NCBI GenBank assembly: GCA_034669905.1
Contig: JAXMOL010000023.1
Coordinates: 32,001 to 96,000 of the forward strand
DNA from: Candidatus Hydrogenedentota bacterium
GTDB taxonomy: Bacteria > Hydrogenedentota > Hydrogenedentia > Hydrogenedentales > JAEUWI01
DNA: 64,000 nucleotides
Direction: 5' to 3'
Part shown: positions 1 through 64,000 of the stretch, in pieces
How the letters are laid out: the number at the start of each line of letters is the position of its first letter
Position numbering within the stretch: position 1 is the stretch's first letter
The notes under the pieces: generated by a model
Databases searched by the model: none
Told to the model about the DNA's origin: nothing
What the model saw: only the letters and a program-made list of their open reading frames with translations
Translations under genes and position numbers: made by a program

Positions 1-169
1 CCGCATTCAGAAGATTGTGGAAGAAGAAGACCCCTACAAGCCCCTGAGTGATCAGAAGATCGCGGACCTCCTCAAGAAGGAGGGCACCAATGTGGCGCGT
101 CGCACGGTGACCAAGTATCGCGAAGCCTTGAACATCCCCGCTACGACCAAGCGAAAGCAGTACAAGTAA
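1..169 (+). CDS. rpoN: RNA polymerase sigma-54 factor, C-terminal fragment (truncated by window edge)
   Basis: Frame from nt 2 reads RIQKIVEEEDPYKPLSDQKIADLLKKEGTNVARRTVTKYREALNIP...YK-TAA; contains the RpoN box ARRTVxKYRE. Confidence 0.97.
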   Translation, partial: RIQKIVEEEDPYKPLSDQKIADLLKKEGTNVARRTVTKYREALNIPATTKRKQYK

Positions 170-177
170 GTACACGT

Positions 178-207
178 CGGGGGAAGCGCCAACCGGCACC
201 TCCCCCG
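178..207 (-). terminator. 13-bp hairpin between convergent rpoN and redoxin genes
   Basis: Minus strand CGGGGGAGGUGCC-GGUU-GGCGCUUCCCCCG (G.U pairs on - strand); no clear U tract. Confidence 0.5.
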
Positions 208-213
208 CTTCTG

Positions 214-2277
214 CTAAGCCGCTTCGTCCGATTCCCTGGCGGGTCCCGGCACGCGCATCAATGGGCGTCCCCGCACAATCAGCGAATCCCCCTGCACTTT
301 CAGTTCGAAACCCCTTCTCGGTGTTTCGACATGGACCGTGTCACCCTCGAAGCGCCAGGTGCCTTCAAATCGATCATTGATAATCAATTTACCATCGGCT
401 TCAAAACGAAGTTGAAAACGGTCTCCAATTGACCACGTGGTCCCGGTCAGGTAGGCTTCGGTGAGGTCTTTTCCAAATCCCGGCCATTGGTCAGGATTCA
501 AGTCGGCGGGCTGGAAGTCTTCTGCCCGATAGGGCTGACTATAGCCTACATAGCCGATGAACATTTCTTCGTGGGTCTGTTCACCGAAGCGCACGCTCTT
601 CGTGGGGTCGGGGTTCCGCGGATTCTGGGCGGAGTTATCAAAGGCCCCTTCACATTGGATGCGGGTCCCCCCGGCAACCTTCACCGGCGTATCGAAGAAG
701 TACATGGGCTGCCAGTCAAACTCATACCAGGGCACGGAAAGCAGGGTCTCTTTTGAGGCATCGGGATACTGGGCCTCAAAAGTAAAACGACTTCCCCGAT
801 AATGCATATGGGGCGAAAGCCCGTAAACGGTAGCATCTTCATCAAAACGATAGGTGGCCCGAGTGGCAAAATCCGTGGCACCCGCGGGAATCTCAAAATC
901 GGTCTCCGCCGCGCCCTTGATGTGAAACACCTGCTCTGGGGGCCCATCCCTGAAATGAAGCCCCATGCGCGTCTGATCTACTTCGGGCTTTCCCGTCGCA
1001 TTGTAGTGCATTTGAAAGACGAAGGAAGAACCGGCCGGCACGAACTGGGCCGTTCCCTCCGGGAAGGGTTGCAGGTTTCCGCTGGGAAGGTAGCTTGCAA
1101 AAAATCCATTGAGTCCCCCCTTGGCGTCTGGCTCGAGATGGCGATACTGGGGCGGGTACATGATGAAAATGAGGGCATGGTGCACCACTTCCATGGCCGT
1201 CGGAAGCACCTCCACCCCCGTCATCCATTTATCCTCCGTCAGGCCCGACGGCACGGTAATGTAGCGATAGTCAAAAATGCCTTCTGCGGGGAGATGCTGG
1301 GCCTCCGGAAGCTGAACAATATGGTCCGGAGTGCCCAGGGTCCACTCGGACAAATCCTCTAACGTGAGTTCCGCCAGCGGATCAGCTTCCCCTTCCTCCT
1401 GCCTGGCACCCTGTTCAATCCAGGTCAAAAGGATACGCCGCTCTTCGGAAGTGATATCAATCGAGTTGTGGAAGGACTTGTAGGCCGGATCCGCATGCCA
1501 GGGAGGCATCCGCTTTGTACGAAGGGTTTCCCGAATCATGTCGGACCACCCCTTGACCTTTTTGTAGTTCGTCATGGCAAAGGGCCCCACCCCGCCTTTC
1601 CGGTGGCAGGTTACACAATTGGAAGCAAGGATCGGTGCCACATCCTTCGCGTAGGAAAGGGACTTGTCTTCTACATACCCAATGAGGCACCCCTTGGTTT
1701 CTTCCCGATGGGGAACTACCGGCTTGCCCGAAAGTTTCGCCTGCAAGACGTCTTCCAACCAACGGTGGGTGGCCTCCTCTTTCTGCGTTCCGTAATCGAA
1801 GCGATCATCGACCGGTCCCCGATAGAGCACCGTCCAATCCGCCTGGGGATCCAGCACCAAGACCTCCGCCGTCCGCGTGCTACCCAAGGCATGGACGATT
1901 CGCTGGGTCGGGTCTTTCAATATCGGGAAGGTGATCCCGTATTCCTCGGCCTCTTCCGCCAGGTCAGTCCGGCTATCCTGACTGTTGGCGTTCAACATGA
2001 AGAAGACCACCCCTTGCTCCCCGTACTTCTTCTGGAGCCGATTCAATTCCGGGATACTGCGCCGTACGACGGGGCACCCCACCCCATGGGTGTAGAGCAC
2101 CACGGCAGGCGCCTCGGACGAACGGTAGAGTTCGATGGAGCGACCGGTATGGTCGATGAGGCGAAAATTTTCTACCTGGCTCCCGTCGGGGACGGTCAAC
2201 GCACCTTTTTCCCCCGCACTGGCGAGGGAGCCTGCCATACAGCAGAACGTGCAAAAAAGCAGCGAACACAATTTCAT
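214..2277 (-). CDS. Secreted redoxin (AhpC/TSA-like) + CxxCH + copper type II monooxygenase-like protein
   Basis: Signal peptide, GCPV redoxin motif, CVTCH, VHH / QMHY / PHMH / EEM copper-monooxygenase-like motifs. Confidence 0.8.
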   Translation of the reverse strand: MKLCSLLFCTFCCMAGSLASAGEKGALTVPDGSQVENFRLIDHTGRSIELYRSSEAPAVVLYTHGVGCPVVRRSIPELNRLQKKYGEQGVVFFMLNANSQDSRTDLAEEAEEYGITFPILKDPTQRIVHALGSTRTAEVLVLDPQADWTVLYRGPVDDRFDYGTQKEEATHRWLEDVLQAKLSGKPVVPHREETKGCLIGYVEDKSLSYAKDVAPILASNCVTCHRKGGVGPFAMTNYKKVKGWSDMIRETLRTKRMPPWHADPAYKSFHNSIDITSEERRILLTWIEQGARQEEGEADPLAELTLEDLSEWTLGTPDHIVQLPEAQHLPAEGIFDYRYITVPSGLTEDKWMTGVEVLPTAMEVVHHALIFIMYPPQYRHLEPDAKGGLNGFFASYLPSGNLQPFPEGTAQFVPAGSSFVFQMHYNATGKPEVDQTRMGLHFRDGPPEQVFHIKGAAETDFEIPAGATDFATRATYRFDEDATVYGLSPHMHYRGSRFTFEAQYPDASKETLLSVPWYEFDWQPMYFFDTPVKVAGGTRIQCEGAFDNSAQNPRNPDPTKSVRFGEQTHEEMFIGYVGYSQPYRAEDFQPADLNPDQWPGFGKDLTEAYLTGTTWSIGDRFQLRFEADGKLIINDRFEGTWRFEGDTVHVETPRRGFELKVQGDSLIVRGRPLMRVPGPARESDEAA

Positions 2278-2414
2278 GACGTATATCTCCTTGCCTGTAA
2301 ATACGCGCTACTTTGACTGTCGTTCCGTCCCCCCGGTTTTGACCAATAGGAGTACCCAGCCCAACACACGGGCGCCCTCCCACGTGAGCCCCCGGCATCT
2401 GACCCCGCCGCCAC

Positions 2415-2441
2415 AAAAAAAGCCGACCCCGGAGGGTCGGC
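2415..2441 (-). terminator. Rho-independent terminator of pilC
   Basis: GCCGACCC-TCCG-GGGTCGGC followed by T7 on the minus strand, 30 nt after the pilC stop. Confidence 0.85.
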
Positions 2442-2471
2442 AAAATGTGATTACTACTAAATGGCTCGGTC

Positions 2472-3692
2472 TTAACTGACCAGCGACGAAAGCTGAAGAA
2501 TCGGCATGAAGAGGGCAATTACGATACCGCCTACGACCACGCCCATCATTCCAATCAGAATGGGTTCAATCAGACTGGTCAGACTGTCCACCATGGCCTT
2601 TACTTCCGCATCATAGAAGTCGGCAATCTTCGCCAACATGATCTCCAGGGCACCTGTCTTTTCACCGACACCGATCATGCGGGTCACCATGGCCGGGAAG
2701 ACTTCGCTTCGCATCAGGGGGTCGGCCAGCGTATCACCATTACGCACGCTGTCGGCAGCCTCACGAACGGCCCGGGCAAAAACCTCGTTGCCCGCCGTAC
2801 GTTCCGTAATTTCCAGCGCCTGAAGAATGGCCACGCCACTCCGGGTCAGCGTGCTGAGCGTACGGGTAAAGCGGCTGATGGCAACCTTACGCAAAAGGTT
2901 ACCAAAGATGGGCAACCGCAAGCGCAATTTGTCGAGGTTATATTTGCCGGTCTCCGTGGCACCATACATGCGGACTGCAAAGAATATGGCCACCGAAACG
3001 ATAATAATGGTGGGAATGGCATACCAGGAACGGAGGAAATTACTGACCATAATGAGAATCTGGGTCGGGGCGGGAAGATCCCGTCCGAAACTCCCGAATA
3101 TCTCCGCGAACTGGGGCACGACGAAAACAATCAAGCCACCGGCAATCAGGATAATCATACCGAAGGCAACGACAGGGTAGGTCATGGCGGATTTGATACG
3201 GCGCTTCAGTTCTTCGGATGCTTCCAGATAGTCGGCCAACTGAAGCAGCACGCCATCGAGATCACCACTGGCCTCACCGGAGCGCACCATGCTCACAAAA
3301 AGGTCGGGAAAGGCTTTGGGAAACTTGCGCAGGGCATCGGAAAAGGTTTCACCCGATTCGACTTCCTGGGCAATTGCGTCGATGACGGCACCAAAATTAG
3401 GATCATCGGTCTGATCCGCCAAAATGTCTAAGCCCTGGAGGAGGGGCAGACCGGCGCTCACGATGGTCGAGAGCTGACGGGTAAACACGAGCAGCTCCGC
3501 CGTCTTGACGCGCTTGTTCAATTTTGCCGCGCCGCCGCCCATGCTGAGGCCGCCGCCCTTCTCCGTCAACTTATCGGCGATAAGCCCCTTTTGCTGCAGC
3601 ATCTGAGTAGCCGCCTGACGTGTATTGGCGGTAAGGGTCCCCTGCTTTTTGGTACCGTTTTGCGCGCGCGCTGTATAGGCATACGTCGGCAT
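2472..3692 (-). CDS. pilC: Type IV pilus platform protein PilC / T2SS F family
   Basis: MPTYAYTA start with GAGGAG RBS; FTRQLSTIVSAGLPL, GEASGDLDGVL, KSAMTYP, GEKTGALE, IEPILI motifs. Confidence 0.93.
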   Translation of the reverse strand: MPTYAYTARAQNGTKKQGTLTANTRQAATQMLQQKGLIADKLTEKGGGLSMGGGAAKLNKRVKTAELLVFTRQLSTIVSAGLPLLQGLDILADQTDDPNFGAVIDAIAQEVESGETFSDALRKFPKAFPDLFVSMVRSGEASGDLDGVLLQLADYLEASEELKRRIKSAMTYPVVAFGMIILIAGGLIVFVVPQFAEIFGSFGRDLPAPTQILIMVSNFLRSWYAIPTIIIVSVAIFFAVRMYGATETGKYNLDKLRLRLPIFGNLLRKVAISRFTRTLSTLTRSGVAILQALEITERTAGNEVFARAVREAADSVRNGDTLADPLMRSEVFPAMVTRMIGVGEKTGALEIMLAKIADFYDAEVKAMVDSLTSLIEPILIGMMGVVVGGIVIALFMPILQLSSLVS

Positions 3693-3815
3693 CAGCGACA
3701 ATCTCCTCGTTGGCCAGGCAGCGATATCACCCCATCCGGGCATCTCGAATCCACTGCACCCACGTCGATAGACTTCGTGCCCCCCACGTAAGGGGGTACG
3801 TTACAACATATAAAG

Positions 3816-3844
3816 AGTATAAGCACTTCTAACGGAGAAGACAA
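3816..3844 (-). promoter_or_regulatory. Sigma-70-type promoter for pilC
   Basis: TTGTCT-N17-TATACT on the minus strand, ~125 nt upstream of the pilC start. Confidence 0.6.
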
Positions 3845-3931
3845 GTAATTTCTTGGTAAACTCTTTACACCTGCGGGACGCAAGCACCTCGTTTCCCCCC
3901 GGAAGCCCGGCGTCCTTCGGCGTTTGGACAC

Positions 3932-4076
3932 AAAAAAATAGGTAAAGAAAGCGACCCACAATGTTGGCTACCAATCGGCGCATCGACAGGATGCTCGACC
4001 GTAACCCGGGCTTGGTGGCAGCGTCAACATTGTTACATGTCTAGCCTGACACTGCGGGCTGCTTTCGCTTACCCAT
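3932..4076 (-). ncRNA. Putative ~145-nt rod-shaped (6S-like) non-coding RNA
   Basis: 5' and 3' ends pair over 31 bp (9+6+11+5), 12/10-nt central bubble, irregular apical stem, U7 tail; 8 G.U pairs fix the minus strand; 5' end coincides with the predicted sigma-54 +1. Confidence 0.75.
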
Positions 4077-4086
4077 GACTATACAA

Positions 4087-4103
4087 AGCAAGAGTCAGGC
4101 CAA
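4087..4103 (-). promoter_or_regulatory. Sigma-54 (-24/-12) promoter
   Basis: TTGGCCTGACTCTTGCT (GG-N10-GC; consensus TGGCAC-N5-TTGCW); predicted +1 = 4076. Confidence 0.7.
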
Positions 4104-4190
4104 AACGCACCATTCAGGAAAAACAACCTCAAACACCTGTAAAATAACAGTTTAGCATTGCCGACCTGCGACGACCTTTAGTAGGAATGC

Positions 4191-4252
4191 GTCAATAGTT
4201 TGCCGCCGTGACAAACCTTTGACTGTCGGACCGACAAATCGTCAGTTTCGAC
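4191..4252. promoter_or_regulatory. Candidate enhancer (UAS) sites for a sigma-54 activator
   Basis: GTCAATAGTTTGCC (4191), GACAAACCTTTGAC (4210), palindrome TGTCGGACCGACA (4224-4236), GTCAGTTTCGAC (4241); 115-175 nt upstream of +1. Confidence 0.45.
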
Positions 4253-4310
4253 CACAGTGAGCCAACACCCGCCGGACGCCCCGTCTGTACGAAAACCGTA
4301 CAACCCAATC

Positions 4311-4577
4311 CTACCTCCCGGGAGCCCCTACCGGATGGTAGAAATTCCACAATCGAAGAACCACTACAGCGAAGGCGATGCAAACCGCGATCCCGACCAC
4401 GAAGGCTATCAGGAGCCCGCGCCACCCAAAACCGCTCGCCCCTTCCGAGGGACCCTTGAGCTTCTTAAAGAATTGGGATGTATTTTCTTCCATCGATGCG
4501 CGGAACATCTTGATCCAAATCATGAACGCAACTATCCCCACGATGATGAGGATCTCTTTAAATCCTATCGTTATCAA
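4311..4577 (-). CDS. Small two-helix membrane protein, hypothetical
   Basis: 88-aa ORF (TTG start) with two hydrophobic segments. Confidence 0.5.
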   Translation of the reverse strand: MITIGFKEILIIVGIVAFMIWIKMFRASMEENTSQFFKKLKGPSEGASGFGWRGLLIAFVVGIAVCIAFAVVVLRLWNFYHPVGAPGR

Positions 4578-4834
4578 TGCCCGTCCTCAAGGTAAAGCTT
4601 CTACGCAGAAATACTGGTCCGCATCATAGCAAAAAGCAGGGTCTACACGCCTATGCCCGCCGCTCCACGTCCCGATTCCACTTTTCCTGCCCCGGTCCAG
4701 GCTGCTGCCCTGCCAGAACGTGCAACGCCTCGCATACACGTTATACGTATGCTAAGGTAGCCCTTCCGATACCCATTGAGATTTCATACCCAAACTGGCC
4801 CGGCGGTGGTCAAGAAAAGGATGTCCCCGTTTCC

Positions 4835-6634
4835 ATGTCACGCTCTACACTGACACTCTCCCTGCTCCTTTCTGTGCTCCTATGCCCCTTCCACATGGCA
4901 GTGGCATCAGAAAACAGGATTCCCGTGGTCCCCGACAATTCCACGGTATATCTCTCCGATATGACCCGTTGTCTTCCGGCGAGCGCCCATTCCGCCGCCA
5001 GCAGCCCCACCCAGTGGCGGGCCATACCCTATGAGTCGGCCGAGGTTCGTGGAACCCTGCTCTATGCCCCCTCGTTTGTGAACGCGCCTGAAATCGAAGT
5101 GCCACTCGACGCTACGGGCTGGCACCACATCCGAATCGGGATCTGGCAGCCCGCCTTCGCCTACGACGGAGACACACGACTCCGGGTCAAGCTGAGTGGC
5201 GACCCCGCTTTCCGCCGAATCCAGCCCCCTAAAACGGCAGACAACCAGAAGAACACCTTTATCCGGGAGCTCTACCTCCGGGCCGCCGACCTGACCGAGC
5301 AAGCGCTGATTATTCGAAAGATGAATGGTATCGTGGGACGTGCGGCCGCCGTTGCCTATGTACGGCTCGACCCCATCCCGGCCGACGAGGTGGCACGCAT
5401 TGAAGCCGACCGAGCCCAACAGGAGACCCGCAATCTGGTCGCTACCATCGATGGCGTCAGCTACCTGCACTACGGCGAGTATTCCGAGCCCGCCGACGTG
5501 TTGGACCAGATAGAACTCTATCGCCATTCGGATGTGGCGAAGGTGTTGTGGGCGGTCAATTATGGCGATCGGACGAATTATCCGACCTCGGTTCCGGGGG
5601 CCCTCTTTCTCGGCGAACATGGCCGAACGAAAAACATCACCCAGTACGGCACAAACGACTACGTCCGTGGCGAGCAGCAGGCCCATAAGGCCTTCCGTGA
5701 TTTCGCGGCCGCAGGCCAGATACCGCAGGTCATTGCCGCCGAACACGCCCATTCGATGGGCCTGAAATTCGATGTCATGTTTCGCCTTGGCATACTCGGC
5801 GACCTCGGCTTCGTCGATTTAGGGGGCAAAGGTTTTTTTGAGGAATACCCCCACTGTCGACAGGTCCTGGCCGATGGGACGGTGGTCGACAAAGCGAGCT
5901 ATGCTTTTCCCGAAACCCAGGACTTCACCCTGGCACTCATGCGGGAGACTTTGGCGCAGGTCGATGCCGACGGTATCAACCTGTGCTTCGTCCGGGGCCC
6001 CCACGCCCTTCAATACGAGACCCCAGTCCTCGAACGCTTCGAGGACACCTATAAAGAAGACGCGCGAAAGGTCCCTGCCGACGATCCACGCCTCCAGGCG
6101 GTCCGAATTTCCTTCATGAACGAATACCTGGAAAAGGTCCACAGGCTCACCGAAGAAATCGCTGCCCAGCGAGGCCGCGCCTTAAACCTCTCGGTCTGGG
6201 TCTGGCCCAGTGAACAGGGCGTTTGGCTTGGTGGTACGCCGGAAGCCGAAGGCCTCGACGTAAAGCACTGGATTAAACAAGGCTGGCTCGATAGCGTCAT
6301 CTGCCAGGAGGGCGTAGATGAAGAATACATCGCGCTCGGAAAAGAAACCGGCTGTGAGTTTGTGTTGTTCACCGGGTACCGCGGTGAGAAAGCCATGAGC
6401 CCCGCCAGCGTCACCGCCGCCTACGCCCAGGGCGTGACGCAATTCGCCTATTGGGATATGGATGCCGTGCAGAACATGCCCGACCCCTGGAACTGGCTCC
6501 GTCGCATTGGCCACCGGGAAGAAATGGCCAACTGGGAGAATTACAAGCCGAATGGTCGGCTCCTCCCGCTGGAACGCGTGGGTGGGGTCGACGTAGCCCG
6601 TGGCCTGGTGGACGCCGTCTACTCGGGCGGCTGA
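4835..6634 (+). CDS. Secreted glycoside-hydrolase-like TIM-barrel protein (GHL10-like)
   Basis: Signal peptide MSRSTLTLSLLL..; AHSMGLKFDVMFR, SYAFPE, DADGINLCFVRGP, LDVKHWIKQGWLD motifs. Confidence 0.6.
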   Translation: MSRSTLTLSLLLSVLLCPFHMAVASENRIPVVPDNSTVYLSDMTRCLPASAHSAASSPTQWRAIPYESAEVRGTLLYAPSFVNAPEIEVPLDATGWHHIRIGIWQPAFAYDGDTRLRVKLSGDPAFRRIQPPKTADNQKNTFIRELYLRAADLTEQALIIRKMNGIVGRAAAVAYVRLDPIPADEVARIEADRAQQETRNLVATIDGVSYLHYGEYSEPADVLDQIELYRHSDVAKVLWAVNYGDRTNYPTSVPGALFLGEHGRTKNITQYGTNDYVRGEQQAHKAFRDFAAAGQIPQVIAAEHAHSMGLKFDVMFRLGILGDLGFVDLGGKGFFEEYPHCRQVLADGTVVDKASYAFPETQDFTLALMRETLAQVDADGINLCFVRGPHALQYETPVLERFEDTYKEDARKVPADDPRLQAVRISFMNEYLEKVHRLTEEIAAQRGRALNLSVWVWPSEQGVWLGGTPEAEGLDVKHWIKQGWLDSVICQEGVDEEYIALGKETGCEFVLFTGYRGEKAMSPASVTAAYAQGVTQFAYWDMDAVQNMPDPWNWLRRIGHREEMANWENYKPNGRLLPLERVGGVDVARGLVDAVYSGG

Positions 6635-6695
6635 CCCAGCATACATTCATGCCGTAATCGGAGCGAAGCAGCTACTCCAATAACATTGACACCCT

Positions 6696-6726
6696 ACGGT
6701 GGGGCGCATGGCGCTCCACCGTTTTT
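6696..6726 (+). terminator. Rho-independent terminator
   Basis: ACGGTGGGGCGC-ATG-GCGCTCCACCGT + T tract, between convergent genes. Confidence 0.75.
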
Positions 6727-6766
6727 ACCAGAACTCCGCACGGTACCTGCCATTCCGGCCAACGCC

Positions 6767-7663
6767 CTAGTCCAAGAGGTCGCGCAGTGCCCCCTCCAGT
6801 TCGGGAAACTGGAACGTGTAATCCGTCGAGACCAGTCGCTCCGGTTTGATGCGCATGCTGGCCAGTAGCATCTCATCAGCCATCTCCCCCAGTACCGTGC
6901 GCAATACCGGCGTGGGCGCCGGCAAAAAGGTGGGACGCCCCAAAACCTTACCCAACGTTTTCGTGAAGGTCTTATTGGTCACGGGCGAAGGGGCCACGCC
7001 ATTAACGGGACCCACGAGTTCGGCCGTATTGATGGCATGCACGATAGCCCCCACCAAATCATTCAAATGAATCCAACTCATCCACGGCTTGCCACCACCC
7101 AGAGTCCCCCCCAGGCCGCACTTGAAGGGGGGCAACATCTTGGCCAATGCACCACCAGCGCCGCTCAAGACCAGGCCGATACGAAGGTTTACGACACGTA
7201 TACCCGCCTCCTTCGCAGACGCGGTGCTTTCTTCCCAGGCCTGACACACTTCCGCCAGAAAGCCACTGCCTACAGCACTGTCCTCTGTGAGCACCTCATC
7301 GCCCCGACTCCCGTAATAGCCCATGGCCGAGGCGGCGATAAGTGTCGTGGGGGGCGTTTTGCAGGCGGCCAGGCGCTCGCAAAGCAACTGGGTCCCCATG
7401 ACACGGCTGTCACGAATACGGGCTTTGCGCTCGGGCGTCCAACGGCCTGCGGCAATGGGTTCCCCTGCCAGGTGAACCACCGCATCGAACCCTTCCAAAT
7501 CATCGGGCGACAGAATGCCTTTGGCCGGGTCCCAGTAAACTGCCTCCGAGGAATGGGGGCTGGCATTGCGCACCATCCGCCGAACGACATGTTCATCCGC
7601 TTCCAATCGCTGAGACAGGGCGCTACCTACCAGTCCTGTGGCTCCACTTACGAGTATATTCAT
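6767..7663 (-). CDS. TIGR01777 family NAD-dependent epimerase/oxidoreductase
   Basis: MNILVSGATGLVG, VVHLAGEPIA, RWT..K, SAMGYYG, WMSWIH; AGGAGG RBS. Confidence 0.92.
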   Translation of the reverse strand: MNILVSGATGLVGSALSQRLEADEHVVRRMVRNASPHSSEAVYWDPAKGILSPDDLEGFDAVVHLAGEPIAAGRWTPERKARIRDSRVMGTQLLCERLAACKTPPTTLIAASAMGYYGSRGDEVLTEDSAVGSGFLAEVCQAWEESTASAKEAGIRVVNLRIGLVLSGAGGALAKMLPPFKCGLGGTLGGGKPWMSWIHLNDLVGAIVHAINTAELVGPVNGVAPSPVTNKTFTKTLGKVLGRPTFLPAPTPVLRTVLGEMADEMLLASMRIKPERLVSTDYTFQFPELEGALRDLLD

Positions 7664-7869
7664 GGGTGTGCCTCCTTTGTGAATGTCATCGCCCCATCCT
7701 ATCACGTCTGCTCGGATGACACGAGCCAAGCGGATGGGTTCTTTCGCCCTATCTGGCACGAGGCCCCCGCTCCATTTACGGTATCCAGCTGAACTCGCAG
7801 CGAGTACGCCGGTATTGGGCTTCCTCCCTGCCACCTCCCATGTGGTTAGAGTGCCCCAGACCCAATTAG

Positions 7870-7898
7870 TTGACATGAATAAATATTCCATATAACAT
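7870..7898 (+). promoter_or_regulatory. Sigma-70 promoter of the marR operon
   Basis: TTGACA-N17-TAACAT with an AT-rich imperfect palindrome in the spacer (possible operator). Confidence 0.6.
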
Positions 7899-7928
7899 AA
7901 ATTTCTGTAACACCAAAAGGAAGTCTAC

Positions 7929-8411
7929 ATGACACCAAGTCGCCTGCAGAAAGCACTAAAGAAGAAGCTGCCCTTCGATTCCCCGGAACACGAAGCAAAC
8001 CTCAATATTCTACGTACCAGCGACCAGTTCGAGATTCGAATTGCCAGACTCTTACGCGAATATGATCTCACCGCGTCCCAATATAACGTACTGCGAATCC
8101 TACGGGGTTCGGGGCAACCGCTGCCTTCCTCGGAGATTGCGGAACGACTGCTACAAGTCGTACCCGCTATCACCGGCCTGATCGACCGACTTGAAAAGCA
8201 GGGCCTCGTATCCAGGCAACGCTGCACCAAGGATCGGCGGGTTATCTATGTTGAAGCCACGGAAAAAGCACTTAACATCATCGAGCAAGTCGACGCACCA
8301 TTGGCTAACTTGCACCACCAACTGATTGGGCACCTGTCCAGGGAAGAACTTGAGGAGTTGTCGCGTCTGCTGGAGAAAGCCCGACGCTCTGTGGAGAACA
8401 ACGAAATATGA
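7929..8411 (+). CDS. MarR family transcriptional regulator
   Basis: LTASQYNVLRILRG, ITGLIDRLEKQGLVSR..DRR. Confidence 0.93.
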   Translation: MTPSRLQKALKKKLPFDSPEHEANLNILRTSDQFEIRIARLLREYDLTASQYNVLRILRGSGQPLPSSEIAERLLQVVPAITGLIDRLEKQGLVSRQRCTKDRRVIYVEATEKALNIIEQVDAPLANLHHQLIGHLSREELEELSRLLEKARRSVENNEI

Positions 8412-9328
8412 ACAACAACGCGGAAAGAATATCCATGGAAGATATCACCCTCTCGAAACGCCACTCACGCAGCCTCAGAATCGGACGAGCGTTGCTTATC
8501 TTCGGCGTCTCAGTCGCTTGTATGGGAACACCGAACGCCACGGCCTCTTCCGAAGAGAAAGACGCTCCAGAGAAACCACACCATGTCGCTACCGAGGGCA
8601 CCTGGACACCGTTATTCAACGGGGTAAATCTTGATAACTGGGATCGTGTAATCGGAAGGCAGGGACCCCTTCGCCTGAATGAGGACCCCGATCGGATATT
8701 CCAGGTCCATGACGGGATGGTGCACATGTACAAGGATACGGAAGACAAATCCGTGGTCCAATATGGATACATCCTGACCAAGAAAAGCTACTCTCACTAT
8801 CACCTCCGATTCGAATTCAAGTGGGGAACGAAGAAGTTTAAGCCACGCCTGGAAATGCCGCGAGATGCGGGCGTGCTCTATCACATTGCCGGGGACAAGG
8901 TGGTCTGGCCTCGGAGTCTCGAGCTTCAGGTGGAAGAAAAGGGTGTCGGTGATTTCCTCACGGTTTATGGTACCCAGGCCAAGACCACGGTTGACCCCGA
9001 ATCGATAGACAAACAACGGGTGGGAAACGCACGCTTCCGGGAACCTGCCCAGGGAGGCGTTCCGTTCGTGTCGGGTGGGCCGAACGTATACTGGGTCTAC
9101 CGCCATCCGGATGCGGAGCAGGAAGGATGGAACACGGTAGAATTAATTGTTCATGGTGCCGAGAGCGCCATACACAAGGTGAACGGCCAGGTTGTGAACC
9201 GCCTTACCGACCTGCGTCAACTCGGCGCGGACGGCAAGTCCTGGATACCGCTCGTGGAGGGAAAGATCCTCTTCCAGGCCGAAGCTGCGGAGGTTTTTTA
9301 CCGGAACATCGAGATAATGGAGTTGTAG
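8408..9328 (+). CDS. DUF1080 (3-keto-disaccharide hydrolase-like) secreted protein
   Basis: WTPLFNG.NLDNW, YHLRFEFKWG, RDAGVLYH, ELQV, WNTVE, LFQAE, FYRNI; start uncertain. Confidence 0.85.
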   Translation: MNNNAERISMEDITLSKRHSRSLRIGRALLIFGVSVACMGTPNATASSEEKDAPEKPHHVATEGTWTPLFNGVNLDNWDRVIGRQGPLRLNEDPDRIFQVHDGMVHMYKDTEDKSVVQYGYILTKKSYSHYHLRFEFKWGTKKFKPRLEMPRDAGVLYHIAGDKVVWPRSLELQVEEKGVGDFLTVYGTQAKTTVDPESIDKQRVGNARFREPAQGGVPFVSGGPNVYWVYRHPDAEQEGWNTVELIVHGAESAIHKVNGQVVNRLTDLRQLGADGKSWIPLVEGKILFQAEAAEVFYRNIEIMEL

Positions 9329-9439
9329 GCTTGCAGGGCCAATCCAGCCCTCCAACCCACGCCCAGGAAAAACTTCCCCGTGCAAAGTACAATGACGTGG
9401 GTGTTTGAAAAGGCCCGCCCCTCCAACGGAAAGGACGTT

Positions 9440-12400
9440 ATGAAACAGAGTCGCCCCAACGGCAGCATCATTGATGCCGTTATCCCGCGAGTAACCGGTG
9501 CAGGTTCTGCCTCGGCCCTGCGAATCTATGCCGTGTCCGCCCTCTTTCTGGGAATCGTTGTCGCCCAACTGACCCATGGCGCAGACAGCCCCCCCTTTGA
9601 AGCTGGGGCGAGTGCCGTTGATATTTCCCCGCCGAACTATCCCGTGCGGGTCAACGGAATGTTCAACGAGCGCAGTGCCGACAGCGCCTTGGATTCCCTC
9701 TATGCGCGGGCATTCGCCCTGAGCCAAGGTGATGAGCACATTCTCTTCTGCATTGTCGATACCTGCATGATGGAACAATCGCTCATCGACACGGCGAAAC
9801 AATCGGCGTCGAATGCGACGGGGATTGCACCTGACCGCATGATGGTATCGGCGACCCACACCCATAGCGCCCCCTCGGCCATGCAGTGCCTCGGTAGTCG
9901 GCAGGATCCGGACTACGCAGCGTGGCTACCAGGCAAGATCAGCGAGGCCCTGGTGGCCGCTGTTCAAAACCTGGAGGCGGCCCAAGTCGGCTGGGCGTCG
10001 GTGGATGACTGGGCGCACACCCACAACCGCCGTTGGATTCGGCGGGCGGACAAGACCTTCGATGACCCCTTCGGCAACCTGAACGTCCGCGCCCATATGC
10101 ACCCCGGCTACGAAAGTGGCGATGTCATTGGACCGTCGGGACCTGTGGACCCGGGATTGAGCTTGCTCGCGGCGCGCCGTCCGGATGGCACGCCCATTGC
10201 CTTACTCGCTAACTACTCCCAACATTACTACGGCTCCCCCCTCCTCTCCGCCGACTACTACGGTGCCTTTGCCCGCGACATGGCCCGGCGACTTGACCAA
10301 CCCTCCAGCGAGGGCCCCTTTGTGGCCATGATGTCCCAGGGGACCAGCGGGGATCTCATGTGGATGGACTATGGGGCACCCAAAAAGGATGGTAATTTCG
10401 AACAGTATGCCGAGGAAGTAGCTGCCCGTGCCATGGAAGCCTACCGCTCCATTTCCTGGAAAGACGACGTGCCCCTCGGGATGGTCGAAAAGACCTTGAC
10501 CTTGAAATGGCGCGTTCCCGATGCCGAGCGCCTTACGTGGGCCCAGAAACGAATCGAAGCCCTCGACGGGGCCCTGCCTGTCCAGCGCCCGGACATCTAC
10601 GCCCAGGAGGCCCTCTTTCTCCATGAGCGTCAGCAGACTGAACTGAAGGTGCAGGCCATCCGCATTGGCGATCTCAGTATTGCCACCCTGCCCAATGAGG
10701 TCTATGCGATCACTGGCCTCAAGCTGAAAGGCCAGTCGCCGTTGGACACCCATTTCAACATCGAGTTAGCCAATGGTTCGGTGGGGTACATACCACCACC
10801 CGAGCAACACGCGCTGGGCGGCTACACCACATGGCCAGCACGGACCGCCGGCCTGGAAGTTCAGGCCGAACCCATCATTGTCGAAACCCTGCTGCAGTCC
10901 CTGGAAGAAGTGACCGGCCAATCCCGTAGCCCCCTCGCACATAAACCGGGTGCCTACACCGAAGCCGTCCTGGCTCGGAATCCCCTGGCCTACTGGCGGC
11001 TCGACGAAATCGAGGGGCGGGTAGCCCACAACGCGGTGGATGGTGGCCCGGAGGGTGAACTTACTGGTGGCGTCGCCCTCTATCTCCCCGGCGCGGGCAG
11101 TGGCTCAGGCAGTGGCCCCCAGGAAGCACTCCGCCCCTCCGCTTTCTCCAGCCCGAATCAAATCAATCGGGCCATGCATTTCGTTTCGGATGGCCACTTA
11201 GCGGCAACCGGGACTGGCCTGAGCGAAGACTTCTCTATCGCATTCTGGTTCTGGTTGGGCGAACGCAGTGGCGTCAGTGCCCGTAGCGGCGACCTGCTCC
11301 AGCTCCCGAATGGCGAACGCGTACACTATTCCATGGACGAGACAGGCATCAGCCATCTTCTTTTATCGGGGGTAATTGACACCGCCCTTCCCACGCCCGG
11401 CCAAACGGCCCTCGCGCCCGGCACCTGGCACTTTGCCGTGCTCACCCAAAAGGATGAGACCCTGTCGCTCTTCGTCAATGGTGGGGATAATCCGGACGTA
11501 CCCGCCTTGACCATTGCCCCATTGGAAGGCGCCGACCTCCGTTTCGGCAATGGACTCGAAGGAAAACTCGATGAAATCGCTGTGTTCCCCGCCGCCCTGA
11601 GTAGGGAAGAACAAGGGGCGCTCTGGGAAGCATCGGGCATGGACGAGATGCAACGGCAAGCCCGTGCCCGTGCCCGCAAGGCCGACGAAGCATTGGCGGC
11701 ACTTTCCGCCCCTCCCCAATTCCCCGACACCTATTCGAAACGCATCACCGACCTGAAGCCCCGTATCTACGCCCCGCTGAACGGGCCCGCCACGGAACTC
11801 GTTCCCGAGGGGAGCACCAGGCTCAGTGCGACTGGCTATGCGGCCATTCAGGCAGGCCGCATCCGCAGCAGTGCCCCCGAGCTCGGTGAAACCTACAGTG
11901 TGGCCTTCTGGTTCAAGAACACCATCGATAACGCCCTGCGTCCCGTGACTGCCTACCTCTTTTCTCGCGGCCCCCAAGGTGACGCCGAGGCACCTGGTGA
12001 CCACCTGGGAATCGGTGGTCACCACCGGGACCAGTCAGGACATCTCATCCTCTTCAACGGAAACGACAAGGGCGACGTAACGGTCGGCACCACGACGATT
12101 CCGCCCAACACCTGGAATCATGTGGTCTTGGTACGGGACGGAAGGAAAATCCGGGCCTGGCTGAACGGTGTGCCGGAACTCGAAGGGGAAATTGAAGCTA
12201 CTGCAGCGGACAGCGCCGACATATTCCTAGGCGCCCGCAGTGATAAATTCGCTCCCCTCGTGGGCTATATGGCCGAGTTTTCCCTCTTCGATCGGGCCCT
12301 GACGCCGGACGAAGCCCTGGTACTCCACGAAGCCTCTGGACAGCCCATGGGCGCGATTGGCTCCGAAGCGAGCACCCAGACAGCCCAACTCTCCGCCCCA

Positions 12401-15223
12401 CCCCTCGCACCGGATGAAGCACGTAAGGCCATCCACGTACCTGAAGGGTTCACCGTCGATCTGGTGGCTTCCGAGCCCCAACTCCTCGACCCCGTGGCCT
12501 TTGACTGGGATGCGGACGGCAGGCTCTGGGTGGTCGAAATGGCGGACTATCCCCTCGGCCTCGATGACACGGGGGCCGCTGGTGGAAGGGTCCGGGTGTT
12601 GGAAGATAAGGACCAGGATGGCACCTATGAATCCAGCGCGCTATTCGCCGAAGGCCTCAACTTTCCCACCGGCATATTGACCTGGCGCGATGGCGTGATC
12701 GTCACCGCTGCACCGGACGTCTTGCTCCTGCGTGACACCACGGGTGACGGCCGGGCCGATGTACGGGAAGTCCTCCTCACCGGTTTGAGTGAAGGCAACC
12801 AGCAATTGCGGGCCAATGGCCTTCGCTGGGGCTTGGACAACTGGGTCTATGTGGCGGCGGGGGGCCACCATGGCAAGTATGCCCTCGAGACCAAGTTGCG
12901 CTCGACACGAGCGGGCACGGACACGCAAATCGGCAGCCGGGACTTTCGCTTTAACCCCGACACCGGTGTCGTCGAACCCCAAAGCGGTCCCACCCAATTT
13001 GGCCGAAACCGGGATGACTGGGGCCACTGGTTTGGCACACAGAATTCTCGCCCGCTGTGGCACTACGCCCTGCCCGACCACTACCTGCAACGCAATCCCT
13101 ATTATGCGGCCCCCGATGGGCAGGTTCAGGTACTCGGGGAAGTGGGCGCCCCGGTGTACCCCGCCAGTGCGCTCCAAAAACGCTTTCACGACTTCAAGGC
13201 TTCCGGGCGCTTTACCTCGGCGTGCAGTGGCATGATCTATCGGGATGGTCTGCTCTTCCCCGCCGAGGAGATGAACGGCTTCGCCTGCGAACCCTTCCAC
13301 AATCTGGTACAGCGCATTGCTCTGGAGCCGGAAGGTGTAACCTTTCGCGGAACGCGGGCGGGCCTCCCGGATGGGCCGGATTTCTTCGCCAGTGAAGACC
13401 GCTGGTGTCGCCCGGTCATGGTGCGGACCGGGCCCGATGGTGGCCTGTGGGTGGCAGACATGTATCGCTATATGATCGAGCACCCCCAGTGGCTCCCCGA
13501 GGAGGGCAAGGCGGAACTCCTGCCCTTTTACCGCGAGGGAGAGGATAAAGGGCGAATCTATCGCGTGCGGCCTGAGGGGAAAGCCCCCCGTCCCATACCG
13601 GTCCTGGCGGACATGGACAATCGCGCCCTGGCCTTACAGCTGGCCTCGCACAATGGCTGGGTCCGTGATAAGGCACAGCAACTCTTGCTCTGGCGCGATG
13701 GACAGGATGCCGCACCCACCCTGGAACACGTGCTTTCCGAGTCGGGTCCCCGGGGCCAGGTGCACGCACTAAGTACCCTGGATGGATTGGGACTCCTGAA
13801 ACCGGAACACCTGGTTCCTGCCCTTTCCAAGGCGAATCACCCGGGTGTGCTGGAGAACGCGTTGCGTCTTGCCGAACGCCATGCCACGCCGCAGGTCGTT
13901 TCGGCCGCATGCGCGCTGGTAGACAGTCCCGACCCGAAAGTGCGGCAACAGCTCGCCTTCAGCCTCGGGGCATTCCCGCCCACGCCGGAAATCGCCGATG
14001 CCCTCGCCGATCTCCTGCTCCAGGATCACGATGACGCCTTCCTGCAGGCCGCCGCCCTGTCTTCGGCACTCCCCCACCAGGAAGCGCTCATTGCCACGTT
14101 GGTCACCCGGAATGACGCGGCGCTTCCCGCCATTCGCCAGGTATTGGCGGAAATGGCCCTGGCCGCCGACAACACCAACGCCCTGACGGCCCTGTTGGCG
14201 CCCCTCTTGCAAACGGCCCAGTCCGACCTGAGCCAACCCAACGTGGATGCTACCGTCGCACTCCTGGACCTCGTGGAACAACGGGGAAAAAGCCTGGAAG
14301 CCATTTCGACTGAATTGGCAGAACACTACGCCGCACTACGTCAAGGGGCACGGGCAGCGATGGGCGACGTCGACACGGCGGCCTCCACCCGCATCGCCGC
14401 CGCAACGGTGCTCTCCCGCCTTCCAACCGACCAGGAAGTGGTTGTGGACTACCTTGCGACCCAACTGGATATTCAGGGCAGCCCCGAGAATCTTCGCCAC
14501 AGTCTCACCGCCCTGGCCCGTACCAATGATGCCCGTGTTCCCGGACTGCTCATTGGTGCCTGGCCACGCCTCCTTCCGCAGGCACGGGAACAGGTCGTGG
14601 ACATCCTCCTCGCCCGCCGCGCCTGGACCTCGGAGCTCCTTCAAGGACTGGACAAAAACCATATTCGAATGACCGACCTGGCACCCGTGCGGCGCACCCA
14701 CCTGCTCAATCACCCCGATGATGACCTGCAAAACCGCGCCAAAGCGCTCTTCGCCCGGCAAAACAATCCGGAACGTGCGGCCGTTATCGCCGCCTACCAA
14801 CCGGCCCTGACCCTCCCGGGTGAGCCGACTCGGGGCCGCGCGCTTTATGCGGAATCCTGTGCCCCCTGCCATGCCCTCGCCGGTATGGGACTCGCCATTG
14901 GGCCGGACTTGCGTACCGTGGCTTCCCACCCGAAAGAGAAGCTGCTGGCCAACATCCTCGACCCCAATCTCGATATCCAGCCTGGTTATCATGCCTACTA
15001 TTGCGAGCTGGAAGATGGCGAGAACCTCTTTGGCCTCATCGCCTCGGAAAACGCCACCAGCATCACCATGAAATTGCCGGGGGCCATCGTGCGCACCATC
15101 CTTCGCAGTGACATCTATCTGCTTGAGAGCACTTCCATCTCCATGATGCCCGACGGCTGGGAAGCCACCATGACCCCCGAAGACGTGGCCGACCTCATCG
15201 CCTTCCTGCAATCACCCGGCTGA
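9440..15223 (+). CDS. Multidomain protein: ceramidase-like hydrolase + two LamG-like domains + PVC-type membrane-bound dehydrogenase with HEAT repeats and c-type heme domain
   Basis: SATHTHSAP and ELANG..GYIP; AYWRLDE, WHFAV, WNHVV (LamG); VASEP..DPVAFDWDADGRLWVVEM, RPV..GPDG.L..DMYR..IEHP; CAPCH..IGPDL. Confidence 0.85.
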   Translation: MKQSRPNGSIIDAVIPRVTGAGSASALRIYAVSALFLGIVVAQLTHGADSPPFEAGASAVDISPPNYPVRVNGMFNERSADSALDSLYARAFALSQGDEHILFCIVDTCMMEQSLIDTAKQSASNATGIAPDRMMVSATHTHSAPSAMQCLGSRQDPDYAAWLPGKISEALVAAVQNLEAAQVGWASVDDWAHTHNRRWIRRADKTFDDPFGNLNVRAHMHPGYESGDVIGPSGPVDPGLSLLAARRPDGTPIALLANYSQHYYGSPLLSADYYGAFARDMARRLDQPSSEGPFVAMMSQGTSGDLMWMDYGAPKKDGNFEQYAEEVAARAMEAYRSISWKDDVPLGMVEKTLTLKWRVPDAERLTWAQKRIEALDGALPVQRPDIYAQEALFLHERQQTELKVQAIRIGDLSIATLPNEVYAITGLKLKGQSPLDTHFNIELANGSVGYIPPPEQHALGGYTTWPARTAGLEVQAEPIIVETLLQSLEEVTGQSRSPLAHKPGAYTEAVLARNPLAYWRLDEIEGRVAHNAVDGGPEGELTGGVALYLPGAGSGSGSGPQEALRPSAFSSPNQINRAMHFVSDGHLAATGTGLSEDFSIAFWFWLGERSGVSARSGDLLQLPNGERVHYSMDETGISHLLLSGVIDTALPTPGQTALAPGTWHFAVLTQKDETLSLFVNGGDNPDVPALTIAPLEGADLRFGNGLEGKLDEIAVFPAALSREEQGALWEASGMDEMQRQARARARKADEALAALSAPPQFPDTYSKRITDLKPRIYAPLNGPATELVPEGSTRLSATGYAAIQAGRIRSSAPELGETYSVAFWFKNTIDNALRPVTAYLFSRGPQGDAEAPGDHLGIGGHHRDQSGHLILFNGNDKGDVTVGTTTIPPNTWNHVVLVRDGRKIRAWLNGVPELEGEIEATAADSADIFLGARSDKFAPLVGYMAEFSLFDRALTPDEALVLHEASGQPMGAIGSEASTQTAQLSAPPLAPDEARKAIHVPEGFTVDLVASEPQLLDPVAFDWDADGRLWVVEMADYPLGLDDTGAAGGRVRVLEDKDQDGTYESSALFAEGLNFPTGILTWRDGVIVTAAPDVLLLRDTTGDGRADVREVLLTGLSEGNQQLRANGLRWGLDNWVYVAAGGHHGKYALETKLRSTRAGTDTQIGSRDFRFNPDTGVVEPQSGPTQFGRNRDDWGHWFGTQNSRPLWHYALPDHYLQRNPYYAAPDGQVQVLGEVGAPVYPASALQKRFHDFKASGRFTSACSGMIYRDGLLFPAEEMNGFACEPFHNLVQRIALEPEGVTFRGTRAGLPDGPDFFASEDRWCRPVMVRTGPDGGLWVADMYRYMIEHPQWLPEEGKAELLPFYREGEDKGRIYRVRPEGKAPRPIPVLADMDNRALALQLASHNGWVRDKAQQLLLWRDGQDAAPTLEHVLSESGPRGQVHALSTLDGLGLLKPEHLVPALSKANHPGVLENALRLAERHATPQVVSAACALVDSPDPKVRQQLAFSLGAFPPTPEIADALADLLLQDHDDAFLQAAALSSALPHQEALIATLVTRNDAALPAIRQVLAEMALAADNTNALTALLAPLLQTAQSDLSQPNVDATVALLDLVEQRGKSLEAISTELAEHYAALRQGARAAMGDVDTAASTRIAAATVLSRLPTDQEVVVDYLATQLDIQGSPENLRHSLTALARTNDARVPGLLIGAWPRLLPQAREQVVDILLARRAWTSELLQGLDKNHIRMTDLAPVRRTHLLNHPDDDLQNRAKALFARQNNPERAAVIAAYQPALTLPGEPTRGRALYAESCAPCHALAGMGLAIGPDLRTVASHPKEKLLANILDPNLDIQPGYHAYYCELEDGENLFGLIASENATSITMKLPGAIVRTILRSDIYLLESTSISMMPDGWEATMTPEDVADLIAFLQSPG

Positions 15224-15351
15224 GGCACGTCCTTGCGTTAAGCCCCAAACCTATGAGAAGCGCGGCGACCGACTCCGTGTGGAGAACCGGTCGCCGCGCG
15301 TTATATCTCGCACGACAGGCTTGTCCGGCGCAGCACAAGCACGCCCTTCTG

Positions 15352-16614
15352 TTACAGGTCCAGCGTGGTAACGGAAATCTCCCAGGATACAAATTCAATA
15401 CCCTGGTCCACTACGACATAATAGGTTCCGGGACGGTCGAAAATGCGCGCGCGCATGCCAAGAAAATCGCCGTCCGATATACGGGTAAAGGGCGTATCGG
15501 TTTCGGCGTCATAGAGGGTCACGGAAAACCCACTCGGCGTTCGGGGGGCTGCAATACGGCATTCCAGACGCCACAGCCCACGCCCCACAATAAACTCCGG
15601 AGAGCGGCGTTCACCGGTTCCGGACCACTCCGCAATCGGCGTTGGGAGGACCTGGGGCCGGTAGCCGGTAGCATCGGCTTCCTTCAGGGCAGCGACCCGG
15701 GCCTGCCAGGCACTGTAGCGCATGTTTTCGTCGTGCGCCTTGGAAAGGGCCGCCCGGGCGTCCCGCTCCCGTTGAGAGATGGCTTTCTCCACAGACTCCA
15801 ACTCTTTGGCATGGGCCTTCATGCGGGCGCGATAATCCTCTTCGGCCTCGCCGATGCGCCGCTCGGTGCGACTGCGCTCGGCCAATGCCGCATCATAGAG
15901 GGAGGGGTCTTCCGTGTACCACCAGGTCGGCACGGCACGTAGCCGATCGTGCTCGTCATAGTAGTAGTGATACACCGGCCCCACGTAGCCCTTGGAGTTT
16001 TCATAGGCATCCAGATAAAAATTCGAGGCATCTTCGGCCTGGGCCTGCTCCACGGCCGCCTCCCGCGCATATCCCGCGGAAATCAGCCTGTCCTGCACCA
16101 CCCCCTTGGTAGAATCCAGGGTTTCCAACTGGTCCACCGCCTGGGCGTGATCGGCGACCCGTAGTTCCGTGCGCTGCTCCAGGGTCTCCCCCAGGCCCCG
16201 CTCAATCCACTGTTGTCGTTCAGGGGAAAGGCTCTGCCAGTGGGCCAATTGAGATTCAAAGAGGGCGAGGCTCTCCAACTGACGTTGCTTTTTCAGCAGG
16301 TCGCCATCTACCCGAGGTGCCGTGGACACCTTTGCCTGCTCCGCCGCCCGTGCCGAATCTCGCGCCGCCCGATACCGCTCCAGAATGGCCTCCCGCCGGG
16401 TACTGTCCGGCAAAATCACCACATCCGTAACATTACGTCGTCGACGGCTGATCTTTTCCAACTCCCCGGAATCGGGGTGATGTACGTAATAGTAGTCCTG
16501 GCTTGTCCGAATGTACACATCCCGATACCAGACATCACCCATACGCAAAGAATCTGCTGCCGCCATCCCCGCCATCACCGTGAACGCTACCATGAGGTAC
16601 AATGGCCTGACCAT
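15352..16614 (-). CDS. Secreted coiled-coil hypothetical protein
   Basis: Signal peptide, long helical middle, C-terminal beta-rich domain (WSGTG..SPEF..WRL). Confidence 0.7.
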   Translation of the reverse strand: MVRPLYLMVAFTVMAGMAAADSLRMGDVWYRDVYIRTSQDYYYVHHPDSGELEKISRRRRNVTDVVILPDSTRREAILERYRAARDSARAAEQAKVSTAPRVDGDLLKKQRQLESLALFESQLAHWQSLSPERQQWIERGLGETLEQRTELRVADHAQAVDQLETLDSTKGVVQDRLISAGYAREAAVEQAQAEDASNFYLDAYENSKGYVGPVYHYYYDEHDRLRAVPTWWYTEDPSLYDAALAERSRTERRIGEAEEDYRARMKAHAKELESVEKAISQRERDARAALSKAHDENMRYSAWQARVAALKEADATGYRPQVLPTPIAEWSGTGERRSPEFIVGRGLWRLECRIAAPRTPSGFSVTLYDAETDTPFTRISDGDFLGMRARIFDRPGTYYVVVDQGIEFVSWEISVTTLDL

Positions 16615-16926
16615 GTCGCCATCCTTTCGGTTGGATTACTCGACGGAACGCGCACTCCTCCCTTTAACTATTAAACGCCTCCCGCATAGGTATATTCAAG
16701 AGGCTTGAAAAATTGTGTACATCCCCCACTTTGACCGCATTATGTAAACGCCGGGCTAAAAGGGCAGCGGGTGGCGGCGCAAAAGTAAAGCATCGATAAC
16801 ACCGTGTAAAAACGACAACGATGGTGCGCTATGACGAAAACAAAACATAGGCGTGATAGAATCCCCCAGGCGGCAAGTGGAATCATAGCCATGCGCCACG
16901 GCGTCATCGACATAAGGATAAATTTC

Positions 16927-18687
16927 ATGGCCCTGAGAGTCTTTTCCCTTTTACTCGCCCTTTTCGCGATCCTTTCCGGAATCGCTCACGGAGAGACCGC
17001 CCCAACGAACGAAACGGCGCCCCCCTTTCACCTGGAGGTGTTGGTGGATTTTGTCGACGATGCCCTCGTGACCGAATTCACGCCGGATCACATCGACCAA
17101 ATGATGGCGACGTTGAAATCGCTCGGCGTCACTCGGGTAAGCTGGGCCTATTATGGCGACGGCCACGGGGGCTTCTTCATGCCATCCGGGCTGGACAAAC
17201 GGTGGCAAAACCTGGCGAATACCTACCAGAATCTGGGCAACCCCCTGCGGGTTGCGACGGAAGCGGCGCACCGCCACGGACTGGAACTTTATGCCTACTA
17301 CAAGCCCTACGAAACGGGCCCGGCGATCGCCCTCCCGGAAGGCACGCCCGAGGCCCGAGCCTTTGGCCGTATCCGCCAGCAGGGTGCCTGGCTGACCTGG
17401 TTCGACCCCTTCGTCGTCGAGAATCCCGATCTCCGTATCAAACGTTTGCCCGGTCTTCCGAATGCAACAGATAACGCGGTGCCCATTTGCGCCCTCAAGC
17501 TCGTCAAGCAGGACGACAGCCCGACGCGAATCACAGCGGAACACCTTCAGATCTGGGCGAGCGACGACAACTACCAATATAAGCCCCTAGAGGTTGATTT
17601 CACGGTAAGTGAAGCCGTGGAGCCCTCGCCGAAGGAAGTCCGCGACCGGGACGGCAAGCTCCTGACGAAAACGGGCGATCCGGTACGCACCCTGACCTTG
17701 TCCGGTTTTGCCCTCACCAATAAATACGTTCTGGTGACCACCGATTTCACGGAGGGACCGGCGGACTTCGAGAATGCCGGCACGGATATTCTCACCGCGC
17801 TAGACAGCGAGGGCAGCGAAATACCCGGTGTCTTCTATAACGGTGCCATGATTTATATGCGGGACAAGATAGATTTTCGAAACTGGGGGCTCCTTTTCGA
17901 TTGCGGCTATGGGCGCGGCATGACCCAGCTGGACCTACCCAACACATCGGGAAAACAGGGCGTGGTGGCCTTTGCCCGGGGGCGGAATGAATACCTTCCC
18001 GGGGCCTTGTGTGAAACCGAGCCCGCCGTGCGCGCTTACTGGCTGGACTGTATCCAGGAGATGTTGGATGCGGGTGTGGACGGCGTAGACCTCCGCGTGG
18101 AGAACCACGGCACCCACACGGATTACCCCGAGGAATATGGCGGTAACGAGGTAATACTCAAGGCCTGCGAGGCACGGGGCGGCGTTACGCCGGAAAATAT
18201 CGCTGCCGTGCGGGGCGAAGCCTACACGGCCTTTCTCCGCGACGCGAAGGGGCTCTTGGGAAAACATAATCGGCCCCTCCGCGTAAATCTGAATTTCGAT
18301 TGGTTCCGGTCCGACCCACCCGCCAACCGCAAGCTCGCCTACCCCATGAATATGGATTTCCCCTGGCGCGAATGGATCGATGCCGGTCTTATGGACGCGG
18401 CCATTCTCCGCTTCTATCGCCTCCCCTTCGATGCCATCTTTGACGATGCCGTGGCGCTGGAAATGACCGCCAAGTGCAATGCCGCCGGCATACCCATCAC
18501 CGTAAACCGCTACCTCAAGCCGACCATGCCCGAGGAATTTGAGCGTGTTCGGGATGATGGACGTTTCGCCGGATATGTCCTGTATGAGGCCGCCAGCTTT
18601 ATTACCTATGACGCCGAAGAGCAGTGTTTGGTAAAGCAAGATATGGTGAAGGAACTTGGGAAGCGGGTGACAGGGAAACAGGACTGA
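16927..18687 (+). CDS. Secreted glycoside-hydrolase-like TIM-barrel protein
   Basis: Signal peptide; AAHRHGLELYAY, EPAVRAYW, GVDGVDLR, WREWIDAGLMD. Confidence 0.6.
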   Translation: MALRVFSLLLALFAILSGIAHGETAPTNETAPPFHLEVLVDFVDDALVTEFTPDHIDQMMATLKSLGVTRVSWAYYGDGHGGFFMPSGLDKRWQNLANTYQNLGNPLRVATEAAHRHGLELYAYYKPYETGPAIALPEGTPEARAFGRIRQQGAWLTWFDPFVVENPDLRIKRLPGLPNATDNAVPICALKLVKQDDSPTRITAEHLQIWASDDNYQYKPLEVDFTVSEAVEPSPKEVRDRDGKLLTKTGDPVRTLTLSGFALTNKYVLVTTDFTEGPADFENAGTDILTALDSEGSEIPGVFYNGAMIYMRDKIDFRNWGLLFDCGYGRGMTQLDLPNTSGKQGVVAFARGRNEYLPGALCETEPAVRAYWLDCIQEMLDAGVDGVDLRVENHGTHTDYPEEYGGNEVILKACEARGGVTPENIAAVRGEAYTAFLRDAKGLLGKHNRPLRVNLNFDWFRSDPPANRKLAYPMNMDFPWREWIDAGLMDAAILRFYRLPFDAIFDDAVALEMTAKCNAAGIPITVNRYLKPTMPEEFERVRDDGRFAGYVLYEAASFITYDAEEQCLVKQDMVKELGKRVTGKQD

Positions 18688-18689
18688 AC

Positions 18690-19589
18690 TCAAGTCCGCC
18701 AGGCCAGCGTCTTCCCTTCCCCGTTCCACGGGTGGTCCGGGTCGTTGGTCTTCGTGGTCAGCGTCATCCCTTCCGCCGTCAAACGCGCCTCCGTCCACCC
18801 CGTGGTCGACAACTTGGGGTCGGCTACGTAGGAGGTCGCAGGCATATTGAGGATATGGATGCCCTCGTGTTCGAAGAAGTTACGGTCATGGATGTGGCCG
18901 TGGATATAGGCCTTCACCTGCTTGCGGGAGGCGAGGATTTCCCAGAGTTCCGCCGAATCGGTGAGTCCACCGGGAAAGTGGACTGGGTCGCCCCCCAGGC
19001 GCGGATTGTGGTGGGCCATGATAATCGCCACTTTGTCTGGGCGCGCGTCCAGGGCCTCCGCCAGCCACATTCGTTGCGCCTCTCCCAGGGTGCCCGACGT
19101 CACCATGGTTTCGTACAACGAATCGAGGAGGAAAAAGTTGGCAAAGCGCGTTTCCACCACGGAAATATGGCGCGATTCTACCGCGGCGCTTTCGGGGCGC
19201 TCTTCCGACAGTACCTTGTAGAAAACTTCGCGATTATCATGGTTGCCGAGGGTGAGGTGTACATCCAATCCGGCTTCCCGCAAGGGTGCGATGAGCGTCG
19301 CGAAGTGGCGGTAGTCCCCCGGCTGCCCATCGGTCAGCGCCAAATCCCCGTTAATCAAGACACACGCGGGCTTTTGCTTCAGGCCCACCAGCTCCTCCAC
19401 CACCTGCCGTAAATGGCTCGACACCGGGGAATCGGGCGCGTGCGTCTCAGCGATGTGGGTGTCGTTCAGCAAGTAGACCAAGTCACCATCGACCTCGTTG
19501 CCGAAGGACTCCGTGGCGCAGGCAACGAGCCCCGCACCCACGGTGAAGAGAAACTGGCGTCGGTTTGGTGCGGGAAGATGGATAGGCAT
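18690..19589 (-). CDS. Tat-exported calcineurin-like metallophosphoesterase
   Basis: NRRQFL; DTH, NGD, GNHD, HH, GHIH motifs. Confidence 0.9.
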   Translation of the reverse strand: MPIHLPAPNRRQFLFTVGAGLVACATESFGNEVDGDLVYLLNDTHIAETHAPDSPVSSHLRQVVEELVGLKQKPACVLINGDLALTDGQPGDYRHFATLIAPLREAGLDVHLTLGNHDNREVFYKVLSEERPESAAVESRHISVVETRFANFFLLDSLYETMVTSGTLGEAQRMWLAEALDARPDKVAIIMAHHNPRLGGDPVHFPGGLTDSAELWEILASRKQVKAYIHGHIHDRNFFEHEGIHILNMPATSYVADPKLSTTGWTEARLTAEGMTLTTKTNDPDHPWNGEGKTLAWRT

Positions 19590-19795
19590 GGTTAGACTCC
19601 AGTCTTAAGGGGCGGTACAAGTCGCTGCACAGTATGACCGACGCTTCGATTCTATGGCAATGCCATGGCAAATGAATCGCGGGGTCAGCATCAACGCTAC
19701 CCTTCTCCCCGCAGGCTGTGGCCGCATACGTATCGTACATACGAAAGTCGTCCCGGCACTCGTCATCTGCCGGGACAACCTGCGATTCGCTACAA

Positions 19796-22003
19796 CTACT
19801 TCTTTTTCAACGCATTAATACGCGCCACGCTTTCCCAGAACGCATCGGTATTGGGAAATTGGCCTGGTGCCACCGTCTCCACATGACCATCCATAAAGAG
19901 CACGTTGATCACGTCGTCTGACCACGCGCCTCGGCGTTCCATGAGTATGGGCACACGCGACTGGAACTGGTAGTCAGCTGCTGGATTGGAAGAATCCTCT
20001 ATGACCATCCGCGCAACTTTTTCCCGCAATCGGTAGACCGTTCCGCCGTCTACTTCCATGTCGCTATTGGGCACCCCGCCCGCTGCGGCGGATGCCAGAT
20101 AGCCTTGGGTGTAAGACGCCATTTCTTCATCGTTCCTCACGAGGTATCCCAAGTAGACATAGTGGTAATCGTCCACCGCCGATACAGGATTATTCGTGGC
20201 CTTTTCTTGCCAAAGCTCCGCACCTTCCCCACCCGGATTAACAAGCACACTCGTATCGACCAAATACTCTGGATAGACGGCTGTTGCTCGTCCACTGCGA
20301 TAGTCTTCGGCCTCGGTCGCGGCAAACATCAGATGTCCCGGAGTGGCCTTCAAGGGCGGAAACTGCTCATCCCAACTCTCATTCGCATACATCTTGAAAA
20401 CAAGGCCCAGCTGCTTCTGGTTATTCTGGCTGCTGGCCTTTTGGGCTTCGGACTGGGCGGCTCCCATCCCGCCCAAGAGCGCTTGCGCGGAGACCAGACC
20501 AAAGGCCGAATTCGCAAACTCAACCCGCAGTTCAGAGAATTCGGCACGGTCCCATGCCTGGATCGTTATCGCAGGAGCGTCCTGCAGCGCTTGGACAGCA
20601 GAACCCCCTTCTCCGGCAGTCCCGGCCATTCCTGCAGCCATCTGCATAAGCGGACTTGACGCCACCTTGGCCAGATCGATGGTCACGTCCGCCCGATTGG
20701 GGGCATCATCGACAGGTGCCACCTTATTCTTGAGGGCATCAAGAATCGCCTTGGTGCCGTCTGCCGTGCTCGCGGCCACGAGGGTGTCGTCCTTGAAACC
20801 ATAGGTAATTCCCCCAAGCATGGGCGGAATTCCTTCGGGACCATAGAGCTGGACGCCGTCATAGTCTCCACGGGAAACGGTGCGCATGCCACCCATCCCC
20901 AATAACATGTCGAGCATCTCTGCCTGCATGGGCTTCACGGCCAACTTTACCTCCGGCATGCCCGCAGCCCCCATATTGACCGAAAGGGCCAGGGAGTTCC
21001 CCAGGATCGGTGTCAACATCCCTTGCAACTGATCCGCTCCCAAGGCGGAAGCGGGACTGCCGTCTTTGGCAATTGCCATGACCAACTCGATAAGTCCCGC
21101 CCCATCCTGCAGGGACATGTTCAGGACCGTCTCAGGGGTAGTCGGATGGCGGAGACCTATCGGATCGCCCGCCGCAGGGGCCACCGCACGCTTGAAGGCC
21201 ACTACTTTCGCAGCACTCTTACTGTCTACTTCCCCGAGCGTAGTGGACACCAGGAAACCTTCGTACCAGGAAGCGAGCAGCTGGACGGTCGCCTGCTGAT
21301 CCAAATCCTCATCGGAAGCCAGCGCGTCACAGTTCCAATATTGGACCAGGTCGTTCGACGCCTCATTCTGCAGGGACTCGAAATGCGGCAGGAGTTCGTG
21401 GGGTGCCCCGAAGCTCGCTGCAGCGGCCTCAAAGTGACGTTTATCTTTGGTTAGTACGGCGTAGCCTTCCGCCACAAACCAATATCCCGATCCGACCACG
21501 CCCGCAGGCACTTCTTTATCCCCAACCTGCAGACTCAGGACGTCGGAACCTTCTATAATGGGGGATTGGGCGAATGCCTCGGCTGAGCGAACCGGGACAT
21601 AGACCCATGCGTCTTGCGCAAGTGATTCAAAAACTATGCCGAAGGGGCGGTCTCCGTCAACGCCATACATATCCAGTAAGTGCGAAAAGGTCACCTCATC
21701 GTCGGGGGGCATCTCCCCCCCGAGGTCTACGAAAAACTCCCTGATAAAACCGTTTAACTCGTCGGACTCGCCGTGGGCATCGGCCCATTCTGAAATGTAA
21801 TTCAAGGTACCGCCGGGACGGGGCAGGACTATCATGCCTACGGGGTCAGCGGGCATTCGGGCTAACAGGTCATCCAGGTCGTCAACCTGTGCGCTGTCAC
21901 TGCCACTTCCTCCGCAGCCCACCACCAACAACGATACGACCAACAGGGTTGCAAAACCCTGTACCACATGGTTCCAACAAGTCACTTTAAAAATCCCCAG
22001 CAT
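19796..22003 (-). CDS. Lipoprotein with C-terminal DUF1559/H-X9-DG-like domain
   Basis: Lipobox VVGC; SSQNNQKQLGLVFKMYANE..FPPL, YPEY, YVYLGY, INVLFMDGHVE. Confidence 0.75.
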   Translation of the reverse strand: MLGIFKVTCWNHVVQGFATLLVVSLLVVGCGGSGSDSAQVDDLDDLLARMPADPVGMIVLPRPGGTLNYISEWADAHGESDELNGFIREFFVDLGGEMPPDDEVTFSHLLDMYGVDGDRPFGIVFESLAQDAWVYVPVRSAEAFAQSPIIEGSDVLSLQVGDKEVPAGVVGSGYWFVAEGYAVLTKDKRHFEAAAASFGAPHELLPHFESLQNEASNDLVQYWNCDALASDEDLDQQATVQLLASWYEGFLVSTTLGEVDSKSAAKVVAFKRAVAPAAGDPIGLRHPTTPETVLNMSLQDGAGLIELVMAIAKDGSPASALGADQLQGMLTPILGNSLALSVNMGAAGMPEVKLAVKPMQAEMLDMLLGMGGMRTVSRGDYDGVQLYGPEGIPPMLGGITYGFKDDTLVAASTADGTKAILDALKNKVAPVDDAPNRADVTIDLAKVASSPLMQMAAGMAGTAGEGGSAVQALQDAPAITIQAWDRAEFSELRVEFANSAFGLVSAQALLGGMGAAQSEAQKASSQNNQKQLGLVFKMYANESWDEQFPPLKATPGHLMFAATEAEDYRSGRATAVYPEYLVDTSVLVNPGGEGAELWQEKATNNPVSAVDDYHYVYLGYLVRNDEEMASYTQGYLASAAAGGVPNSDMEVDGGTVYRLREKVARMVIEDSSNPAADYQFQSRVPILMERRGAWSDDVINVLFMDGHVETVAPGQFPNTDAFWESVARINALKKK

Positions 22004-22214
22004 CGTGCCCTCCTTGTATTTCTTCGTAGGTTAAGGGGGCTGTCGGAACCGACATCGGATGACTTCGCCCCAGCTGTTTGAAACTCATTTGCCCGAAGCC
22101 GCGTATAGCCGTGAGCTTGATGCCCTCTCGCTTAAATCGAGCACCGTCAGTGCGTTGTTATAGAACAACTATACACATGGACTCATTGCACCGCAACGCA
22201 CGCACCGTCGGCGC

Positions 22215-22243
22215 TTCCAAGCGAAGCCGCGCTTGGGAACGAG
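22215..22243. repeat. REP-like palindrome (..CTTGGGAACGAG family)
   Basis: TTCCAAGCG..CGCTTGGGAACGAG; related copy at 43292-43320. Confidence 0.55.
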
Positions 22244-22448
22244 GTCTCAAATACTTCGTTCACGCTTGAGCCAATCCCTAACGGAATCGCTATTGAGGGG
22301 CACACGCTCGAAATCGTACTCATTCACAGACACGGATTGGTATCCTGCTCCACGCACACGAATAGGCGGGGCCTAATCGCGTGGCACGGGGCATGGTCAC
22401 AAAAATTGTCCTGCGGGATATTTCGTCGTAATGTCATTTTTTCGTGCG

Positions 22449-23630
22449 TCACGCCCAGCGCTTCAGCGGATGGGTCCGGTCGACCAGCGGCAGCGACACA
22501 CGGCCCCCTTGCACGCAGGACTCGAACACCGCCTGAATCATCTCCCACGAGGCCAGCCCGTCATGGACGCTAAAACGGGGACGACGATCTTCTTCAATGG
22601 CGGCGATGAGATCATCGATGATAATTCTGTTGCGGGCATTCGCGGGAATGGGCGGTTCCGTCACAGGCGAATCGGGCAAGGGTTTCCAGCCGACTTCTGA
22701 ACCCACGGGGGCCCAGTTGGGCGCGTCAAGCCAACCCACGTCGATGGTGGCGTCTCCCTTCAGGACCCGGACGGAGATCACGCCCCGGGTGCCATAGATA
22801 TCGATGCCGAAGCGGCCGCCGTTTCCGTCGGGATTCTTCATGGAATCAAAGTAGCCCACGGCGCCGCCGGGGAATCCATACATGGCGTGAATCCGGTCGC
22901 CCACAATGGGCCCGAGGGGTTCGGTGGGCTTCCGCACATCGGCGGGCGTGGCGGGCCGTCCTTCCATGGTGATGTCGGCCGAACACCACATGGGCGAGCC
23001 ATCCATAAGGAAGCGCATGAGGTCCAGCACATGGGTTCCGAGGACGATGAGGTCTTCCCCACCAGCGCGATGGTCCTCTTTGCCGCGGCCACGGGCCTCG
23101 AGTACGGTGCCGATTAGCCCGTCCTCGTAAATCAGCTTCTTAGCCCGTTGCAGCAGGGACATGCCGCGAAAGTTGTAGGCGATGGACCACTTCAGGTTCT
23201 TGGCATCCACGGCGGCCACCATCTCGTCGCCCGCGTCCAGGCTGTCGCAAAAAGGCTTCTCGATAAAGCCATGGGCACCCACCTCGGCGCACGCCAGGAG
23301 ATAGTCCCGGTGATTAACGGTGCAACGGGGCCCAATGGCCACCAAGTCGGGCCGCTCCTTCTCCAGCATCTCCCGATAGTCCGCGTAGCTCCGCTCGGCC
23401 CCCAGGCCGTTGGCATGGTGCGCCCGGCCCTTCTCATCCGGGTCGGCGAGGCCCACGATAGCGACGTCGTCCCGATAGCGGAAGGCATTCTGGATTTGAT
23501 GGCCATAGCCGCCGAGCTTGGTGTCGCCGATGATGCAGGCCTTGTATTTCTTTTCGGATTGGGCCGTCGCGGTCGCGGCCAAGGCCACGGCGGACGATGC
23601 CGCAATGAATTCACGTCGATTGAGTTGCAT
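22449..23630 (-). CDS. Tat-signal Gfo/Idh/MocA family oxidoreductase
   Basis: NRREFI; YADYREML, EKP, GTHVLD. Confidence 0.9.
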   Translation of the reverse strand: MQLNRREFIAASSAVALAATATAQSEKKYKACIIGDTKLGGYGHQIQNAFRYRDDVAIVGLADPDEKGRAHHANGLGAERSYADYREMLEKERPDLVAIGPRCTVNHRDYLLACAEVGAHGFIEKPFCDSLDAGDEMVAAVDAKNLKWSIAYNFRGMSLLQRAKKLIYEDGLIGTVLEARGRGKEDHRAGGEDLIVLGTHVLDLMRFLMDGSPMWCSADITMEGRPATPADVRKPTEPLGPIVGDRIHAMYGFPGGAVGYFDSMKNPDGNGGRFGIDIYGTRGVISVRVLKGDATIDVGWLDAPNWAPVGSEVGWKPLPDSPVTEPPIPANARNRIIIDDLIAAIEEDRRPRFSVHDGLASWEMIQAVFESCVQGGRVSLPLVDRTHPLKRWA

Positions 23631-23721
23631 GTGCTATGTCCTTCCTTTAGTCGATACTTATTCGCAATGATGACCTTATCATGGACGGAGCGGCGCGTGG
23701 AAACGGGAGAGAATAGATATA

Positions 23722-23890
23722 GGGGTTGACCATTCCTGGTCGACCCAAGGTGCACGAAATTTTTCGCAGTTCATGCCGGCGGACGCAGGACGTGGTGCGT
23801 TCCCCTCCAAGCATCCCATCACCTGACCAACATCACGGGCCCCTGTGATCACGGATGAGGGCCTTGTGTCGACCAGGAATGGTCAACCCC
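23722..23890. repeat. REPIN-like inverted pair (29-bp arms, 28/29 complementary, 111-bp spacer)
   Basis: GGGGTTGACCATTCCTGGTCGACCCAAGG (23722-23750) and CCTTGTGTCGACCAGGAATGGTCAACCCC (23862-23890). Confidence 0.8.
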
Positions 23891-23994
23891 CTGTTGGTCC
23901 GCGCACCTATGTGTTCTTTCTCTGTGATAGTAACCACCTTGGATTTGGACTCCCGTCGCTTTACGTTAGACGTCATTCGCCCTACGCGCGACAC

Positions 23995-26900
23995 CTACGG
24001 CCTGAATAACACTACGGCACCACTATCCAGTGCCAGTGCCAGACTCCCATCACCCAGCTTTTCAACGCACACCGGTGTGCCCTCCACGTTTCCTTGTTTC
24101 AATACTGCGCCTGCGCTGTCTAACGCCTTCACCGTGCCATCCTCCAACGCCACAACGATCACCGGCACATTTCCGTCTACCGGTCTGTGCGCGCCCATCA
24201 CCACCGGCGACCCGCCCACATTCACACCCCAGAGCCGTTCGCACTTCCCCGTGAGGGCCACGAGCAACCCTGTCTTTTCCGCCACGAGTATTTCGGGCGT
24301 TCCGTCGCCGTCCAGATCGGCGGTGTCCATGTCGCGGATGTTCAGCGCGGGGATGCGGTCTCCGGGGCCGAAGCTGGCATCGTATTTGGCCGTACCGTAT
24401 TTGTCCCACACGGTGACGCGGTTCCAGGAGCCGTTGATTTCGGACATGAGCTCTTTTTCGCCGTCGCCGTCGAAGTCTTCAAAGAAGAGGTGGTAACGAT
24501 TCATGCTGGACCAGCCGCCAATGTAGGTGTGCCCTTCGGGGACGGTGTGCAAGCCCCGGGGAGCGGGGTTGAGGGATTTGTTGTCGATCATGGCGACAGC
24601 ATTGAACCCGTTATATTTTCGTGCGGCCAGGAGGGTCAGGATATCCTCCGCCGTCGGGATAATCTTGAAGAGGGAGACCTTCCCCCAGAACTGGGGCATG
24701 CGTTTGATGAGTTGGCCGTGCTCGTCGATAATTTCGAGGGTACAGGCGCTCCCGACAAAAGCTTGGCTCTTCCCGTCAAGGAAGACGCCCGTGTGGAGAC
24801 CATGGATACCCTCGTGTCCGGGGGCGGACTTAAACCAATAGGTCTTGGCCGCACGGAAGACCGCCGGGTCCATTTCGCTGACGAACTCCCACCGCCGCTC
24901 GCCCGCCTCGTTGAAGGCGATGACCTTTTCGTCCGCACAGCCTGCGAGGAGGAGCTTGTGTTCCGCCCACCAGCGGAGCATGCGGATGGGCCCGTCGGTC
25001 TGGAGGGTGTTGACGACTTCGCCCTCGGTCGTGATGAGATGGATAGTCTTACCCGCCGCAGCGGCAATCAGGGTGCCCTTTTCGCCTGGAATCGACACCA
25101 GGTCTACGACCGCCTCGCCAAGCTCTACGCGAACTTGAGGCACGAGGGCCTCCGCCACTTGGGGCGAGGGCACGACCGCAACATATGCCCTATCGGGTGC
25201 CCGTGTAGCGGCCACCGGACCCAATGCATCCTGCACCGCCGAGGGAAGTGAAAGGGTTGCCAACGCCTCCCAGAGTCTTGCCAAAGCAATGCCCCTATCC
25301 CCACGGCCGACCACCGAATAGATATACTCGGTCTCTCCCGCCTTCACCGGCCCCACCCAGGTCATGGTGGCCACCTTGCCTTGTACGTTCGTCTTCATGG
25401 CGCGCGATACCGACACGGTCCCAACTGGGGCGGGAGCACCTGCCTTGGTAGCGATGAGGTGGCTGGGGCGCGCGGGGTCGAGCTCCCAGTCATTTTCCTT
25501 GGTCTCCCAGGAAAGCGCAATCTCAAAGTTTTCTGTGTCGATGCGCGTCGTCACGGCATCCGCGATAATCGTGTATTCCCCCTTCTTGCTGACTATGGTC
25601 CGCTCCCAGCTGGCGAAGGGCATGTTGGGCACTTCCGCCACGGCAATCGCCACATCGGCGAGGACCTCCACCTTTTTCAAGGCGGCATCCATGGCCACCA
25701 CCGGCTCGGTGAGGCCATCGGCCCGGGTGCGAATCTGGTTGAGGTAGCCTTCGAGCATGGTCTCGCCATCGAGGCGCAACTCCAAGAGCACGAAGGTATG
25801 GTAGGGATTCCGGGAGGCCCCGTTGAGTCCATCGAGGAGGATGAAATCACCGCTGGCATCGGGGGCCGAGCGGTAACTCGCAAATTGAAAGGATTCCCCC
25901 AGCGGCAAGCCACTCTTGCGCTGCTGCCACATCCCCTCGGGCACGGGGTGGACGGTCCATTTGTCGACGAGGTCTACCGGCAGGGTTGGCTCCAGGGCGG
26001 CATCGGGCCAATAGGATTGTCCGAGGCGGAAGGGCTTGAGGCTGATGCCGGAATGGCCCACATAGTCCAGCCAGCGCCCGTCTTGGGTGAGGTCGGCCGC
26101 TTTGTGGTAGTAGCCGATGGAGCCGTAACGCAGCGCCCAGTCGTTTTGCTTGCCTGCGAGCAGGGCCTCGTGTCCCCGGAGCAGCGTCGCCAGCACACCA
26201 TTCTCCAGGGGCACGCGGTCCCCCGAGAGCATCATGTAGGTCAAGATGGGAGCCACGCCCGTGGTGTACCAATAGAGGTTGTCGCTCTCCCCCGCTACCC
26301 ACGCATGCTCGTGGAGGGGTTTGAAGTGAAGGGCACCATTTTCTTCGCAGACCGGCCAGATGGGGTCTTCGTAATCTTTGGCGAAATAGCGGCCGAGGGC
26401 GTAGAGGCTGATGGCGGTCCATTGGCCATGGCGCGAACCCACCGAGGCGGGCGTGGCGGCATAGGGACCCCGATAGGCACCCTTGATACCATGGTGCTCC
26501 AGTTGCTTCGCAAAGGCGTTGGTCACCCGGAGCCGCTCTTCGTCCGTAAAGAGAGGACTCTCCTCAATGAGATCCCAGTAGAGAATCATCATGTGGGCGT
26601 TGTAATGGTAGGGACCGCTGAGCGGCGCGTCCTTGTTCTCGATACGCTCACCATCGATTTCGCCGATCTCGGCCTTCGCCTGGTCGTCGGGAAAGGCGAG
26701 GCGAACAACCTCCCGGGCGTGGAATTCGTCGCCGGTCATGTAATAGAGGGCCATGCGCTTGCTGATGCTGTTCCAGCCGAAATAACCAATGCCCCCATAA
26801 CCCGCCGAATCTTCCCAGGTGGGGAAGCGGTCGATGTCGGTGGGCACCTCAATGCCCTCTCCCAGTTGCAGCTCCATGAGGCGCCCGAGGATGAGCGCAC

Positions 26901-27993
26901 CCTCTGCCACCGGAAGTGCGCCAATCTTTTCCACCAGGAGATTGGCGGCCACTGTCACGCCTGCATCATCGCTACCGCCCACGAGGATAACATTCTTGCC
27001 GCCCCCCGTGGGGTTGTGGAGTGTGCGGAGCACGTGACCGCCCACGCCGGGATAGCGCAAATCGAGCAAGGTGTAATAGCGTTCATAGAGGGTCCCGAGC
27101 AGACGATTCGTCGAGCGGTTCCCCAGCACGATGAGGTGGTCGTCCAGGGCCAGTTCGGGTCCGAACTCCGTGTCCGGAATCATCCTCGGACGTACCCCGC
27201 CCCGGGCTTCGATGGCGTCGGCGATGGCAATCGCCGCACCCTCATAACGCCCATCCGCGGGCACCACTATCGGCGCGGCCACCCCGTCCGCCACCAGCGC
27301 CGTTTCCAGATAGAGGGGCTTTAGCGTGGTTATTTCCGGGGCCTTCGCCGAACCCAGGGCATCCATTAAGGGGGGGAGTTCTAACACTGTGTGGAGCCGT
27401 ACGTTGTCCACGAGCAGTTTCGGGGTCGGGCTGGCGTGGGAATAAATATAGACCATGGCGGAGGTCGTTCCCGGCGGGGCCACCTTGCCGATGATCGTGT
27501 CCGCCGCCGCACCACCGAGCCCCGGAATTAGACTCCGTTGAGCGAATTCCCCGGAAGGTGAGAAGCGCAACTGAAGATAGGAACCGCCGGGAGAAAGCTC
27601 GTCGAGGGCCTTCACCGAGACGGTGGCCATGTAGGCCGAGCCCCCTTCTGCGGGGACCTTCTGCCGCAGGCCCGTCTCGCCCGCCGGGTCATCATCTTCG
27701 AAGCGGAGCATCTTGGCCCCGTCGATGTCGCCGTCCACCACCGTGAGCTTGCGGTATTCGTCCAGGCCGCCATAGTTGCTCCAGCCCACAGGGACGCCAT
27801 TCTCCCCCACGCCGTCCTCGAACGAGGGATTGACGAGGAGGTTGGGACCATCGGATGTGGCGGCCATCGCACACGGGCAAGACAGGGCAACCACGGACAG
27901 GAGTAGCGAAAGGCCACAAAATTCGACAATTCGATTAAGTTGCACGGGTTGGTCTCCCCGGGGTGGGCATGTGGACACATTGGGTTGAATCAT
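23995..27993 (-). CDS. Large secreted protein: CBM-like N-terminus, helical/lyase-like core, C-terminal beta-propeller (FG-GAP/PQQ-like)
   Basis: Signal peptide; NLLVNPSFE..VDNVRL; DFDGDGEKE, DLDGDGTPEI repeats. Confidence 0.7.
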   Translation of the reverse strand: MIQPNVSTCPPRGDQPVQLNRIVEFCGLSLLLSVVALSCPCAMAATSDGPNLLVNPSFEDGVGENGVPVGWSNYGGLDEYRKLTVVDGDIDGAKMLRFEDDDPAGETGLRQKVPAEGGSAYMATVSVKALDELSPGGSYLQLRFSPSGEFAQRSLIPGLGGAAADTIIGKVAPPGTTSAMVYIYSHASPTPKLLVDNVRLHTVLELPPLMDALGSAKAPEITTLKPLYLETALVADGVAAPIVVPADGRYEGAAIAIADAIEARGGVRPRMIPDTEFGPELALDDHLIVLGNRSTNRLLGTLYERYYTLLDLRYPGVGGHVLRTLHNPTGGGKNVILVGGSDDAGVTVAANLLVEKIGALPVAEGALILGRLMELQLGEGIEVPTDIDRFPTWEDSAGYGGIGYFGWNSISKRMALYYMTGDEFHAREVVRLAFPDDQAKAEIGEIDGERIENKDAPLSGPYHYNAHMMILYWDLIEESPLFTDEERLRVTNAFAKQLEHHGIKGAYRGPYAATPASVGSRHGQWTAISLYALGRYFAKDYEDPIWPVCEENGALHFKPLHEHAWVAGESDNLYWYTTGVAPILTYMMLSGDRVPLENGVLATLLRGHEALLAGKQNDWALRYGSIGYYHKAADLTQDGRWLDYVGHSGISLKPFRLGQSYWPDAALEPTLPVDLVDKWTVHPVPEGMWQQRKSGLPLGESFQFASYRSAPDASGDFILLDGLNGASRNPYHTFVLLELRLDGETMLEGYLNQIRTRADGLTEPVVAMDAALKKVEVLADVAIAVAEVPNMPFASWERTIVSKKGEYTIIADAVTTRIDTENFEIALSWETKENDWELDPARPSHLIATKAGAPAPVGTVSVSRAMKTNVQGKVATMTWVGPVKAGETEYIYSVVGRGDRGIALARLWEALATLSLPSAVQDALGPVAATRAPDRAYVAVVPSPQVAEALVPQVRVELGEAVVDLVSIPGEKGTLIAAAAGKTIHLITTEGEVVNTLQTDGPIRMLRWWAEHKLLLAGCADEKVIAFNEAGERRWEFVSEMDPAVFRAAKTYWFKSAPGHEGIHGLHTGVFLDGKSQAFVGSACTLEIIDEHGQLIKRMPQFWGKVSLFKIIPTAEDILTLLAARKYNGFNAVAMIDNKSLNPAPRGLHTVPEGHTYIGGWSSMNRYHLFFEDFDGDGEKELMSEINGSWNRVTVWDKYGTAKYDASFGPGDRIPALNIRDMDTADLDGDGTPEILVAEKTGLLVALTGKCERLWGVNVGGSPVVMGAHRPVDGNVPVIVVALEDGTVKALDSAGAVLKQGNVEGTPVCVEKLGDGSLALALDSGAVVLFRP

Positions 27994-28028
27994 TGCGAAT
28001 CGTCAAAGACAGGGACACCATCGCACGA

Positions 28029-28062
28029 ACCCTCGTGCCTCGGGATCGCGCGGCACGAGGGT
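28029..28062. terminator. 11-bp hairpin between co-directional genes
   Basis: ACCCTCGTGCC...GGCACGAGGGT. Confidence 0.4.
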
Positions 28063-28138
28063 CTTTCTACGGGAAACCTTGTCGCCACACGCCGCCTACA
28101 GAAACCCTGCCTGTCAGAGCGAAAGGGGCATCACGTTG

Positions 28139-29200
28139 CTACACCTCTTCCCCGCATGCCCGGAGTATGGTCCGCTGCACCGCGTAGTCATGTTCATAGC
28201 CATAAGCAAACTCCGATTCATCGCGAATCGCCGAGGCGAAGTCTGCGAGATCCGCGATATGGCGGGGCAGGTGCGTAAAGGAGACATCCGATACGCCTTT
28301 GGGATGGTCACCCCAGGCGTTTCGCAGACTTAACTGGGCCGCTGGGGGTTCCAGGGGCATGAGCGTGACGGCACCATGGGTGCCCGTAATTTTAAAGCGA
28401 CGCCCTGCCCCGGAGTTGGGCTCTTGCACGGAAATATCAACGGTCACCATGGCCTTGTCGTATTCCAGCACCGCGAGGGTGTTGTCGCTGAGGTTGTCGT
28501 CGAAGTCGTTGTCGTGACGGAGGAAGCTGGTCACCTTCCTGGGCTCACCGAGGAGGAGCACAATCATGTCGATGAGATGACAGCCCAGCTCGAGCATGGC
28601 CCCGCCTTTGTGGAAAGCGATGCGCTCGCGGTTCGCGGGCGACAGGTCGGTGCACATGGTGGCATGGATGGTGGACACATCCCCCAGTACCCCTTCACCA
28701 TGCAGCTTGCGTATGAAGTCGAATCCGGGATTGTAGCGGTACATGTAGCCCATTTGAATATGCACCCCCTTTGCTTTCGCAGTATCGAGGAGGGTGCGAA
28801 ACTTCGGCAGGTCGGTACCCGCCGGTTTGTCCATATAGAGGTGCTTTCCCGAAGCCACTACGGACTGGCCGAGCGCCAACAATCGGGGCACATCACTTTC
28901 CACTGCCACCATTTTGATGTCCGGGTTCTTCAGAATTTCATCGTGGGACAGCCACTGGGTCGCTGCGTGGAGGGTTTGTCCGGCGTGGGCTTTGCGCACC
29001 TCTCCATCGGGTTCGCAGATGCCAACGAGGGCGAAATCCGGCGAATTGCGGAGCCCCTTTACGATGCTCCCCGCATGGGCATGGCCAAGTCCCAGGATGG
29101 CACACGGGATCTTTGGGGTCGTTTTATCCTGGGCTACCGCGCCCAACTGCGTCGCGGCTAACACGCCTGCCGTGCTGCCGATAAAATCACGTCGATTCAT
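28139..29200 (-). CDS. Tat-signal Gfo/Idh/MocA family oxidoreductase
   Basis: MNRRDFI; GLGHAHA, KHLYMDKP, QMGYMYRYNP, ELGCHLID. Confidence 0.9.
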   Translation of the reverse strand: MNRRDFIGSTAGVLAATQLGAVAQDKTTPKIPCAILGLGHAHAGSIVKGLRNSPDFALVGICEPDGEVRKAHAGQTLHAATQWLSHDEILKNPDIKMVAVESDVPRLLALGQSVVASGKHLYMDKPAGTDLPKFRTLLDTAKAKGVHIQMGYMYRYNPGFDFIRKLHGEGVLGDVSTIHATMCTDLSPANRERIAFHKGGAMLELGCHLIDMIVLLLGEPRKVTSFLRHDNDFDDNLSDNTLAVLEYDKAMVTVDISVQEPNSGAGRRFKITGTHGAVTLMPLEPPAAQLSLRNAWGDHPKGVSDVSFTHLPRHIADLADFASAIRDESEFAYGYEHDYAVQRTILRACGEEV

Positions 29201-29299
29201 GAAATAGCTCTCCGATGGGATGGGATATCTGCCGATCAATTTGATGGGTTATACGGTACCGTCACCAGCCACGGGATGCAAGCTGGCGTGTGGAAGGAT

Positions 29300-29690
29300 T
29301 TTTAACCACAAAGAACGCAAAAGACGGGCGCGTAGTTGGCATATGATATGGACTTGGACGACGCTCTCTGAAAAAGAGAAACTTTCACCACGAAGGACAC
29401 GAAGAGCACGAAGAAATGAAGGAACGAGATACAAGACGCTCGTGGCTATGGCCCGCCGTAGCAACTGATACGTTGGCTCCAGGCAAGATGGGTAGGGACA
29501 CCATCGTGGGCTGGTGCAAAACGGTTTTTAACCACAAAGAACGCGGAGAACACAAAAAATGGCTCGAACCATGGCGTCGGTATGTTAGCTAAACAACAGC
29601 AACGTTCCATTGAATGATTTTCAAAGAGACCGTCGCCCACACCATCAGCCGGAAACGTTTTATCTTTGTGTTCTCTGCGTTCTTTGTGGT
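29300..29690. repeat. Cluster of four AACCAC(A/G)AAG.. repeats with ~9-nt internal periodicity; last two inverted
   Basis: Copies at 29300-29325, 29383-29413, 29525-29556 and inverted 29665-29690 (25/26 complementary to 29531-29556). Confidence 0.75.
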
Positions 29691-29776
29691 CCAAGTCATT
29701 GCGTGTGTCCCATGGCTACTGCTACCCTACAAGATGTCTAATACGGCTGCGGCATACAACCAGGGAGCGTCCTACC

Positions 29777-30541
29777 ATGTACCGAGATTATCCGGTCGCC
29801 ACAATCCTGTTGGTAGCGATATTGATTGCGGGCATTTTCCTGGTAAGCGACTACGTCGCAGACCAATCAGAACGGGAGACGGGGCGCTATTCCGTCCTGC
29901 ACACCGATGGGAGCCCCGTCCCGGATAGCGAATTGGATTGGCTCCAGCAGGCGGCAAACACGCTGGCGTATGAAGCCGACGATACGTTTCTTCAGCAAAC
30001 CATTCAATCCGACGGACTCGGCGGAGCCTTTGTGCAGTGGACTGCGGGGAGCTTCGGACCAGGTGCTGTTTTCGGCAGCGCATCCGCCTCGCCAGCGGCC
30101 TATCCCCTCACGCCCCCCATGGCATCCTACTACTTGGATAAAAACGGGAACATTGTACTGCACACCCCGACGGACGCCCAGGTGTTTATGCCCTTCTATG
30201 AGGGGCTGGCCACCGTGGGCGTTTTCCCGGTGGATGCATCCTCGGAAATTTTGGAACCGGAGTTCCGCTATATCAACCGCGAAGGCAATACCCTGCTGAC
30301 ACCCGACTACGAGCAGGTGGAACCGTTCTCGAATGGCAGGGCCGCTTTTCTGGTGGAAGATCGCTGGGGTTATATGGACACGAAGGGCAATGAAATCATC
30401 CCACCTTTGAACCAACTGCCCATCCCCTTCTTAGACGCTAAGGTGGCCGTCGTCCACATGGCCGCGATCGATGATTCCAGTTATCATTTCACCTTGACGT
30501 TGGACGAAGCGGGTAACGCGATCTCGACAGACAGAGAATAA
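29777..30541 (+). CDS. Membrane-anchored WG-repeat protein
   Basis: N-terminal TM; YYLDKNG..PFYEGLA, YINREG..PFSNGRA, WGYMDTKG. Confidence 0.85.
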   Translation: MYRDYPVATILLVAILIAGIFLVSDYVADQSERETGRYSVLHTDGSPVPDSELDWLQQAANTLAYEADDTFLQQTIQSDGLGGAFVQWTAGSFGPGAVFGSASASPAAYPLTPPMASYYLDKNGNIVLHTPTDAQVFMPFYEGLATVGVFPVDASSEILEPEFRYINREGNTLLTPDYEQVEPFSNGRAAFLVEDRWGYMDTKGNEIIPPLNQLPIPFLDAKVAVVHMAAIDDSSYHFTLTLDEAGNAISTDRE

Positions 30542-30545
30542 GACC

Positions 30546-31412
30546 ATGGCATACGTCGAACAACATGAGAACGGAGCAGAAGGCTCCAGCGAGCAGAAAC
30601 GAAAAAAATCAAACACCACGCCGACGCGTCTCTTGCTTCGGGCCAGTATCGCCCTCACGGTCATCTCGTTGCTGGGCGCTCTCTTCCTCCTGATTCTGCG
30701 CCCGGCGGGACAGCAGCTCGGTTGCCAGCAAACCCTCCGCTATACGTGGCACATGCTGTTCGAAGACTACTTTGAGAAGGACGCGGAAGGAAGATATCCA
30801 CCGCTGAGCGGGGTGCCCGGTGTATTCGCGCCGGATTACGATGCCGTAAAGCCCTTTATTTCAGAAGAGAATGGGGTACAGCTTTTTTGTCCGACAGCCC
30901 ACACGACCCACGGCAATCTATCGGTTCAAGCACAACTTCGCCAGCCCACCTATGCCTATTTCGGATATGTGTTTCATAAGGAAGATGAGCTACTCGCATT
31001 CCTTGAGCGCTACCCCATGTTCATCACGGAGGGGGCCGACTTCAACGATGATTTGGTCGCCCCGCCGGGTAGAGGTTCCTTTGGTGGGGATATGTTTCGT
31101 CGACTCCGCAAGGGTGGCGTTTCCCCAGGCGAGCAGGAGATGGTGCGCAATCCCATCGTACTCATGGAAATCCCCCATCAAGAAAAGGAGAAAACGCTTC
31201 CCCATCCAGGGTACAAGGGGAATACGTTGGAATCAGGAGGCAGTATGAAATCCATCACATACGGAGAATCCTACCCCATGACGCCAGCAATCATTGCTAG
31301 AATTTGCGAACTACGTTTGATGTACGCAGACGAAGATTCGGCTACCACCCGCTATCCATTCACCACAACGGTGGACGAAGCGAAAAACCAAATCTCGGCA
31401 GAGGGAGAATAA
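30546..31412 (+). CDS. Membrane-anchored DUF1559-like protein (degenerate H-X9-DG)
   Basis: TM, CQQTL..YPPLS, LFCP, YAYFGY; paralog of the next gene. Confidence 0.65.
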   Translation: MAYVEQHENGAEGSSEQKRKKSNTTPTRLLLRASIALTVISLLGALFLLILRPAGQQLGCQQTLRYTWHMLFEDYFEKDAEGRYPPLSGVPGVFAPDYDAVKPFISEENGVQLFCPTAHTTHGNLSVQAQLRQPTYAYFGYVFHKEDELLAFLERYPMFITEGADFNDDLVAPPGRGSFGGDMFRRLRKGGVSPGEQEMVRNPIVLMEIPHQEKEKTLPHPGYKGNTLESGGSMKSITYGESYPMTPAIIARICELRLMYADEDSATTRYPFTTTVDEAKNQISAEGE

Positions 31413-31416
31413 GATC

Positions 31417-32202
31417 ATGGCATTCGTTGAGCGACATGAGCGTGTTAACAAAGAATCTCGCAACGGACCCCCGAGGTCAGCAAAAGATAGTCGCAACCGT
31501 ATCGTGCTTTGGAGCAGCATCGCCCTCGTCGCCATCGTTTTCTGTGTGGTCGCCGCGGGGAAGGTCTACGCAGTGAGACAACAGGTGTCCTGCGGTGTGA
31601 CGCTCTCCAAGTCTTGGGACTTGGCGCTCCATATGTACAGCAACGGCCACCCCGACAAGTTATTCCCACCCTTGAGCGATACGCCCGGTCACCTCTTCAT
31701 GAATATGTCCGATGTCTATTCCGCCTACGTCACGGACAAAGACCATCCCCTTTTCTGCAGTGCTTCCGAACAGGCTTTCAAAAGCCTGCCGATGGACGCA
31801 AAGTTTGCCCACTCGACTTACGTCTATATCGGGTATGCCTTGCAGAACGAGGATGAACTACTGGCCTTCCTGGACGCCTACCCCGGATTCATTGAGGCAG
31901 GCGCAGACTTTCAAACGGACCTGCCCGCTCCGAAAGGGCGAGGTTCTTTCGGCGGCGACCAGTTTGTCCGGCTGAACGCGGACCACCGCCCGGATGGCCC
32001 GACGGTCGTCCCATCGATACCTGTATTCATTGAGATCCCGAACTATACGGACGAAGGCCAGGTATTTCGCCATCCGACGCCCGGTGGCTATGTATCGTTG
32101 CTCGGCGGTGGCACCACCTTCATGGATTATGGCGATCAATTCCCCATGACCCCGGCTATTATCGAAAAGATAGGAACGCTCAAGGCGCGCTACCCGGGCT
32201 AG
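31417..32202 (+). CDS. Membrane-anchored DUF1559-like protein (degenerate H-X9-DG)
   Basis: TM, CGVTL..LHMYSN..FPPLS, YVYIGY, HPTPGGYVSLLGG. Confidence 0.65.
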   Translation: MAFVERHERVNKESRNGPPRSAKDSRNRIVLWSSIALVAIVFCVVAAGKVYAVRQQVSCGVTLSKSWDLALHMYSNGHPDKLFPPLSDTPGHLFMNMSDVYSAYVTDKDHPLFCSASEQAFKSLPMDAKFAHSTYVYIGYALQNEDELLAFLDAYPGFIEAGADFQTDLPAPKGRGSFGGDQFVRLNADHRPDGPTVVPSIPVFIEIPNYTDEGQVFRHPTPGGYVSLLGGGTTFMDYGDQFPMTPAIIEKIGTLKARYPG

Positions 32203-32248
32203 ACTTCAACGCCCCCGAGCGCGTAGGCATGCCCGCCCAATCGATGCC

Positions 32249-34276
32249 TCACGCCCCTCCGGCTTCTACCTCCGCCGCTTCACCTTCCTCCTCTTCCTCC
32301 TCCGGATAATCCAGCAGCCCCATAGAGGCGATCAATTGGCTACTGAAGCCTAATTCTCCCGCTGGCTCTACCGGCTCATCACCCTCCTCCTCCTCATCGA
32401 TAGCAAAGTTATAGGCCCCCTGTTCCTCCGGGGCCTCTTCTGGGACGGGGGCAGGTTGGGGTACGTCTTCGTCCGCCGTCGCATTAGCAAGGGGCTTGCC
32501 CGGAGCGGCAATATTCGGACCAGGAACGAAATAGTGCTCCACACCGTTTTTGGAAAGACTGACGTGAACCCGTTGATCGGCCTGTCGTCCGAAGCCCAGC
32601 TCTTCGAGGAACATTTGCAACGAAGTTGGCGCCCCCTGGAAGATGGCTTCCAACTCATCGTTCAAGGCCCCGTCAAAAGGCATTGTTTTTTCCATATGTT
32701 GACTGTCGTCACTATAATCCAGGGTTTCGTTCGGCGTAGTTAGAAAGGCGTACAAATTGGGGTAGACCCGCTCGAAGGCCGCCTGGTGGTGCATGTTGAT
32801 AAATATACCGGGAAAATCCACATAGGCACGCATATTTTCCGTGAAGAGCTTTTCGGCCGGCACAGTGTATTTATTTTTCCCACGGCCGAGGTATTTCTTC
32901 TTCTTTTTCCCCAGGCCACGGTATCCCGTGAACTTTCGCCATTTGTAGTTGAGAATCTTCTCCACGTTTCGGGTTTCGTGATAGTTCGCACGGTTCAACC
33001 AGACGTCCGAGTAGAGTTCTACGATTTGTTCAAGCGCGAGTTGGCCGCCCCCGAACTTTGGCTCTTCCAGGAGATTCTTCTTGAATACCGTTCCGTTGCT
33101 GGTCATAAACTTCCATGCCAGATCAAAAACCAGATGGGGAACGGCCTTCAAGAGGGCTTTCACTTCCGCTTTCTTCGGATCACGGGGTTCCATTCGCAGT
33201 TGGGTACGGTGAATCCCGGGAAAAGGGAGCCATACGACTTCCGTGTCACCGCCATAGCTCACCTGCCCCGCACTCAGGGGCGCAAAGCCCGAGCGCCGCT
33301 CGTCCATGGCCAGGGTGATGACACACTTCTTTACGATAGGCGGCAATGAGCGGTAGTCCTGATCCCCCGGAACCGTGGGAAAGGTCTCGTCGATCTCATC
33401 GCTACCGCCCCACGAGCCTTGTTTCCCAAAACGGCCTGGAACCGGGTCGATGGCGAATACGTTCAGGGCGACGGCATCGGCCTCCACCGCTTTGTGGCGA
33501 AGGCCCAAGTTGGGATACTCAACGAGGTCCTGTGAGCTATCCTCATACTTTTGCGCGACTTCAAAAGGACGACCCTCCACAAAAAACTTATGGATCGCCG
33601 TGGAGAGTTTTATGGTCGTCACCGCGCCACGACTCCAGCCAATGAGATTGATGACGTCTGGGAACAAGTCCTCCTTGAGGAGCTCATTCAAGACGAAGAG
33701 CGCGTGGGCGACGTTGTCGTTCCACCCGTCACCGTAGACATCGCCCCGATGCTTTTGACTCCCGCTGGCCTTACTGGCGCCGGTGTGTCCGTCGATCCAC
33801 ATCTCCGAGACACGATGGTTAAAGTCCCGGGTGGTGTTGCTTGTTGATGGCTTCATGACTTTTTCGAAACTGCACGGCCAGAAATCACCGGGCATCGGGT
33901 GGGGTGGTCCCATTTGCCCCAGGTCTTTCCCATCGGGCCCGGCACTGGTCTGGTGGTCGGAACGCCCCACACCATCCAGTATCAGAAAAGAACGGTGGTA
34001 GTGTTTCTTATAGTACTCATTCGCCGCTTCCCCCCCGTCTTGCACGGCGCCCCGGTCCCAATAGGCCGAATGGAACTCCGTCACAAGCTCTTTGCAATGC
34101 CCATAACGGTGCCCGCCCGTTCCATGGCAGAAGATGCTGAACACGCGGGGCATCTTGAAGAGATGCCGGCTGTTGATGGCATAGGTTTTTCGATTTTCCC
34201 CTTCTTTCTCGTAGAATTGGAAGTTGCCATCGTCGTCCTGATAGCTCTTTACCGGATAATAGCGGTCGTCTGGCAT
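32249..34276 (-). CDS. Tle1/DUF2235-like alpha/beta hydrolase (putative phospholipase effector)
   Basis: IFCHGTG, GWSRGA, FAIDPVPG, AMDERRSGF, FPGIH in Tle1 motif order; no signal peptide; AGGGAG RBS before MPDD. Confidence 0.7.
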   Translation of the reverse strand: MPDDRYYPVKSYQDDDGNFQFYEKEGENRKTYAINSRHLFKMPRVFSIFCHGTGGHRYGHCKELVTEFHSAYWDRGAVQDGGEAANEYYKKHYHRSFLILDGVGRSDHQTSAGPDGKDLGQMGPPHPMPGDFWPCSFEKVMKPSTSNTTRDFNHRVSEMWIDGHTGASKASGSQKHRGDVYGDGWNDNVAHALFVLNELLKEDLFPDVINLIGWSRGAVTTIKLSTAIHKFFVEGRPFEVAQKYEDSSQDLVEYPNLGLRHKAVEADAVALNVFAIDPVPGRFGKQGSWGGSDEIDETFPTVPGDQDYRSLPPIVKKCVITLAMDERRSGFAPLSAGQVSYGGDTEVVWLPFPGIHRTQLRMEPRDPKKAEVKALLKAVPHLVFDLAWKFMTSNGTVFKKNLLEEPKFGGGQLALEQIVELYSDVWLNRANYHETRNVEKILNYKWRKFTGYRGLGKKKKKYLGRGKNKYTVPAEKLFTENMRAYVDFPGIFINMHHQAAFERVYPNLYAFLTTPNETLDYSDDSQHMEKTMPFDGALNDELEAIFQGAPTSLQMFLEELGFGRQADQRVHVSLSKNGVEHYFVPGPNIAAPGKPLANATADEDVPQPAPVPEEAPEEQGAYNFAIDEEEEGDEPVEPAGELGFSSQLIASMGLLDYPEEEEEEGEAAEVEAGGA

Positions 34277-34339
34277 TTCTATCTCCCTGTATGAGACGTA
34301 AAAAACTCTGGCCATCGCGGCCACGTGTCCTGCTACGGA

Positions 34340-35650
34340 CTACTCGATGGGTGGAGCGAAGGCAACCTCACATTCATCACCAACAAAGATGGGTACCAAT
34401 GCCTGGCCCGCAGCATCCAGACTCCCGGTATAGACGGAGTTCCTGCCCACCACCTTCAACTCATACCGCCAGTTGGCGGCGGGATCGCCTAAGGGATCCA
34501 GCGCTTCGAGTTTCACCCAGTTCCCACGAATACGCTCCGCCGCAAAATTATCCACTGTGGAGGGCGGAAGAAATACGATCTCACATTCCGTGATATCCGC
34601 TTCCTCGACCATCACAAGGGCACTCCCCACCCCGTCCAGTGCCCCGGTGTACATCGGCTCCTCCCCATTTCCCGGAGCATAGATTTCGTAGCGCCAGGAG
34701 GATGCCGGATTCCCCAGACTGTCGAGTAATTCCAGCTTGATCCAGTCCGGCGCATTGAGCACCGCCTCTGACGGCACATCGTTGTACTCCGTAGGGAAAA
34801 CGACGTGGCAGGCGGCCAGCTCAACACCGGCGGGCACGTCATCCTGGGTGATGCGGGCAAACCCGTCATCATCCAAACGCCCCGCTTTCAACAGATAGGG
34901 GTCGGCCGCGGCACCACCGGCTTCTTCCCCATCCACAGCCGCACCGTCCGCTTCCACCCCTGCAGCACCATCGGCATCCGGATTTGCCTCGGCATCACCC
35001 GCAGGCTCTTCTCCGTTTTCCTCTCGGGGAAATTCGAGTCTGTAGGGATGGCCTTTCGCCGCCTCCCCGTTGGCGTCGAGGAGCTTTATCTCTATCCAAG
35101 GCTTCGGCGGAATAAACACGATGCAGGTAGTCGACTCACCTTCCACCACGACGACGCGATTTTCGTCTTCGTTCGGGGGCATGTGAGAGTCTGCGAAGTC
35201 TTCCGGAAGTACCGGTACGCTGATCTCATACGTCCCTGCGGGCTCAAAGGGATTGAGGATGGCCGACCCATTCGCCTCGTTGGTCACCATGCTCTTGTCG
35301 GCGGGCCGCTGTTCTGCCGCGCCATCCGGTTGGACACCCTCTGGCCCATCTGCCGGGCCGTCTTCCGCTGCTTCAGCGTCGTCTTCTTCCAGACGCAGTT
35401 CCACATTTGCGTTGCCCACAAACTCGTTGGTATCCGACGTGGCGAGGAGAATTCCCAAAGCCGTTGGCGGCCCACCTCCACATTGGGCTGCGGGAGCTCC
35501 CGCGTCCGCATCCGCGCCGGGCGACGCATCCACCTCCGTCTTCAAGTCCGCTTCAATCGCACCCCAATCCGGTCCTGAAGTAGCCGTTGTGTTCCCGTCT
35601 GCCTCCCCGGCTCCGGGCTCTGTCGCCCCCGCGGGCGGAGTGCCAGCCAT
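34340..35650 (-). CDS. Acidic protein with three transthyretin/prealbumin-like repeats
   Basis: Three W[IV].l..lD..G....w.Y......G.LD..G.A......C...F.P units. Confidence 0.65.
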   Translation of the reverse strand: MAGTPPAGATEPGAGEADGNTTATSGPDWGAIEADLKTEVDASPGADADAGAPAAQCGGGPPTALGILLATSDTNEFVGNANVELRLEEDDAEAAEDGPADGPEGVQPDGAAEQRPADKSMVTNEANGSAILNPFEPAGTYEISVPVLPEDFADSHMPPNEDENRVVVVEGESTTCIVFIPPKPWIEIKLLDANGEAAKGHPYRLEFPREENGEEPAGDAEANPDADGAAGVEADGAAVDGEEAGGAAADPYLLKAGRLDDDGFARITQDDVPAGVELAACHVVFPTEYNDVPSEAVLNAPDWIKLELLDSLGNPASSWRYEIYAPGNGEEPMYTGALDGVGSALVMVEEADITECEIVFLPPSTVDNFAAERIRGNWVKLEALDPLGDPAANWRYELKVVGRNSVYTGSLDAAGQALVPIFVGDECEVAFAPPIE

Positions 35651-35674
35651 AACATGCTCCCACGTGTTGATCTA

Positions 35675-36043
35675 TCAGGCAGTGCTTTTCACCGAGCGCT
35701 CTTCGTGTGCGGAGAGCATCTTGAAAATAAAGCCCAGACGCACAGAACCCTCCATCTTCTTATCCCCCAACAGGCGGCGTGCCCACGCCAATTCCTCGTC
35801 CTCATGCAGGCCACGCCCCAGCCCTCTCTCCAGGGTCAGGTACATGGACAGCTCGCGCTCCGTCGTCAAGCCATAGCTCCGCGCCCGAGCGATTCCGTCA
35901 CGGATTTCGGTATCCAATTCCGGGTCGGACATTGCACCACATTCATCGGGAAACTGTTTCCGCAGAAACTCCGTCATGCGTGCGCGAAAAGCGACCATGC
36001 GATCGTCGGAAAACATCTGTATCTGTCGTCGTCGAATTATCAT
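35675..36043 (-). CDS. Small protein resembling the helical C-terminal module of DUF4123 effector adaptors
   Basis: IIRRRQIQMF..F..RM..FL...FP......L...I..GIARARSYG......Y..L...G......WAR.LL. Confidence 0.55.
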   Translation of the reverse strand: MIIRRRQIQMFSDDRMVAFRARMTEFLRKQFPDECGAMSDPELDTEIRDGIARARSYGLTTERELSMYLTLERGLGRGLHEDEELAWARRLLGDKKMEGSVRLGFIFKMLSAHEERSVKSTA

Positions 36044-36091
36044 GCCGAATCACTATTCCCAGATTACTCAGATTCTCGCCCAATGCATGAC

Positions 36092-36120
36092 AGACTACAA
36101 GACTATGTAATTGATTTCAA
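36092..36120 (-). promoter_or_regulatory. Sigma-70-like promoter for the effector-like cassette
   Basis: TTGAAA-N17-TAGTCT on the minus strand, ~50 nt upstream of the 36043 start. Confidence 0.45.
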
Positions 36121-36193
36121 GCAATTTCCCATCTACCTCACGTTTCTTATTCTCGGCCGTCGCAAGGAGAACGAACGTGCTTTCTGGCGGCAA

Positions 36194-38041
36194 TCAGGGG
36201 TGAAGTTGCTTCAAGAGGATATTCCCATCGCCATCGCCATCCATCCAAACCGCCCCGCTACACCCGAAGGCCTGCGGCACAAATTCCGGAGAGGTGGGTT
36301 GATAGGGCTTGGCCATGGGCCACCACGGCCCCGTGACGCCTGGTCCGGTGGCAAGCGCCACAAGGTGCACATCGTGCTGCGGGCGGTCGATGGTCCAGTG
36401 TCCTGTCCAGATGACCCCAGGAAACTGACCGACTTGTCGACGGATGCTTTCCTCCCGCACCAGCTTCCCGTTGGCATAGAGCTGCACGCTCGAGGCTTCC
36501 ACCCAGTGAGGGCCCAGGACACGTATCCCCACGTTGACCTCTCGGGCGTCCTCATCGAGGGAGAGCTGGTCTCCCGATTGAACGGCACCATTGACCTTCA
36601 GATCCACGAGCAGACCATAGCTCACCAAGACCCGCCCGGCCACAAAGGCTTCCATGGCAGCGTCCACGTCGATTGCGCCCGGGTCACGGTCGTTCACCCG
36701 GATGTAGGTTCGCCCCTGGCCCACGATGTACCGGCTTACATCGTGGGAATCACTGCTGCCCACGGGCGTCATGACGTGCCCCCGATTGAGTTGGGTCATC
36801 CAATCGCGGGTCAGTTGCAATAAATCGGTCTGGGTCGCCCCGGAATTGAGCACCTCCATGGCGTTGGCTTGCAGACGCCACCCATTACGATGCGCACCCG
36901 TGGTCGCGTCATAGACGGCGGGGCCAAAGGGCCGAAATCCACCGTGAATGTCCCGGGCATGATTCAGGATGATGGCCCGCACACCGGGTGTTTCGCCGAT
37001 GGCACGGAACACATCATCCCAGTGCTTCCCGCTGGCGTCAGGAACCGACGCTGCAGCCGTTACGGGAAAGATATTGAAATGGCCCACGGCGGTTGTCACT
37101 TCGTTTCCCATTACCGGGGTGAAGTGAGACCGGACGCCAACGGCACGGGCAGCCGCTTCATAGTCGATATGGACGTTGTGGTCCGTCGCAACAGGCAGCT
37201 CTATCCCTTCGCCCGCCAGGGTGATCATGCGCTCTTCCATGGTGGCGTCGCCGTGGCCCGAATGGGTCACGGTGTGCATATGGGGGTCACAGGCCACATA
37301 GCCTTCGGTGGGCACCTCCCGACGGATCGTCAGGTTTACCGTGGCCATAGCGCCCGGCGCGAGCGATACCTCTTGCTGGTCAAGGCTGTATTCAAACCCC
37401 CGCCCGCCGTAGACCTTGTAGTCTCCCGCGGGCAGCATGACACGGCCCTGGCCTGTCGCCGTATACACCACCCCATTTCGAATGGCCATCGTGGCATTGG
37501 AGGTACTTCCCAGGGGCATCAGGACCCCCTCCTCATTTACGAGGGTAATGCGGCCAGGAAGCAACGCGCCGCCATCCTCATCCCGAATGGTAAAGGCCAA
37601 TGCGGAACTCGCCAACACCTGGGCCCGGGGAGCTCGAAGGAGTCTGAATTCTCCCACGCGGATGTCATCCACCGAAAAGCGTTTCCCGGCATGCTGCATT
37701 ACGGCCAGGCGATTTTCCCCCGCCCGCAGGGCACCGGCGGGTATTTCCAGGCAGTGGATCTGGTCTTGCTCATCTTCCAGCAAGGTCCCCATCACTGCCC
37801 CGTTCAGCCAGACCTCCCATCGGGTCTTCACATCCTGCTGCCGCCATTGCAGGGTCCAGGGCACCGCATTGGGTTTCGATTCAAAGGTGAGTTCGTAGGA
37901 AGGCCCATGGGGTGCCGCCGAAAAGGTGCTCCACTCCGCCGTGTCGCCGAGCCGCAGGTGATAGCGCCCTCCGTCCAACACGAGGGCCTCGGCAGCGGCC
38001 ACGAAGAGCCCGAAGCACAAGATGGTGACGCGCCCGGTCAT
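36194..38041 (-). CDS. CehA/McbA family (PHP-like) metallohydrolase
   Basis: CDPHMH, TDHN, GNEVT..GHFN, NHAR, GSSDSH. Confidence 0.85.
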   Translation of the reverse strand: MTGRVTILCFGLFVAAAEALVLDGGRYHLRLGDTAEWSTFSAAPHGPSYELTFESKPNAVPWTLQWRQQDVKTRWEVWLNGAVMGTLLEDEQDQIHCLEIPAGALRAGENRLAVMQHAGKRFSVDDIRVGEFRLLRAPRAQVLASSALAFTIRDEDGGALLPGRITLVNEEGVLMPLGSTSNATMAIRNGVVYTATGQGRVMLPAGDYKVYGGRGFEYSLDQQEVSLAPGAMATVNLTIRREVPTEGYVACDPHMHTVTHSGHGDATMEERMITLAGEGIELPVATDHNVHIDYEAAARAVGVRSHFTPVMGNEVTTAVGHFNIFPVTAAASVPDASGKHWDDVFRAIGETPGVRAIILNHARDIHGGFRPFGPAVYDATTGAHRNGWRLQANAMEVLNSGATQTDLLQLTRDWMTQLNRGHVMTPVGSSDSHDVSRYIVGQGRTYIRVNDRDPGAIDVDAAMEAFVAGRVLVSYGLLVDLKVNGAVQSGDQLSLDEDAREVNVGIRVLGPHWVEASSVQLYANGKLVREESIRRQVGQFPGVIWTGHWTIDRPQHDVHLVALATGPGVTGPWWPMAKPYQPTSPEFVPQAFGCSGAVWMDGDGDGNILLKQLHP

Positions 38042-39459
38042 GACGGCGTCTTCCGTGGCTGGAAATCAGGATACAATCGTGTCACGCAATCGGGGCATAT
38101 ACTGTGACTGAAGTCGGCGTCGGTACGCTGGGAAACATAGGTCTCCACGGCGTGCCAGTCACCGGATTCATCGCGAATATTCTTGCAACTACTGCAGACC
38201 GGCAACAGACCCTCCAGGGTCTTCACCTCGTTCAATGCTTTCTCGAGTTCTGCCGTTCGTGCCATCACCTGTTGCTCCAGGAGGGCCCGTTGTCGGGCTG
38301 AGCGGAGGCGGATCTGTTTGGTCAAGGTGAACGACCACAACACGGAAGCGGCCAGGGCTGCGACGTGCATGAAGTTCATGGTATACACGTTATCGGGCAC
38401 GAGCTCCAGATAGACGCTGGCAAACATAATTTCACCCACCATGACCATGCCCCAGGATATGAGGAAAAGCCCGATGGGCACGCCTCCCCGCCGAGAAGAT
38501 TGCAGGGCAATGGCGACCACGAGGCAGGGCGCGATGATCACGAAGGCAAGGACCCCGTAGAGTACCGCCGGATAGCCTGCAAGGGAAAGGAGACCAAACA
38601 GCGTTCCGCCCGTGATAACCGCCGAAGCGACGCGGGCAAGGCCGGGGGCATATTTCCACGCACGCAGAAAGCACATGGAGAAACACATGCCAATTCCCAG
38701 GCACAAGACACCCGTAAAAGTAAGGGCATGGTTGGCCCAGGTGCTTGGCTCGGTCCATATCAGCATGTTGGCCGTGCCGCTGAAGGTCATTTGATTCAAG
38801 GTGAGCGCCATCAGCAGGAGAAAGAGCCAGAGATAGACCTCTTGTCGCAGGCCGGCGAAAATGCACAGGTGGTAGATGGCGAGCCCAAGTAGCGCACCGG
38901 CGAGGACGATATTTAGCGCTATCCACCGGATGGCCCGCTCGCGGAGGATATCGGCCGGCCCCACATTGGCCCGAAAGCGCAGGGCCCCATAGTGCTGCAC
39001 GCGGAGATAGAAGGTCGTCGGAGCGACCGCTTGCAGTTCCAGCGGGAAGGTGGGATTGAGCGACACAACGGGACGCGTCCAGAACGGCTCCGTGACCCCC
39101 ACGGTTTGGGATTGATAGGTACCATCGTCCAGGGGAGAGAACAGGGTAACTGAAAGCAGTTGCGGATTGCTCAGCTCGAGCGAGAGGCCCTGTTGCGTTG
39201 GGCCTACCTCGAAGCGAAACCAGTGGGGTTCCTTGGTGTACCCCAGATGGATATCTTCCGTGCGCACTTCCTGGAAATTGGCCGCGTTGGCCCCATGTGC
39301 CACCGCATCGATGTCGTCAGGAGTCTGCCCCGGTGTCAACACCTGGATTTGGGGTGTGACATTCACCACGTCACCTTCGGCCATTCCACCGACGGCCGCG
39401 CAAACGGGAAAGAGCCCCCAGATCAGGGCACCACACACGACGCCAACCCACTTCCACAT
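38038..39459 (-). CDS. 7TM-DISM receptor with C-terminal Cys-rich module
   Basis: LGYT..HWFRF extracellular domain, ~7 TM helices, LLPVCSSCKNIRD..W..FSHSICPDC. Confidence 0.85.
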   Translation of the reverse strand: MWKWVGVVCGALIWGLFPVCAAVGGMAEGDVVNVTPQIQVLTPGQTPDDIDAVAHGANAANFQEVRTEDIHLGYTKEPHWFRFEVGPTQQGLSLELSNPQLLSVTLFSPLDDGTYQSQTVGVTEPFWTRPVVSLNPTFPLELQAVAPTTFYLRVQHYGALRFRANVGPADILRERAIRWIALNIVLAGALLGLAIYHLCIFAGLRQEVYLWLFLLLMALTLNQMTFSGTANMLIWTEPSTWANHALTFTGVLCLGIGMCFSMCFLRAWKYAPGLARVASAVITGGTLFGLLSLAGYPAVLYGVLAFVIIAPCLVVAIALQSSRRGGVPIGLFLISWGMVMVGEIMFASVYLELVPDNVYTMNFMHVAALAASVLWSFTLTKQIRLRSARQRALLEQQVMARTAELEKALNEVKTLEGLLPVCSSCKNIRDESGDWHAVETYVSQRTDADFSHSICPDCVTRLYPDFQPRKTPS

Positions 39460-39552
39460 AGCTATGCCCTCCAACGCGTACAGCCGCCGAGAATCTAATG
39501 ACAATTTCCGGGCATTTTAGCATGGAGTATGGTATGGATTAACCCTAATACG

Positions 39553-41151
39553 TCATTTTTGCCCTTCGTTGGAGAATTTATAGGCGTAGAGGTCTGCATC
39601 GCGCAGCTGTACCCGCAGCCGCACGGGCTGTCCGGCCAACCCGCCCACGTCGGTATTACCGCCCCAGGTCACCACCCGGTCCACCGTGTCGCCAAAGAGT
39701 TCGTCACAATCATCTATGGCGTAGCCTGCGATGGGACTGCCGTCGGCGTGTTCCAACGCCACCTTGAGGGAACCTGCCGCCGATGTGGCGAAATTGAGCG
39801 TCAGTTGGGACCCCTCGAACAGGATAGGCTTGGTAATCAACTCGCCCCCTTCCATGGGGGCACTCACCGACACGAAGCCGTCCAGCCGAAGGGTATAACG
39901 CCGCAAGGTACTCCCTGCGCCATGCCAGAAGCCTTCGGCCGCATAGAGGGAAAGCTCGTTGGCCGCACCGGGCATATGGGACTTCGTCTCCACCGCGTGC
40001 CACGCGATAAACTGCTGGCCATACTGCCACGCATCGGGACGCTCCGGACCGGGGCGCATGAAGGCTTCGTTCCACCGCGTGAAGTGGACGCCGTCACGAC
40101 TACTCATGACGAGTCCCTCACTTAAGCCCGTGCCATAGCGCTCTTGGGAGGAGGCGCGCATTTCCCGGCCCGGGAGGTTGGGCAGATCCCGCATGGACTG
40201 GGACCAGCCCCGCTCGATATAGCGCGCGGGGAAACCCAGTAAGATATGGGGCGCGCGGTGATAGTGCTTTATCTGGTTGGTGTAGAGCTCGTCGTCCGGC
40301 GAATCTTCATAGCTCAGGTCGGTGAGGGGTCCCCAGTTGACCATGTCGTCGGAAGTGGCCGTGCGAATGGCCCGATAGCCCGCGGGCTTCCACACGTCCG
40401 TGGTGGTGGTGCCTTCGGAGAATACGCGCCAGTAGGCCCGGTATTGCTTGATAGTGGGATCCCAGAAGGTCAGATTCTGCGAATCAAAGGCGCCGATGCC
40501 CTGCAAGACGGGCGCTTCACTCATGGGCGTCCAATGGAGTCCGTCGGGTGACTTGAAAGGCCACATGCCGAGGGGTTTGGGCGAGCGAATAAAAGCCTTA
40601 TACCGCGCATCAGCTGGTGCATCGGGATTCTCATCGAGGAATACTGCCGCGTGGGCCGCATCGGCTTCCACCCCGCCCACGAGCCCCACCTTCATGACGA
40701 TATTGTTCTCGGTGGAACCGTTGTGCTCCACCAACCCGAGATTGGGCTTGGTCCAATGGATGCCATCATCGCTCTCGGCATAACAAAGATAATAGGGGTG
40801 GCGCCCCACACTGAGCTTCCCGCCTTCGAGCACTTCGAGATGGCGGCCATTGTAATACATCCGGTATTTGTCGCCATCCTGAAAGACATTGTGATAGCCA
40901 CAGCCCGTGCCCTCCCAGTCCGCATCATGCTCCACGGCTACTTCTCGTGCCACGGGATGATGAAGCTGCTGGCGCGCGTCTCCGGAAAGGGACGCGATGA
41001 GGGCGTTGTCGATGAAGAGTTCACGACGACTGCCGATGTCGGTGGGATCGGCTGCGGCGGTCAGTGCTTGCAAGACCATCGCGCCGCAAAAGGCGATAAC
41101 CAGAAAGCGGGCTCTCGTGTTCACACTACCGTACGTCCTCACGTTCAACAT
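39553..41151 (-). CDS. Secreted glycoside-hydrolase-like beta-propeller protein
   Basis: RELFID; Asp-box-like AESDDGIHW, SPDGLHW, SRDGVHF; LRLDGFVS. Confidence 0.75.
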   Translation of the reverse strand: MLNVRTYGSVNTRARFLVIAFCGAMVLQALTAAADPTDIGSRRELFIDNALIASLSGDARQQLHHPVAREVAVEHDADWEGTGCGYHNVFQDGDKYRMYYNGRHLEVLEGGKLSVGRHPYYLCYAESDDGIHWTKPNLGLVEHNGSTENNIVMKVGLVGGVEADAAHAAVFLDENPDAPADARYKAFIRSPKPLGMWPFKSPDGLHWTPMSEAPVLQGIGAFDSQNLTFWDPTIKQYRAYWRVFSEGTTTTDVWKPAGYRAIRTATSDDMVNWGPLTDLSYEDSPDDELYTNQIKHYHRAPHILLGFPARYIERGWSQSMRDLPNLPGREMRASSQERYGTGLSEGLVMSSRDGVHFTRWNEAFMRPGPERPDAWQYGQQFIAWHAVETKSHMPGAANELSLYAAEGFWHGAGSTLRRYTLRLDGFVSVSAPMEGGELITKPILFEGSQLTLNFATSAAGSLKVALEHADGSPIAGYAIDDCDELFGDTVDRVVTWGGNTDVGGLAGQPVRLRVQLRDADLYAYKFSNEGQK

Positions 41152-41616
41152 AGAAAATGCCCTTCATCGCTGAGCTTTGGTTCACGTCAATAGCTTCGAA
41201 TCGTGCTGCCATGGTAGACCATAAGCATTGGTTATAACAACACCGTCATACGAGCCAATCGCATCAAGCATCTTCACCCGGCGGGTACACTATTCGTCCG
41301 TTACACGAGCTCGGAGTCGTTGCGAGCGTCGCAGAGAACACTGCGTCAAGAGTGATTTGGTGTTCGTGCACATGGAGTAGACGGGACTCCGCCCCTTTAC
41401 TAGAACAACTGCTTTTATTTGTCGTTGCGATGGCGAATTCCACAACCCTTTCGCAAACCACAGGACAGCCACACCCGGCAAGGTCAGGAACCTCACTCAG
41501 GAAAAGATGCTAGCTGAGTCCTCTTAGCATGGCGTCCCCGGTTTTGGGTGAGGCAGTCCCTACGACGCAGGCTCCTTTCCTACCATGGGGCATGCGGGTA
41601 AGACGTTGGGGGCCTT

Positions 41617-43191
41617 CTACTCCTCCAAGACCCACTTCACCGCATTTACCAGCATCGTGTGAAACTGGGGCTCCTTGAAGTCATCGGGGTGGCCGAGGCT
41701 GGTGTAAAAGACCTTACCCCGCCCTTCGCCGGCATCGCGGATCCAGGTGACGGGCTCCACCACATCGGGGACGGACCCGTTCTGCAAAACGACGGCGTCT
41801 TCGGCCAGGGGCAGGACGTTGTAGAGGGAGCCCTTGCTGTGCCATTCGGCGGGGGTGACGCCTTTCATGATGGGATGACCGCTGTGGACGTTTTTCACGT
41901 CGGATTCGAGGTCGTTGGCCTCGTGGCCGTGATAGCTTCCGCCGAGGACCTCCCCATCGAGGGTGGTCCATTCGGCCTGTCCTTCGGGCACCTCATAGGT
42001 GCCGTCTTTGGCGAACTTAATCTTGAAGGCATGGCTGGCGGTGCGTATTCCGATCACGGGCTTGCCGGCCTTCACGTGGGCCTGGAGGGCGGCGAGCTGC
42101 TCGGGGGCAAGGCCCAGGCGGCGGACGTAGACCACGACGGCGTCGGCGGTGGCGATATTCTCCGTACCGGGGATGCTGTGCCCCCCTTCTCCGTGGAGCA
42201 CGGTGGCATGGATACCCGCTTCCTCCCGGAGGCGCTGGGCGAATTCGGGCATGGTCTTGTCGCCATGGTAATGATCGTCACTGACCATGAAAACCACATG
42301 GGGCCTCGGGTCGCCCTGAAATCGAAAGGCAGGCTTGCCGGTAAAGTCGGTGCTCAAGATGGTCGGGCACCAATATTTCTCGATGTGCTCGATAATCATT
42401 TCCGTGCCGCGATAGTGGCTGACCTTGGGCTCCATTTCGGGGTTGTAGAGGCTGTCGGTCATGTCGCGCATGAGGGCCACGTTCATTCCGAGATAGGTCA
42501 ACTGGCGGATTCCGAAGGGGCGCCCCAGCACACACATATTGGTGTGAACGCCCATGAGGATGACGTTCTCGATGCCCTCTTCCTTGAGCAGGTAGTAAAC
42601 TTCCTTCTCGTGGCCAATGGCGTCGTTTTCGCCAATTTCGATGGCCGGGTGCTGGCGTGTCTGGGGACGTCCCTCCAATACCGGTCCCTCCCAGCCATTG
42701 TCGGAATCGTCTACCGGGAGTTCGGCTTCCCGTTCTTTGTTGAGATAGTTCCACTGGAGCGGCGGGTCGGTTTCCACGACGGGCGCATTGAGACAGCGGG
42801 CGCGTTGGGGCGTGTCCTTATAGAAGTCGACATTGCCGCTGGGCGCGTGGATGATGAGCACGCCCTTCTCCCGAGCGGCCTTCAGCACGTTGTTCATCTC
42901 GACGGCCATCTCGGCGACGCGGTCAGCGGGAATTTTGTTCTTAAGGGTATCCCACATGTCACAGACGATGATGGCGGTCTTTTCGCCTTCCCATTCCCGG
43001 GTCTTGTAGACCAGGGTGAAGGGCCGGTCGCTCACGGGGATATCGAGCTTGGTGTGGGCTTTTTCTGGCGGCACCCATTCCGAGGTCTTGACCCGGTCGC
43101 GGGTGTGGAGGGTCAACGGCGCCGAGACGGCCGGAATGGCGAGTAGCGCCATCCCCAGTGCGAGCGACAACGCTATGATCTTATTCAGCAT
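41617..43191 (-). CDS. Isochorismatase-like + ThuA-like domain secreted protein
   Basis: IIVCDMW, IIHAPS, GVHTNMCVLGR; GIRTASHAF, VFYTSLGHP. Confidence 0.85.
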   Translation of the reverse strand: MLNKIIALSLALGMALLAIPAVSAPLTLHTRDRVKTSEWVPPEKAHTKLDIPVSDRPFTLVYKTREWEGEKTAIIVCDMWDTLKNKIPADRVAEMAVEMNNVLKAAREKGVLIIHAPSGNVDFYKDTPQRARCLNAPVVETDPPLQWNYLNKEREAELPVDDSDNGWEGPVLEGRPQTRQHPAIEIGENDAIGHEKEVYYLLKEEGIENVILMGVHTNMCVLGRPFGIRQLTYLGMNVALMRDMTDSLYNPEMEPKVSHYRGTEMIIEHIEKYWCPTILSTDFTGKPAFRFQGDPRPHVVFMVSDDHYHGDKTMPEFAQRLREEAGIHATVLHGEGGHSIPGTENIATADAVVVYVRRLGLAPEQLAALQAHVKAGKPVIGIRTASHAFKIKFAKDGTYEVPEGQAEWTTLDGEVLGGSYHGHEANDLESDVKNVHSGHPIMKGVTPAEWHSKGSLYNVLPLAEDAVVLQNGSVPDVVEPVTWIRDAGEGRGKVFYTSLGHPDDFKEPQFHTMLVNAVKWVLEE

Positions 43192-43254
43192 GTTAAGTTT
43201 CCTTTGAATGTCTCAGCAATCTGATGTCTTCAGTGTTTTCTCGTTGTCCAGAGG

Positions 43255-43618
43255 GGCTTCGTCCAAGGCTCGAAGCGGAGCTCCGGCGACGGCATTCCCA
43301 GGCAGAACTTGGGAACGAGGGAAATATCCTTGTGAAACTTCCTGTCTCACCCCCTTCGGGGGTTCTATCTCTTTTACGCTGATTTACCCTGGGTTGCGCT
43401 CGTACCTCGCTCCACCCAGGGCTACAATCTATCGTCCCTTCGGGACTAATACCTGTGCCTCGAAAGATCCGGAAAGGAAGACCAGCGTTCTTCGTGGCCG
43501 CACGGCTTCGAAGCATTCCTCACCACGGCGAGTCTCCGACCCTCCTGGGAGGGGTCTGGGGTGAGATTCCGACACGGTTGAGACGTTGACCCACCCCCAG
43601 CCCCTCCAAGGAGGGGAG
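43255..43618. repeat. Island of three different REP-like palindrome families
   Basis: GCATTCCCAGGCAGAACTTGGGAACGAG (43292); CCCTTCGGG hairpins with CCCTGGGT/ACCCAGGG (43349-43446); CCCTCC..GGAGGGG inverted pair (43540-43618). Confidence 0.7.
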
Positions 43619-43646
43619 CACCTTCTCGACGGGGTCTCAAGAAGAA

Positions 43647-43814
43647 CATCACCCATCACCCATCACCCATCACCCATCACCCATCACCCATCACCCATCA
43701 CCCATCACCCATCACCCTTCACCCTTCACCCATCACCCATCACCCTTCACCCTTCACCCTTCACCCTTCACCCTTCACCCTTCACCCTTCACCCTTCACC
43801 CTTCACCCTTCACC
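43647..43814. repeat. Heptamer tandem array, 24 units C(A/T)TCACC
   Basis: 10x CATCACC, 2x CTTCACC, 2x CATCACC, 10x CTTCACC. Confidence 0.97.
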
Positions 43815-43820
43815 CACCCC

Positions 43821-45125
43821 TCAGCCCAGCTTCCAATCCCCCCGATACTCGTAGTGCAACAAGTCGTTCGCCTCTTTGCTGTTGGTAATCTGCTCTTTTT
43901 CCGCGTCCCATTCGAGGCGGATGCCGGTGGCCAACGAGATATTGGCCAGCAAACTGAAGGAGGTCGAACGGTGTCCGATTTCCACGTCCGCATTGGGCAG
44001 TTCCCGTGAGCGGACACAATCCAGGAAATTTCGCGCATGACGTTCGGTCAACTTGGCGTTGTGTCCGTCGTCCTGGTCCTCCATACCTTCCATGCGCGGC
44101 TCACGATCTTGGAACTGGCCGCCCCGCTCGGGGATGATCTGATAGTTTTTTCCGCTCACATACACGGTCCCCTGCGTGCCCCGCAACTCAATTTCACCGA
44201 AACGCAAGGCCGGATTGCCACTCGCCTCATACTGCCCAAAGATAAAGAGCCGTCCCGAGGGCAATTGAAAGACCGCCTCCATCGTATCGGGCACCGTTCG
44301 GTCATCGTCGATGACAAACTTGCCGCCCATGGCGCATACCGACGTGGGCGCCAGGTCGTCGCACATCCAACGGCTTGCATCCAGATAATGGACGCCCCAG
44401 TTACCCATTTGGGAGGAATAGAGATGCCACCAGCGGAATTTGTAGGGCGCGATATTGTCCTGATAGGGACGGGCAGGCCGCGGACCGAGCCACATATCCC
44501 AGTCGAAGCCTTCGGGTGGAGCGCTGTGGGGAGACTTCCCCATACCATTGGGATACATGTTGCTGAGCCGATAGGAACGACCCACCGAAACATGGCCCAC
44601 CGTACCTTTGCTCACCACGTCGTGGAGCCGGTGATAGAGGGGTGAGGAGCGCCGGTGGGTACCCACCTGAACAATGCGCTCATTGCGTCGCGCGGCCTCC
44701 ACCATCTTCCGCCCTTCGTGAATGGTAATGGAGAGGGGCTTCTCAACGTAGACATCTTTGCCCGCGTTGCAGGCGTCGATGGTCTGGATGGCGTGCCAGT
44801 GATCGGGCGTGGCAATGACCACGGCGTCGATGCCGGGGTGCTCGATAATCTTGCGGAAATCCTTATAGGTCTCCACATTGCCGCCGATGATGGCCTTCTG
44901 CTTTTCGAGATAGGGCTCGTAGAGATCGCAGATCGCCACAATCTCCATGTCTTCGTGGGCCATAAAGGCGGCGATAAGCTGGCCGCCCCGATTGCCCACG
45001 CCGATGAATCCCAGGCGGATTTTGTCATTGGCACTGGGTGCTGCCGAAGCCCGCGCAGCGGCCACGCCCATCGCCGCGGCGACCGTGGATTTTGTAAAGT
45101 TTCTGCGGCTGATCTCGTTCGACAT
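43821..45125 (-). CDS. Tat-signal Gfo/Idh/MocA family oxidoreductase
   Basis: SRRNF; IGVGNRG, ATPDHWH, GKDVYVEKP, WDMWLGP. Confidence 0.93.
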   Translation of the reverse strand: MSNEISRRNFTKSTVAAAMGVAAARASAAPSANDKIRLGFIGVGNRGGQLIAAFMAHEDMEIVAICDLYEPYLEKQKAIIGGNVETYKDFRKIIEHPGIDAVVIATPDHWHAIQTIDACNAGKDVYVEKPLSITIHEGRKMVEAARRNERIVQVGTHRRSSPLYHRLHDVVSKGTVGHVSVGRSYRLSNMYPNGMGKSPHSAPPEGFDWDMWLGPRPARPYQDNIAPYKFRWWHLYSSQMGNWGVHYLDASRWMCDDLAPTSVCAMGGKFVIDDDRTVPDTMEAVFQLPSGRLFIFGQYEASGNPALRFGEIELRGTQGTVYVSGKNYQIIPERGGQFQDREPRMEGMEDQDDGHNAKLTERHARNFLDCVRSRELPNADVEIGHRSTSFSLLANISLATGIRLEWDAEKEQITNSKEANDLLHYEYRGDWKLG

Positions 45126-45221
45126 ATCCTGATTTTCCTCCAATTGAAACAGGCCCAGGCCTGTGATCCTTCAAGCGGTTATGCTACTCTTTCGCGGCAG
45201 TACTTTTCTAGGAGCCAACAC

Positions 45222-46022
45222 ATGACACAGATTGCGTCCAAGACAATCCTCATCACCGGCGGTGCACAAGGCATGGGCCGTCTGCTTGCCCAACGCTGCA
45301 TCGAGAAACACGCGGCCAAGCTCATCCTTTGGGATATCAACGAAGGACAATTAAGCGAAACCGTGTCCGCCCTGTCCGGAAAAGAAGCTGACGTGACGGG
45401 TACGGTCGTCAACGTGCGCGATGGTGATGCCGTGGCCGCCGCGGCCGAGGAAGCAGGACACGTCGACATCCTCGTGAACAATGCCGGCATCGTAGCCGGC
45501 AAGCCCCTCGCCGAGCAGAGCCACGCCGACATCGACCGCACCATTGGCGTCAATGTGTCCGGGGTCATCCATACGACCCGCGCGTTTCTTCCGGACATGT
45601 TGGCCCACGGCGGCCACATCGTCAGCATGGCCTCGGCCTCGGGCTATATCCCCCTGCCCCGCCTCACGACCTATGCCGCAAGCAAGTGGGCCTGTCTTGG
45701 CTTCTCCGAATCCTTGCGGGTCGAGCTCCGCGATCAGCCCAATGTGCAGGTCACGACGGTGTGCCCAAGTTATATCGACACGGGCATGTTTGATGGGGTC
45801 CGTGCGCCAATCGGTGCGCCCCTCCTGACTCCAGACTACGCCGTCTCGCGGATTCTGCGTGCGATTGAAGAGGATCAGGCCAAGGTCAACATGCCTTGGC
45901 TCGTTCACCTCATGCCCCTCTGCTACAACCTGCTGCCGTCGTGGATATTCGAGCCCATCATCGGGCGGGGGCTTGGCGTCTACCGCGCCATGGACCACTT
46001 CAGGGGCCATGGGGACGAATAA
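45222..46022 (+). CDS. Short-chain dehydrogenase/reductase
   Basis: TGGAQGMG, LVNNAG, YAASK; AGGAG RBS. Confidence 0.93.
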   Translation: MTQIASKTILITGGAQGMGRLLAQRCIEKHAAKLILWDINEGQLSETVSALSGKEADVTGTVVNVRDGDAVAAAAEEAGHVDILVNNAGIVAGKPLAEQSHADIDRTIGVNVSGVIHTTRAFLPDMLAHGGHIVSMASASGYIPLPRLTTYAASKWACLGFSESLRVELRDQPNVQVTTVCPSYIDTGMFDGVRAPIGAPLLTPDYAVSRILRAIEEDQAKVNMPWLVHLMPLCYNLLPSWIFEPIIGRGLGVYRAMDHFRGHGDE

Positions 46023-46025
46023 ACG

Positions 46026-46661
46026 CTACTGGTCGATACCCGCAATAAGGTTTCGATACGACTGCTCCAGCAATCGCTCGACTTCGGTCCAGTCCGATGA
46101 AACGTCCCGGACGCGTGCCGCTTCGGCGCGGAGTATTCCCGCCTCTCTGATTCGGTCGTTCGTCGCGCCGAAGAGGATGGCGTAGAGTTTTTCAATCTTC
46201 TCCCCCACCTGTTCGACGCTCTTTTGTCCGGACCTTCGTCGTGCCATCCACCAGTCCAATTCCGCCTCCGCCGCGACGTGGGGGTCAAATTCCATGCCGC
46301 GTGCCGCCTTGATTCCATCGTAGGCGAAGGCAATATCCTCTATCAGCCCCGCCCGGTCGCGCGTGCCCATTCCCCGCGCGGCAAGGGCGAATTGCAGGGA
46401 TGCCGAAGTCAGGCGTGATGAGACGCGCCAGGTGCGATAATGGGATAATCCAAATTGCTCGTGAAGCATGAGGCTCAATTCATTGCGAAGGGTCGTTGAA
46501 TCCCGCTGATAGTAGGCCTGCCACATCCGGGTTTCCGAGCGCGCCAGCGCTGTGGCGTCGAGTGGTGGATTGGTGTTCCTGAAATAGAGAAACCAGAGCA
46601 AGAACACCACGAGAAACAGTGTCCCCGCATTGATAATCAGTCCTCTGCGTGTTATTCGCAT
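46026..46661 (-). CDS. Membrane-anchored helical hypothetical protein
   Basis: N-terminal TM; ETRMWQAYY and ELDWW motifs. Confidence 0.7.
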   Translation of the reverse strand: MRITRRGLIINAGTLFLVVFLLWFLYFRNTNPPLDATALARSETRMWQAYYQRDSTTLRNELSLMLHEQFGLSHYRTWRVSSRLTSASLQFALAARGMGTRDRAGLIEDIAFAYDGIKAARGMEFDPHVAAEAELDWWMARRRSGQKSVEQVGEKIEKLYAILFGATNDRIREAGILRAEAARVRDVSSDWTEVERLLEQSYRNLIAGIDQ

Positions 46662-46907
46662 GGGTATACCCTCGTCTGGAACAGCTTCCAACGTAAATTA
46701 GAATGCGTTTCCGTTATCGCCGCTCTTATCCGTCTACACGTCACGAAGAGGCAAGGAGGTAACCTACGCCCTATATCCTTCGGCCATGTTGCTCAGCGTC
46801 ACCCGGCCTGCATCCCCCCTGGATTTCCAACGTGGGCTTTGTGACAGGTCGCAGACGCGCCCCAGGTGGGCAGGAATGCCTATCCTCTCTTGGCTCACTT
46901 CGCCAAA

Positions 46908-47795
46908 TCAGCAATCACTCTCAAAAGCCCGCATCACCACGGAATTATCTTCTCCGCCGTGACCCCGGTCAATCAGCTCCTTTAGGATACGCTGGTGCAA
47001 GGTGCTCAGAGGCAGATCCGCCCCGGATTTTCCACCCAATTCCAGAATCAGATCCACATCCTTGGCGTGTTGGGCGAGACGGGCCACAGGCTGGAAATCC
47101 CGCTCCAGCATCTTGCGGCCTTTGGTGGCCATGACAGCCGACGCAGCGAGTCCCGACTGCAGGACGTCGAGGGTGGTCTCTGGGTTGAGCCCGACATGTT
47201 CCGCCAGGCCCAGCGCCTCCGCGAGCACCAGGCGGTTGAGCCCCACCACCTGATTGGCCACGAGCTTCATCCGGCATCCGTCGCCCGGCTTACCGAGGTA
47301 AAACACGCGGGGTGCGAAGCAGGCCAGCACGGGCGCATAGCCCACGGCACGGGCCTCCGTATCGCCCACCAGCAAAACCGCATCGTCACCGCCCACCTGG
47401 GCGCTGGACGCCAGAACACAGACATCCACGAGATAGATATCCATCCCCCGGAGGCGCTCGGCATCTCGCTCCAGATCTTCTGCCCGCCCCGTGGTCGTAT
47501 CGAGTAAGAGCGTCCCTTCGGCCAGGGTCTCTGCCCAGGACGCTGCGCCGAAGAACAGCTCGGTGCGCACCTCCGAATTCGGCAGACTCAGCAGAATCGT
47601 GGCGCAGGCCTCCGCAACTGCTCCGGGCGAATCCACGACCTCCGCCCCCAGAGCCGCCGCCGCCTCACGGGCCGATGCGTCAATGTCGTAGCCCGTAACG
47701 GCGTAGCCGGAGGCTATAAGCCGTTGGGCCAGGGCCTTTCCCAGCAGTCCGAGGCCGATTAGACCGACGTGCTGCGCGCTTTGCTCATCCGACAT
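46908..47795 (-). CDS. 3-hydroxyisobutyrate dehydrogenase family NAD(P)-dependent oxidoreductase
   Basis: GLIGLGLLG, MKLVAN, EALGLA, KDVDLI. Confidence 0.88.
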   Translation of the reverse strand: MSDEQSAQHVGLIGLGLLGKALAQRLIASGYAVTGYDIDASAREAAAALGAEVVDSPGAVAEACATILLSLPNSEVRTELFFGAASWAETLAEGTLLLDTTTGRAEDLERDAERLRGMDIYLVDVCVLASSAQVGGDDAVLLVGDTEARAVGYAPVLACFAPRVFYLGKPGDGCRMKLVANQVVGLNRLVLAEALGLAEHVGLNPETTLDVLQSGLAASAVMATKGRKMLERDFQPVARLAQHAKDVDLILELGGKSGADLPLSTLHQRILKELIDRGHGGEDNSVVMRAFESDC

Positions 47796-49059
47796 GAGGC
47801 AGCTCGTAGCCCTTCCGATAGGTGCGCGACATCATGGCCTGGGCTTCGTCGTCGTTTTCGATAGCGCGTCCATCGTCGGATAGGGTCAGGGGCCGGGAGA
47901 CGCGGGTCCCGATATTTCCCAGGTGACACAGGGCGGTGGAGATAACCCCCTCGTGAATCGGCGCGTTCAACTTGTCGGGCGTACCAGCATGCACACATTC
48001 CACAAAGTTTCGCACGTTGGCCGGCAAATCATTGGGGCCACCGAGCTTTTTCTTCTCTTCGCCAATCAGTGTGACTTCCGCACCGGCGCGGCCCACCTCC
48101 AGCTTCCCCTTGTCCCCATAGTAGACCACGCCATTGTCGTGGCCCTCCATCTTATAGCGGGTCCAGAGGCGCATCTCATACATGAGGTGACAATCGTCAT
48201 ATTCATAGACGACCGTCTGGGTATCGGGGGTCTCATGATCATCGTTGTAGAAAAGTTGTCCCCCCGTGGCCACGACACGCTTGGGGTAGCCCACCCCCAT
48301 GCCCCAGCGCATCATGTCAATCTGGTGAATGCCGTCATTGCCAATATCGCCGCAGCCGTAATCCCAATGCCAGTGCCACTGATAGTGCCAGCGGTTCTTG
48401 GTGAAGGGCCGCTCCGGCGCGGGTCCCAGCCACCGATCGTAATCCACCCCGGGAGGGGGCGCACTTTCCTCGGCCCGGCCGATCTCCCCACGAAACTGGT
48501 GGTTAATGGCCTTCGCCATCCGCACCTTGCCCAGCCCGCCTTCCTGCATAAATTTCACCGCCGAGATGGGCCCATCGCCGCTTCGGTGTTGGGTGCCGTG
48601 CTGCACACAGAGACCTGTCGACGCCGCCGCTTCTTCCAGCGCATAGGCTTCGGCCATGTTGTGGGCACAGGGTTTCTCCACGTAGACATGTTTGCCGGCC
48701 TTCAGCGCATGGAGGGCAATGGGCGTGTGCCAATGGTCCGGCGTAACGACACTCACGCTGTCGATGGTGGGGTCATTGATGATTTCAAAAAAGTCCTGGG
48801 TGATTGTCGCGTCGATTTTTCCCTTTAAGGCCTCCGCCACCTTCCCCAGCCGTTCGGGGTCCACATCGCACACCGCCGCTATCGTACAGTTCTCCGTGGA
48901 AGCAAATGTCCGCACGTGGGTCTGACCCTGGCCCCCCAGACCGATCACGGCATGGCGTATGGGGCGCTCCAACGCCCCATGGGCGCTACGTCCGATGGAC
49001 CACGTGGCGGCGACGACTGCGCCTGACTTCAAAAGACTTCTACGCGAAAATTGCTTCAT
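47785..49059 (-). CDS. Tat-signal Gfo/Idh/MocA family oxidoreductase
   Basis: SRRSLL; IGLGGQG, TPDHWH, GKHVYVEKP, YDRWLGP. Confidence 0.93.
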   Translation of the reverse strand: MKQFSRRSLLKSGAVVAATWSIGRSAHGALERPIRHAVIGLGGQGQTHVRTFASTENCTIAAVCDVDPERLGKVAEALKGKIDATITQDFFEIINDPTIDSVSVVTPDHWHTPIALHALKAGKHVYVEKPCAHNMAEAYALEEAAASTGLCVQHGTQHRSGDGPISAVKFMQEGGLGKVRMAKAINHQFRGEIGRAEESAPPPGVDYDRWLGPAPERPFTKNRWHYQWHWHWDYGCGDIGNDGIHQIDMMRWGMGVGYPKRVVATGGQLFYNDDHETPDTQTVVYEYDDCHLMYEMRLWTRYKMEGHDNGVVYYGDKGKLEVGRAGAEVTLIGEEKKKLGGPNDLPANVRNFVECVHAGTPDKLNAPIHEGVISTALCHLGNIGTRVSRPLTLSDDGRAIENDDEAQAMMSRTYRKGYELPHVG

Positions 49060-49268
49060 AACCCGTCTCTCCAGCTGGTTTTTCAGTAGTGCTTGAGAAC
49101 ATAGTGCACCGATTTCAGTTCGAAATACAATTCCACCGTTTACCTTCTCCACCACAAAATCACCACGCACCCCACCCACCTTTGATACCGACCCCATCCT
49201 TTCAGGTACACTAGCGCCCAACGTCTCTGACACTCCCATATATCTTCGCTGGAAGTAGATCGCATCGC

Positions 49269-50774
49269 ATGGTTTTCGCACCTTCGTCTCCGCCACCGGC
49301 CCAGACTGCCCTGGTTAATGAATCTCTCCAATCCTGGCGTGAACGTTTGATTCACGCCGTCCTCCTCGGGGCCACTCTCCTCGGAACCCCCGTCGTCGTT
49401 GCAGGACTGGCCATGCCTGTTCGGCACGGTGACTACGGGCTGGCCAGTATCTACCTCATACTCTATGCCGCACTCGTGGCCTGCACCTTTCTGCCCCGGG
49501 TGAGCTTCAATCTCCGGGCTTTCACTATCGTCTTCCTGTTTTATCTCGTGGGAACCACCGAGTATTGGAACACCGGCCTGGTGGGCGATGGAAAGATTTA
49601 CTTCTTCGGCTCTATCGTACTATCCGGATTGCTCTTTGGGGTAAAAGGGAGCGTGGCGTCGACGACCCTATGTATTGCCACGGCACTGGTGGCCTGCGTA
49701 CGTTTTCTCTACCTGGAGCCGCCGGGGCAAGTATACCTCGGGCAAATTTCTTACCACGCCATCCATTGGGTGACGTCCCTCCTCAGCCTCACCTTCCTGA
49801 GCGCCACGGTCAACATTTCGGTGGGTTATCTATTGCGCCGTCTGGAATCCAGTCGGGAGGCCGCAAGTCAAATCGCCCGTCAGTTGGGCGAAGAAGTGGC
49901 CCAACGGCAGGAAGCCCAAACTGAATTGGCCCGATACCAGAGCAACCTCGAGTCGCTGGTGGAACGTCGCACGGAAGAATTACGCGATACCCAACGGGAG
50001 CTGCGCCACCAGGAAAGCCTCGCCTCACTGGGCAAATTGACGACCACCATCAGCCATGAGCTACGTACCCCCCTGGGCACCATCCACAGCTCCGCCTTCT
50101 TTCTCACCCGCAACCTGAAGGAGATAGACGACGCAACCCGGCGCGCCCTGGACCGGATAGACCGTAATGTTAAACGCTGTGATCACATCATTGAAGAATT
50201 GGTTCACTTCGGCAACGATGAAGCGCTCCAGAAAGAATCCCTCTTATTGGACGACTGGCTTGGCAAAGCCGTGGACGCAATGGATATCGTCGGCGAAGCC
50301 CAACTGGAATGGGACCTGCAAGCGGCATGTTCCTGCCTCGTGGATGAGACCCAATTGTTCTGGTGTCTGCGGAATGTCGTGACGAACGCCGCTGAGGTGC
50401 TCGCCGAGTTTGGACCGGCCACCGCAGAGGCAGCCCGTATCCGCATTCACTCGCAGGTCGAGGGCGAAAGCGTGGTGGTGCGGATAGAAGACAACGGTAT
50501 CGGCATTCCCCCAGAAGATTTGCCCCACGTATTTGAGCCTCTTTTCAGCACGAAGGGAGTGGGTGCTGGTCTCGGCCTGGCCATTGCCCGAAAAATAGCG
50601 CGCATCCACGGTGGGGATATGGAAGTGCTCTCGGGCAACCCCGGAGCGACGCAACTGGCCATCATCCTGCCCCGCGAAGCCGCCACTCTTCAGCCCTCAG
50701 AGCCCACGCCGCCCCGTGGAGAAACTGTTCCAGCAGAGCCGATGCCCCCCATCCCCAATGGACGCCCCGTCTAG
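49269..50774 (+). CDS. Membrane sensor histidine kinase (orphan)
   Basis: Multiple TM helices, ISHELRTPL H-box, N box, DNGIG, FEPLFSTK, GLGL. Confidence 0.93.
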   Translation: MVFAPSSPPPAQTALVNESLQSWRERLIHAVLLGATLLGTPVVVAGLAMPVRHGDYGLASIYLILYAALVACTFLPRVSFNLRAFTIVFLFYLVGTTEYWNTGLVGDGKIYFFGSIVLSGLLFGVKGSVASTTLCIATALVACVRFLYLEPPGQVYLGQISYHAIHWVTSLLSLTFLSATVNISVGYLLRRLESSREAASQIARQLGEEVAQRQEAQTELARYQSNLESLVERRTEELRDTQRELRHQESLASLGKLTTTISHELRTPLGTIHSSAFFLTRNLKEIDDATRRALDRIDRNVKRCDHIIEELVHFGNDEALQKESLLLDDWLGKAVDAMDIVGEAQLEWDLQAACSCLVDETQLFWCLRNVVTNAAEVLAEFGPATAEAARIRIHSQVEGESVVVRIEDNGIGIPPEDLPHVFEPLFSTKGVGAGLGLAIARKIARIHGGDMEVLSGNPGATQLAIILPREAATLQPSEPTPPRGETVPAEPMPPIPNGRPV

Positions 50775-51073
50775 GGCTCATCCCGATAGGTGGCCACCAG
50801 TTTCTGCAGGGCCGTCGCCGTGCTATCGAGGGTCTTCAGCAAGTCTTTGAGGTCCGCCGCATTCTCGTCTTCGAGCTCACGGAGTTGTCGGGCAAACTCA
50901 TAGGCGGCCCGCAGGGCAAAGGCCTGGCTGTCGATACGGTCGGCATCGGCTTCCATGGAGGCCACCAGCCGCTCCACGTCCTTCGCCAGTTCCAGGGTAT
51001 GCTTCTGGTCACGATAGACCGGCAAGCGCAGGGTCACGTTCGCAATCTTGGTCTGGATATACGGATCGCTCAC
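50771..51073 (-). CDS. zapA: Cell division protein ZapA family
   Basis: ZapA-like pattern (IANVTLRL..LA..VE..DSQAFALRAA + coiled coil); usual position after pheT. Confidence 0.75.
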   Translation of the reverse strand: MSDPYIQTKIANVTLRLPVYRDQKHTLELAKDVERLVASMEADADRIDSQAFALRAAYEFARQLRELEDENAADLKDLLKTLDSTATALQKLVATYRDEP

Positions 51074-51366
51074 CGTCGCACCTCCTCGGTGAGGGCCCGG
51101 GTATAGGCCAACACCTTGCGCAGCCCTTCGGCGAGGGCCACCTCGCGTTCGCGGTGGCCCTCGTTTTCCCGTTTCAAATCATCATAGTCCGAGGCGGCTT
51201 CCTGCAGCACGGCAATTTCCTTGCTGCGGCTCCACACCTGCTGTTGAAGGGCATCGCGGGCTTCCTGTTGAATCTTAATGGTCTCCTGCCGTTCTGCCAG
51301 GATATCTCCCAACTCCGCCGTAGCATCGGCGATCTGGCGCAGGTAGTTTTTGACCAGTGGGTTCAA
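51070..51366 (-). CDS. Small coiled-coil protein (ZapB-like position)
   Basis: Coiled-coil composition, 4-nt overlaps with pheT and zapA. Confidence 0.65.
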   Translation of the reverse strand: MNPLVKNYLRQIADATAELGDILAERQETIKIQQEARDALQQQVWSRSKEIAVLQEAASDYDDLKRENEGHREREVALAEGLRKVLAYTRALTEEVRR

Positions 51367-53759
51367 CGAAGCTCCGCCTTGTATTCATGTTTGAGCCGTT
51401 TCAAGACCTTGTCCACCGCCTTCTGCGTGTCCTTATCGGTCAGGGTGCGCTCATCCGACTGGAAGACCAGGTTGAGGGCCACGCTCTTCTTGCCGGCACC
51501 CACCTGCTCCCCTTCGAAGATATCGAAGATATCCACCGAACGCAACAACTTTCCACCCGATTGGGCGGCTTTTTCCAGGAGTTCACCGGCCGGCACGACG
51601 CTGTCCACCACCACCGCCAGGTCACGGGTAGAGGGCGGAAAGGTCGGCACCGTCTGGAATTGGGTCGCACCGGGACGTTTCGTAAGGAGCCAGTCCAGGT
51701 CCAATTCCGCGACATACAGCGGGCGGTCACACTCAAAAGCACGGGCCACCGTACTGGCCACGCGACCGAAGGTACCGACGAGCTGTTTTCCAACCCGCAC
51801 GGAAGCGCGTTGACCACCCTGGAACGTTTCCCAGTCGGACTCTTCCAGTTTGCCCGCGACGCCGAAGTGCTCCAGCACCGACTCCACGAGGCCTTTCATA
51901 TCATAGAAGTCCACCGCACGGGCGCTGCGCGACCAATGGGCGCCTTCCATTTCACCGGCTAGCACCAGGGCCACCCGATTCCCCTGGGTGGGGAGTTCGT
52001 CGCCTTCGCTCGGGAAGAAGACCGGCCCCAACTCGAATCCACGGACGCTGGTTACGCCGTAATTCAGGTTACGGGCACCGTTTCCAATCAGCGCCGGGAT
52101 AATGCTTGAGCGCATGGTCGCCTGCTTTTCGGAGAGGGGATTCTCCAGGACCACCATGGTGCGGTAGGACGCCGGCAAGGCCGCGCGCTCCACTTCGTCA
52201 TCATTGCTGAAGGACCAGTTGTAGAGTTCAGTCAAGCCGAGACTGACGAGATAGTGACGAAAAGCGCGAATTCGCTGCTCATTGGGCGCGAAGACCTTTT
52301 CGCACTTCCGGGCACGGGGCAAGGACACGGGGATGTTGTCAAAATTGTAGAGGCGGGCAATCTCTTCAATGAGATCGGCCTCCATGCTGACATCGTGACG
52401 TCGAAGCGGAACCCGCACCACCATCTCGGTATCATCCTGGCGAATCATCTCAAAGCCAAGGCTTTCGATGATATTGCATTGCTGCTCAGGAGCAATGTCC
52501 ACCCCCAGGAGACGCAGGGTACGTGCGTAGGGCAACGTCACTTCACGGGGCACGAAAGGCTCGGGATACTCGTCGATTACCCCCTCCGCGATCTTGGCAG
52601 AAGCCAACTCCTGGATCATCTGGGCAGCGCGGTCCAAGGCGTATTCCGCCATCTCTGGATCGGCGCCCCGCTGAAAGCGCTGGGATGACTCGGAAATGAG
52701 TCCAAGACCACGGGAAGTCTTCCGAACCGATGCGGGCTGAAAGAAGGCGCTCTCCAGGAAGATGGTGGTAGTGCCCTCTCCCACTTCACTATCGGCACCG
52801 CCCATGACGCCTGCCACGCATTGGGGCTCCTTGGCATCGGCAATGACCAACATGTCATCACTCAGTTTGCGGGTTTCCCCATCGAGCGTGTTGATGGGCT
52901 CATCTTTCGTAGCCGTCCGCACGACGATGCGTTTTCCGGCAAGCTTTTCAAAGTCAAAGGCATGCAGCGGCTGGCCCGTTTCAAGCAAGACAAAGTTGGT
53001 CACGTCCACAATGTTGTTGATGGGACGCTGACCGGCCGCGATAAGATAGTTACACAACCACTCCGGGCTGGGGCCGACCGTTACGTCGTGGAGTATGCGT
53101 CCCATATAGCGGGGGCACCGTTCCCTGTCTTCCACAGTGACAGACGTCAGGGTCTCAATAGCCGGGCCTTGTTCTACCAGGGCCACTTCCGGAATGCGCA
53201 ATTCTTTGCCATAACAGGCCGCCAATTCCCGCGCGACACCGATCATGCTGGCCCAATCGGCACGATTGGGCGTCACTTCGATTTCCAGCACCACGTCGTC
53301 GAGTCCCAGATGCACCCGGATGTCTTCGCCTACCGTTGCGTCTTCATCGAGAATCAACAGGCCATCGGTTTCGTCAGCCAGTCCGATTTCCTGGGCGGCA
53401 CACATCATGCCCTGGGATTCCACGCCGCGCATCTTGCGCCGGGCAATGGCGAAGCCCCCCGGGAGCGTCGCGCCCACGACGGCGGTCGGCACCTTATCCC
53501 CCACCTTCATATTCTTGGCACCACAGCAAATCTGCACGGGTGCATCCCCGCCCACATCCGTCTGACAGACCACGATCTTATCGGCGTCCGGGTGGGGCTC
53601 GATGGAAAGAATCTGTCCTACATAGACTTCCTGAACGTCATCACCCAACTGCTCGATGGATTCGATTTCGAGGCCCAACATGGTCATCTGGTGGGCCAAT
53701 TCTTCGACGCTGACGTCGATATCTACATATTCTTGTAACCAACTCAGGGAAATGCGCAT
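51363..53759 (-). CDS. pheT: Phenylalanine-tRNA ligase beta subunit
   Basis: MRISLSWL, HPDADK, TPNRAD, RFQRG, DLIEEIAR, anticodon-binding C-terminus. Confidence 0.98.
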   Translation of the reverse strand: MRISLSWLQEYVDIDVSVEELAHQMTMLGLEIESIEQLGDDVQEVYVGQILSIEPHPDADKIVVCQTDVGGDAPVQICCGAKNMKVGDKVPTAVVGATLPGGFAIARRKMRGVESQGMMCAAQEIGLADETDGLLILDEDATVGEDIRVHLGLDDVVLEIEVTPNRADWASMIGVARELAACYGKELRIPEVALVEQGPAIETLTSVTVEDRERCPRYMGRILHDVTVGPSPEWLCNYLIAAGQRPINNIVDVTNFVLLETGQPLHAFDFEKLAGKRIVVRTATKDEPINTLDGETRKLSDDMLVIADAKEPQCVAGVMGGADSEVGEGTTTIFLESAFFQPASVRKTSRGLGLISESSQRFQRGADPEMAEYALDRAAQMIQELASAKIAEGVIDEYPEPFVPREVTLPYARTLRLLGVDIAPEQQCNIIESLGFEMIRQDDTEMVVRVPLRRHDVSMEADLIEEIARLYNFDNIPVSLPRARKCEKVFAPNEQRIRAFRHYLVSLGLTELYNWSFSNDDEVERAALPASYRTMVVLENPLSEKQATMRSSIIPALIGNGARNLNYGVTSVRGFELGPVFFPSEGDELPTQGNRVALVLAGEMEGAHWSRSARAVDFYDMKGLVESVLEHFGVAGKLEESDWETFQGGQRASVRVGKQLVGTFGRVASTVARAFECDRPLYVAELDLDWLLTKRPGATQFQTVPTFPPSTRDLAVVVDSVVPAGELLEKAAQSGGKLLRSVDIFDIFEGEQVGAGKKSVALNLVFQSDERTLTDKDTQKAVDKVLKRLKHEYKAELR

Positions 53760-53761
53760 GA

Positions 53762-54778
53762 TTAGAACTGCTCCAGGAAGCGAAGGTCGTTGTCATAGAG
53801 GTGATTGATGCTCGGAACGGCATGACGCAGCATGGCGATACGATCGATACCCAGCCCAAAGGCGAAGCCGGAATACTTTTCATAATCGTAGCCCGCGTGG
53901 CGGAAAACTTCCGGATGGACCATGCCACAACCCAGGGCTTCCAGCCAGCCGCTGTTCTTACACAACCGACACCCATTGCCACCGCAAACGGTGCAACTGA
54001 TATCCATCTCGGCGGAAGGCTCCGTGAAGGGGAAAAAGTGGGGTCGAAAACGCACCTTGGTGTCCTTGCCGAAAAGCTGGTGCACAAAGTGCATCAAGGT
54101 ACCCTTCAGATCGGCAAAGGTCACATCTTCATCGACCAGCAACCCTTCAATCTGATTAAACATGGGGCTGTGGCTCGCGTCGTAGTCGACACGATACACC
54201 CGGCCTGGTGCGAGGACGGCCACCGGGGGTTTGACCTGTTCCATCACCCGCATTTGCACGGGGGAGGTGTGGGTACGCAGAACGACGCCGGGCTTCACGA
54301 AGAAGGTATCGTGGGAATCGCGGGCAGGGTGATCCGCCGGCGTATTCAGACTGTCGAAGTTGTAGTACTCCGTTTCGATATCGGGCCCGACCGCCACCTG
54401 AAAACCAAGCCCGGCAAAGATGTCGATAATCTCTTCGGTCACCTGGTTCACCATGTGGATGTGCCCCTGGCTGGGGCGGCGCCCCGGCAGGGAGAGGTCA
54501 ACCGCCTCACTCGCCTCGCGGGCCGCATCGGCCACCGATGACAACGCTGCCTTGCGACTGTCGAGCGCGTCGCCAATCGCGGATTTCACCACATTGCTGA
54601 GCTGGCCCATGGCGGGCCGCTCCTCGGGGGATACCTTACCGAGGCCACGAAGAATCTCCGTCACGGCCCCTTTTCTTCCCAGATACTTCACGCGGGCCGC
54701 TTCGACCGTATCGAGATCCGCCGCCGTTGCGATCGTATCGAGCGCTTCCGCTTGAAGCGCTTCGAGCTGTTCTTTCAT
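53762..54778 (-). CDS. pheS: Phenylalanine-tRNA ligase alpha subunit
   Basis: HPARDSHDTF, LRTHTSPVQ, FPFTEPS, GFAFGLG, NDLRFLEQF. Confidence 0.98.
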   Translation of the reverse strand: MKEQLEALQAEALDTIATAADLDTVEAARVKYLGRKGAVTEILRGLGKVSPEERPAMGQLSNVVKSAIGDALDSRKAALSSVADAAREASEAVDLSLPGRRPSQGHIHMVNQVTEEIIDIFAGLGFQVAVGPDIETEYYNFDSLNTPADHPARDSHDTFFVKPGVVLRTHTSPVQMRVMEQVKPPVAVLAPGRVYRVDYDASHSPMFNQIEGLLVDEDVTFADLKGTLMHFVHQLFGKDTKVRFRPHFFPFTEPSAEMDISCTVCGGNGCRLCKNSGWLEALGCGMVHPEVFRHAGYDYEKYSGFAFGLGIDRIAMLRHAVPSINHLYDNDLRFLEQF

Positions 54779-54850
54779 GAATTCCGTTTCCTTCTATTCC
54801 CGCTGACGCCCTCCCTGAATCCAGGGAGACGAAAGTCATTTTCGGGAGCC

Positions 54851-55522
54851 TCAGGGCTTAAATAGGGCACGCCCTATGCGCACCTGCGTGGCACCTTCCG
54901 CGATTGCGGCTTCAAAATCATTACTCATCCCCATGCTCACCACCCCCAGCCCTGCCCTATCGGCCAGTTCACGCAGTGTCCTGAAAACCCTGTGCAAGAC
55001 CTCATCGGCAGCCCCATAAGGTGCCATGGTCAATAATCCATCAATCTGCACCCGGCTCAATGCCCCCACATGGGCCAGCACCTCCTCCACCGAATCGGGT
55101 GCGACCCCATGTTTCTGGGCCTCCCCCGACACATTGACTTCCAGCAATGTGCGACACGTCGTATTGGCGACTTCGCAGCGCTGCTGAAGGGTATCGGCCA
55201 GAGAGACCCGGTCAAGGGCGTCTATAGTATCAAAAACCGCCAGGACTTCTTTAGCCTTTCGGCGCTGCACATTGCCAACCATGTGCCAGACGAGGGAATC
55301 ATCGGCCAGTGCCGCGACTTTCTCGCGGGCTACGTCGACCCGGTTCTCCCCAAAATGCCGGATACCCAGCTCGCGTAGCATGCGTATTTCTTCAACGCCC
55401 ACCGATTTCGTCACGGCAACGAGTGTAATATCCGACGCCGAACGCCCAGCATCTGCGGCCGCCTTTTCGATGCGTTCCTGGATGGTGGCAAGATTCCGGC
55501 CAATCACGTGCTCTTCTGTCAC
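54851..55522 (-). CDS. yggS: YggS family PLP homeostasis protein
   Basis: LVAVTK, FGENR, WHMVGNVQ, GLLTMAP, SMGMSND, VRIG. Confidence 0.95.
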   Translation of the reverse strand: MTEEHVIGRNLATIQERIEKAAADAGRSASDITLVAVTKSVGVEEIRMLRELGIRHFGENRVDVAREKVAALADDSLVWHMVGNVQRRKAKEVLAVFDTIDALDRVSLADTLQQRCEVANTTCRTLLEVNVSGEAQKHGVAPDSVEEVLAHVGALSRVQIDGLLTMAPYGAADEVLHRVFRTLRELADRAGLGVVSMGMSNDFEAAIAEGATQVRIGRALFKP

Positions 55523-55618
55523 GGTAGTACCTGTCCCATAGGCTGTGGCCTAAAAAGAGGTGAGCCAAACTGCCAGGCAGTCGGCTCACCGTACTCGATT
55601 GTTTCACCTACAGACGTG

Positions 55619-57064
55619 CTAGTGTCGAACCGCTCGCTCTGCCTCAAGGGCGGCAAGCCGTTCCTGCTGCACCGACTCGGGCATCCCCTGGCACGCCACG
55701 CTTTCTTCTTCACGAATCATCTGCTTGCGCTCGGATACGGAGAGCGGAAGATCGCCAACCAGCTTAAACTCAATTATCAGGTCGGAGAACTCCTCGAACA
55801 GGGAACCCGCGTCGAAGCGGGCCTTATCCAAGAGGCTGACGGCCTCCAGATAATATCCCTGATCCGCCCGGGCAATGGCTTCCAGACGGAGCTTACGGGC
55901 CTCCGAATAGGGCTCACTCATGCCGTTCCAGATCTCGAGGGCTTCGGCCGTATACTTCCGATAGTCCGCCATATGGGCTTCCTTTTCCGAAGGATCGGTC
56001 GCCGCACGGGCGGCATTCTTGGCCTCTTCGGCGCTGCGCTCGGCGATCAGACCTTTCAAACGCTGCACAAAGCGCATACTGACTTCGTGGTTTTCAAAGC
56101 GCGTCAGGTTTTCCTGCCAGCCTTCCAGGGCCTTATCGTACTGACCATTCTCTTCAAGACTGATGTACAGCATGCGGGGCACCCACCGTTCGTGGGGAAG
56201 GCGTACCGCGTAGGTCAGATACTTCACCGCGTTCTCGGGATCGTTCAATTTCTCCCGATACATGGAATAACCAAGATCAAAATAGATCTTGTAGTTACGC
56301 GGATTATTCCGGATACCGTCTTTCAGGAAGTCCACCGCGATATAGTAATAGGTTTCCTGATCACCCAGGCACGCCTGATGCTTCTCGCTCCACTGACGTA
56401 ACGGATAGGGCGTATAGTCCAGATTCGCCGTCACGTTGTAGCCCAGGTGCCAGGCACCCAGCAGATAGGCATCGACAAAGTTGGGATCCAACAACACACA
56501 GGTCTTCATCAACGGAATCATCCGGTGCAACAGACCCGCATGCCAATAGCGGTCCACCTGCAACCAGACAAAGTTGGCGGCCACTTTCCGGAAGCCAAAA
56601 AACAGGTTGAAGATACTGACCGAGCCCTTGCCCTCGAGGCCGCTCATGACCGCCGCATAGGACAAATTCTGCGTGTAGCGCAATTCGCCACCGCGCAATT
56701 TGGCAAGAAAGTCTTCCCGCATGGGCGCCAGCTCATCGCTTTTCACCATACGGTAGATCTCATCATCGTACTCGCCCGTTTCCAATGCGGCACTCAGGGC
56801 ACTGTGCCCTTCTTCAATGGCGCCATCCGCCAATTGTGGCGCAAGCACAGACTCGGTCGCGTCGGCCACCTGGCTGTAGAGTGCCAGGTCGACGGTAGCT
56901 TCGGTTTCATCCATATCGAGACGCTCATTGGCGCCTGCGGCAGCAATCCATTGCAAGAAGGCCTCGGCCTCAAACAGACGGTCAAGCCGTTGGCCCTGGA
57001 TGGACCCGATAGCCACGGCCACGAATACTATCGCGGCCAAGGTAAGATTCGGATACTTCTTCAT
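55619..57064 (-). CDS. Membrane-anchored TPR protein (PilG/XapA-like)
   Basis: N-terminal TM; AANFVWLQ, LDPNFVDAY, FLKDGIRNNP, helical repeats. Confidence 0.7.
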   Translation of the reverse strand: MKKYPNLTLAAIVFVAVAIGSIQGQRLDRLFEAEAFLQWIAAAGANERLDMDETEATVDLALYSQVADATESVLAPQLADGAIEEGHSALSAALETGEYDDEIYRMVKSDELAPMREDFLAKLRGGELRYTQNLSYAAVMSGLEGKGSVSIFNLFFGFRKVAANFVWLQVDRYWHAGLLHRMIPLMKTCVLLDPNFVDAYLLGAWHLGYNVTANLDYTPYPLRQWSEKHQACLGDQETYYYIAVDFLKDGIRNNPRNYKIYFDLGYSMYREKLNDPENAVKYLTYAVRLPHERWVPRMLYISLEENGQYDKALEGWQENLTRFENHEVSMRFVQRLKGLIAERSAEEAKNAARAATDPSEKEAHMADYRKYTAEALEIWNGMSEPYSEARKLRLEAIARADQGYYLEAVSLLDKARFDAGSLFEEFSDLIIEFKLVGDLPLSVSERKQMIREEESVACQGMPESVQQERLAALEAERAVRH

Positions 57065-57071
57065 AGGATGA

Positions 57072-57923
57072 CTATAGCTCCTTACGTCGGAAGACCCAGT
57101 AGGCAATCACATAGCCCGACACAGCGTAGGCTAAGCCGTAAATGATGAGATTGGGAATCTGCTCATAGACGTGGGCAGGAAGGGGCGCACCGGGATTCAG
57201 ATCAAGAATCTCTGTCTTGATGCTGAACTTCTGCAAGTTCGGCAGCGTCTTGTGCAACGCCTCCGCCACATGCCCGATAATCGCGTGCACCGCATCGGAC
57301 TCGTCGGAACGAAGGCTTACGTCCTTCAAATACTCCGTCAGGTTACCGATGAGGTAGATGAAGAGTCCACCAATCGTCGGAAGCACCGCAGAGGTCGCCG
57401 AACAGGAAATGGCGAAGGTGAACGCCGATACCACGAGAAACTCGAAGTAGGTCAACAAAGCCGACCACAAGAGGAGCTTTGGAAACTCATCTTGTCGTAC
57501 GTAGATCGCTATCAGGAATAACGCCGTCATCAGCGCCAGATTTGCCAGCACAATCATTTGCACCCCAAGGAATTTTCCCAGGAGGTATTGCATGCGACGT
57601 ACCGGCTTGGAGAGGACGGTGTATACCACCTTGTTTTCCACCTCATTGGGTACTACCGAGGCTGAAATGAAGATGGTAATCAGCATGCCGAAGATGGAAA
57701 TCGTCGCCACACAGATATCTTTGATCAACTTGCCGTCGATCTCCGTTTCCACCTGTCCCCCACCCGTCGTCTGATTCAGGAAAGACGACATGAAGAAGGA
57801 AGCAAAGATTACCAGTAAGCTCAGGATCAGGAAACCGACCAGGGTCTTCTTCCGTATCCCCTCACGCCAGGTAAAGACAGCGATGTGCCATGGACCTCGA
57901 AAATAGTCTACTACAGCCGACAT
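57072..57923 (-). CDS. ABC transporter permease (PilI-like)
   Basis: IAVFTWREGIRKK, EVENKVVYTVLSKPVRR.QYLLGKFLG, LPNL, FRRKEL. Confidence 0.88.
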   Translation of the reverse strand: MSAVVDYFRGPWHIAVFTWREGIRKKTLVGFLILSLLVIFASFFMSSFLNQTTGGGQVETEIDGKLIKDICVATISIFGMLITIFISASVVPNEVENKVVYTVLSKPVRRMQYLLGKFLGVQMIVLANLALMTALFLIAIYVRQDEFPKLLLWSALLTYFEFLVVSAFTFAISCSATSAVLPTIGGLFIYLIGNLTEYLKDVSLRSDESDAVHAIIGHVAEALHKTLPNLQKFSIKTEILDLNPGAPLPAHVYEQIPNLIIYGLAYAVSGYVIAYWVFRRKEL

Positions 57924-58867
57924 CAGGTGGTACTCCGATTTTGTGCTTCACCCACGGTGCGGACGAAAAGCTCTTCCAAGGTTTCGCGACGGGGCGCTAC
58001 GGCCACGAGATTCAATTGCTGCTCTTTGCAGATATTGAGGGCGTCGTAGGAATTCATATCGTTCGGTACGCGCAGAATTAATTTGCCTTCCACCCGATCC
58101 TCGGGCGTGATGCCTTTCTCCGCCAACACACCCAGCACATCTTCCGAAGCACTCTCCACTTCGATGGTCAGATCCCGATCGGTGAGCAACTCATCAATCG
58201 TGCCGATTTTCTGGACTTCACCCTGGTAAAGGATGCCGGCCCGGTCACTGATGAGCTCCACTTCCAGCAACTCGTGACTCGAAATCATCAGGGTCTTACC
58301 CCGATCACGGAGACGGGCCAGAATATCCCGCATCTCTTTCCGAGCGATGGGGTCCAGGCCCGTGGTGGGTTCGTCCAGAATCAGAATCTGAGGATCGCTG
58401 ATGAGGGCCTGGGCCAGGCCGATACGCTGGCGCATGCCCTTGGAGTAGCCCCGCAACATGCGACGGCGGGCGTGGGTCATGCCCACTTCTTCCAGCACTT
58501 CGCTGATACGCGTCTCCAGTTTCTTACCGCTCAGCCCATAGAGCTGACCATAAAAACGGAGGATCTCTTCGCCCCGAAGGAAATCGGGGTAGTAGGCACC
58601 TTCCGGAAGGTAGCCAATATTCTGCCGCACCTTCGCGGAGGCAATATCCTTCAGACCCAGAATCTCAATACTCCCCGCCGTCGGGAAGATCAAGCCCAGA
58701 AGCATCTTGATCGTCGTGGTCTTTCCAGAACCGTTGGGTCCCAGATACGCGAAGATCTCACCGGAATTCACGGTGAGGTCCAGTTCCTTCAGGGCATAGA
58801 CATCCTGCCCTCGGAACGAACTCTCGTATATTTTCGAGAGTCCCTTCGTTTCGATAACTACAGACAC
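57923..58867 (-). CDS. ABC transporter ATP-binding protein (PilH-like)
   Basis: GPNGSGKT, YSKGMRQRIGLAQAL, ILDEP, SSH. Confidence 0.93.
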   Translation of the reverse strand: MSVVIETKGLSKIYESSFRGQDVYALKELDLTVNSGEIFAYLGPNGSGKTTTIKMLLGLIFPTAGSIEILGLKDIASAKVRQNIGYLPEGAYYPDFLRGEEILRFYGQLYGLSGKKLETRISEVLEEVGMTHARRRMLRGYSKGMRQRIGLAQALISDPQILILDEPTTGLDPIARKEMRDILARLRDRGKTLMISSHELLEVELISDRAGILYQGEVQKIGTIDELLTDRDLTIEVESASEDVLGVLAEKGITPEDRVEGKLILRVPNDMNSYDALNICKEQQLNLVAVAPRRETLEELFVRTVGEAQNRSTT

Positions 58868-59138
58868 AGAATCAGGCCTTTCGTGTGGTTTGAACGCCCC
58901 AAAGGGGACACTACCAGCAACGTGTTCCGCAAGAATACGTTACCCACTCTCTGGATGAACAAACGTCTCAGTGAACTTTCAAATCCGGAAGGGCAAAAGG
59001 GAGACTTGCAGACGTGTTGGGCACACGCCTTGCATCACACTCACCCAAGCTCTCACAGGACGACGATGATAGCAAATCATTGCAAATTATGCAAAGTAAC
59101 AAAGTAGCCGCGCAGCATATATTATTCTCATTTATACC

Positions 59139-60146
59139 CTATTGCTCAATTTCCTTAAAGCCGTGCGCTGCCAAGGCCCCTGACAGGGTCGGATAATCCG
59201 GCATCTCCCCATCCCACGAAACCACCGTGGCACCATCTCGCACGCAAACCAGCCGCGGCGGACTGGAGGCCGTTTCCAACAGCGGAAAGAAATTCAGACT
59301 CTTATCACCCAGCGACAACATGGGAAACTGGGGCTGGGTAAGGAGCTTGAATTCTTCCATACTCCCCTCCTCGGGCTCCAGACAGATGGCAACCAGGGGC
59401 GGCAGTGTCGGGTCGAACATGAACTCATTCAATTGCGGCACCGACTCCATGCAGTGCTCACAGGTCATGCTCAGCAGGGCTACCAGATGCTCCCCCTTCC
59501 CCAGTTCGAAGCGGTCCCCATAGTCGCTTTCCACCACATAGTTTGCAAAGGGTCCCGCCTCGACCGGGGCCTTCGTGGCCGTATCCGTAGAATCCCCGGA
59601 GGGCGGTGGTGGTGGCGGGGTCGCAATGCCCAGCTGGGGAATGACCGCCAGGCTGGCAATCAGCGCGAGCACCGTCGCGATGCCAAGGCGCAGGCCCGAT
59701 CGGCGTGGTGGTGTCTGGGACGAGTCTGCCCGCACGACGAGGCCGTAATAGGCCAGTGCGGTAAATGCCAGCAAGACCAGATTCTTCCCGATGGCCTGGG
59801 GCGGCGTCACTTTTACCTTGCCGAAGCAACCGCAGTCTTCGAGGCCGTTCACCTGCCAGGCGTAAACGATCACCAGTGTAAAGAAGCAGAGCATTGCGGC
59901 ACCGAGCCCCAGCACGGCCCGACGCCAGGGCACCCCCAGGACCATACACACCCCCAGAAAAGTTTCCAATGCCAGGGCGGCGAAGGCGACGACCAGCAAG
60001 GCACCGGTCGACTCGACTATCTGATAGGCGTGAATTTGGGGGAGAAAGGCGTTGAAGTCCATCGCCTTCAAAGCGGCGGCGACCAGATAGGTAACCCCAA
60101 CCCCAACTTCTGCAACGCGGGCAGCGCCCTTGGGCCAAAACGTCAT
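59139..60146 (-). CDS. MauE/DoxX family membrane protein with C-terminal thioredoxin-like domain
   Basis: TM helices with DCGCFG; CEHC. Confidence 0.8.
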   Translation of the reverse strand: MTFWPKGAARVAEVGVGVTYLVAAALKAMDFNAFLPQIHAYQIVESTGALLVVAFAALALETFLGVCMVLGVPWRRAVLGLGAAMLCFFTLVIVYAWQVNGLEDCGCFGKVKVTPPQAIGKNLVLLAFTALAYYGLVVRADSSQTPPRRSGLRLGIATVLALIASLAVIPQLGIATPPPPPPSGDSTDTATKAPVEAGPFANYVVESDYGDRFELGKGEHLVALLSMTCEHCMESVPQLNEFMFDPTLPPLVAICLEPEEGSMEEFKLLTQPQFPMLSLGDKSLNFFPLLETASSPPRLVCVRDGATVVSWDGEMPDYPTLSGALAAHGFKEIEQ

Positions 60147-60203
60147 TTCATGAGCTCTCCGAGTTAAATCGGGCCCCCGTTGAGGCGCCCGAAGCGTGCG
60201 GCA

Positions 60204-61304
60204 CTAGAATTTGAATTCCAAACCGGCACCAAAGCGTGTATTAAATCGTTCGAGCGTATCAAATACCGGGTCTTCTTCGAAAGCTACCGACACATCAAAT
60301 CGCAACGACAGTTTGGGCGACAAGGGATAACTCAAGGTAGATTCTGCCTGGGCGCGGAAGGCACTTCCGCTACTCGACCCGGGTTGTATAGAGAGGCGAC
60401 TGTCCCATTGCCCTCCACCCCACGCGGGCTGGCCATAGCCTACCCCCGCTTCCGGGCCCAGCGCGGTGTGGCTTTCCGATTCCCGTGCCGCCAGCGGGTG
60501 CCGCTCCCGACCACGCCATTGGCTTCGCTGGAGCCCCGCCCCCACATAGGCGAAATAACCCTGTTCGGGGTCGTCATCAAAATCGTACCGCACCCCCACG
60601 CTCGCCCCCGTGCGCCACTGAAGGGCTTCGTCCACCTGCCGCTCCACCCGAAGGTCCAGATAGGGAGACCACCCCGCAGGATTCTGGGGCAGCATATTCA
60701 GCGCACCCGCCAGATAGTCGCCCACCGAATCTTCATCCTGACCATCGACCCGCAGCCGTAACCCCAGCCGGGTCTTGAGGCCATCACGCATCCCTGCCCA
60801 CGCCAGACTGGCCCGTGCACCGTCTTCGCTACCCGCATAGCCGGATAGGGAAGTCGAGACACGCTGCTGCCAACGTGTTGATGTTTCGGAAGGAGGGGCG
60901 GGCGTTGCAGCCAGGGGCGGCGCATTCTTGATAGAACGGATCGTGGCGTAATCCAGGGGAAGTACCTGTTCGGCACGGCCTTCCCCCTGCCCTTCGACCA
61001 CGATTCCACCGTGGACCAGGCGACCGATTTCGACCCCCTCGTCGTGATGGGTAACGATCCAGCGCTGAGCGCTCGCCAGACTGCGCACCTCGCTCATGGG
61101 CAACATCATTTGGCCCTTCAGGGATGTACGGAATACGAGAATCCCCTCTGCAACACGCGTTATGGTACCGGACAGCGACTCGCCCCCGGCGGTAACGACC
61201 ACGTCGGCCAGTACCGCAGGGGCCACGCACAAGAGCGCACAAAGGGCGACCCATCGGCCAGCAGCCGATAGCAGACACTTAAGCTGTGCAATGGCGTTTT
61301 TCAT
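60204..61304 (-). CDS. Outer-membrane beta-barrel protein (DUF481-like)
   Basis: Signal peptide, GESLSG N-domain, alternating beta strands, terminal F. Confidence 0.7.
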   Translation of the reverse strand: MKNAIAQLKCLLSAAGRWVALCALLCVAPAVLADVVVTAGGESLSGTITRVAEGILVFRTSLKGQMMLPMSEVRSLASAQRWIVTHHDEGVEIGRLVHGGIVVEGQGEGRAEQVLPLDYATIRSIKNAPPLAATPAPPSETSTRWQQRVSTSLSGYAGSEDGARASLAWAGMRDGLKTRLGLRLRVDGQDEDSVGDYLAGALNMLPQNPAGWSPYLDLRVERQVDEALQWRTGASVGVRYDFDDDPEQGYFAYVGAGLQRSQWRGRERHPLAARESESHTALGPEAGVGYGQPAWGGGQWDSRLSIQPGSSSGSAFRAQAESTLSYPLSPKLSLRFDVSVAFEEDPVFDTLERFNTRFGAGLEFKF

Positions 61305-61365
61305 ATCGCTCGATTACTATTTCATTTGTCCAGGACGCGAAAAACCCGACCTCCTTACGCGTGAA

Positions 61366-62034
61366 CTAGGCCCGCCACAATGCCACGGAGTCACACCCCG
61401 CGATGGCCTTCCCGGCCGTAATGCGCTCGGGCTCGTTTAACAGCGCGTCAATCATCGCGGCTTTGTCGTCACCGGCCACGACGAAAATAATCTTTCCCAC
61501 CTGGGCCAACAATTCGGGACTCACCGTAATGCGGTCCGGGGGGGAATCCTTATAGGCAGGCGCCGCAAGGCACCCCTTGGCCCGGGCCAAATCGGCATCA
61601 TTGAAGAGGGAGCAGGTGTGGCCGTCGGCCCCGAGCCCCAACAAGGCAACCGGAATCTGCCCCCCCGCTTCCAGAAAGGCACGGAGCGCCTTGTCGTAGG
61701 CTGTTGCGCAGGCTTCGATTTCAAGCTCCGGGTCTATGCGGAGGGTTCGTGTGGCCAGTCCCACCGCTTCGATCATGGCCTTTGCGTTCCCGAAATTGCT
61801 CTCCGGAGAATCTACAGGGACATAGCGGTCATCGGTAAAGGCCAGGTGGGCTTCCGGGACGGCCACCACCGGATCCGCCGCGATATTCGCATACACCGGC
61901 AGGGGCGTATTGCCCCCGGATACCATCAGGGCAAAATTCTGGTCGGCGGACTGGGTCAGCGTGCTCCGAATGAGTGCTTCCACCGCCGCCAGCAGCGCAT
62001 CTTTGGATTCAAAATCAACAACTTCTATGGACAT
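61366..62034 (-). CDS. pgl: 6-phosphogluconolactonase
   Basis: SGGNTP, DDRYVP..SN, LGLGADGHTCSLF; downstream of zwf. Confidence 0.9.
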   Translation of the reverse strand: MSIEVVDFESKDALLAAVEALIRSTLTQSADQNFALMVSGGNTPLPVYANIAADPVVAVPEAHLAFTDDRYVPVDSPESNFGNAKAMIEAVGLATRTLRIDPELEIEACATAYDKALRAFLEAGGQIPVALLGLGADGHTCSLFNDADLARAKGCLAAPAYKDSPPDRITVSPELLAQVGKIIFVVAGDDKAAMIDALLNEPERITAGKAIAGCDSVALWRA

Positions 62035-62112
62035 CTATCGCTCACTTCCTGCGTTGCAGCATCCCGCAGGCCACCGCACACGCGCTTTCAACTTACGGGC
62101 ACGAAGCCCAAA

Positions 62113-63600
62113 CTACCATTTCGCACCAAAGCGGGCGGCCAGTGCATCGGCCGCTTCCGGACCGCCACTGCCGAACTCATACGTCTCGGGCTCCACCTGC
62201 TTCGCTTCGAGCTCATGCAGTACCGGCGTAAATATATCCCAGGCCGCTTCCAGTTCGTCCGCCCGGATAAAGAGGCTCTTGTCACCCTGGATCACGTCGA
62301 GAATAAGGGATTCATAGGCGTCTGGAATGGCGCCTTCAAAGGCCGACGAGTAACGCAAGTCGAGCTTGGTCTCATCCAGGCGAATCCCCAGACCCGGCAC
62401 CCGGTTCACGATTCGCATGGTCAGCCCCGCGTCCGGCTGGACCTGAATCACCAACTCGTTTTCCGGAAGCCCTTTCGCCGCCTGGGCGAATATGTTACCG
62501 GGAATCGCCTGGAAACGAATGCGAATCTCGGTCTTAGAATCGCCCATTCCCTTACCGGCGCGAATGAGGAAGGGCACCCCATCCCAACGGCGGTTGTTAA
62601 TCTTCAAGGCCGCGGCGGCATAGGTGGGCGTAATGGACCCTTCGGGGGTTCCCTTTTCTTGCAGGTAACCAAAATGCTGCTTACCGTTTACAGCGCCGGG
62701 ACCGTACTGCGCCACCACGATATCGCCCAGGGGGATCGGTTTGATCGCGCGCAGCGCCTTCACCTTTTCATCGCGCACATAGGTGGAGTTCAGCGCGACC
62801 GGCTGCTCCATGGCCACGAGGGCCACCATCTGCAGGAGGTGATTCTGCATCACATCCCGGATGATCCCATATTCGTCGAAATAGCCCGCCCGCCCCTGAA
62901 GGCTCAGGTTTTCCGTCCACGAAATCCGGACATTCTTAATGTGATTGCGATTCCAGATGGGATCGAAAATCAGGTTGGCAAAGCGCAGCACCAGCAGGTT
63001 CTGAATCACTTCCTTACCCAGATAATGATCGATCCGGTAGGTCTGATTCTCACTGAAAACCTGCCGCATACTCTCTGTCAACGCATCGGACGAAGCCCGA
63101 TCACTGCCGAAGGGCTTCTCAATAACGACCCGACTCCAGCTCTGCTCGCCTTCATCGGCAACCAACTCGGCATCATGGAGGGCGTGCGCCACGTCCAGAA
63201 AGAGGAAAGGCGGAATGGCCATATAGAACACCCGATTTTCGGGGGCATCGGTCTTGATATGCTCCAACTCGGTATGAAGCTGACGGTACGAATCGGAGCT
63301 GTCGTAATTACCCGACACGTAGGTGCACCGCGAGAGGAAGTTCTTCATCAGCTCATCGCACTGTTGCCCCGGCACATAGCGGCACGTCAGTTTTTCTTCC
63401 ACCCGCGCACGGAAGGCATCGTTGGTCATTTCACTCCGGGCGAATCCCACGATGTGAAACTGGGTGGGAAGCAGATCCTGGCAGTAGAGGGCAAACAGCG
63501 CCGGAAATATCTTTTTCAGGGCCAAATCACCGGAAGCGCCCACCACCACCACCGCCAGGGGATGGCTACGATCGATGCCAGGTGCGATTGTCGTTTTCAT
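62113..63600 (-). CDS. zwf: Glucose-6-phosphate 1-dehydrogenase
   Basis: GASGDLA, EKPFG, RIDHYLGKE, RDVMQNHL, RWDGVPF. Confidence 0.97.
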   Translation of the reverse strand: MKTTIAPGIDRSHPLAVVVVGASGDLALKKIFPALFALYCQDLLPTQFHIVGFARSEMTNDAFRARVEEKLTCRYVPGQQCDELMKNFLSRCTYVSGNYDSSDSYRQLHTELEHIKTDAPENRVFYMAIPPFLFLDVAHALHDAELVADEGEQSWSRVVIEKPFGSDRASSDALTESMRQVFSENQTYRIDHYLGKEVIQNLLVLRFANLIFDPIWNRNHIKNVRISWTENLSLQGRAGYFDEYGIIRDVMQNHLLQMVALVAMEQPVALNSTYVRDEKVKALRAIKPIPLGDIVVAQYGPGAVNGKQHFGYLQEKGTPEGSITPTYAAAALKINNRRWDGVPFLIRAGKGMGDSKTEIRIRFQAIPGNIFAQAAKGLPENELVIQVQPDAGLTMRIVNRVPGLGIRLDETKLDLRYSSAFEGAIPDAYESLILDVIQGDKSLFIRADELEAAWDIFTPVLHELEAKQVEPETYEFGSGGPEAADALAARFGAKW

Positions 63601-63686
63601 AGCTAACTTCCTTCCATGGCGCCACACCAGGTGCGACGCCCCAAATTACATTTCATGAACCGCGTTAGAACTACGGCATGCCTTTC

Positions 63687-64000
63687 CTATTCGGACTCGG
63701 CAAAAGGTGGTGTCGTAATCTCGTATACGACGAAACCGAGGTAGCGCTTGGACTGCGACGCTACGTAGTCCGCCAAATCTACCGCAACCACGGCTTCCGA
63801 TTTTGAACTCGCGTGATAGAGGCGCCCGCTCCCCCCCGCTTCAGGAAGAAAAATCCCGCAATGGAGGGCAAAGAGCCAATCTATTTTGCCAACAAAGACG
63901 ATAACGGACGGCTTGGTAATACGGGGAGCCGCGGCGGCCGCCAGGTGGGATGGCACGATCTGAATCTGCACATCCCGATCCGGAATATCCGTCCCGAACT
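63687..64000 (-). CDS. C-terminal fragment, possibly DUF1460/NlpC-P60-like amidase (truncated by window edge)
   Basis: Frame open to the window end; HCG..LYHASS....V....L..Y......GF.V. Confidence 0.55.
   Translation of the reverse strand, partial: FGTDIPDRDVQIQIVPSHLAAAAAPRITKPSVIVFVGKIDWLFALHCGIFLPEAGGSGRLYHASSKSEAVVAVDLADYVASQSKRYLGFVVYEITTPPFAESE

Follow-up and report, generated by a model that had tools for sequence, protein, structure and literature searches.

A conserved structured RNA with a predicted sigma-54 promoter in front of pilC in Candidatus Hydrogenedentota

Introduction

Several bacterial RNAs act by titrating a protein. GlmY and CrcZ, which titrate RapZ and Hfq, respectively, are driven by sigma-54 and an activator, and RsmY and CsrB titrate CsrA. 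Known sponge RNAs usually repeat a motif.

By regulation, the RNA closest to the one reported here is Pxr of Myxococcus xanthus, which is 108 nt long, has a predicted sigma-54 promoter with an enhancer and lies next to an NtrC-like gene, according to the accessible text of PMC5684412 and PMC5568312. In Pseudomonas, PilR and sigma-54 activate pilA in response to pilin levels, and unannotated PilR-responsive genes may encode regulatory RNAs, as stated in the accessible part of PMC6058289. 6S RNA is described in the corresponding part of PMC8876501 as a rod of ~200 nt with a central bubble, the 3′ part of which mimics a −10 element; a truncated 6S-1 consisting of the bubble and short helices only still works in vitro.

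The window (the whole 64,000-nt stretch of DNA analysed here) belongs to G000, the 7.4-Mb genome of a Candidatus Hydrogenedentota bacterium. An original prediction placed a rod-shaped RNA of 6S-like architecture on its minus strand upstream of pilC. In this study, we followed up this prediction in G000 and in related genomes of the phylum. The element is a real structured RNA, and it has apparently escaped description: the literature on Hydrogenedentota RNA motifs, as represented mainly by open-access text, describes no such RNA, while supplements of motif screens may list it.

Results

A single-copy structured RNA in front of pilC

The element, its end and the gene that follows it are located in the window as listed here.

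3932..4076, minus strand: structured non-coding RNA of ~140–145 nt (RNA nucleotide n is window position 4077 − n)
3932..3938, minus strand: U7 tract, the predicted 3′ end, directly after the closing stem P1
2472..3692, minus strand: pilC, encoding a type IV pilus platform protein of 406 aa (PF00482, E 3e-65)

The sequence, the coordinates and the U7 tract at the end agree with the original prediction. Folding of the reverse complement of 3932–4076 gave a minimum free energy of −60.4 kcal/mol (z = −4.48), a stability above chance that 0 of 200 shuffles equalled. The plus strand folds too (−53.5 kcal/mol, z = −3.95), and the orientation was thus taken from the promoter, the U tract and the G.U pattern and not from energy alone. 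No conserved open reading frame was found in the RNA in alignments of relatives; a small peptide was considered and rejected because no reading frame opened by the AUGs at nt 1, 39 and 47 is preserved in the relatives.

Rfam contained nothing credible for the element at E ≤ 10, 6S RNA (RF00013), the family named in the original prediction, included, and nothing reached the gathering score across the whole window. No family, riboswitches included, matched the RNA or 10 related candidates. The small SRP RNA model (RF00169) had no match at the element, and the SRP RNA of this genome lies on another contig.

Searches with blastn and nhmmer found the element once in the 7.4-Mb genome. Its ends form an imperfect inverted repeat of ~26 bp, as might be expected of a MITE, a REPIN or another DNA-level inverted repeat. 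Such an origin is nevertheless extremely unlikely, considering the one copy in 7.4 Mb, the one place per genome in relatives (extra matches were the opposite strand), the G.U-compatible changes, the invariant core and the exact fit to the predicted +1. Dispersed copies, which the original prediction regarded as the mark of a MITE or REPIN, were found neither in this genome nor in the relatives.

Distribution in the phylum

The RNA was found in all eight other genomes of the genus (9/9 with G000). It lies directly before pilC in seven of these relatives, and a contig break separates the two in G007. The promoter, the start and nt 47–74 are invariant in the nine sequences, while the flanks do not align. 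A covariance model, R1, built on eight genus sequences and run on 133 genomes, found one copy outside the genus (28.2 bits, E 0.002): that of G012, a member of another genus, which likewise lies before pilC and behind a sigma-54 site. Two further motifs of the G012 copy resemble UGCCACCA: a second one in its separate terminator hairpin (L049:1440-1500, minus strand) and a third in its P3 arm.

A pilC orthologue is present in 123 of the 135 genomes of the phylum, and the region before it was read in 104 of these 123, three of the regions being incomplete. In each of three family f10 genomes, a sigma-54 site is accompanied by a long closing stem and a core that hardly varies; this second family repeats the pattern of pairing kept in the closing stem and sequence kept in the core. 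R1 aligns one f10 sequence with its UGCCA in register, though weakly (13.1 bits, E 0.01 in 1.8 kb), and a second model, R2, scores all three f10 genomes, two of which are in its training set. Five further genomes (G023, G025, G030, G036 and G042) combine a promoter, a closing stem and GCCA with fold z-scores of −3.3 to −5.5; neither R1 nor R2 matches them significantly, and their homology is by position only. In G021, a promoter is present but the fold (z = −0.14) is no better than those of shuffles, and this genome was not counted. The RNA thus occurs in 13 genomes by model and in five more by position, and the cores of the more distant candidates have little in common beyond GCCA.

All model-supported copies are at the pilC locus, and no copy away from pilC was found by the models or by DNA searches of relatives. 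A DNA search with the G048 RNA recovered only its two genus relatives above noise. Pattern scans covered a wider range of sequences. In metagenomes, at least 117 stretches matched, 80 of which were scored with R1 and all 117 of which were inspected; one is a true copy, with an RNA identical to that of G004. Two matches came from viral sequences, and R1 scores neither. Seven of the 20 matches in GTDB scored as the RNA (five titled Hydrogenedentota or Hydrogenedentales, two without a taxon), and a weak match in Verrucomicrobia was rejected. Most named records with the RNA are titled Hydrogenedentota or Hydrogenedentales. We also rejected the other matches of a 13-mer search of 133 genomes, which look like coding chance (20 inspected), and eight weak R2 matches (E 3e-4 to 0.08), which lie in open frames without a promoter or a closing stem.

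Secondary structure

Comparison of relatives and folding energies favours a predicted three-way junction made up of the following parts.

4049..4076, minus strand: closing stem P1, 5′ strand (nt 1–28); sequence varies, pairing kept
3938..3964, minus strand: closing stem P1, 3′ strand (nt 113–139); pairing kept across relatives
4026..4041, minus strand: hairpin P2 (nt 36–51); pairing probability 0.82–1.0 in 8/8 sequences
4007..4025, minus strand: junction strand J2/3 (nt 52–70), invariant and mostly unpaired, with the GCCA motif; the presumed binding surface
3966..4006, minus strand: apical arm P3 (nt 71–111), predicted, containing an invariant G as a bulge and, at nt 88–92, a loop of 5 nt

P1 comprises 26 bp between nt 1–28 and nt 113–139, five of which are G.U pairs; compensatory changes occur at five aligned pairs, and four relatives have 2–3 mismatches. 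Both-sided changes were found at three pairs of P3 among eight sequences, and the 3′ side of the junction is a single unpaired base. In the consensus fold of the eight genus sequences, 95.5% of cells pair and 4 of the 33 pairs change on both sides; the covariation score was unmatched in 500 shuffles, a figure that is not a probability because the sequences are related. Both the homologues before pilC and the covariation that the original prediction called for were found. Adding G012 brings the pairs with both-sided changes to 30 of 44, a count that comes from a model-fitted alignment and is driven mostly by G012 alone; in the same model-fitted way, four of the five P2 pairs are altered on both sides in G012.

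The core behaves differently from P1: what selection has preserved is the pairing in P1, where the sequence varies, and the sequence in the core. Nucleotides 47–74 are unchanged throughout the genus (9/9), 16 of the 17 positions at nt 52–68, within J2/3, are kept in G012, and UGCCA is in register in G048. The P3 loop may pair with nt 52–55 as a pseudoknot. This is a hint only: of four changes over six candidate pairs in nine sequences, one disrupts a pair and the other three preserve or add one.

The rod of the original prediction fared less well. Its closing stem of 31 bp stands in its outer part, which is P1, while the inner GGCUA/UAGCC helix is unsupported, one of its pairs being broken (C.A) in 6/8 sequences. 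The 7-bp helix UGUUGAC/GUCGAUG has a pairing probability of 0.00 in seven of eight sequences and 0.10 in the other; in relatives it amounts to six invariant pairs and one break, and four of its pairs may survive as a pseudoknot. The eight G.U pairs claimed as a mark of RNA-level selection divide accordingly into five in P1 and three in this unsupported helix. Instead of a two-sided central bubble, the 5′ strand forms a hairpin (probability 0.82–1.0) and the 3′ strand lies within the apical arm. Forcing the rod costs 4.4–16.3 kcal/mol relative to the junction in seven of eight sequences; the two tie in G005.

Comparison with 6S RNA

The RNA and 6S RNA share a long, imperfect closing stem formed by the 5′ and 3′ ends. 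They differ in length (~140 versus ~200 nt), in architecture (a junction versus a rod with a two-sided bubble) and in the sigma-54 promoter found here. RF00013, which does not match the element, finds a separate canonical 6S RNA at a different locus of G000 (59 bits), and canonical 6S RNA is present in 96 of the 135 phylum genomes, including 9 of the 18 that carry the RNA or a candidate. The predicted likeness to 6S is therefore not borne out, and the RNA is probably not a 6S RNA.

It might still serve as a second, short 6S-like RNA whose binding to RNA polymerase, possibly to the sigma-54 form, acts as a feedback. The long closing stem beginning at +1 and the A/C-rich 5′ strand, a feature strongest in G030 and G042, would suit such a role, as would the activity of the truncated 6S-1 in vitro (accessible part of PMC8876501), the tie of the rod with the best fold in G005 and the position of rpoN 3.8 kb away. 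We consider it very improbable, however: besides the absence of an RF00013 score and the canonical 6S RNA elsewhere, there is no 3′ bubble strand, the rod helices are unsupported, and GCCA complements the −24 element with no −12 match at the right spacing and at a varying distance from P1. The neighbourhood of rpoN also speaks against it; rpoN adjoins pilC in G017 as well, but the surroundings of pilC at five other RNA-bearing loci showed no rpoN. In G000, rpoN ends at the start of the window (window 1–169; G000:C23:30745-32169, plus strand) and converges on the gene after pilC.

A sigma-54 promoter and an upstream box related to that of pilin genes

Two features precede the RNA.

4087..4102, minus strand: sigma-54 (−24/−12) promoter with +1 at 4076; TTGGC-N7-TTGC invariant in 9/9 genus sequences
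4190..4224, minus strand: two tandem enhancer-like boxes (4224–4209 and 4205–4190), related to the pilin-gene box and partly conserved in the genus

The site at 4102–4087 is taken to be a sigma-54 promoter from the general sigma-54 consensus. Its predicted +1 is 4076, the first paired base of P1, as originally claimed; in the eight relatives, the AUG starts 1–2 nt further from the −12 C. The genome encodes rpoN and 25 sigma-54 activators.

Six pilin genes of G000 have sigma-54 sites with a TGACR-N5/6-YGTCA-type box 112–161 nt upstream. The accessible text of PMC6058289 and PMC6211767 contains no PilR box consensus, and so the box matrix was derived from the pilin promoters of G000. This matrix matches the RNA promoter (p 0.001) at a distance similar to that in the pilin genes, and it gives p ≤ 0.012 in 6/6 promoters tested in family f1. 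Outside f1, it falls below 0.05 in one of eight candidates (G023) and in 8 of 14 pilC promoters of family f5. A PilR-like activator, named from gene order alone with no PilR model among the listed hits, is part of a pilB-pilT-kinase-regulator cluster, which in G000 contains no pilC; in the outgroup G133, this cluster has pilC as its last gene, right behind the regulator.

Since the RNA promoter carries the pilin-gene box, the RNA is likely under the control of the PilR-like activator in its own family. It would share with the PilS/PilR regulon a sigma-54 promoter as well as the upstream box of the pilin genes, and differ in that its product is a structured RNA located before pilC. All five tested genomes without the RNA keep the PilR-like gene, which makes the RNA accessory and dispensable for the pilus system. 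From these arrangements we infer that an old PilR/sigma-54 promoter of pilC may now make the RNA in one group of families.

Some observations on the surroundings are added here. At least six major-pilin-like genes of G000 (C2:214025, C6:189228, C55:32983, C71:27179, C16:126657 and C3:120838) each have a sigma-54 promoter and the shared box, and four non-pilin genes (on C8, C15, C1 and C45) are also preceded by this box and a sigma-54 site; together these genes are a candidate PilR regulon. Just upstream of the enhancer, an ORF for an 88-aa membrane protein with two helices (window 4311–4577, minus strand) has a relative in G005; it matches no Pfam or NCBIfam family, and its Atlas hits, only 0.81, are to hypothetical proteins.

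Terminator-like ends and the promoter of pilC

The best NCBIfam model for pilC is PilC, below its cut-off. The gene appears to have a promoter of its own.

3816..3844, minus strand: sigma-70-type promoter of pilC, downstream of the RNA; recurs in 15/15 regions tested

One match to the sigma-70 consensus in 1.1 kb is at chance level (0.8 expected), and the support for this promoter is its conservation. In family f1, a terminator-like feature precedes the pilC promoter in 6/6 regions tested, with two designs: a U tract right after P1 in four, and a separate hairpin with a U run in G003 and G012. Among the complete genus sequences, seven of eight have the U tract after P1. Support for the original proposal of a discrete structured RNA, which would be transcribed from the sigma-54 promoter, comes from conservation, covariation, the single copy, the separate pilC promoter and, within f1, the terminator-like end. 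Outside f1, eight candidates showed no terminator after P1, and the RNA may thus be a leader of pilC there.

This raises the main rival reading, in which a pilC transcript driven by sigma-54 has the RNA as its cis-acting leader or attenuator; we regard it as rather doubtful. The constant position of the RNA at pilC suits a cis role, and 21 of 41 regions read in family f5 have a sigma-54 site before pilC but not the RNA; the candidates of other families that lack a terminator point the same way. Against a leader stands the promoter that pilC has of its own. As an attenuator, P1 and the U tract would terminate transcription unless an early helix (nt 22–30 with nt 51–59) delayed P1; where the U tract is absent, the stem would protect the 5′ end of the mRNA. 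Partial transcripts do form this competing helix in G000 (−16.1 versus −19.3 kcal/mol), but it is weak (about −5 kcal/mol) in G003 and G012, both of which have a separate downstream terminator, and only 6 of 17 sequences give p ≤ 0.05 for the 5′ hairpin of the alternative fold. A 5′ GNRA hairpin was also considered and was not robust. In f5 genomes (L095, L097, L105, L107, L112, L267 (g63), L103, L104 (g22)), the long leader between the sigma-54 site and pilC has other conserved hairpins, which are unrelated to the RNA.

Candidate mRNA targets and protein partners

The invariant, unpaired strand of 13–19 nt resembles a seed, and sigma-54/NtrC-driven small RNAs such as Pxr exist (accessible text of PMC5684412 and PMC5568312). 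The RNA could accordingly be an Hfq-independent base-pairing sRNA that uses its C-rich junction strand as an mRNA seed. When 5,281 predicted start regions were scanned, however, the best energies (−30.1, −27.9 and −24.8 kcal/mol at ranks 1, 5 and 20) were within the range of six shuffled seeds, in a crude scan that used our own gene calls in one genome and took no account of accessibility. Two target scans, 10-mer matches included, yielded no target, pairing to the six pilin leaders was weak, and Hfq is absent from all 135 phylum genomes. We judge a base-pairing role unlikely.

The resemblance to Pxr lies in the restriction to a lineage, the predicted sigma-54 promoter with an enhancer-like box, significant here in f1 and in G023, and the probable tie to an NtrC-like two-component system; a conserved −24/−12 element at +1 and an rpoN gene are found here, as expected of the Pxr type of RNA. 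Pxr itself consists of three stem-loops in series beside its activator gene, downstream of pxrK and pxrR, whereas the fold and neighbours here are a long stem closing the 5′ and 3′ ends, a position before pilC and a pilin-type box. No Rfam match links the two RNAs, which are set apart by description and not by direct alignment.

Like GlmY and CrcZ, the RNA is proposed to be driven by sigma-54 and to titrate a protein; it has no array of motifs. Their partners are unlikely to be its own. Apart from Hfq, RapZ is missing from every RNA-bearing family (0/15 f1, 0/6 f10, 0/4 f8 and 0/1 f12 genomes), and TROVE (Ro60) was not found in G000, so that membership among GlmY, CrcZ or Y RNAs was rejected within these scopes. 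CsrA is present in G000, but the RNA there contains no GGA, in place of the several GGA motifs in loops expected of a CsrA sponge, and this class was rejected as well. RapZ-like proteins do occur in 50 of the 135 genomes, only in families f3 and f5 and two outgroups. The gene beside that of CsrA is presumably FliW-like.

A possible small-molecule aptamer

Another explanation is that the core binds a small molecule as an aptamer, for instance c-di-GMP in a new fold, and acts as a switch or a store. The invariant junction, the bulged invariant G and the possible pseudoknot of 4–6 bp (three of four changes compatible) would fit this, and PilB in this organism has an MshEN c-di-GMP motif above cut-off. 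The RNA loosely resembles the c-di-GMP-I riboswitch in short motifs, but this likeness failed when examined with RF01051, which does not score the locus and has only a sub-threshold match on another contig. In Bdellovibrio, a stand-alone riboswitch RNA has been proposed as a store of c-di-GMP, a proposal called speculative in the accessible part of PMC3627812. This merRNA is likewise a structured RNA near motility genes, but it is 445 nt long and contains a recognisable riboswitch (PMC3627812, same part). With no Rfam riboswitch matching the RNA or the 10 candidates, and with distant cores that share little beyond GCCA, an aptamer is quite improbable. Separately, the gene directly before pilB (L272:719-3349 in G000:C3; L273:8680-10305 in G133) joins a PilB-type N-terminal region, with MshEN above cut-off in G133, to a DnaA-like ATPase domain.

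Discussion

We tentatively prefer, at somewhat less than an even chance, the reading that this is a stand-alone RNA with an accessory role in the pilus regulon and with an invariant core that binds and titrates a putative partner protein. A PilS/PilR-like system would switch the RNA on through sigma-54 together with the pilin genes. P1 would be a protective scaffold and, with the U tract, a terminator; the core would be compact, perhaps pseudoknotted, and its folded, invariant surface would bind and titrate the partner. Selection on pairing in P1 and on sequence in the core suggests a scaffold that displays a binding surface, and the same pattern recurs in a second family. The terminator-like ends before the pilC promoter in f1 (6/6), the promoter of pilC itself (15/15), the significant pilin-type box in f1 (6/6) and the place of the PilR-like gene in the pilB-pilT cluster, directly before pilC in G133, are all consistent with this reading.

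The protein-binding role was reached by elimination, with no mRNA target scoring above six shuffled seeds, no Hfq in 135/135 genomes and no conserved ORF, and is tentative. Several points count against it: GCCA occurs once in the core of most copies, where known sponges usually repeat their motif; the eight candidates outside f1 lack a terminator after P1, and in seven of these eight the pilin-type box is not significant; all model-supported copies are at pilC, which fits a cis role; and five genomes keep the PilR-like gene without the RNA. A particular form of titration, in which an RNA transcribed by sigma-54 polymerase under PilR would bind either the activator itself or the sigma-54 holoenzyme and dampen the pilus regulon, seems to us very unlikely; if true, it would extend a 6S-like principle to enhancer-dependent transcription.

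The range of the RNA is narrow, 13 genomes by model and five more by position. Its fold and core are not in Rfam, and a partner or ligand would thus be new. Being short and having natural variants, it lends itself to in vitro tests that require no culture of the host. If the preferred reading is true, the sensing of pilin by PilS/PilR leads to an RNA output, in a phylum in which no Hfq was found among 135 genomes and the usual decoy partners are missing.

Follow-up and report, generated by a model that had tools for sequence, protein, structure and literature searches.

The small RNAs GlmY, Qrr, CrcZ and Pxr, and the Y RNAs of Salmonella, are transcribed from sigma-54 promoters, and several sigma-54-transcribed small RNAs act as protein decoys. 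Type IV pilus genes, too, have sigma-54 promoters, under control of the PilR type. A further group of RNAs binds RNA polymerase itself. In the sources cited here, its members target the primary holoenzyme or the core enzyme (6S, Ms1 and CoRP; PMC11077062, PMC9130861). The 6S RNA (ssrS, RF00013) is given there as about 180–200 nt long (PMC13414033), and Ms1 and CoRP as RNAs of Actinomycetota that bind the polymerase core (PMC11077062, PMC9130861). A literature search with little coverage of subscription papers turned up neither an RNA described as binding the sigma-54 form of polymerase nor any study of RNA in Hydrogenedentota; supplementary lists of RNA motifs could hold the RNA described here.

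In this report, we describe a locus for a real, sigma-54-dependent structured RNA, apparently uncatalogued and outside RF00013. It lies on the minus strand, between a small ORF and pilC, in a window (the whole stretch of DNA analysed, 64,000 nucleotides) from a Candidatus Hydrogenedentota bacterium. As originally predicted, the RNA is preceded by a sigma-54 promoter, which reads TTGGC-N7-TTGCT (4103-4087, minus strand); the consensus spacing from this promoter gives a predicted RNA start at about 4076. The 138 nt from this start form a fold with paired ends, and seven U residues (3938-3932) follow behind the closing stem. The features are collected in Table 1. An ORF of 88 aa (4311-4577, minus strand) lies upstream of the RNA, with similar text in other loci of the genus; it has no Pfam match and no informative match in the protein atlas. 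A sigma-54 promoter on the antisense strand at 4016-4030 was considered and ruled out, its spacing pattern being GG-N10-AT.

Table 1. Features of the locus, in window positions
Feature	Position	Strand	Basis or remark
Candidate enhancer, inverted half-sites of TGAC/GTCA type	4190..4246	.	Kept in the genus
Sigma-54 promoter	4087..4103	-	-24 GG at 4101/4100, -12 GC at 4089/4088; direct reading
Structured non-coding RNA (predicted), ~140 nt	3932..4076	-	Shuffle z, genus homologs, no Rfam match
Closing stem, 5' strand	4049..4076	-	Pairs with 3964-3939; probabilities mostly 0.85-1.0
Small hairpin of the 5' arm (the 'bubble' of the original prediction)	4026..4041	-	Loop variable, stem retained
Largely unpaired segment with UGCCA and CCAAG	4007..4025	-	Invariant in 8/8 genus copies
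Apical hairpin, CUGUC loop 3989-3985	3966..4006	-	Includes AUGC as stem arm
Closing stem, 3' strand	3939..3964	-	Pair ensemble
Sigma-70-type promoter of pilC	3816..3844	-	Between RNA and pilC
pilC-like gene, type II secretion F family	2472..3692	-	Pfam T2SSF; orthologs across the order
rpoN (sigma-54) 3' end, single copy	1..169	+	Pfam Sigma54_DBD

Like 6S, the RNA ends in a long closing stem, has an unpaired stretch on its 5' side and an apical stem, and occupies a stand-alone position before a protein gene. Unlike 6S, it is 130–165 nt long, lacks a two-sided central bubble, follows a sigma-54 promoter and does not match RF00013 (none at the locus at E<=5). Neither the locus nor any of 13 homologous loci matches an Rfam family, riboswitches included. 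The canonical 6S of the genome sits on another contig (C19) with 59 bits to RF00013, and so the RNA is, as had been claimed, distinct from the housekeeping 6S. Of five other RNA-bearing genomes examined for it, three also have a separate 6S, and the two without one are 60% and 93% complete. With Ms1 and CoRP, the RNA shares a lineage-restricted distribution, structure and separateness from canonical 6S; those RNAs differ in being about 300 and 516 nt long, in belonging to another phylum, and in having been shown to bind polymerase, where our case is read from sequence.

The nearest resemblance by promoter is to the sigma-54-transcribed small RNAs, which likewise have a -24/-12 promoter under an enhancer-binding activator. 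Here the conserved -24/-12 promoter stands about 12 nt before the RNA, which places it in that broad class. Those RNAs use Hfq, RapZ and Ro60 as partners; in the 96%-complete window genome, none of Hfq, ProQ, RapZ and Ro60 was found and, as neither RapZ nor Ro60 turned up there, the RNA does not qualify as a GlmY-type or Y RNA. The genome encodes CsrA, and 25 sigma-54 activator domains. Read directly, the RNA contains no GGA, let alone the repeated GGA of the CsrB/RsmZ type, and this makes CsrA an unlikely partner. The locus resembles the sigma-54 promoters of pilus genes in having, ahead of such a gene, a promoter with a dyad upstream; it differs in that a conserved, ends-paired RNA intervenes and in that pilC has a second promoter. 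The half-sites at the upstream dyad form a candidate enhancer for a sigma-54 activator; the strict dyad pattern introduced below has no match in the window genome itself.

The element was found in all eight other genomes of the genus (g1), at 80–94% identity, with one copy cut by a contig end. TTGGC-N7-TTGC is present in 9/9 genus genomes while the flanking DNA has diverged. The eight full-length genus copies share an identical block of 28 nt around UGCCA, and seven of them carry the U tract behind the stem. A covariance model of the genus, in a search that scored the best 24 candidates per genome, recovered the RNA from nine of the 133 genomes in the order, and all nine belong to the genus; a metagenome scan gave 37 loci, two of them full copies of the genus type. 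Assembled contigs of a relative, from three RNA-seq runs of two studies, stop at 4069, 4068 and 4060; one is 140 nt long (3929-4068) and some extend to 3917 or 3792. These contigs are unstranded and one has a loose end, and we therefore draw no conclusion from them on whether the RNA is expressed, where it ends or how abundant it is.

Folding of the minus strand is much stronger than that of its shuffles (z -3.96; plus strand, z -2.78), bearing out the claim that a structured RNA is encoded. In the consensus fold, a long closing stem is followed on the 5' side by a small hairpin and a UGCCA segment that is mostly unpaired; the apical hairpin lies towards the 3' side. Folds of the individual sequences reveal compensatory changes in the closing stem across the genus, and the pair that closes the apical hairpin is G-C, A-U or C-G depending on the genome. 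The segment 4007..4025 is only weakly paired in the pair ensemble, and the CUGUC apical loop recurs in genus g5. Over the head region of the eight genus sequences, 98.8% of cells are paired in this branched fold and three pairs have changed on both sides. Its covariation score was reached by 1 of 500 shuffles, a control that related sequences can beat without structure; slid versions of the fold drop to 21–50%. The centre of the fold is not a two-sided bubble: its 3' side measures 1–4 nt in g1, g5 and g23, and 1 nt in the branched fold of this genus. In g1, GAC(G) at 4026-4022 can pair with the CUGUC apical loop at 3989-3985, and in g5 six such pairs can form (L118:267-342), a possible pseudoknot.

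Outside the genus, we inspected the region ahead of the pilC ortholog for 117 of the 133 genomes of the order, some of these regions being cut by contig ends, and added G002 and G007 through BLAST, bringing the total to 119. Copies were picked by filter and by eye, the pattern being a sigma-54 promoter with an RNA of 125–165 nt behind it whose ends pair. Seven are firm (G012 in g5; G041, G043 and G037 in g23; G036 and G030 in g20; G081 in g36) and three tentative (G021, G023 and G025); with those of the genus, the RNA was seen in 19/119 genomes. GG-N10-GC precedes the other firm copies, and the ends-paired rod begins at the predicted start in this genus, g5, g23, g20 and g36 (z -1.7 to -4.9). 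The copy of G012 is the only one outside the genus that the covariance model joins (E 0.007, filters off); the others were assigned by position and outline. Alignments across genera were poor. The three g23 copies carry an invariant head on a covarying stem, so that a nearly invariant head combined with a closing stem that turns over while keeping its pairing is seen in two genera, g23 and this one. Most copies outside the genus lack the U tract. The RNA ends 120–260 nt before the pilC start codon, upstream of the second promoter.

A promoter-plus-motif pattern, run on 135 genomes of the phylum, found no relocated copy among the matches listed, which were mostly prepilin coding sequence. A weak pattern scan of GTDB returned at least 80 loci; 13 of those listed passed a loose rod filter, and none looked homologous, which leaves room for copies elsewhere. 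The core pattern gave ten matches in five family genomes, none of them an RNA, and a g23 copy used as a BLAST query against five genomes gave nothing convincing. An intergenic filter that was thrown off by spurious frames missed known copies and was excluded from the counts. In G034 (L123), 130–210 nt before pilC, there is a rod of 75 nt whose loop contains GCCAAAACC and whose tail is rich in U. It was left out of the copies, having no clear sigma-54 promoter, and is either a minimal homolog or a plain terminator. At locus L245, in a Chitinasiproducens record, a structured stretch with a terminator at its end follows a sigma-54 promoter; this is probably a small RNA of unrelated origin.

Two short motifs recur in the head. 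GCCA and CCAAR, complements of the sigma-54 -24 motif YTTGGC, occur 5' of the apical hairpin in 5/5 firm genera, at +34..+72; in g20 and g36 the two are fused into one site, GCCAAR, the complement of YTTGGC. The window RNA aside, GCCA stands at +34..+72 in 8/9 RNAs and YGCCA in 7/9, where the chance rates per RNA are 0.08–0.32 and 0.05–0.19, respectively; shuffled sets share any such motif in 3–5% of cases. The motif can be set in two registers. Since its window was chosen after inspection of the data, three tentative copies were picked partly by the motif, and an unanchored motif search over eight genera did not single it out or reach significance, the signal is modest. No duplex partner for the motif is common to the RNAs; when one was imposed on 16 RNAs, the penalty ranged from 0 to 20.7 kcal/mol.

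What the RNA does is best explained, tentatively and at somewhat less than even confidence, by a stand-alone, protein-binding RNA with a 6S-like outline. The long stem from +1, the freedom of its sequence, the conserved head and the downstream promoter fit a stable protein-binding RNA best. The RNA would be transcribed alone, from an enhancer-controlled sigma-54 promoter before pilC. Its closing stem, free in sequence and kept in pairing, would protect it and display the head, a largely unpaired 5' strand with GCCA/CCAAR beside the apical hairpin; and the RNA would tie up a bound protein instead of pairing with messages. Discrete transcription, protein binding, the identity of the partner and any feedback are steps that we infer.

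The leading candidate partner is RNA polymerase, for which the closing stem would stand in for the downstream duplex and the 5' strand for the template; polymerase in any form is possible as the partner, if on balance unlikely. Were the motif to act as a -24 element, the target would be the sigma-54 holoenzyme, and the RNA would damp the regulon that produces it. Such a decoy, combining the complement of the -24 motif with a downstream-like stem and made by sigma-54 under the pilus activator, could feed back on a regulon of 25 activators. We rate this specific form as distinctly unlikely. The protein-binding reading as a whole is opposed by the want of a two-sided bubble, the mostly unpaired motif with its two registers and its failure to stand out in the unanchored search, the lack of a -12 mimic, the variable spacing, the assignment of most copies outside the genus by position and outline, the rarity of the RNA beside rpoN, and the pilC promoters of family f5 that have no RNA. 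In duplex DNA, the RpoN box reads the two G residues on the non-template strand; if this is right, a bare CC strand would be a poor mimic. In addition, structures show that, until an activator acts, the cleft is obstructed by region I and the long helix of sigma-54, while region II.1 occupies the downstream channel (PMC7057263), which makes an 'open' mimic harder to load. A sigma-54 decoy might engage the closed complex, or act as a single strand, instead of as an open duplex.

The strongest rival is that the element is the 5' leader of a sigma-54-dependent pilC transcript, acting in cis to attenuate or stabilise the message, possibly with a ligand or protein at the head. Every copy found lies directly upstream of pilC on the same strand, with none relocated, although the search for copies was anchored on pilC and this position is therefore partly built in; and a U tract is missing from the majority of copies in other genera. 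Moreover, 28 genomes of family f5, chosen by eye, have a sigma-54 promoter 78–325 nt before pilC without the rod. A TGACR-N4-9-YGYCR dyad lies 113–195 nt upstream in 19 of these 28 RNA-less cases (0.8 expected) and in 5/17 RNA loci (0.4 expected); 2/70 control regions have it. Promoter and dyad are thus common to RNA-less pilC genes, which ties the promoter to pilC, and probably to one activator, and keeps the leader reading alive. Against it, a stem that begins at +1 and extends over 22–40 nt would be too stable for a switch, and no conserved alternative breaks it; no riboswitch family matches; and the RNA stops 120 nt or more short of the start codon, upstream of the sigma-70-type promoter present behind it in 17/17 RNA-bearing pilC regions, which favours a separate RNA. 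We regard a leader as unlikely, if still quite credible.

Some of the RNA-less pilC regions deserve mention in their own right. In family f5, pilC has an extended -10 promoter, and conserved, structured leaders of 100–250 nt separate it from the sigma-54 promoter in g22 (L139, L140, L145, L151, L157), g52 (L150, L162, L163) and g63 (L130, L132, L141, L143, L148, L152, L154). The five tested have no Rfam match, and they may be diverged forms of the RNA described here. Immediately ahead of the pilC start, a CACAAGAT-TGGT motif that resembles an NrdR box shares sequence with the extended -10 promoter (L139, L150, L153, L162 and others). Within the phylum, sigma-54 promoters also precede the starts of pilin-like, pspA-like and groES-like genes, named by eye (L347, L348, L350, L351, L354).

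The linkage to rpoN belongs with pilC as well. The gene ends at window position 169, about 3.8 kb from the RNA, much as originally described, but its closeness follows pilC and not the RNA. The distance between rpoN and pilC is under 3 kb in G000 and G007, but equally so in five genomes where no RNA was seen upstream of pilC (G014, G017, G022, G028 and G088); rpoN is 11–21 kb from pilC in G001, G008 and G003, and 3.4 Mb from the RNA in the closed genome G025. That closeness to rpoN is specific to the RNA is not supported; rpoN is present in 121/133 genomes, and the RNA was seen in 19/119. One genome (G093:C7:2916-3390) has the sigma-54 DNA-binding domain in two pieces, plus an intact copy on C9.

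A trans-acting small RNA, with the unpaired C-rich segment as a seed for G-rich ribosome-binding regions, is improbable. The segment after GCCA is rich in C and A, unpaired in most genera and invariant in the genus, but its sequence differs between genera, neither Hfq nor ProQ was found in the window genome, and the best duplex among 3443 start regions in a crude scan (-33.1) is no better than what 15 shuffled seeds gave (-28.7 to -34.3). Slightly less probable again is a decoy for a protein other than polymerase, such as the activator that binds the TGAC/GTCA dyad, or another RNA-binding protein. The RNA does hold UGACG and UGUCG, similar to the enhancer half-sites, and a CsrA is encoded; yet these two sequences are complementary and may simply pair, CsrA would find no GGA, and RapZ and Ro60 were not found.

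The original prediction had gone further, proposing that UGCCA and AUGC lie on a rod-like duplex that copies a sigma-54 open promoter with a 12-nt bubble. Its readings of the sequence are correct: TGGCA stands at 4016-4020 on the plus strand, giving UGCCA in the minus-strand RNA, and AUGC is present at 3983-3980. The geometry is not supported. Positions 4029/4030 were to pair with 3981/3980, but in the ensemble the former pair with 4038/4037 (p about 0.9) and the latter with 3993/3994 (p 1.0); pairing 4030 with 3980, as proposed, would set A against C, and on the template side the letters are U,A, which is not the complement of GC. The stretch meant to be open from -12 to -1 (4041-4030) itself folds as a hairpin with 4030-4026 (p 0.7–0.91). 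In our reconstruction of the rod, 93% of cells are paired because most positions are invariant; it shows no covariation (448 of 500 shuffles reach its score) and is energetically worse than the branched fold in 8/8 sequences, by 7.6 kcal/mol here and by 7.4 to 26 in the seven other members of the genus. AUGC, being a hairpin arm, varies inside the genus: it is replaced by AUGU or AUGG in two genomes, and across G005, G003 and G006 the partner has changed to match in the first two and the pairing is broken in the third. A complement of the -12 element, including GC at -13/-12, is absent from all ten RNAs examined.

Parts of that proposal fared better. UGCCA is invariant in the genus and GCCA, on a modest signal, seems to be kept across genera, although the exact UGCCA occurs only in g1, g5 and g23; the likeness to a -24 complement may likewise persist across genera, but in a motif that is mostly unpaired and has no common duplex partner. 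The distance from closing stem to motif varies between 17 and 29 nt in g1, g5, g23 and g16. A rod of slightly different register is isoenergetic with the branched fold in one of eight sequences (G005), and another rod, with UGCCA paired to UGGUA, lies 1.5 kcal/mol above the minimum in the window genome, so that a protein-bound form could differ from the branched fold; the GAC/GUC pairs, too, may be a real pseudoknot. As formulated, the open-promoter model is nonetheless very improbable. That only the DNA sites matter and the fold is incidental is almost certainly wrong: AACAT-N6-ATGTT could be an operator, but the compensatory changes in the apical hairpin and the long-range stems largely refute it.

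If the sigma-54 reading of the protein-binding RNA were true, enhancer-dependent transcription would gain a layer of control through the sequestration of sigma-54 polymerase by an RNA, and that RNA would be a 6S-like regulator for the sole class of sigma factor unrelated to sigma-70. Should the element prove to be the leader of pilC, or to act as decoy for some other protein, it would still be an uncatalogued, conserved RNA in the regulation of pili in an uncultured phylum.
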